Source of the DNA: Candidatus Velthaea sp.
GTDB taxonomy: Bacteria > Vulcanimicrobiota > Vulcanimicrobiia > Vulcanimicrobiales > Vulcanimicrobiaceae
Length of the DNA: 21,130 bases
NCBI GenBank assembly: GCA_050012475.1
Contig: JBEKHC010000089.1
Location: 1 to 21,130 of the forward strand
Direction: 5' to 3'
The position numbers and the translations under genes were made by a program. The notes below the pieces were generated by a model. It did not search any database. It was not told where the DNA came from and saw only the letters and a program-made list of their open reading frames with translations. Shown in pieces: positions 1 to 21,130 of this stretch (positions within the stretch are counted from its first letter, which is position 1; the number at the start of each line of letters is the position of its first letter).

Positions 1-2
1 CG

Positions 3-1130
3 TACGCTTCGGTCGTTGCGCTGGCCCGCAGCGATCCGATCGGCTATCTGTTCCGTCAGGTCCATCACTGGAGCGCCGTCGTTTTCGTCGCGGCGATCAT
101 CGTCCACATGGGACGCATCTTCTTCACCGCGGCGTTCCGCAAGCCGCGCGAACTCAATTGGGTCGTCGGCGTCTTGCTGCTCACGCTCGCATCGCTGACG
201 GGTTTCACCGGCTACTCGTTGCCCAATGACGCACTCTCGGGCACGGGCTTGCGGATCGGCACCTCAGTCGCGCTGTCGGTGCCGCTCGTCGGGGCGTGGG
301 CCTCAAATCTGCTCAATGGCGGCGGCTATCCGGGTCCGCTCCTGCTGTCGCATATCTACACGATCCATGTCTATTTTCTGCCGGTCACGATCGGCGCGCT
401 GCTCGGCTTTCATCTTGGAATGCTGGTGCTGCAGAAACACACCCAGTTCGCCGCGGACGAAACGGTCGTCGTCGGGCGGCGCTTCTATCCGGACTACCTG
501 CTGCGCACGGTCGCAGCATTCGGTGCGACCGTCGCCGTCATCGTCGCGCTGAGCTCGATCGTCGAGATCAATCCAATCGAGCGCTACGGCGAGTATCGCG
601 AGTGGATCGCGCCCAATCCCGCTACACCCGACTGGTACGCCGGCTGGCTCGACGGCGCGCTGCGGCTGGGTCCCGCGGTGGAATGGCGAATTTTCGGTCA
701 TCCGATACCCGGCGTGTTCTGGCCAGGCGCGGTGCTGCCGCTGCTCGCCCTCGTGCTCGTCTTGGGCTGGCCGTGGATCGATGCCTGGCTTAGCGGCGAC
801 CGCGCGTATCATGACGTGCTCGTTCCACCGAGCGCTGCGCCGTGGCGCGTCGGCGTCGGAGCGGCCCTGATCGCCGCCGGCGTCATTCTCACGCTGGCCG
901 CGACCGACGACGAACAAGCGCGCACCCTGCACGTCCCAGTCGAAACGCTGGTCTCGGTCTACCGGCTGGCCTTTGCGTTCGGCAGTATCGCGGTTGGCGC
1001 GATCGCTGCGATGTTCGCGCGCCAAGTTCGCGTCCGGCGCAACCTGCATGGTCCCGAGGCTGAGCGCGTGATCGTCGTCAAGCGCAACGAACGCGGCGGC
1101 TTCGACGAAGAGAACGTAACGCACGCATGA
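3..1130 (+). CDS. qcrB: Cytochrome b subunit of cytochrome bcc/bc1 complex (actinobacterial type), 5' end outside window
   Basis: Frame is open from position 3 (YASVVALARSDPIGYLFRQVHHWSAVVFVAAIIVHMGRIFFTAAFRKPRELNW). Heme-ligand His residues in HHW/VHM and IHVYFLP...GFHL, FTGYSLP, and Qo motif PDWY. Confidence 0.95.
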   Translation, partial: YASVVALARSDPIGYLFRQVHHWSAVVFVAAIIVHMGRIFFTAAFRKPRELNWVVGVLLLTLASLTGFTGYSLPNDALSGTGLRIGTSVALSVPLVGAWASNLLNGGGYPGPLLLSHIYTIHVYFLPVTIGALLGFHLGMLVLQKHTQFAADETVVVGRRFYPDYLLRTVAAFGATVAVIVALSSIVEINPIERYGEYREWIAPNPATPDWYAGWLDGALRLGPAVEWRIFGHPIPGVFWPGAVLPLLALVLVLGWPWIDAWLSGDRAYHDVLVPPSAAPWRVGVGAALIAAGVILTLAATDDEQARTLHVPVETLVSVYRLAFAFGSIAVGAIAAMFARQVRVRRNLHGPEAERVIVVKRNERGGFDEENVTHA

Positions 1131-1897
1131 GCGACGACGCGTGCGTGATCGCGCTGCTCGGCGCGACCGCCGCCTTGTATACCGCCGGGATCGTGGCCGC
1201 ACGCCGGCGCGGACGCAGATTTGGCGGGTGGCCGATCGTCGCGTTTGCGGCGGGTCTTGCGCTGCTGGCGATCGCGTTGACCGGACCGGCCGACGACCTC
1301 GCGGATCGCTCCTTGACCTGGCACATGATTCAGCATCTCGCTCTCGTCGGCGTTGCGGCTCCGCTGCTGCTGCTCGGCGCTCCGCTCCGGTTCGCGCTGG
1401 GAGCGTTGCCCGCGGTTCGGGCCGCCGGTCTCGCGCGCGCCCTCAACGCGCTGCCGCTGCGCGCGCTCGTGCATCCGGCAATCGCTTGGCTCCAGTTCGC
1501 GTTCGTCTTGTACGCCGTGCACTTCTCGCGGCTCTATGAAGCGGCGCTCGAACATCCGCCGATCCACGCATTCGAGCATGCGCTGTTTCTCGGCTCCGCG
1601 CTCGTCTTCTGGACGCCGCTGCTCGCGGTCGCCCCCGCACCCCATGCGCCGCCGCATCCGGTCCGATTGCTGGCGCTTTTCGCGGCGCTGCCGATGAGCG
1701 CGTTCTTAGGGTTTGTGTTTTATGTGACCCGTCACGTGCTGTACGCGCACTATGCCCTCCATCCGGGCGCGCTGGCGGATCAAATGCGCGCCGGGGCGGT
1801 GATGTGGATTTGCGGCGGTTTGCCGCTCTTCGCCGCGCTGCTGGGCTGCATCGCCGCCTGGGGCGCACGCGAGCGCCGGCTGGGCTCGACCGGCTGA
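1127..1897 (+). CDS. ctaG: Cytochrome c oxidase assembly protein, Caa3_CtaG family
   Basis: Motifs HMIQHL..VAAPLLLLGAP, HAFEHALFLGSALVFW and DQMRAGAVMW. ATGA overlap with the qcrB stop. Confidence 0.9.
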   Translation: MSDDACVIALLGATAALYTAGIVAARRRGRRFGGWPIVAFAAGLALLAIALTGPADDLADRSLTWHMIQHLALVGVAAPLLLLGAPLRFALGALPAVRAAGLARALNALPLRALVHPAIAWLQFAFVLYAVHFSRLYEAALEHPPIHAFEHALFLGSALVFWTPLLAVAPAPHAPPHPVRLLALFAALPMSAFLGFVFYVTRHVLYAHYALHPGALADQMRAGAVMWICGGLPLFAALLGCIAAWGARERRLGSTG

Positions 1898-1899
1898 CG

Positions 1900-2625
1900 A
1901 TGTTTTTTCCTGTCGTGCTGAGCGCCCTGTTGGTGAGCGCTGCGATCGCACCTACAACCGACGCCGGCAAGCTGGCCTATCAGACGCGTTGCGCCTCGTG
2001 TCACGGTGACGATTTGCGCGGCGGTGCGAACGGTCCGTCGCTGCGAGGCGCCGGCGCGGCCGACTTGGACTTTTGGATGGTCACCGGTCGGATGCCGGCC
2101 GCACTTCCGTGGCTGGAAGTCGGTCATCGCGGTCCCCAGATCGGCGCGCACGAGATCGCCTTGATCGAAGCGTACGTCACGTCGGTCGCTCCGGGCGGGC
2201 CGCCGATCCCGCAGGTCGCGACCGGCGGGAACCTCGCGCACGGGCGCGAGTTGTTCGCGCAGAATTGCGAACACTGCCACGGCGTCGGCGGCGCAGGCGC
2301 GTCGCTGGGCGAAAACGCGTGGGCGCCGGCGTTGCAGGCGGCAAGCATCACGCAAGTAGCCGAAGCAATTCGCGTCGGCCCCGGCAACATGCCCAAGTTC
2401 GCACCGTCGCAGCTCGACGATTCCGCGCTGCGCGACATCGTAACCTACGTATCGTGGCTCGACGCGGACGCTGCTACGGCCGCGTTTCCGCTGCGCAGCA
2501 GCGGCCCCGTTCCCGAAGGATTGTACGGCTGGCTGAGCATCGGTGCGCTGTGCCTCTGCGCTTACGCCTACTCGAAGCGCAGAAAGCCCGGCGCGCCGGC
2601 GCGCGCATCCGAGGAGACCGAATAG
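1900..2625 (+). CDS. qcrC: Di-heme cytochrome c subunit of cytochrome bcc complex
   Basis: ATG at 1900 followed by a signal-like peptide. Two heme motifs CASCH and CEHCH, TGRMP and GPGNMP, and a C-terminal TM preceded by GPVPEGL as in actinobacterial QcrC. Confidence 0.88.
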   Translation: MFFPVVLSALLVSAAIAPTTDAGKLAYQTRCASCHGDDLRGGANGPSLRGAGAADLDFWMVTGRMPAALPWLEVGHRGPQIGAHEIALIEAYVTSVAPGGPPIPQVATGGNLAHGRELFAQNCEHCHGVGGAGASLGENAWAPALQAASITQVAEAIRVGPGNMPKFAPSQLDDSALRDIVTYVSWLDADAATAAFPLRSSGPVPEGLYGWLSIGALCLCAYAYSKRRKPGAPARASEETE

Positions 2626-3086
2626 GTCTGCTGGCACGATCATCGTTTCCGGCAGCAGTCGATGGGCATCGACTTGCACGGAGATTGGCTTTGAAGTTGG
2701 CCGGCGAGCAGTGACGGAGGTCGTGAGCGACGGCGGCCCGATGTCGAGCTCTCACCTCGAAAGTGTGCGCTTCAGCGCTTATTTACGCGCTCTTTGGAAC
2801 AAACTTTCGCTGTCCTGTATTCCGGCTAAAGCTTTCCTTCACTCGGTCGATACAGCAAAGAGACCGGTAGTCAAGTCAGTTACCACAGACCAACACCGTC
2901 GCTCCCGCAAGCCGATGAGAAACCACCGACCTCGAGTGCGAGATGAGGGCCCCGAACGGAATCAGCCGGCCACTCAAAGCGCGTGCTTCTTTCAAACGTC
3001 AATCCGAATTCGATAGGCGATGAGCAAGGCGCAAACCTCCCTACCTAATTTGAAACATCAGGCATCGAAAAGGAGCGACTTCTCGC

Positions 3087-3575
3087 ATGAAAATCACCCA
3101 TATCGCCCTCGGACTGGCACTCGCCGTGTCGACTCCGCTGGCAGCCTCAGCGACGACGACGACGACGCAAAATTTGACAATTACTACCGACGTTTCTAAC
3201 TCGTGTCTGTTCAGCCCGATCGCTGGCATTCCGGAAACCTACGATTGGCAGCACGGCGCCTACACCGCGAACTTCGCTGCCGCGCTCAGCGTGGAGTGCA
3301 ACAGCGGCACGGCGTACACGGTGACGGCAGACCACGGCCAACATGCCAACGTTGACCAGAATGAATTGTCGGACGGCGCAACGCATACGCTGGCCTACTC
3401 CCTGCAGCTTGTCGACTCGAGCTCCGCGTCGTTTGACCCGGCGGGCGGCAGTGCACCGTCCGAGACCGCAAACGGTAGCGGGCAGTCGTTCGCGGTCACG
3501 TTGACCATCGCTGCCAACCAAATGGTGCCGGCGGGCTCGTACCAGGATACGGTCGGCTTCACGGTGACCTACTGA
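3087..3575 (+). CDS. Spore coat protein U (SCPU)/Csu-type pilin, probable major subunit
   Basis: AAGGAG RBS, signal peptide, N-terminal donor strand TTTQNLTITTDVSNSC, second Cys in VECNSGTAY, LAYSL, and C-terminal NQMVPAGSYQDTVGFTVTY. Confidence 0.9.
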   Translation: MKITHIALGLALAVSTPLAASATTTTTQNLTITTDVSNSCLFSPIAGIPETYDWQHGAYTANFAAALSVECNSGTAYTVTADHGQHANVDQNELSDGATHTLAYSLQLVDSSSASFDPAGGSAPSETANGSGQSFAVTLTIAANQMVPAGSYQDTVGFTVTY

Positions 3576-3598
3576 CGCCCGCGGCCTACCGGAGAACC

Positions 3599-3623
3599 TC
3601 TGGGCTCAGAATTCGGGCCCAGA
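3599..3623 (+). terminator. Stem-loop 3' of the major pilin (terminator/attenuator or mRNA stabiliser)
   Basis: TCTGGGCTC (3599-3607) pairs with GGGCCCAGA (3615-3623), with one G-U. Only a weak U tail follows. Confidence 0.45.
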
Positions 3624-3862
3624 CGCTCTTCAAGGCGGATTTCACATTCGACCGGCCGACAGTTCTACCGACGTCGCGCTTGGACTAGTCGGCTGGGCGG
3701 ACACATCAACTCGACTCGGTTGCGATCTCTTATCGCGGCTGTGTTCCCATTGAACTATTGAGCTCGGCCGACCGAAGCTAAGACTGAGGGACCAACGCCG
3801 GTCACTCAGACTTTGCAGGATAGCCAGTCCATGGATGGTTGCGTATCTGCCGCCACACTCCG

Positions 3863-6196
3863 ATGACGGAGCGTAACGTCACCGCGCGCCTCGTGGCCGT
3901 TTATGCTGCGGCCATCTTCGGAGGCGTCCCCGGCCTGGTACTCGCCGACACGGATAAGATACCGACGCCGACGGCTAACGGCAGGATTGATCGGACGATC
4001 GCCGACTGGGTTGTCAACGAGAACGAAAAAGGCGATACCTTCGTCATTCTCAAGGGCAGTGAGCTCTGCGTCCCATCCGCGACGATGGCCGCGTTTGGAG
4101 CTCTGGGGCTGCCTGCCGGCAATCATTTCCGCTTCCGCGGAGATGATTACGTGTCGCTCGACTCGCTGCGGCCGGATCTCACCTATACGTGGGACCCGAA
4201 TCTGCACCTGATCACGATCACCATCGCAGCATCAGATTTTCTTCCGACGACGATCGATTTGAGAGAACTGAAGCCGAGCGGAATCGATTATCGGCATTCC
4301 GCCAGCGGTTTCGTGAATTACGATCTCCACGAGTCCGTCGACGGTTCGCAGCGCGCGACGTCCCTTGCTCTCGACTCTTCGCTGGCTATGGGTCCGGGTG
4401 ATCTCGCGTTGGCCGGCAACCTCGCCGACACCGGCTTTTCGACCTCACGTTTTTCGTACACGGTCGAGAACCTGGCAGGTTTGACGCAGTTCCAGCTTGG
4501 CCAGATCGATCAGAATGCGCGCACCGCCGTGCCGGGAACGCTTCTGGGCATTTCGTTCGGACGGCGGTTCGCGCTCGATCCCTACTTGAACACGGCCCCG
4601 ATCCCGTCGCTCGCCACCGCGGTCAACAGTCCATCGACCGTGTACGTCTACGTCAACGGCCGGCTGATAAAGACCCAGAACGTGGCGCCCGGCATCCTCG
4701 ATTTGAGCAACATCCCGATGCCCGACGGTACGAACGACGCAACGGTCGTCATCGCCGGTCCCGACGGGCGCCGTACCCTCAACGTCCCATTCTACGGCAC
4801 GTCCGCCAATCTCGCCAAAGGCTTGACCGACTTCCAATTCGAGGCCGCACTGGACCCGACGGCGCACGTCCCAGTCGCCTCTGCCTTTTATCGCCGCGGC
4901 TTGAGCGACGCGTTCACCCAGGATGTCGCGCTCATCGGTACGCCGGGATACGATCGCGCCGGGTCGGCGCTCGACCTTCGAACGCACCTCGGCACGTTTC
5001 ACGCGGCCTACGATCAAAGCCGCGAGGCCGGCGGTACCGGCGGGCGCGCCGACCTTCGCTACAACTTTTTGGATCGCAACTTCTTCGTTGGAACTGAAGT
5101 TACGCGCAGCGCCGCCGGGTTCAGCACGGGCGGATGGACCGACGGGTCCGGACTGACTCCGGCCCCGATCGCACCGTTGAGCGGATCGCCGGCCCCGCAG
5201 GCTCAACTCGACGAATCGCTCTATTTCGGAACCACGATGGGGCACGTCGCGCCTTATTTGAATTGGGAGCGTGCTGCCGACGCTTCACAGAACGGCTCGT
5301 CGTCGACGCTGGGTGCGGCAATCCGTCTTTCTAGCGGTGCGTTGACGCTTGCCGCGACGCGTCAAGAACATCCGCGCAGCACGTCGTTTTCCTTGTCGTT
5401 CAGCACGAATGTCGGACGCGTGAACGCTACGGAGAGCTATGACTCGAGCACACATGCTTCGTCCTTGACGGCGGAAACGCAACGTCCCAATGGGACCGGG
5501 TCGACCACGCTGACCGCCGATTTCCCGTCGCTTGACCGTCTGCAGCTCGATTCGAGCGCAAATTGGAGCAAGGGCGGGTATGCGCTCACCCTCTCGCGTG
5601 ATAACGGTTCGCTCAGCGGCGATTTCGATTATCAGGGCGCGGTCGGCTTGGTGGGTCACCGCATCTTCGAGTCGCAACGGATTGACGCCGGCTTCGCTCT
5701 CGTTCGCGTTCCTGGCCTGGCCGGGGTGAACGTCAACGTCGAGGGCCGGCCCGCCGGCCGCACCGATGGGCACGGCGATCTGGTCGTTCCCGACCTCATT
5801 ACCGGACTCGCGAACACCATAAAGATCGACGACGATGATCTCCCCCTCGATCTCCATTTCGAGCAGACCCAGCAGATCGTCTCGCCCCTTGGGCGCTCGG
5901 GTATGGTCATCGAATTTCCCCACACGCGAGTCAACACGTATCGAGGCCGAGTGAATTTCGTCGTCGGCGGACGGCAGGTCACGCCGATCGAGGGCACGGC
6001 CACCTATCGCGCGCACGGTCGGGACGTTAGCGTCGACATCTCGGAGAGCGGCGAGCTTTATCTCAACGACGTCGAGTCGGGCACGTATCCGCTTCACATT
6101 GAAGCTGACAACGGCGTTTGCGACGCGACGATCACGCTCCCGAAAACAGTTGCGGCCTTTGTAAAATTCGGGCCGGTGACCTGTACCCCTCACTGA
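3863..6196 (+). CDS. Fimbrial outer-membrane usher (CsuD-like)
   Basis: About 777 aa with a signal peptide, SGFVNYD, plug-region PSTVYVYVNG...PG, GRTDGHGDLVVPDL...NTIKIDDDDLPLD, and a C-terminal Cys pair. Start uncertain (TTG 3839 or ATG 3863). Confidence 0.92.
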   Translation: MTERNVTARLVAVYAAAIFGGVPGLVLADTDKIPTPTANGRIDRTIADWVVNENEKGDTFVILKGSELCVPSATMAAFGALGLPAGNHFRFRGDDYVSLDSLRPDLTYTWDPNLHLITITIAASDFLPTTIDLRELKPSGIDYRHSASGFVNYDLHESVDGSQRATSLALDSSLAMGPGDLALAGNLADTGFSTSRFSYTVENLAGLTQFQLGQIDQNARTAVPGTLLGISFGRRFALDPYLNTAPIPSLATAVNSPSTVYVYVNGRLIKTQNVAPGILDLSNIPMPDGTNDATVVIAGPDGRRTLNVPFYGTSANLAKGLTDFQFEAALDPTAHVPVASAFYRRGLSDAFTQDVALIGTPGYDRAGSALDLRTHLGTFHAAYDQSREAGGTGGRADLRYNFLDRNFFVGTEVTRSAAGFSTGGWTDGSGLTPAPIAPLSGSPAPQAQLDESLYFGTTMGHVAPYLNWERAADASQNGSSSTLGAAIRLSSGALTLAATRQEHPRSTSFSLSFSTNVGRVNATESYDSSTHASSLTAETQRPNGTGSTTLTADFPSLDRLQLDSSANWSKGGYALTLSRDNGSLSGDFDYQGAVGLVGHRIFESQRIDAGFALVRVPGLAGVNVNVEGRPAGRTDGHGDLVVPDLITGLANTIKIDDDDLPLDLHFEQTQQIVSPLGRSGMVIEFPHTRVNTYRGRVNFVVGGRQVTPIEGTATYRAHGRDVSVDISESGELYLNDVESGTYPLHIEADNGVCDATITLPKTVAAFVKFGPVTCTPH

Positions 6197-6245
6197 GCGC
6201 GCCGCGGACGATTCGCCCCCGCGTCCAAGGTACGAGTCTGGCGGT

Positions 6246-6554
6246 TTATCGGCTTGCTGCAGACGCGGTCGGAGCCGGTGCTTGCGAGTCCGTAGCGACC
6301 GAATCGATGCCCGGAATGTACGACTCTGCGCCGAAGAGGATACCCCCGGCCGGCGGAACGATCGGCCGTTGCCCGTCGCCGCAGCGAGCGACGACCTTGT
6401 CGCCAACCTGATAGTCTTGGCACGTCACCGGCGTCGCCACGACCGTCACGGAGATGCTCAGCGAGCGATGAGCCGTTGCCGCTGAGGCCGCGGCCGGCGC
6501 AACGATCACGGCGAGGGAAGCTGCGATGGCGATTTTTTTCATCAGGTTCGTCAT
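6246..6554 (-). CDS. Small secreted protein with pilin-like N-terminal donor strand and a Cys pair
   Basis: GAGGA RBS before ATG 6554. Signal peptide MTNLMKKIAIAASLAVIVAPAAASA, then ATAHRSLSISVTVVAT, C-x12-C and a low-complexity tail. 102 aa. Confidence 0.75.
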   Translation of the reverse strand: MTNLMKKIAIAASLAVIVAPAAASAATAHRSLSISVTVVATPVTCQDYQVGDKVVARCGDGQRPIVPPAGGILFGAESYIPGIDSVATDSQAPAPTASAASR

Positions 6555-6779
6555 GGCAATTTCCTCTTGGTGCAGAACACCGGCAGCGAACACAACAGGG
6601 AACCGAGGTCCGTCTATAACGGGCCGTCGTACGAGCCGCGCTCGGTGGTGATTTGGTCTTGAAATCTCGGGACGCAGTTCTCTTTACACGTTTATAGCAG
6701 AGCCGCTCGAAGCGCACACCCCGGAAACCATGGGTTCTTTACAACTCAATCACGCCGTCGAAGACACGATACCTATAGC

Positions 6780-7610
6780 ATGAGACCCAAAATGGTATCG
6801 CGGGCAGCCTCGTGGGTTAGCATGAGCCTGGTCTTGGCGACGCTTCTGTCCTTGCGCACGGCCGCCGCAACCGCGCAGCTAAACGCAGACCTCACGTCGC
6901 CAAGCGATGCGGCGGGCGGCCCGTTCGACGTTAGTCCGATCGCCGTCGTGATCGCCAAAGGCCAGACCAGCAGCTCAGTCGTCGTCAGGAGCAGTGGGGG
7001 AGAAAGCCATTTTACCGTCGGCGGATACCGTTGGACACAGGACGAGAGCGGCAAGATGTCGTTCGAGCCCGCCGACGAGCTCATCTTCTTTCCGCAAACG
7101 TTTACGCTGAGCGGCGGCAAGACCGAGCGAATTCGAATCGGCGCACAAGGCGTCGACCCATCCGTCGAGCACACGTACCGCATCATCGTGTACCAGTTAC
7201 CTCCCAAGATCGATCCCGGACAAGGAAAGCGCCCGAGTATCGGCATGGGCTTTAGCTTGCGGGTCAGCGTCCCCATCTTCGTCGAGCCGTCGAACCCGAA
7301 GCAGGCAGTTGATGTCGCGCTCGCGGTGGTGCGCGGCGACGACCTCGGCGTCGACGTTGCCGCAACGGGAAACATTCACGTTCCGCCGTCGGTCGTTCAC
7401 GTCGTCGCAACCGACGTTAACGGAAAGAGCGTCGTTGATACGAAGTCCAACGTCTGGTATACCCTCGCAGGCACGAAAACGCACGTCGACGTGCCGATTT
7501 TGCACGCGCAATGCAGCCAGATCGCGCGGGTGAAGCTTGACCTCCAAGATATGCTGGGGCGCCCGCTCACGACCCGTGACGTTACCGACCCGCAGAAAAA
7601 CTGCAAGTAG
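6780..7610 (+). CDS. Periplasmic pilus chaperone (PapD/CsuC-like)
   Basis: VSPIAVVI, WTQDESG, LIFFPQTFTLSGGKTERIRIG, EHTYRIIVYQLP, LRVSVPIFVEP, ATGNIH and WYTLAG. Start may be 6792 or 6822. Confidence 0.9.
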   Translation: MRPKMVSRAASWVSMSLVLATLLSLRTAAATAQLNADLTSPSDAAGGPFDVSPIAVVIAKGQTSSSVVVRSSGGESHFTVGGYRWTQDESGKMSFEPADELIFFPQTFTLSGGKTERIRIGAQGVDPSVEHTYRIIVYQLPPKIDPGQGKRPSIGMGFSLRVSVPIFVEPSNPKQAVDVALAVVRGDDLGVDVAATGNIHVPPSVVHVVATDVNGKSVVDTKSNVWYTLAGTKTHVDVPILHAQCSQIARVKLDLQDMLGRPLTTRDVTDPQKNCK

Positions 7611-7616
7611 CGTCCC

Positions 7617-8051
7617 ATGCGTGTGCTGGGTGCGGTGTTTGCCGTCCTGATCGCAAGCTTACCCGCCTTTGCCGGCGCTTCTTGTACCCTCAGTGCGCGT
7701 TCCGGAACGATCGCCTACGACTCGCTCAATCCTGCCGGCGTGAGGGTTTCGGGCCTCATCGAGATCGACTGCAGCCCAAGCTCGCTCCCGGGAACCGCGA
7801 GAATCCTCTTCGACGGCGGCGGCTCTGGCAATTCGCTCGGACGCAGGATGCGCGGGGGAGCCAGCGCGCTGGCCTATCGTATTTACTTGCCGGGCGGGGG
7901 TGCGTCAAGCGGCGCAGGCGAGACGCAGACGGTGTCGACGGCGTTGACCTCGCAGCGAACGCTCGTACCGTTCATCATAAGCATCTTTCCGCACCAGCCG
8001 GTACCCGCGGGTGCGTACATGGACGAGCTGAGCATAACGTTCAGCTATTAG
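7617..8051 (+). CDS. SCPU/Csu-type pilin lacking an N-terminal donor strand (probable tip subunit)
   Basis: Signal peptide followed directly by ASCT, then IDC, GGSGNSLGRRMRGGASALAYRIY and C-terminal HQPVPAGAYMDELSITFSY. Confidence 0.88.
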   Translation: MRVLGAVFAVLIASLPAFAGASCTLSARSGTIAYDSLNPAGVRVSGLIEIDCSPSSLPGTARILFDGGGSGNSLGRRMRGGASALAYRIYLPGGGASSGAGETQTVSTALTSQRTLVPFIISIFPHQPVPAGAYMDELSITFSY

Positions 8052-8326
8052 GAGGGGAGACTCCGGACACGAGACGACCGGATGGGCACCCTCGCCTTCG
8101 CTCGATACACCCTTGTTCCACACCTTCGGACGTGCCGTTCGGTATCCGGCGATTCATCGGATACGAGGCATCGCCCGATTCATGGCTCCGCCCGACGTGT
8201 TCCTCGGCGCGCGACAAACTTGTTTTTGGTTAACCGGTTGTCGCGACCGCAGAGGACGCTCACGTTCAAGTTAGCGCCCAGGCCGGGGTGCACGACGCGA
8301 CGGATCGACGAAGTCGCTCCCTAGAC

Positions 8327-8845
8327 CTAGAGAAAGCCCAGGACGCGAGAGATGACCTGCGAGCGGTTTTGAGCGTCGGTTTTCGCAGCGATGTTCCTCA
8401 CATGTTCTTCTACGGTCGCCGGGGCGATGTGAAGGCGCGAGGCGATGTCGGTATTCGGAGCGCCTTGCATCAGGAGCTGCAGCACGTCGGCTTGGCGGCT
8501 GGTCATGCCGTGGCGCAGGACTGCCTCGCCGACGGGATCGCGCGTCCGAAGCTTTTCGATGATGACGCACGTGAGTTCGGCGTCCGGCGCATACGGCTTG
8601 ATGATGCGCACGACCGTGTCACCGTCCATCGCCATGACGCTGTCCGCTACGTGCTTGACCTTCCCCATGAGGTTGCGCACGATCTGCTCGATAGCCGGTG
8701 GCAAGCTCTCGGACTGCGAGATCGTCGGAGAACTGCAGGCGAGGACGACGCGCAAAGCCTTGTCAACCACGTAGAACGTCGGGACCGCACGCCTCTTCAG
8801 GACCTCGGGCGCGGCGTTCGCTCGCGAAGGCGGATTACGATCCAT
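8327..8845 (-). CDS. LuxR-family HTH transcriptional regulator with a non-REC N-terminal region
   Basis: C-terminal MTSRQADVLQLLMQGAPNTDIASRLHIAPATVEEHVRNIAAKTDAQNRSQVI. Probable ATG at 8845. Confidence 0.88.
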   Translation of the reverse strand: MDRNPPSRANAAPEVLKRRAVPTFYVVDKALRVVLACSSPTISQSESLPPAIEQIVRNLMGKVKHVADSVMAMDGDTVVRIIKPYAPDAELTCVIIEKLRTRDPVGEAVLRHGMTSRQADVLQLLMQGAPNTDIASRLHIAPATVEEHVRNIAAKTDAQNRSQVISRVLGFL

Positions 8846-9030
8846 ATTGTCGTTATCGGCAACGCGAAAGCAATCCAAGATACGCCGGGTCGCCGCCGGC
8901 TTGCACGCTTCGTTCTTCGCAAAGTCCGATCGGGGAGCCGATCCTGCTGCCTCGATCGTGCCTCCGAGATGCCGCAGAGCGAGTCCTCGAGCCTGATGCG
9001 CGCTCTGCCGTCGGGCGTACGCGTTTCAAT

Positions 9031-9076
9031 AGCGCCGGGCAAGAACGTTCCGCAGCGCCGGGCAAGAACGTACCGC
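9031..9076. repeat. 23-bp tandem duplication with one mismatch
   Basis: AGCGCCGGGCAAGAACGTTCCGC (9031-9053) followed by AGCGCCGGGCAAGAACGTACCGC (9054-9076). Confidence 0.95.
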
Positions 9077-9275
9077 TCATCGTCAAGCGCTCGCGGTCAC
9101 CGTTCGGATCTTCGACGCGCTCCAAGCGCTTCGATGCGCTCAAACACGTGTCGAAATCGTTCGCGCTTATGTTGCCGCCGCCGAGCGATTTCCATGAGCC
9201 GGGCGCACGTCATGGGCGCGTATGAAACACGCGCGCCCGGCGGCCCGGCGTTGCGCGAGGGGGCGCGCGCTTGCC

Positions 9276-9303
9276 GGTTTAAGCGCGGCGGGCGCGCGGG
9301 AAC
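9276..9303 (+). promoter_or_regulatory. Putative SigB/SigF-type promoter
   Basis: GGTTT-N17-GGGAAC lies 22 nt upstream of ATG 9326, with a GGAGG RBS in between. Confidence 0.4.
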
Positions 9304-9325
9304 ACGTTCTCCCGGAGGGGCTCGT

Positions 9326-9964
9326 ATGGAAGACGGATGTCCGCCGGACCAGACGCGCGAAGATCCGCTCGACGTTCACCGCGCGCTGCAAAACGTGCTG
9401 CTGTTCGGCATTCTGCCGCGGTGGATCGTGCCCGGCTTTCTCGACTATGTGCTGCACCGCAAGAGTTCGATCGAAACGACCAGCGGCACGCACGAATCGC
9501 TCATTCACGCCTTGCAGATGACGTCGATCGGCATCCCGACGCTCCTGGCGCTGCTGTGCGAAGTAAACGCTGCGATCATCGCGACTTCGATCGGTGCAGC
9601 CCTGCTTCACGAAACGCTCACGTTCCGGGATATCGCCTACGCCGAACCGTTGCGCCGGCCGGAGCCCAACGAACAGCACGTTCACAGCTTCTTGGAAGTT
9701 CTGCCAGTCATGGCGCTGACGACTTTGCTGACGCTTCATCCGGCGCAGACCGCCGCACTTTTCGGCCGCGGCACCAAGCCGCCGGTCTGGCGCTTGCGGC
9801 CGAAGGAGCCGGCGCTTCGCGGCCGCTACTTGGCCGCGGTAGCCGCCGCCGTCACGTCGTTCTTGGTCGTGCCCTACGCCGAAGAACTTCTGCGCTGCTA
9901 TCGCACCGATCGCACGTTCGCCGCGCATCGCTCGCCGCAGCCGGGCGACTCAGTCACGCGTTAA
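9326..9964 (+). CDS. Conserved His-rich membrane protein (family I recall being mislabelled 'diguanylate cyclase'; no GGDEF present)
   Basis: GGAGG RBS. Motifs DYVLHRKSSIETTSGTHESLIH, EQHVHSFLEVLP and PYAEELLRC, with several TM segments. Confidence 0.8.
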   Translation: MEDGCPPDQTREDPLDVHRALQNVLLFGILPRWIVPGFLDYVLHRKSSIETTSGTHESLIHALQMTSIGIPTLLALLCEVNAAIIATSIGAALLHETLTFRDIAYAEPLRRPEPNEQHVHSFLEVLPVMALTTLLTLHPAQTAALFGRGTKPPVWRLRPKEPALRGRYLAAVAAAVTSFLVVPYAEELLRCYRTDRTFAAHRSPQPGDSVTR

Positions 9965-9988
9965 CCCTGGCCGCGAATCGCGCGCCTG

Positions 9989-11035
9989 TCAGCTCGGGCT
10001 TCCCTCGGCGGCGCCAAAATCTGCCGGCTGCGCCCGGTCCCCGTTCGCGACCGAGAACGTCGTGCGCCGCTTGCCGATCACGATGTCTTCTTTGCGCAGG
10101 ACGTGTTTGGACACATCGACGTTGACGCGCTCTTCCCAGAGCGGGATGCGCACGGTCTCCCCGGCTTCGAGCCGGCGGCCCTCGATGATGACCGTTCCGC
10201 CTTCGCCGGCATATTCGATGACGAGTTCTTCGCGCGTGACGGGAACCTGAATCGTCCGGGTTTCACGAACGATCTCTTTGCGCACACGCGCCTCACCGGC
10301 CGCCTCGACCGGCGTTCGCGCAAACCGGTCCGGCACCGGCACGTGCAGTTGCGAGGCGCGCGGTTCACCGGCCGGCACGGCGCCGCCGCGCGCCGCCGAC
10401 ACGGTGCCGCGCAGCGGCGCGGCGCGCAGAACGCTGGGAGCGAAACGGCGCGCCGTCAGGACCAAACAGCCCAAGCAGCAGAGCCCGGTGAACACGGCGA
10501 CGCCGAAGCGCCACTGCGCGGTCGATGGCATTTGCGCGTTTTGCAGGCCGGTTGCCCGCACGAAGTCGTCGTCCGCCGACGCCGGCGGACGGATATGCAC
10601 GGCAGGCGGCCGATTCGTATACGCGACGGTCGCCCCGGCTGCTTCGGCGACGGTGCGCAACGGAACGTAGACGCGACCGTCATGCCGCATCGGGGCCACG
10701 TCCAGGTCGACGGACGCGTGTCCCACAACTGCTCGCCGCCGATCGAGGATGAAGGCCGCGATCACGGCCCCTTCCTTGCGCACGACCACGAATTTCGGCC
10801 ACGAGTATTGGACGCTCGCGCCGATGGCCTCGAAGACTCCGCGCACGGGGACGAGCAAATGCCGGCGTTCGACGACTGCGGGCGTGCGGATTCTTTTGTG
10901 GCCGACGTAGATCGCCGGCGTCGCCTCGACGGCTCGGCCGTCACGGCGGCGCGCATCGGCCGCCTGCGGGGCGATCAAAATGCCGAGGCAAAGGCTGATC
11001 CCAAGGCAACGTATCAGCGTTTGGAAGATGTGCAC
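9989..11035 (-). CDS. Copper-amine-oxidase N-terminal (stalk) domain + TM + YsnF/AvaK (DUF2382) domain protein
   Basis: GAGGGAG RBS and GTG 11035, signal peptide, LLVPVRGVFEAIGA and GRVYVPLRTVAEAAGA, a TM, then GEARVRKEIVRETRTIQVPVTREELVIE...VRIPLWEERVNV. Confidence 0.82.
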   Translation of the reverse strand: MHIFQTLIRCLGISLCLGILIAPQAADARRRDGRAVEATPAIYVGHKRIRTPAVVERRHLLVPVRGVFEAIGASVQYSWPKFVVVRKEGAVIAAFILDRRRAVVGHASVDLDVAPMRHDGRVYVPLRTVAEAAGATVAYTNRPPAVHIRPPASADDDFVRATGLQNAQMPSTAQWRFGVAVFTGLCCLGCLVLTARRFAPSVLRAAPLRGTVSAARGGAVPAGEPRASQLHVPVPDRFARTPVEAAGEARVRKEIVRETRTIQVPVTREELVIEYAGEGGTVIIEGRRLEAGETVRIPLWEERVNVDVSKHVLRKEDIVIGKRRTTFSVANGDRAQPADFGAAEGSPS

Positions 11036-11172
11036 CGACTCCCTCAACTCCTGACCGATCAATGCGGGAGGTGTGTCCGGCGGTCAAATGCGCTGCATTT
11101 CCCGCGCTATTACGTGCGATATTCACCACGCCCAGAACCGGACCCCGCCGTCACCGGACCGAAGACTGCCGA

Positions 11173-11874
11173 ATGCAAACGACTGCCGAACTCAAGCGCG
11201 CCGCGGGCGAAGCCGCCGTCGACCGTTACGTGCGTGACGGCATGTGCGTGGGCCTCGGAACCGGCTCGACGGCTTACTACGCAATTTTGCGGGTCGGCGA
11301 AATGGTCGCTGCCGGTGCGTCGATCGTCGCCGTCGCCTCATCGCTGGGGACCGAAGAGCTGTGTCGCCAAGCCGGCATTCCACTCGTCGATTTGCTTTTA
11401 CGGCCGATTGCCGTCGCGATCGACGGGGCTGATGAAGTCGCGCCCGACTTCGCTTTGACCAAGGGCGGCGGCGGCGCGCTGTTTCGCGAGAAATGCATCG
11501 CCCTTGCAGCCGAGCGGTTCATCGTCATCGTCGACGAAAGCAAGCTCGTGACGAAATTGGGGGCCTTTCCGACGCCGGTCGAAGTCCTCCCGTTCGCGCT
11601 GAGCTGGGTCGAGCGCGAGATCGCGAGCGCGTTCCCGCACGCCGCGATCCGGCGCCGCGGGGCGAGCCCGTCGTTCGTCACCGACAACGGCAACGCGATT
11701 CTCGATTGCGCGTTCGGCCTCATCGACGACCCCGCCGAACTCGAGGCCGAGTTACGCGCGATTCACGGTGTCGTCGATGCCGGATTGTTTACCAACCTCA
11801 CCGATGTGGTGCTGGTCGCGCAGCCCGGCGGGGTACGCGATCTGCGGCGCGGCGAGCAGCCCGCCGGCTTGTAG
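11173..11874 (+). CDS. rpiA: Ribose-5-phosphate isomerase A
   Basis: Motifs GLGTGST, DGADEV, KGGGGALFREK, TDNGN and IHGVVDAGLF. Confidence 0.97.
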   Translation: MQTTAELKRAAGEAAVDRYVRDGMCVGLGTGSTAYYAILRVGEMVAAGASIVAVASSLGTEELCRQAGIPLVDLLLRPIAVAIDGADEVAPDFALTKGGGGALFREKCIALAAERFIVIVDESKLVTKLGAFPTPVEVLPFALSWVEREIASAFPHAAIRRRGASPSFVTDNGNAILDCAFGLIDDPAELEAELRAIHGVVDAGLFTNLTDVVLVAQPGGVRDLRRGEQPAGL

Positions 11875-12570
11875 CCGGTTGCGACGCCCGCGGCCGGTGC
11901 GCAGCAAGGCGACGATGCGCCGCACGCACTCGACGGCAAACATCAGCACGATCGCGCCGACGGCCCCGAAAACCCACAACGGCGTGGTCTCTTCGGTCGC
12001 CGCGACGGGCGCCTCGGGCGGGGGCGTGACGACGACGAGCTCGTCATTGGGCACCCGAATGTCGACTAGGCGCGGGCGGGCGGAATAGGTGACGGTCGCG
12101 CCGGCGATCTCGGCGATCGCGCGCAGGGGCACGTAAACCCGGCCCCCGCGCCGGACAGGCGCGGCGCTGAGCTCGCGCGGCTGATTGTAGACGACGGCGT
12201 GCTGACGGTCGACGACCAGTCCCGCCACGACGGTGCCGTTGCGACGCACAACGACGATGCGCGGCGCCGTGTACTCGACGTCGGCGTGCAGCGCCTCGAA
12301 CACGCCGCGTACGGGGACCAGCAGATGTCCGTGCCGGAGCACCGCCGGCTGACGAACGAGTTGGCCGCCGACGAAAATCGGCGGTGGAACGTCGGCCCGC
12401 TTGACTTTTTGGCGAACGGTAATCGGGCCGGCGGCTTGATGCAGGCGGATGTGGTGCCGCGGGTCATGGTGCGCCGCGCACGCGGGCTGCAGGCCCGCCA
12501 GCGTGCAGGCTGTCAGCGCAACTCCAATGCCGGCACCGACGATCCTTGAATGCACCCGCGACCTCCGCAC
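11752..12570 (-). CDS. Copper-amine-oxidase N-terminal (stalk) domain protein with C-terminal TM
   Basis: Signal peptide, HLLVPVRGVFEALHA and GRVYVPLRAIAEIAGA, TM WVFGAVGAIVLMFAV. Paralog of 9989-11035. Confidence 0.8.
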   Translation of the reverse strand: MRRSRVHSRIVGAGIGVALTACTLAGLQPACAAHHDPRHHIRLHQAAGPITVRQKVKRADVPPPIFVGGQLVRQPAVLRHGHLLVPVRGVFEALHADVEYTAPRIVVVRRNGTVVAGLVVDRQHAVVYNQPRELSAAPVRRGGRVYVPLRAIAEIAGATVTYSARPRLVDIRVPNDELVVVTPPPEAPVAATEETTPLWVFGAVGAIVLMFAVECVRRIVALLRTGRGRRNRLQAGGLLAAPQIAYPAGLRDQHHIGEVGKQSGIDDTVNRA

Positions 12571-12700
12571 GTTTTTCCCGTTCTCTTATTGATAGCCGGA
12601 TGGACGCGTTCTGCCAGGACCCCAAAGTCCCAAAACGCCGCGCATTCCGCCTCGTAACACCTGCGCTTCGCCGGCACGCCGGCTCGTTGCAGACGGGCGC

Positions 12701-13205
12701 TCAGGCCGTTGGGCCAAGAGCCGGGCCGTGAGCGCACGGTCGCACGAACAGGATCGTCGGCAAGCCATTGGCCTCCAAGCGCCGCGCTTCGCGATACCCG
12801 CATTTTTCTGCCAGGCGAATCGACGCCGCGTTGCGCGGGTCGACGAGGCAGATGGTCTCTTCGACGGCCCGCATATCGCTCCAAGCGACGATGGCCCGGG
12901 CCGCCTCCGTGCCGAAGCCCTTGCCGTGCTGCGCGCGCGTCACGACCCAGCCGCCTTCGGGGATCCCGCGCAGCGCCGGGTCGAGGTCACGTTTGAAGTC
13001 CGCGAAGCCGATCTCGCCCACGAACGCGCCGGTCGCTTTTTCTTCGATCGCCCAATAGCCGAATCCCAACAGCGCCCAGTGTCCGGCGGACGACGTCCGG
13101 ATCGGCCCACATCGCCGCGCTCTGGGGATAGTCATCGAGTCGATGGCCGCGCAAACGCAGCCGTTCGGTTTCGATCGGCGGCGGAGCGGGCGCCGTCAAC
13201 GACAT
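12701..13205 (-). pseudogene. RimJ/RimL-type GNAT acetyltransferase broken by internal deletion/frameshift
   Basis: MSLTAPAPPPIETERLRLR...MWADPDVVR in one frame; GHWALLGFGYW...HGKGFGTEA...NAASIRLAEKCGY in another. Junction at about 13085. Confidence 0.85.
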
Positions 13206-13212
13206 TGCAGTC

Positions 13213-13300
13213 GTAGAGGGCTGCGCTACGCGCAGCCCGTCGCGTTTCGGCTTCGCCGAAGCCGCCTGTCGCAGTTTATCCGACAAGTCGGACAAACTGC
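13213..13300. repeat. Cluster of three palindromes, REP-like
   Basis: GTAGA-GGGCTGCGC-TAC-GCGCAGCCC (13213-13238), CGGCTTC-GCC-GAAGCCG (13248-13264) and GCAGTTTATCCGAC-AA-GTCGGACAAACTGC (13271-13300). Confidence 0.6.
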
Positions 13301-14481
13301 TAGGCGACCTCGAACAAGCCCGCTGCGCCCATCCCGCCGCCGATGCACATCGTGACGACCACGTATTTTTCGTTGCGCCGTTTGCCCTCGATGAGCGCGT
13401 GCATGACCATGCGCGCCCCGCTCACGCCGTAGGGATGTCCGATCGAGATCGCGCCGCCGTCGACGTTGAGTTTCTCCTGCGGGATGCCCAGCGCGTCGCG
13501 GCAGTACAGCGTCTGCACCGCGAATGCTTCGTTGAGCTCCCACAGCCCCACGTCATCGATACGCAATCCGTGGCGCTTGAGCAGCTCGGGAACCGCGAGG
13601 GCCGGCCCGATGCCCATCTCGCCGGGATCGCAGCCGACGACGACCATCCCGCGATAGATCCCCAGCGGCTGCAGATTCCGCTGTTCCGCCAGCTTCGAAT
13701 CCATCACGACGACCGCCGCTGCGCCGTCCGAAAGCTGCGAGCTGTTGCCAGCCGTGATCGAAGAGTCTTTGCCCAGCACACCCTTGAGCGCGGCCAACCC
13801 TTCGAGCGTCGTATCGACGCGATTGCCTTCGTCTTTGGCGAGCACGACGTGCTCCTCGCGCACGCTCCCGCTGCCTTTGTCCTCGACATACTTCCAACTC
13901 GGCAGCGGCACGATCTCGGCATCGAATCGGCCCGCGCTTTGCGCCGCGGCCGTGCGCTGCTGGCTCTCGAGCGCGTACTCGTCTTGCGCTTCGCGCGCGA
14001 TCTTGTAGTGTTTGGCCAGGTTGTCGGCGGTTTGCAGCATCGGCATGAAGATGTCGGGTTCGTTGCGCAACAGCCACTCTTCGGTAAAGCCCTTGACGTG
14101 CACGTCGTTCTGCACCATTGAGACCGACTCGCAGCCACCCGCGACGATGATCTTCGCACCGTCGACGAGCACGCGTCCAGCCGCCGCGGCGATTGCCTGC
14201 AGCCCCGAGGCGCAGTAACGATTGATCGTCTGCCCGGGAACGCTGCGCGGCAATCCGGCGCGCAAGGCTGCGGTGCGCCCGAGATTGTGACCGGTCGCGC
14301 CTTCGGGCAACCCCGTGCCGATGATGACGTCCTCGATTTCGGCGGGATCGACTCCGGCGCGTGCGACCGCGTGCTGCACGACGTGGCCGGCCATCGTTGC
14401 GCCGTGGGTTTGATTGAACGCACCGCGAAACGCTCGCCCGATCGGCGTGCGCGCGGCGGACACGATGACGGCTTCAGACAT
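13300..14481 (-). CDS. Acetyl-CoA C-acyltransferase (thiolase)
   Basis: Starts [15 protein letters not shown]. Motifs [18 protein letters not shown] and MCIGGGMG. Confidence 0.96.
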
Positions 14482-16615
14482 GTGCGATCTCCCGCCGGTA
14501 CTTGGCAATCGTTCCGCCTTGCTGCGCGATCCGTTCGAGCAGCGGCGATACCGGCCAGCCAAAGTCTTTGATGCGTGCGACGACCCGGGCGACGCCGATT
14601 TCGTCGGCGTACCACATGGGTCCGCCGTGATGTGGCGGAAACCCGTAGCCGTAAATGTAGACGATGTCTTCGTCGCCCGGCCGCAGCGCAATCCCGTTCT
14701 CGAGCAGTCCGGCCCCGACGTTGACGAGCGCGTAGGCCAGCCGCTCGAGGATCTCCGCGTCGCTGACGTCCCGCGGCGCGATGCCGGCCTTGGCGGCTTC
14801 TTCCGCCGCCAGCGCGAGCAGCGCCGGATCGGGAACGGGGTCGCGCTTGTTGGGCCCGTCGTATTTGTAGAAGCCGACGCCGGTTTTCTGACCCCAACGT
14901 TTGGTTTCGTACATCCGATCGATGATGTTGGTGCGCTTCTCGCCCAGCGCCGCAGCGTGACCTTGCTGAATATGCCAGAACACGTCGACGCCGGAAAGAT
15001 CGAACGTCGCGAACGGTCCCATCGCAAATCCGAACTGCTCCTTCATCACGCGGTCGATCCGTTCGGGCGCGACGCCTTCTTCGAGCAGATACATCGCCTC
15101 GCGCGAATAGTCGAAGAACATGCGGTTACCGATGAAACCGAAGGCGTTGGCCGAGACGACGGCTACCTTGCGCAGGGTTTTACCGAGTTTGATCGCGGTG
15201 GTCAGGGTTTGCGGCGAGGTGTCCGCTCCGCGGACGATCTCCAGCAGCCGCATGATGTTGGCGGGCGCGAAGAAATGCAGTCCGACGAACTTATCCCGCC
15301 GCCCGGTTACGCTCGCCATCTCGTCGATGTCCAGCGTCGAGGTATTCGAGGCCAAGATAGCTTGCGGTTTGCACGCTGCGTCCAGTTTGCGGAACACGTC
15401 CTTCTTGACGTCCATGTTTTCGAACACGGCCTCGATGACGATGTCGGCCTCGCCAAGCTCGTCGTAGGTGCTTGCCCACGAGACGAGCTGGCCGAGCTTC
15501 CAGGCTTGCTCCTGGCTAATCCGGCCGCGCTTCACTTGCTGCGCGAACATGCCGAACACCATTTGCTTCGAGCGTTCGACTTGTTCGTCGATCGGCTCGA
15601 CGAGCACCACCCGAATCCCGGCATTGGCGAACGTGATCGCGATGCCGGTCCCCATCGTGCCGGCGCCGACGACGCCGGCTGTTTTGATGTCGAGCGCTTC
15701 GGCCGGCGGCAGATTCGGAATCTTCCCCAGTTGTCGCTCGGCGAAGAACAAATGCCGCAACGCGGCCGACGGTTTCGAGACCACCAATTCCTCGAACAGC
15801 CGATATTCGCGCGCCAGACCGTGGGCGAAATCGAGTTCGAGCGCCGCTTCGACGGCATCGACGAGCTTGTGTGCGGCATATCCGCCGTTGCTCTCGGGCG
15901 GGACCATTTTGTGCGCTTGCGCGACGACGAAGGGCGTCGCGAGCAGGGTCATGCCGTGCACGCCCAGTTCGGTTTTGCGCTCCGAAACACGGCGTTTGGG
16001 CGCCGTCGCGATGACGCGTTCGATTAGCGCGACCGCCGCGTCGACGACGTTGCCGCGAGCGATCTCGTCCAGAATGCCCTTTTTGAGCGCCTCCTCAGCC
16101 ACGACGTTGTCGCCTTTGAGCATCAACGCCAGGGCATCTTGAGCGCCGATGAGGCGCGGCAGCCGCTGCGTTCCGCCGCCGCCCGGCAGCAGTCCCAGCC
16201 GAATTTCGGGGAACCCGACTTTCGTTTTCGGCGAGCCGATACGGTAGTCGCACGCCAACGCCAGCTCCAGTCCGCCGCCCAGCGCGTTGCCGTCGATCGC
16301 CGCAACGAAGGTCTTCGCGCTGCGCTCGAGCGCTGCCGTGACGTCGCGCAGCGTTTTCGTGTCGGACGTCGGAACGGTCGCGAAGTCGTTGATGTCGGCG
16401 CCGAAGCTGAACAACCCGCCCGCGCCGGTAAAGATGACGGCGCGGACCGCTGGGTCGGCATCGGCGGCCTGGACCGCCGTGAGGAGTTGCTCCGACAAAG
16501 CGAACGAGATGGCGTTGGCGGGAGGATTGTCCAGCGTGATGACGCGGATGCCGCCCGGACGCTCGGTGACGGTGATGAGCGCCGCGACGTCGGTTTGACC
16601 GGAAGGATTCATCAT
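14474..16615 (-). CDS. Bifunctional enoyl-CoA hydratase / 3-hydroxyacyl-CoA dehydrogenase
   Basis: ECH motifs [15 protein letters not shown] and [22 protein letters not shown] motifs GAGTMG, EAVFE, SNTS and HFFAP. Start at 16618, 16615 or 16612. Confidence 0.96.
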
Positions 16616-18429
16616 CACGCGACCACCAGGATCTGACGGTCGAGATCAAACTGTTCTTCGGTCAGCGCCATCACCGAGCCCGAACCGTGCACGATCTCAT
16701 GGTGCAGCGCCAACGCCGTGTTCAAAACGTGATCGGCGTAAAAGCGTGCCGTACCAAGCTTCGCAGCGTAGAACGGATCGCTCGTTCCGGCCGCGATCTT
16801 GGCCGCGCTGATCTGCGCCGCCCGGGCCATCTGCCAGCCGCCGGCGACGACGCCCCACAGCCGTAAGTACGGAACGCTGCAGGCGAAGGCGCGGTTGAGA
16901 TCGCTCAGCGCGTTCATGCCGATGCATTGCGAGGCCTCGGTGAGCAGTTCGATGCCGCGGCCCAGCTGCTGTTTGATCGCGCTGACGTCCGCGTTCGCTT
17001 CGTCGAGCGCCTGCACGGTGTTCGTGATTTGCTTGATGACGGCGCTCGCGGTCGTACCCATGTCGCGAATGAGTTTACGGCCGACGAGATCGAGCGCCTG
17101 AATGCCGGTCGTGCCCTCGTAGATCGAGACGATCTTGACATCGCGATACTGTTGAGCGACGCCCGTCTCTTCGATGTAGCCCATGCCGCCGAAGACTTGG
17201 ACCGCCGTCGAGCACAGCTCGGTCGCGGTCTCGCTGCACCAGCCTTTGACCACCGGGATCATCAACTCGATGAAGGCTTTGTGCTCTTTGCGCACGCCAG
17301 CATCGGGATGACTGCTCGCGAAGTCGAGCGACGCCGCGCAAACGTACGCTAAGGCGCGCATCGCCTCGATTTGCGCCTTCATCGACATGAGCATGCGGCG
17401 CACGTCGGGATGTTTGATGATCGGTGCGGCGCTGCGCGAGGTACCGGCGACTTCGCGCGATTGCAGCCGCTCCTTGGCATATGCCAAGGCGCTTTGATAC
17501 GCGCGGTCGGCGATCGCCAGACCCTGCACGCCGGTGCTGAAGCGGGCGGCATTCATCATGATGAACATGTATTCCAGGCCGCGATTCGGTTCGCCCACGA
17601 GGTATCCGATTGCGCCGTCCTTTTCGCCGTAGCTGAGCGTGCAGGTAGGGTTGCCGTTGATCCCCAGTTTGTGCTCGATTCCCGCGCAGAACACATCGTT
17701 GCGTTCGCCCAGGCTGCCGTCGGCGTTGACGAGCACCTTGGGGACGATGAAGAGCGAGATGCCCTTGGTGCCTTCGGGAGCGTTGGGGAGGCGGGCCAGA
17801 ACCAGATGGATGATGTTCGGTGCCAGGTCGTGCTCGCCGAACGTAATGAAAATCTTTTGGCCGCTGATGCGATAGCGATCGCCGTCGGGAATCGCCTTGG
17901 TCCGCACGGCCGCAAGATCCGAACCGGCTTGCGGCTCGGTCAGACACATCGTTCCGCACCATTCGCCGCTCACGAGTTTGGGAATGTAGGTGCGCTTCTG
18001 CTCCGGTGAGCCGCAGAGTTCGATGGCTTCGATTGCGCCTTGATTGAGCAGCGGGCCGTTCGCGAAACCGACGTTGGCCGCGTTCCACATCTCGAGCGTC
18101 GGGCCGAGCATCAGGTGCGGCAGACCCTGTCCGCCGTGGTCGGTCGAGACCGGCAGCCCGATCCATCCAGCTTGAGCAAATTGCGCGTAGGCCGCTTTGA
18201 AGCCGGCCGGCGTCGTCACCGCGCCGGCGTTCCAGCGGCAGCCTTCGACGTCGCCGGTGCGGTTGATGGGATCGAGCACTTCGGTTGCGAACGTCGACGC
18301 TTCGACGAGGATCGCGTCGAGGACGTCGGGCGTGTCCTCGAAGCCCGGAAGTTTGGCGATGTCATCGATGCCCGCAAGTTCGCGCAGGACGAACTGCATT
18401 TCGCGAAGCGGGGCTCGGTAAGTGCTCAT
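16615..18429 (-). CDS. Long-type acyl-CoA dehydrogenase (about 600 aa)
   Basis: Motifs GTMCLTEPQAGSDL, GQKIFITFGEHD, EHKLGI, FGGMGYIEE and IYEGTTGIQA. Confidence 0.96.
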   Translation of the reverse strand: MSTYRAPLREMQFVLRELAGIDDIAKLPGFEDTPDVLDAILVEASTFATEVLDPINRTGDVEGCRWNAGAVTTPAGFKAAYAQFAQAGWIGLPVSTDHGGQGLPHLMLGPTLEMWNAANVGFANGPLLNQGAIEAIELCGSPEQKRTYIPKLVSGEWCGTMCLTEPQAGSDLAAVRTKAIPDGDRYRISGQKIFITFGEHDLAPNIIHLVLARLPNAPEGTKGISLFIVPKVLVNADGSLGERNDVFCAGIEHKLGINGNPTCTLSYGEKDGAIGYLVGEPNRGLEYMFIMMNAARFSTGVQGLAIADRAYQSALAYAKERLQSREVAGTSRSAAPIIKHPDVRRMLMSMKAQIEAMRALAYVCAASLDFASSHPDAGVRKEHKAFIELMIPVVKGWCSETATELCSTAVQVFGGMGYIEETGVAQQYRDVKIVSIYEGTTGIQALDLVGRKLIRDMGTTASAVIKQITNTVQALDEANADVSAIKQQLGRGIELLTEASQCIGMNALSDLNRAFACSVPYLRLWGVVAGGWQMARAAQISAAKIAAGTSDPFYAAKLGTARFYADHVLNTALALHHEIVHGSGSVMALTEEQFDLDRQILVVA

Positions 18430-18438
18430 GAGTTCTCC

Positions 18439-18813
18439 TCAATAGAGTTCGGCGCGCAGGCGCTCGACGGATGCGGCCAGGGCATCGAGATACGGCAGCA
18501 TGTTGGTTTTGATTCGAGTTAGGCGTTCACGGCCGGAAGCGGTGACGGCGTAAATGCGGCGGGCGCGCTTGGTCGGATGATCCCATGCGCCGATGATGAA
18601 GCCGCGCTCCTCGAGCCGGCGCAGCAGCGGATAGATCGTATTCGTGTTGACCGCGAGATAGCCGTGGCAGAGTTCGGCGATGCGCTGCATGAGGCCGAAA
18701 CCGTGTTCGGGACCGGCGTCGAGCAGATGCAGGATGAGAACCGGAAAGACGGTCTTCGATTTGATCGGACCGCGGAACAGATCGTCGGTGGCTGCGGTCA
18801 CGGTCATCGGCAT
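18439..18813 (-). CDS. PadR-family transcriptional regulator
   Basis: ILHLLDAGPEHGFGLM, NTIYPLLRRLEERGFI and RRIYAVTASGR. First gene of the beta-oxidation operon. Confidence 0.9.
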   Translation of the reverse strand: MPMTVTAATDDLFRGPIKSKTVFPVLILHLLDAGPEHGFGLMQRIAELCHGYLAVNTNTIYPLLRRLEERGFIIGAWDHPTKRARRIYAVTASGRERLTRIKTNMLPYLDALAASVERLRAELY

Positions 18814-18927
18814 CGGTGGGGCAGGTTGATCCTTTTACTATTAGGCGAAACCCTCTTCCGGGTTTTCAGCGGACCTGCGGGAGCAGGCTTCACGTGGCCG
18901 AGAATCAGCTTCGCCTTCACGATCTGG

Positions 18928-18956
18928 TTGACATATCTCGATATATCGGATAATAT
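18928..18956 (+). promoter_or_regulatory. Sigma70 promoter with embedded palindromic operator
   Basis: TTGACA (18928-33), N17, TAATAT (18951-56). Perfect palindrome CGATATATCG at 18939-18948. ATG lies 6 nt downstream with no RBS. Confidence 0.75.
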
Positions 18957-18962
18957 CGGCTC

Positions 18963-19535
18963 ATGAGATTTGAACCTTTTTCACAGCCCCAAGGGGAGGG
19001 CGACCACCCCAACTTTTTCTGGTCGCACGATCTGCGCAGGCACTTCATGGGCGGACGGCGCGGCCGCCGTCACGGGCACGGCGGCTTCGCGCAAAGCGAA
19101 CGCGGCAGCGTGAAATACGATGTGCTCGCAATTTTGAGCGACGGTCCGCGCCACGGATACGAAATCATGATGGCGATCGAAGAACGCCGCGGTTTCCGGC
19201 CGAGCCCCGGCTCGATTTATCCCGCACTGCAAATGCTCGACGACGGTGACTTCGTGAGCAGCACCGAAGTCGACGGCAAACGGGTGTACTCGATTACCGA
19301 TAAAGGCCGTGAATTGCTGCAAACCCGCCGCGATTCGCCGCGCGGTGCCGAAGATGCCGGCGGCCCGACCGCAGGCGCCGAACTCATGCTGCGCGGAATG
19401 CGCACGCTGCACGGTCTCCGCGACGCGGTCAAACAAATCGCGCGCAGCGGCGACGTCGAACTCATCGGCCGCGGCGTCGAGATCATCGACCGTGCGCGCC
19501 GCGAACTTTACGCGCTGCTGGCCCAAGAACAATAA
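18963..19535 (+). CDS. PadR-family transcriptional regulator with His/Gly/Arg-rich N-terminus
   Basis: ERGSVKYDVLAILSDGPRHGYEIM, PSPGSIYPALQMLDD, KRVYSITDKG and RARRELYALL. Confidence 0.93.
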   Translation: MRFEPFSQPQGEGDHPNFFWSHDLRRHFMGGRRGRRHGHGGFAQSERGSVKYDVLAILSDGPRHGYEIMMAIEERRGFRPSPGSIYPALQMLDDGDFVSSTEVDGKRVYSITDKGRELLQTRRDSPRGAEDAGGPTAGAELMLRGMRTLHGLRDAVKQIARSGDVELIGRGVEIIDRARRELYALLAQEQ

Positions 19536-19636
19536 CCGCCGGCGGCACGAACGCACGATGCTCGACCTTGACGCCGTAACGGCACGCCGTTTGAGAATGA
19601 AAGCGGATCAGTTGCTCCGGAGTGAAAGGATCGCGC

Positions 19637-19983
19637 TTGCCGTTCGAGAGCCGCCTCTTCGTCAAAGCGTCCATCGTCGGATTGGCTCTGACCTTTCTTG
19701 TCGGAGGAGTCGCGCTCGTAGCTGAAGCATTCGGCAGATCGCTCCCTCCGGTCGTGAACATCGAACGCGCGCATCTCGGTTTCGTCGGCTGGCTCGTGAA
19801 TCTGGTCATCGGAATTGCGCTGTGGTTTTTGCCGCTCAGTCGCAAAGCGTTTCCGGCGACGCAGGGCCGCTATCCGCGACGGCTGCCGGAGATCATCTTC
19901 GCGCTACTGAACGCCGGCTTAGGCCTGCGACTGATCGCCGAACCGCTGGTAACGAGCGCACCAACGGTGATGCGACCGGCGTC
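19637..19983 (+). pseudogene. Small membrane protein gene A, N-terminal part; C-terminus displaced by inversion
   Basis: AAAGGA RBS and TTG 19637. Motifs AHLGFVGWLVNLVIGIALWFLP and LLNAGLGLRLIAEP, then the sequence loses membrane-protein character. Confidence 0.65.
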
Positions 19984-20356
19984 AACGCCAGCGCAACGAT
20001 GGTAATCATACCGGCGACCGGTATCACCGGCGAAGAAGCGGACGTCAGCGCCGCCGTCAACAACAACGCGCCGAAAGCAATGCGCCGAAAGCGAAGACGG
20101 GTATCGCCAGCCGGCCGAGTCTTTCGTGAACCCAGCGCGCGTCGGTAAATCCCGGGATAACGTGGATGAGGATCGCCAACGCAATCGTCGTTATCCAGCC
20201 GAGCGCAACGAGCTGAATCCAGGCATGTTCGATGCCGAAATTCAACGCGTGGCCGAACCCGGTGCCGGCCAGCAGCAGCCACGACAACCCGTAAGCGCCG
20301 TGCCCGGCAATCAGACCGGCCGGCGGGATCCAAGCGCGAGGCCTCGGCGCGATCAT
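19984..20356 (-). pseudogene. Membrane protein gene B, N-terminal fragment (inverted, frameshifted)
   Basis: MIAPRPRAWIPPAG...HAWIQLVALGWITTIALAILIHVIPGF...VFAFGALL|LTAALT...ITIVALAL. Frameshift caused by the 14-bp duplication at 20065-20092. Confidence 0.7.
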
Positions 20357-20433
20357 CGCACGCCCGGTGCCGGCTGGGCGGGCGCGCGCACCCGCAACCA
20401 GGCGATGTAGCCGAACAGAACGACGGCGCATTG
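20353..20433 (-). pseudogene. Probable C-terminal fragment of gene A (inverted)
   Basis: QCAVVLFGYIAWLRVRAPAQPAPGVR*, whose TGA overlaps the ATG of gene B (ATGA). Confidence 0.6.
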
Positions 20434-20916
20434 GTCTACGTGCTCGACGGGCTCGACATCGCGCGCCGCGCGACCGTCGAGCACCTGCCGCCCCAAGCGT
20501 TCGCGTCTGCGTCGATGCTCTATCTGTTCGCCGCGCTCCAAACGCTCGCCCATCCCGGCTCGGGACGCCAAGAGCGCGTCGTCGCCGGCGCGCTCGCGCT
20601 GACGCTCGTGCTCCTGGCACTCACAGCCATATTGGGCTTTCTTTTCACCTTAGCTTTGGGCCGCAGGATTCTGCCAGGCGTCCTTCGCCTGGCCCCGGCG
20701 CACGCGCTTCTGGGTCTCGTCGGCTGGCTGACGATCCTGGTCACCGGTATATCCACCCGCACGTTCGGGCCGATATTCGGTGCAAAATCACGCTTTGTCG
20801 CCGCGCATATCGTGGTCGGGGCGGCGTTGGCGGCGGGCACGATCGTCGCCGCAGTCGCGATCCCGTTGGATTCGCGTCTGCTTCTCGATTGCGGCTTGAT
20901 CGTCATCGGCATCGGC
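20431..20916 (+). pseudogene. Internal fragments of membrane protein gene B
   Basis: LVYVLDGLDIARRATVEHLPPQAFASASML|YLFAALQTLA...APAHALLGLVGWLTILVTGIS...LIVIGIG. No proper start, and hydrophobic character ends at about 20916. Confidence 0.65.
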
Positions 20917-21025
20917 ACGCAAATATCGATCACTGACGGTGTCTCAGCGATGTACTTCCGTCGTTGCTCTGCGTGCGAATTTCGCCCGAGTCAACGTCGA
21001 ATGCGCACCGCGCCTTCTCGATCCA

Positions 21026-21130
21026 TCAGCGTTCGCCGAAGTCGAACGCGCGCACGGCGTTAGCGGCGATCCGCCGCAGTTTTGCGTGAACGCCTCCCAT
21101 CGCCGGACGCACCGGCGGCAGATCGCAATT
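21026..21130 (-). CDS. Possible 3' end of a gene entering from beyond the window
   Basis: Open frame NCDLPPVRPAMGGVHAKLRRIAANAVRAFDFGER* with GC3-rich codons. Too short to identify. Confidence 0.35.
   Translation of the reverse strand, partial: NCDLPPVRPAMGGVHAKLRRIAANAVRAFDFGER

Follow-up and report, generated by a model that had tools for sequence, protein, structure and literature searches.

The window analysed here, a stretch of 21,130 nucleotides that makes up one entire contig (G000:C89), carries the genes of an archaic (SCPU) chaperone-usher pilus in the order pilin 1, usher, a mini-protein gene on the opposite strand, chaperone and pilin 2, followed on the minus strand by a gene for a LuxR-type regulator (Table 1). 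The sequencing runs holding a large share of the stretch came from peat and soil. Pilins 1 and 2 are the sole SCPU genes of the whole genome; the latter, with its first Cys three residues past the likely signal cleavage site, is probably a tip-type pilin. In the closest operon, that of genome G017 (its chaperone is 51% identical), the pilins come first, followed by chaperone, usher and tip pilin, and a mini gene is absent, so the order in the window is rearranged. The G017 locus also holds three near-tandem major pilins and a fourth upstream copy, apparently frameshifted (L041:9416-12105). The remaining parts of the window (108-2625, 9989-12570 and 13300-19535), labelled by eye, include what we take to be genes for cytochrome b, oxidase assembly and cytochrome c, two copper-amine-oxidase-N-like proteins flanking ribose-5-phosphate isomerase, beta-oxidation genes and a divergent pair of PadR-like regulators.

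Table 1. Positions of the features discussed (window numbering, unless a locus handle precedes the position).
Feature	Position	Strand	Remarks
Pilin 1	3087..3575	+	SCPU major-type pilin with own donor strand; modelled acceptor; Pfam PF05229, E 3.6e-13
Usher	3839..6196	+	Pfam PF00577, E 8.8e-12; stop 6196
Mini-protein gene	6246..6554	-	ORF, 102 aa; 10 clusters; dN/dS 0.33-0.39 (mature part)
Pro/Gly motif (residues 62-82) and low-complexity tail	6249..6371	-	pLDDT <50 over last 22 residues
C45-x12-C58 beta-hairpin	6381..6422	-	most conserved stretch in the family; highest model confidence
Donor-like strand, residues 26-41	6432..6479	-	only these residues touch pilin 1 in the model; matrix score 11.3
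Sec-type signal peptide (predicted), residues 1-25	6480..6554	-	read by eye from the sequence
Ribosome-binding site GAGGA of the mini gene	6562..6566	-	sequence
Conserved 13-base upstream motif	6613..6625	-	before 3/3 family genes with DNA
Upstream block common to the window and G238	6691..6741	-	ends in TGnTATAA, an extended -10-like box
Periplasmic chaperone	6780..7610	+	divergent from the mini gene; Pfam PF00345 (PapD_N), E 2.9e-8; start 6780
Pilin 2	7617..8051	+	SCPU pilin without donor strand; Pfam PF05229, E 4.6e-11
LuxR/GerE-type regulator	8327..8878	-	Pfam PF00196, E 5.4e-15
L046 mini-pilin	L046:592-888	-	last in operon
L050 mini-pilin	L050:8016-8294	-	operon strand; directly before chaperone; C-terminal score 11.4
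L051 mini-pilin	L051:8627-8935	-	operon strand; directly before chaperone; C-terminal score 12.7
L119 mini-pilin	L119:12402-12728	+	last in operon

An earlier note on this DNA had described a reverse-strand gene for a protein of 102 aa between usher and chaperone, with its own ribosome-binding site and a product consisting of a C-x12-C element and a low-complexity tail in place of an SCPU body. This description was borne out. The protein ends in an Ala/Pro tail and lacks the LxY and GxYxD motifs; Pfam gave no match to the small ORF, nor did a search for SCPU domains in 11 family rows, and a PDB sequence search with the mini-protein gave none either. Models of the monomer (mean pLDDT 59.8 and 45.5) contained little beyond one hairpin, and a wide fold search with this low-confidence model reached a Z of 2.8 at best. 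Searching the ESM Atlas produced leads under 0.9 only, to hypothetical proteins of 94-111 aa. By both the models and the sequence, the 77 mature residues form neither an acceptor groove nor an incomplete Ig fold.

The family to which the protein belongs was gathered from two relatives, then three credible proteins among six matches, nine proteins found with a profile among 7768 candidates, and one from genome G238. It comprises ten clusters at 90% identity, that of the window included, which are about 35-70% identical to each other and have the frame, the two Cys and roughly the length in common. P42, V43, C45, D47, C58 and G75 are invariant, the two Cys in 11/11 rows. Two proteins (P0007 and P0009) were dropped as chance matches driven by repeats, and chance-level matches in genomes were likewise discarded (G011:C19, E 6.5e-4; G238:C22, E 0.0035; and nine further weak ones). 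A scan of genome contigs gave two confirmed matches, for which no locus is given, and none of 19 pattern matches in viral contigs was confirmed. The genome of the window holds no paralogue. A C-terminal motif, NAxLCxxCSF[HY], is found in five of the ten clusters and is lacking from the window copy. The leaders of the seven complete homologues are all shorter than that of the window copy, hydrophobic, of the form Met/Leu-Leu-His and free of Lys and Arg; the classical signal peptide of the window copy results from about ten extra N-terminal residues. Since all seven have this atypical short leader, export of the homologues is uncertain.

Over the mature part, the dN/dS ratio of the three family genes with DNA is 0.33-0.39. 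In the hairpin, dN is 0.14-0.19 against a dS of 0.62-1.29; in the strand, dN is 0.18-0.37, a figure drawn from nine codons, and one of the three pairs has a dN/dS near 1. The GC content by codon position (0.65/0.58/0.74) is like that of the neighbouring genes. These values indicate that the mini gene is a real gene under purifying selection. They also show that the best-conserved part is the C45-C58 hairpin and not the strand. A strain variant, V66A at window position 6358, occurs in one RNA contig, one DNA contig and proteins P0015 and P0016.

The non-coding DNA upstream of the mini gene aligns with that of G238 with a score of 68, above all of 1000 shuffles; the alignment with L061 is not significant (95 of 1000 shuffles). 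The 13-base motif in this region occurs once in the 5.36 Mb genome, and the block ending in the TGnTATAA box may act as a promoter. A sigma-70 scan gave no match above chance, the 50 bases separating the stop codons of mini gene and usher contain no predicted terminator, and Rfam, searched at E up to 1, matched nothing in the window, L065 or L061. Regulation by an invertible switch was considered and rejected: no inverted repeat surrounds the mini gene or the intergenic region, and four sequencing runs contained no joints. One metatranscriptome RNA contig lies wholly within the ORF (6252-6502, depth 2.1), these contigs carrying no strand and having no silent stretch as control; there were four contigs in all (6/30 bins), and we do not take them as evidence of expression. 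Elsewhere in the window, two 23-base tandem copies, 96% alike, lie at 9031-9076, about 150 bases upstream of the LuxR gene; by eye they are not evident upstream of the G238 counterpart.

The resemblance of the mature N-terminus to a pilin donor strand was measured with a matrix built from 39 donor-type pilins of the phylum, six mis-picked rows having been removed from 45, against 170 secreted proteins of the same genome selected with a crude signal-peptide filter. Residues 31-38 score 11.3, a value reached by one of the 170 background proteins; for pilins left out singly, the median is 15.1 and the 10th percentile 10.0. With the uncleaned first matrix, the N-terminal beta-strands of three of the 170 proteins had scored equally. 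Two homologues reach 10.5-11.3, six lie between -0.9 and 4.6, and a further one is truncated, so that the strand stands above nearly all of the background in just three of ten clusters; of the remainder, five are matched by 11-57 of the 170 background proteins, one is matched by 7 and one has no strand. The spacing typical of pilins, hydrophobic-x3-Cys, ends the strand in seven of the nine other clusters, whereas the window copy and two relatives carry an insertion there, with three residues more than pilins have ahead of the first Cys. Profile comparison with the 39 pilins (hhalign) detected no homology (probability 0.2). The claimed donor-strand resemblance thus stands for the window copy and is strong in a minority of its family. 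The second-Cys motif of the window copy scores 1.3, a value reached by 57 of 354 background windows; in five of ten clusters this motif is in the top 5%. The C-terminus scores -10.9, which 61 of the 170 background proteins match; homologues score -6 to -16.7 and every pilin at least 8.5. That the CxxC motif might be a retained strand F of a pilin was tried and rejected (scores of -6 to -8.5, with 24-40 of the 170 background proteins as high). Two major pilins of this lineage (L060:7071-7568 and L065:12123-12629) themselves lack the otherwise invariant Cys pair; in the L060 protein, judged by eye in this one case, a Pro ends the N-terminal strand at the same place as the invariant Pro of the mini-protein family.

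Insertion of the strand into the acceptor groove of a pilin, one of the checks named in the earlier note, was modelled with pilin 1 deprived of its own donor strand and residues 26-89 of the mini-protein. The median score was 0.68 (runs of 0.68, 0.43 and 0.74), and the best of three controls scored 0.01, these controls being unrelated proteins as opposed to other beta-strand N-termini. The score mark is reached by 116 of 157 solved complexes and by 2 of 215 mismatched pairs, figures that are approximate owing to our use of our own alignments. Contacts agreed between runs to at least 90%, and the pLDDT of the partner was at least 61. Residues 26-41 alone make up the partner's side of the predicted interface, running antiparallel to the last strand of pilin 1 (strand F) with the pairings L32-V156, I34-D154, V36-Y152 and V38-G150, and flanked by the first strands of the pilin. 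In the model, this geometry is that of donor-strand complementation in the empty groove of pilin 1. Since similar complexes of CsuA/B and CupE1 have been solved, the pass speaks for compatibility, as distinct from binding by this particular copy, and may reflect likeness to the solved CsuA/B and CupE complexes.

Genomic context could be read for three of the ten clusters, and in all three the mini gene adjoins an archaic chaperone-usher operon and lies on the strand opposite to the pilus genes (window, L061 and G238). Linkage to Csu-type loci, also named beforehand as a check, was therefore found wherever context was available. At L061 the mini gene runs towards the end of an usher-tip pilin operon, the two being convergent. 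In G238 it and a pilin-chaperone-usher-tip operon are arranged head to head, and the roughly 2.5 kb between them include what we take to be a broken transposase (frames at L065:9900-11250); tail to tail with the mini gene lies a LuxR gene sharing 76% identity with that of the window. The pilus lineages so partnered are two in number and 24-31% identical. Among 401 genomes of the phylum, a chaperone was found in 70, the mini family in two and a close LuxR orthologue in the same two (9-15 candidates were scored per genome, and the chaperone tally includes the unpublished genomes G347 and G059). The 62 genome regions read, some of them cut by contig ends, correspond to 63 of the 76 chaperone matches, plus L061; the 13 left out comprise two unpublished genomes, one second match and the ten weakest. 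The family HMM matched at three of 63 pilus loci and found no mini gene at the other 60. L060, whose DNA is 76% identical to the L061 operon, has none. Judging by this distribution and by the absence from L060, the mini gene is accessory. Between G238 and the window, the LuxR proteins are 76% identical, the pilus proteins 24-27%, and 21 other proteins 61% at the median. No LuxR orthologue was found in the 7 kb of L061 before the mini gene, on a contig that ends inside the usher. G238 encodes five more LuxR paralogues on C39, C51 and C46 (L068-L072), 43-48% identical to that of the window; four of them form divergent pairs, 5-7 kb apart around other genes, and no mini gene or pilus gene was seen near the five in the stretches read.

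Scanning 63 loci for a signal, a donor strand and a Cys gave 108 matches: 91 full pilins, five long variants and 12 short ones. Of the short matches, six turned out to be the second Cys of a full pilin and one to be noise; the remaining five are mini-proteins 92-108 aa long, namely the family member at L061 and four others encoded within pilus operons (L046, L050, L051 and L119; Table 1). These five amount to 5.9 per Mb at the loci, compared with 0.37 per Mb elsewhere in the genome of the window; the scan missed the mini genes of the window and of G238. The C-terminal scores of the L050 and L051 proteins exceed those of all 170 background proteins, and both keep a pilin-like end. The L051 protein is clearly a pilin with an internal deletion (hhalign probability 91, E 1.1e-6). 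All four were seen in a single lineage each; a search of 348 genomes for relatives of the L050 protein returned only itself, three weak matches having been read and rejected. In the ESM Atlas, the L050 protein resembles unnamed clusters of hypothetical proteins of 88-93 aa, mostly from Pseudomonadota, at 0.93-0.94, a lead by which this class of mini-pilins may be widespread. With four unrelated mini-pilins, one of them an internally deleted pilin, shortened donors are a recurring product of pilus loci. A pilin origin of the window's family is plausible in view of these four. They share with it the size, the signal, the donor strand, a Cys-Cys loop of 11-18 residues, a low-complexity linker and the association with archaic loci, but lie on the operon strand, and L050 and L051 retain the pilin C-terminus. 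The mini family HMM matched none of the four, and the one pair compared gave a probability of 1.5.

The mini-protein can be set against several known systems. PapH and FimI are whole pilin domains that bind the chaperone and both terminate and anchor the pilus; they donate a strand to the last rod subunit and accept none, and are predicted to limit pilus length (PMC10673952). Like them, the mini-protein would donate (in the model) without being able to accept, there being no groove without an Ig body; unlike PapH and FimI, which are operon-encoded, chaperone-bound, usher-delivered and anchoring, it has no pilin domain or chaperone-binding end and is transcribed in the opposite direction. With the SCPU pilins (PF05229), such as CsuA/B of Acinetobacter and CupE1 of Pseudomonas, it has in common a signal, an alternating N-terminal strand, a Cys pair and, in the model, complementation antiparallel to the last strand. 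In contrast to them, it lacks strands after the second Cys, GxYxD, a C-terminal strand and any Pfam or profile match, and its Cys are spaced by 12 residues as against 27-37 in the 39 donor-type pilins. Synthetic donor-strand peptides act in vitro as free strands that complete a pilin and displace its chaperone. These are laboratory reagents, of which the mini-protein would be a genome-encoded counterpart. We found no report of such a mini-protein in a literature search that mostly reached papers outside subscription. According to the CupE paper, it "remains to be determined" whether archaic pili have an analogue of PapH (PMC10104325), and 'terminat' and 'anchor' do not occur in the main text of the Csu rod paper (PMC9452303).

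We propose that the mini-protein is a free donor-strand decoy or release factor, which ejects the chaperone, leads pilins into dead ends and stops or sheds pili; we give this proposal an even chance of being right. Sequence comparison shows a maintained gene that points away from the direction of the pilus genes and has conserved DNA of its own upstream. Its product would be exported and its leader cut, and the periplasmic disulphide system would close the C45-C58 hairpin. Residues 26-41 would then replace the G1 strand of the chaperone in the pilin groove, as a true next subunit does. Having neither a groove nor the C-terminal strand by which chaperones hold subunits, the mini-protein would allow no further addition, and the chaperone would be freed. 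A pilin caught in the periplasm would end in a complex no longer recognised by the usher; a pilus caught at its base would stop growing and lose its chaperone plug, and for this reason would more likely be shed than anchored. The role of the hairpin would be to stabilise or shield the strand, or to make contact with pilin, chaperone or usher. Expressed separately from the pilus genes, probably through the linked LuxR, the protein would form a post-translational brake on piliation. For homologues with the short leader, scavenging would be confined to the inner membrane if the leader stays uncut. CsuC-CsuA/B complexes polymerise without the usher, the chaperone strand being exposed to attack (PMC4654587); a free strand would hence need no usher to act, which favours a diffusing decoy over an anchor. 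Also in favour of the decoy are the complex model, the strand score of the window copy, the linkage to operons of two lineages at all three loci with context, the pilin spacing in seven of the nine other clusters and the recurrence of mini-pilins within operons. Weighing against it are the likeness of the model to solved complexes, the lack of profile homology to pilins, the low strand scores of most clusters, the greater conservation of the hairpin than of the strand, the atypical leaders of the homologues, the absence of the gene from 60 of 63 pilus loci and the availability of context for three clusters of ten.

The conservation pattern would also suit a secreted disulphide-hairpin peptide of a LuxR cassette, serving as signal, ligand or surface factor and co-regulated with the pilus genes, in which the strand is ordinary or vestigial and binds no pilin in the cell. 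Mini gene and one LuxR orthologue co-occur exactly (two of 401 genomes each), this LuxR is 76% identical between two genomes whose pilus proteins share 24-27%, conservation peaks in the hairpin and, in five of ten clusters, extends to a C-terminal CxxC that does not score like a pilin, and homology to pilin profiles went undetected. Yet the cassette adjoins pilus operons of two different lineages, the strand lies exactly at the mature N-terminus before a Cys at pilin spacing and is placed in the pilin groove by the complex model, and the 7 kb before the L061 mini gene, on a contig ending inside the usher, hold no LuxR orthologue; we regard such a peptide as a rather unlikely explanation. A further idea is that of a decaying pilin fragment, a spurious ORF or a gene that matters only as an antisense unit separating usher from chaperone gene. 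For it speak the rarity of the gene, the missing Pfam and PDB matches, the absence from the window copy of the C-terminal motif that half the family has, and the lack of a predicted terminator in the 50 bases between its stop and that of the usher. Ten clusters that keep frame, both Cys and length, a dN/dS of 0.33-0.39, the failure of an admittedly weak search to find a longer or fused homologue among 8000 scored candidates, and the absence of pilin remnants in any frame past the stop speak against it, and we hold decay, a spurious ORF or a purely antisense role to be very improbable. A frameshifted pilin was rejected on the same ground, the other frames past the mini gene stop containing no pilin motif.

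Two further explanations keep the strand as the active part. One, after the manner of PapH and FimI, is a terminator and anchor delivered by the usher, added last and holding the pilus in the pore. In its favour, the protein by sequence and model donates and cannot accept, the window gene stands directly before that of the chaperone, the L050 and L051 mini-pilins, likewise encoded just before a chaperone gene, on the operon strand, retain the C-terminus of a pilin, and archaic pili have no known terminator (PMC10104325). Against it, PapH and FimI are folded, chaperone-bound pilin domains (PMC10673952), and an archaic chaperone needs the C-terminal strand and carboxylate of the subunit in addition to strand complementation (PMC4654587); the C-terminus of the mini-protein scores -10.9, compared with at least 8.5 for every pilin, and a 14-residue hairpin with a disordered tail, less bulky than a pilin domain, is not expected to block the pore. 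The anchor is accordingly improbable, and the analogy with PapH fails in this respect. L050 and L051, having kept the pilin C-terminus just before the chaperone gene, are better candidates for an archaic terminator. Alternatively, the protein could be a constructive base cap: by completing the last pilin it would let short, stable pilin oligomers go into the matrix, displaying hairpin and tail as a binding handle. The modelled insertion is the same, and a second binding role is suggested by the selection acting on hairpin and Pro/Gly motif, but no partner of the hairpin was identified (fold search at most Z 2.8 on a low-confidence model) and the gene faces against the operon, with which it is not co-transcribed; we consider a base cap quite improbable. 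Among the roles first suggested, namely termination, release, anchoring and scavenging, release and scavenging fit better than anchoring. Overall the observation was confirmed and its interpretation partly supported; the conservation of the hairpin, the LuxR regulator that travels with the gene and the in-operon mini-pilins elsewhere in the phylum had been overlooked.

The mini-protein thus represents an undescribed small family, probably employing known donor-strand chemistry in a new form. More tentatively, and with our judgement leaning against it, archaic loci may repeatedly have spawned body-less mini-pilins that control assembly, some being in-operon forms that have kept the end for chaperone binding (L050 and L051, candidates for the missing archaic terminator) and others a free, separately regulated, LuxR-partnered 'anti-pilin' that attacks complexes of chaperone and pilin and sheds pili on command. 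On this view the genome would encode, in the 'anti-pilin', a natural inhibitor of donor-strand exchange, and with it a switch to release a kind of pilus that cannot retract. For the arrest of archaic chaperone-usher pilus growth, the mini-protein and the four in-operon mini-pilins are small, concrete candidates. If the decoy proposal is true, bacteria make inhibitors of their own strand exchange, which would add a new control of biofilm attachment and dispersal and provide a natural model for anti-adhesion peptides.
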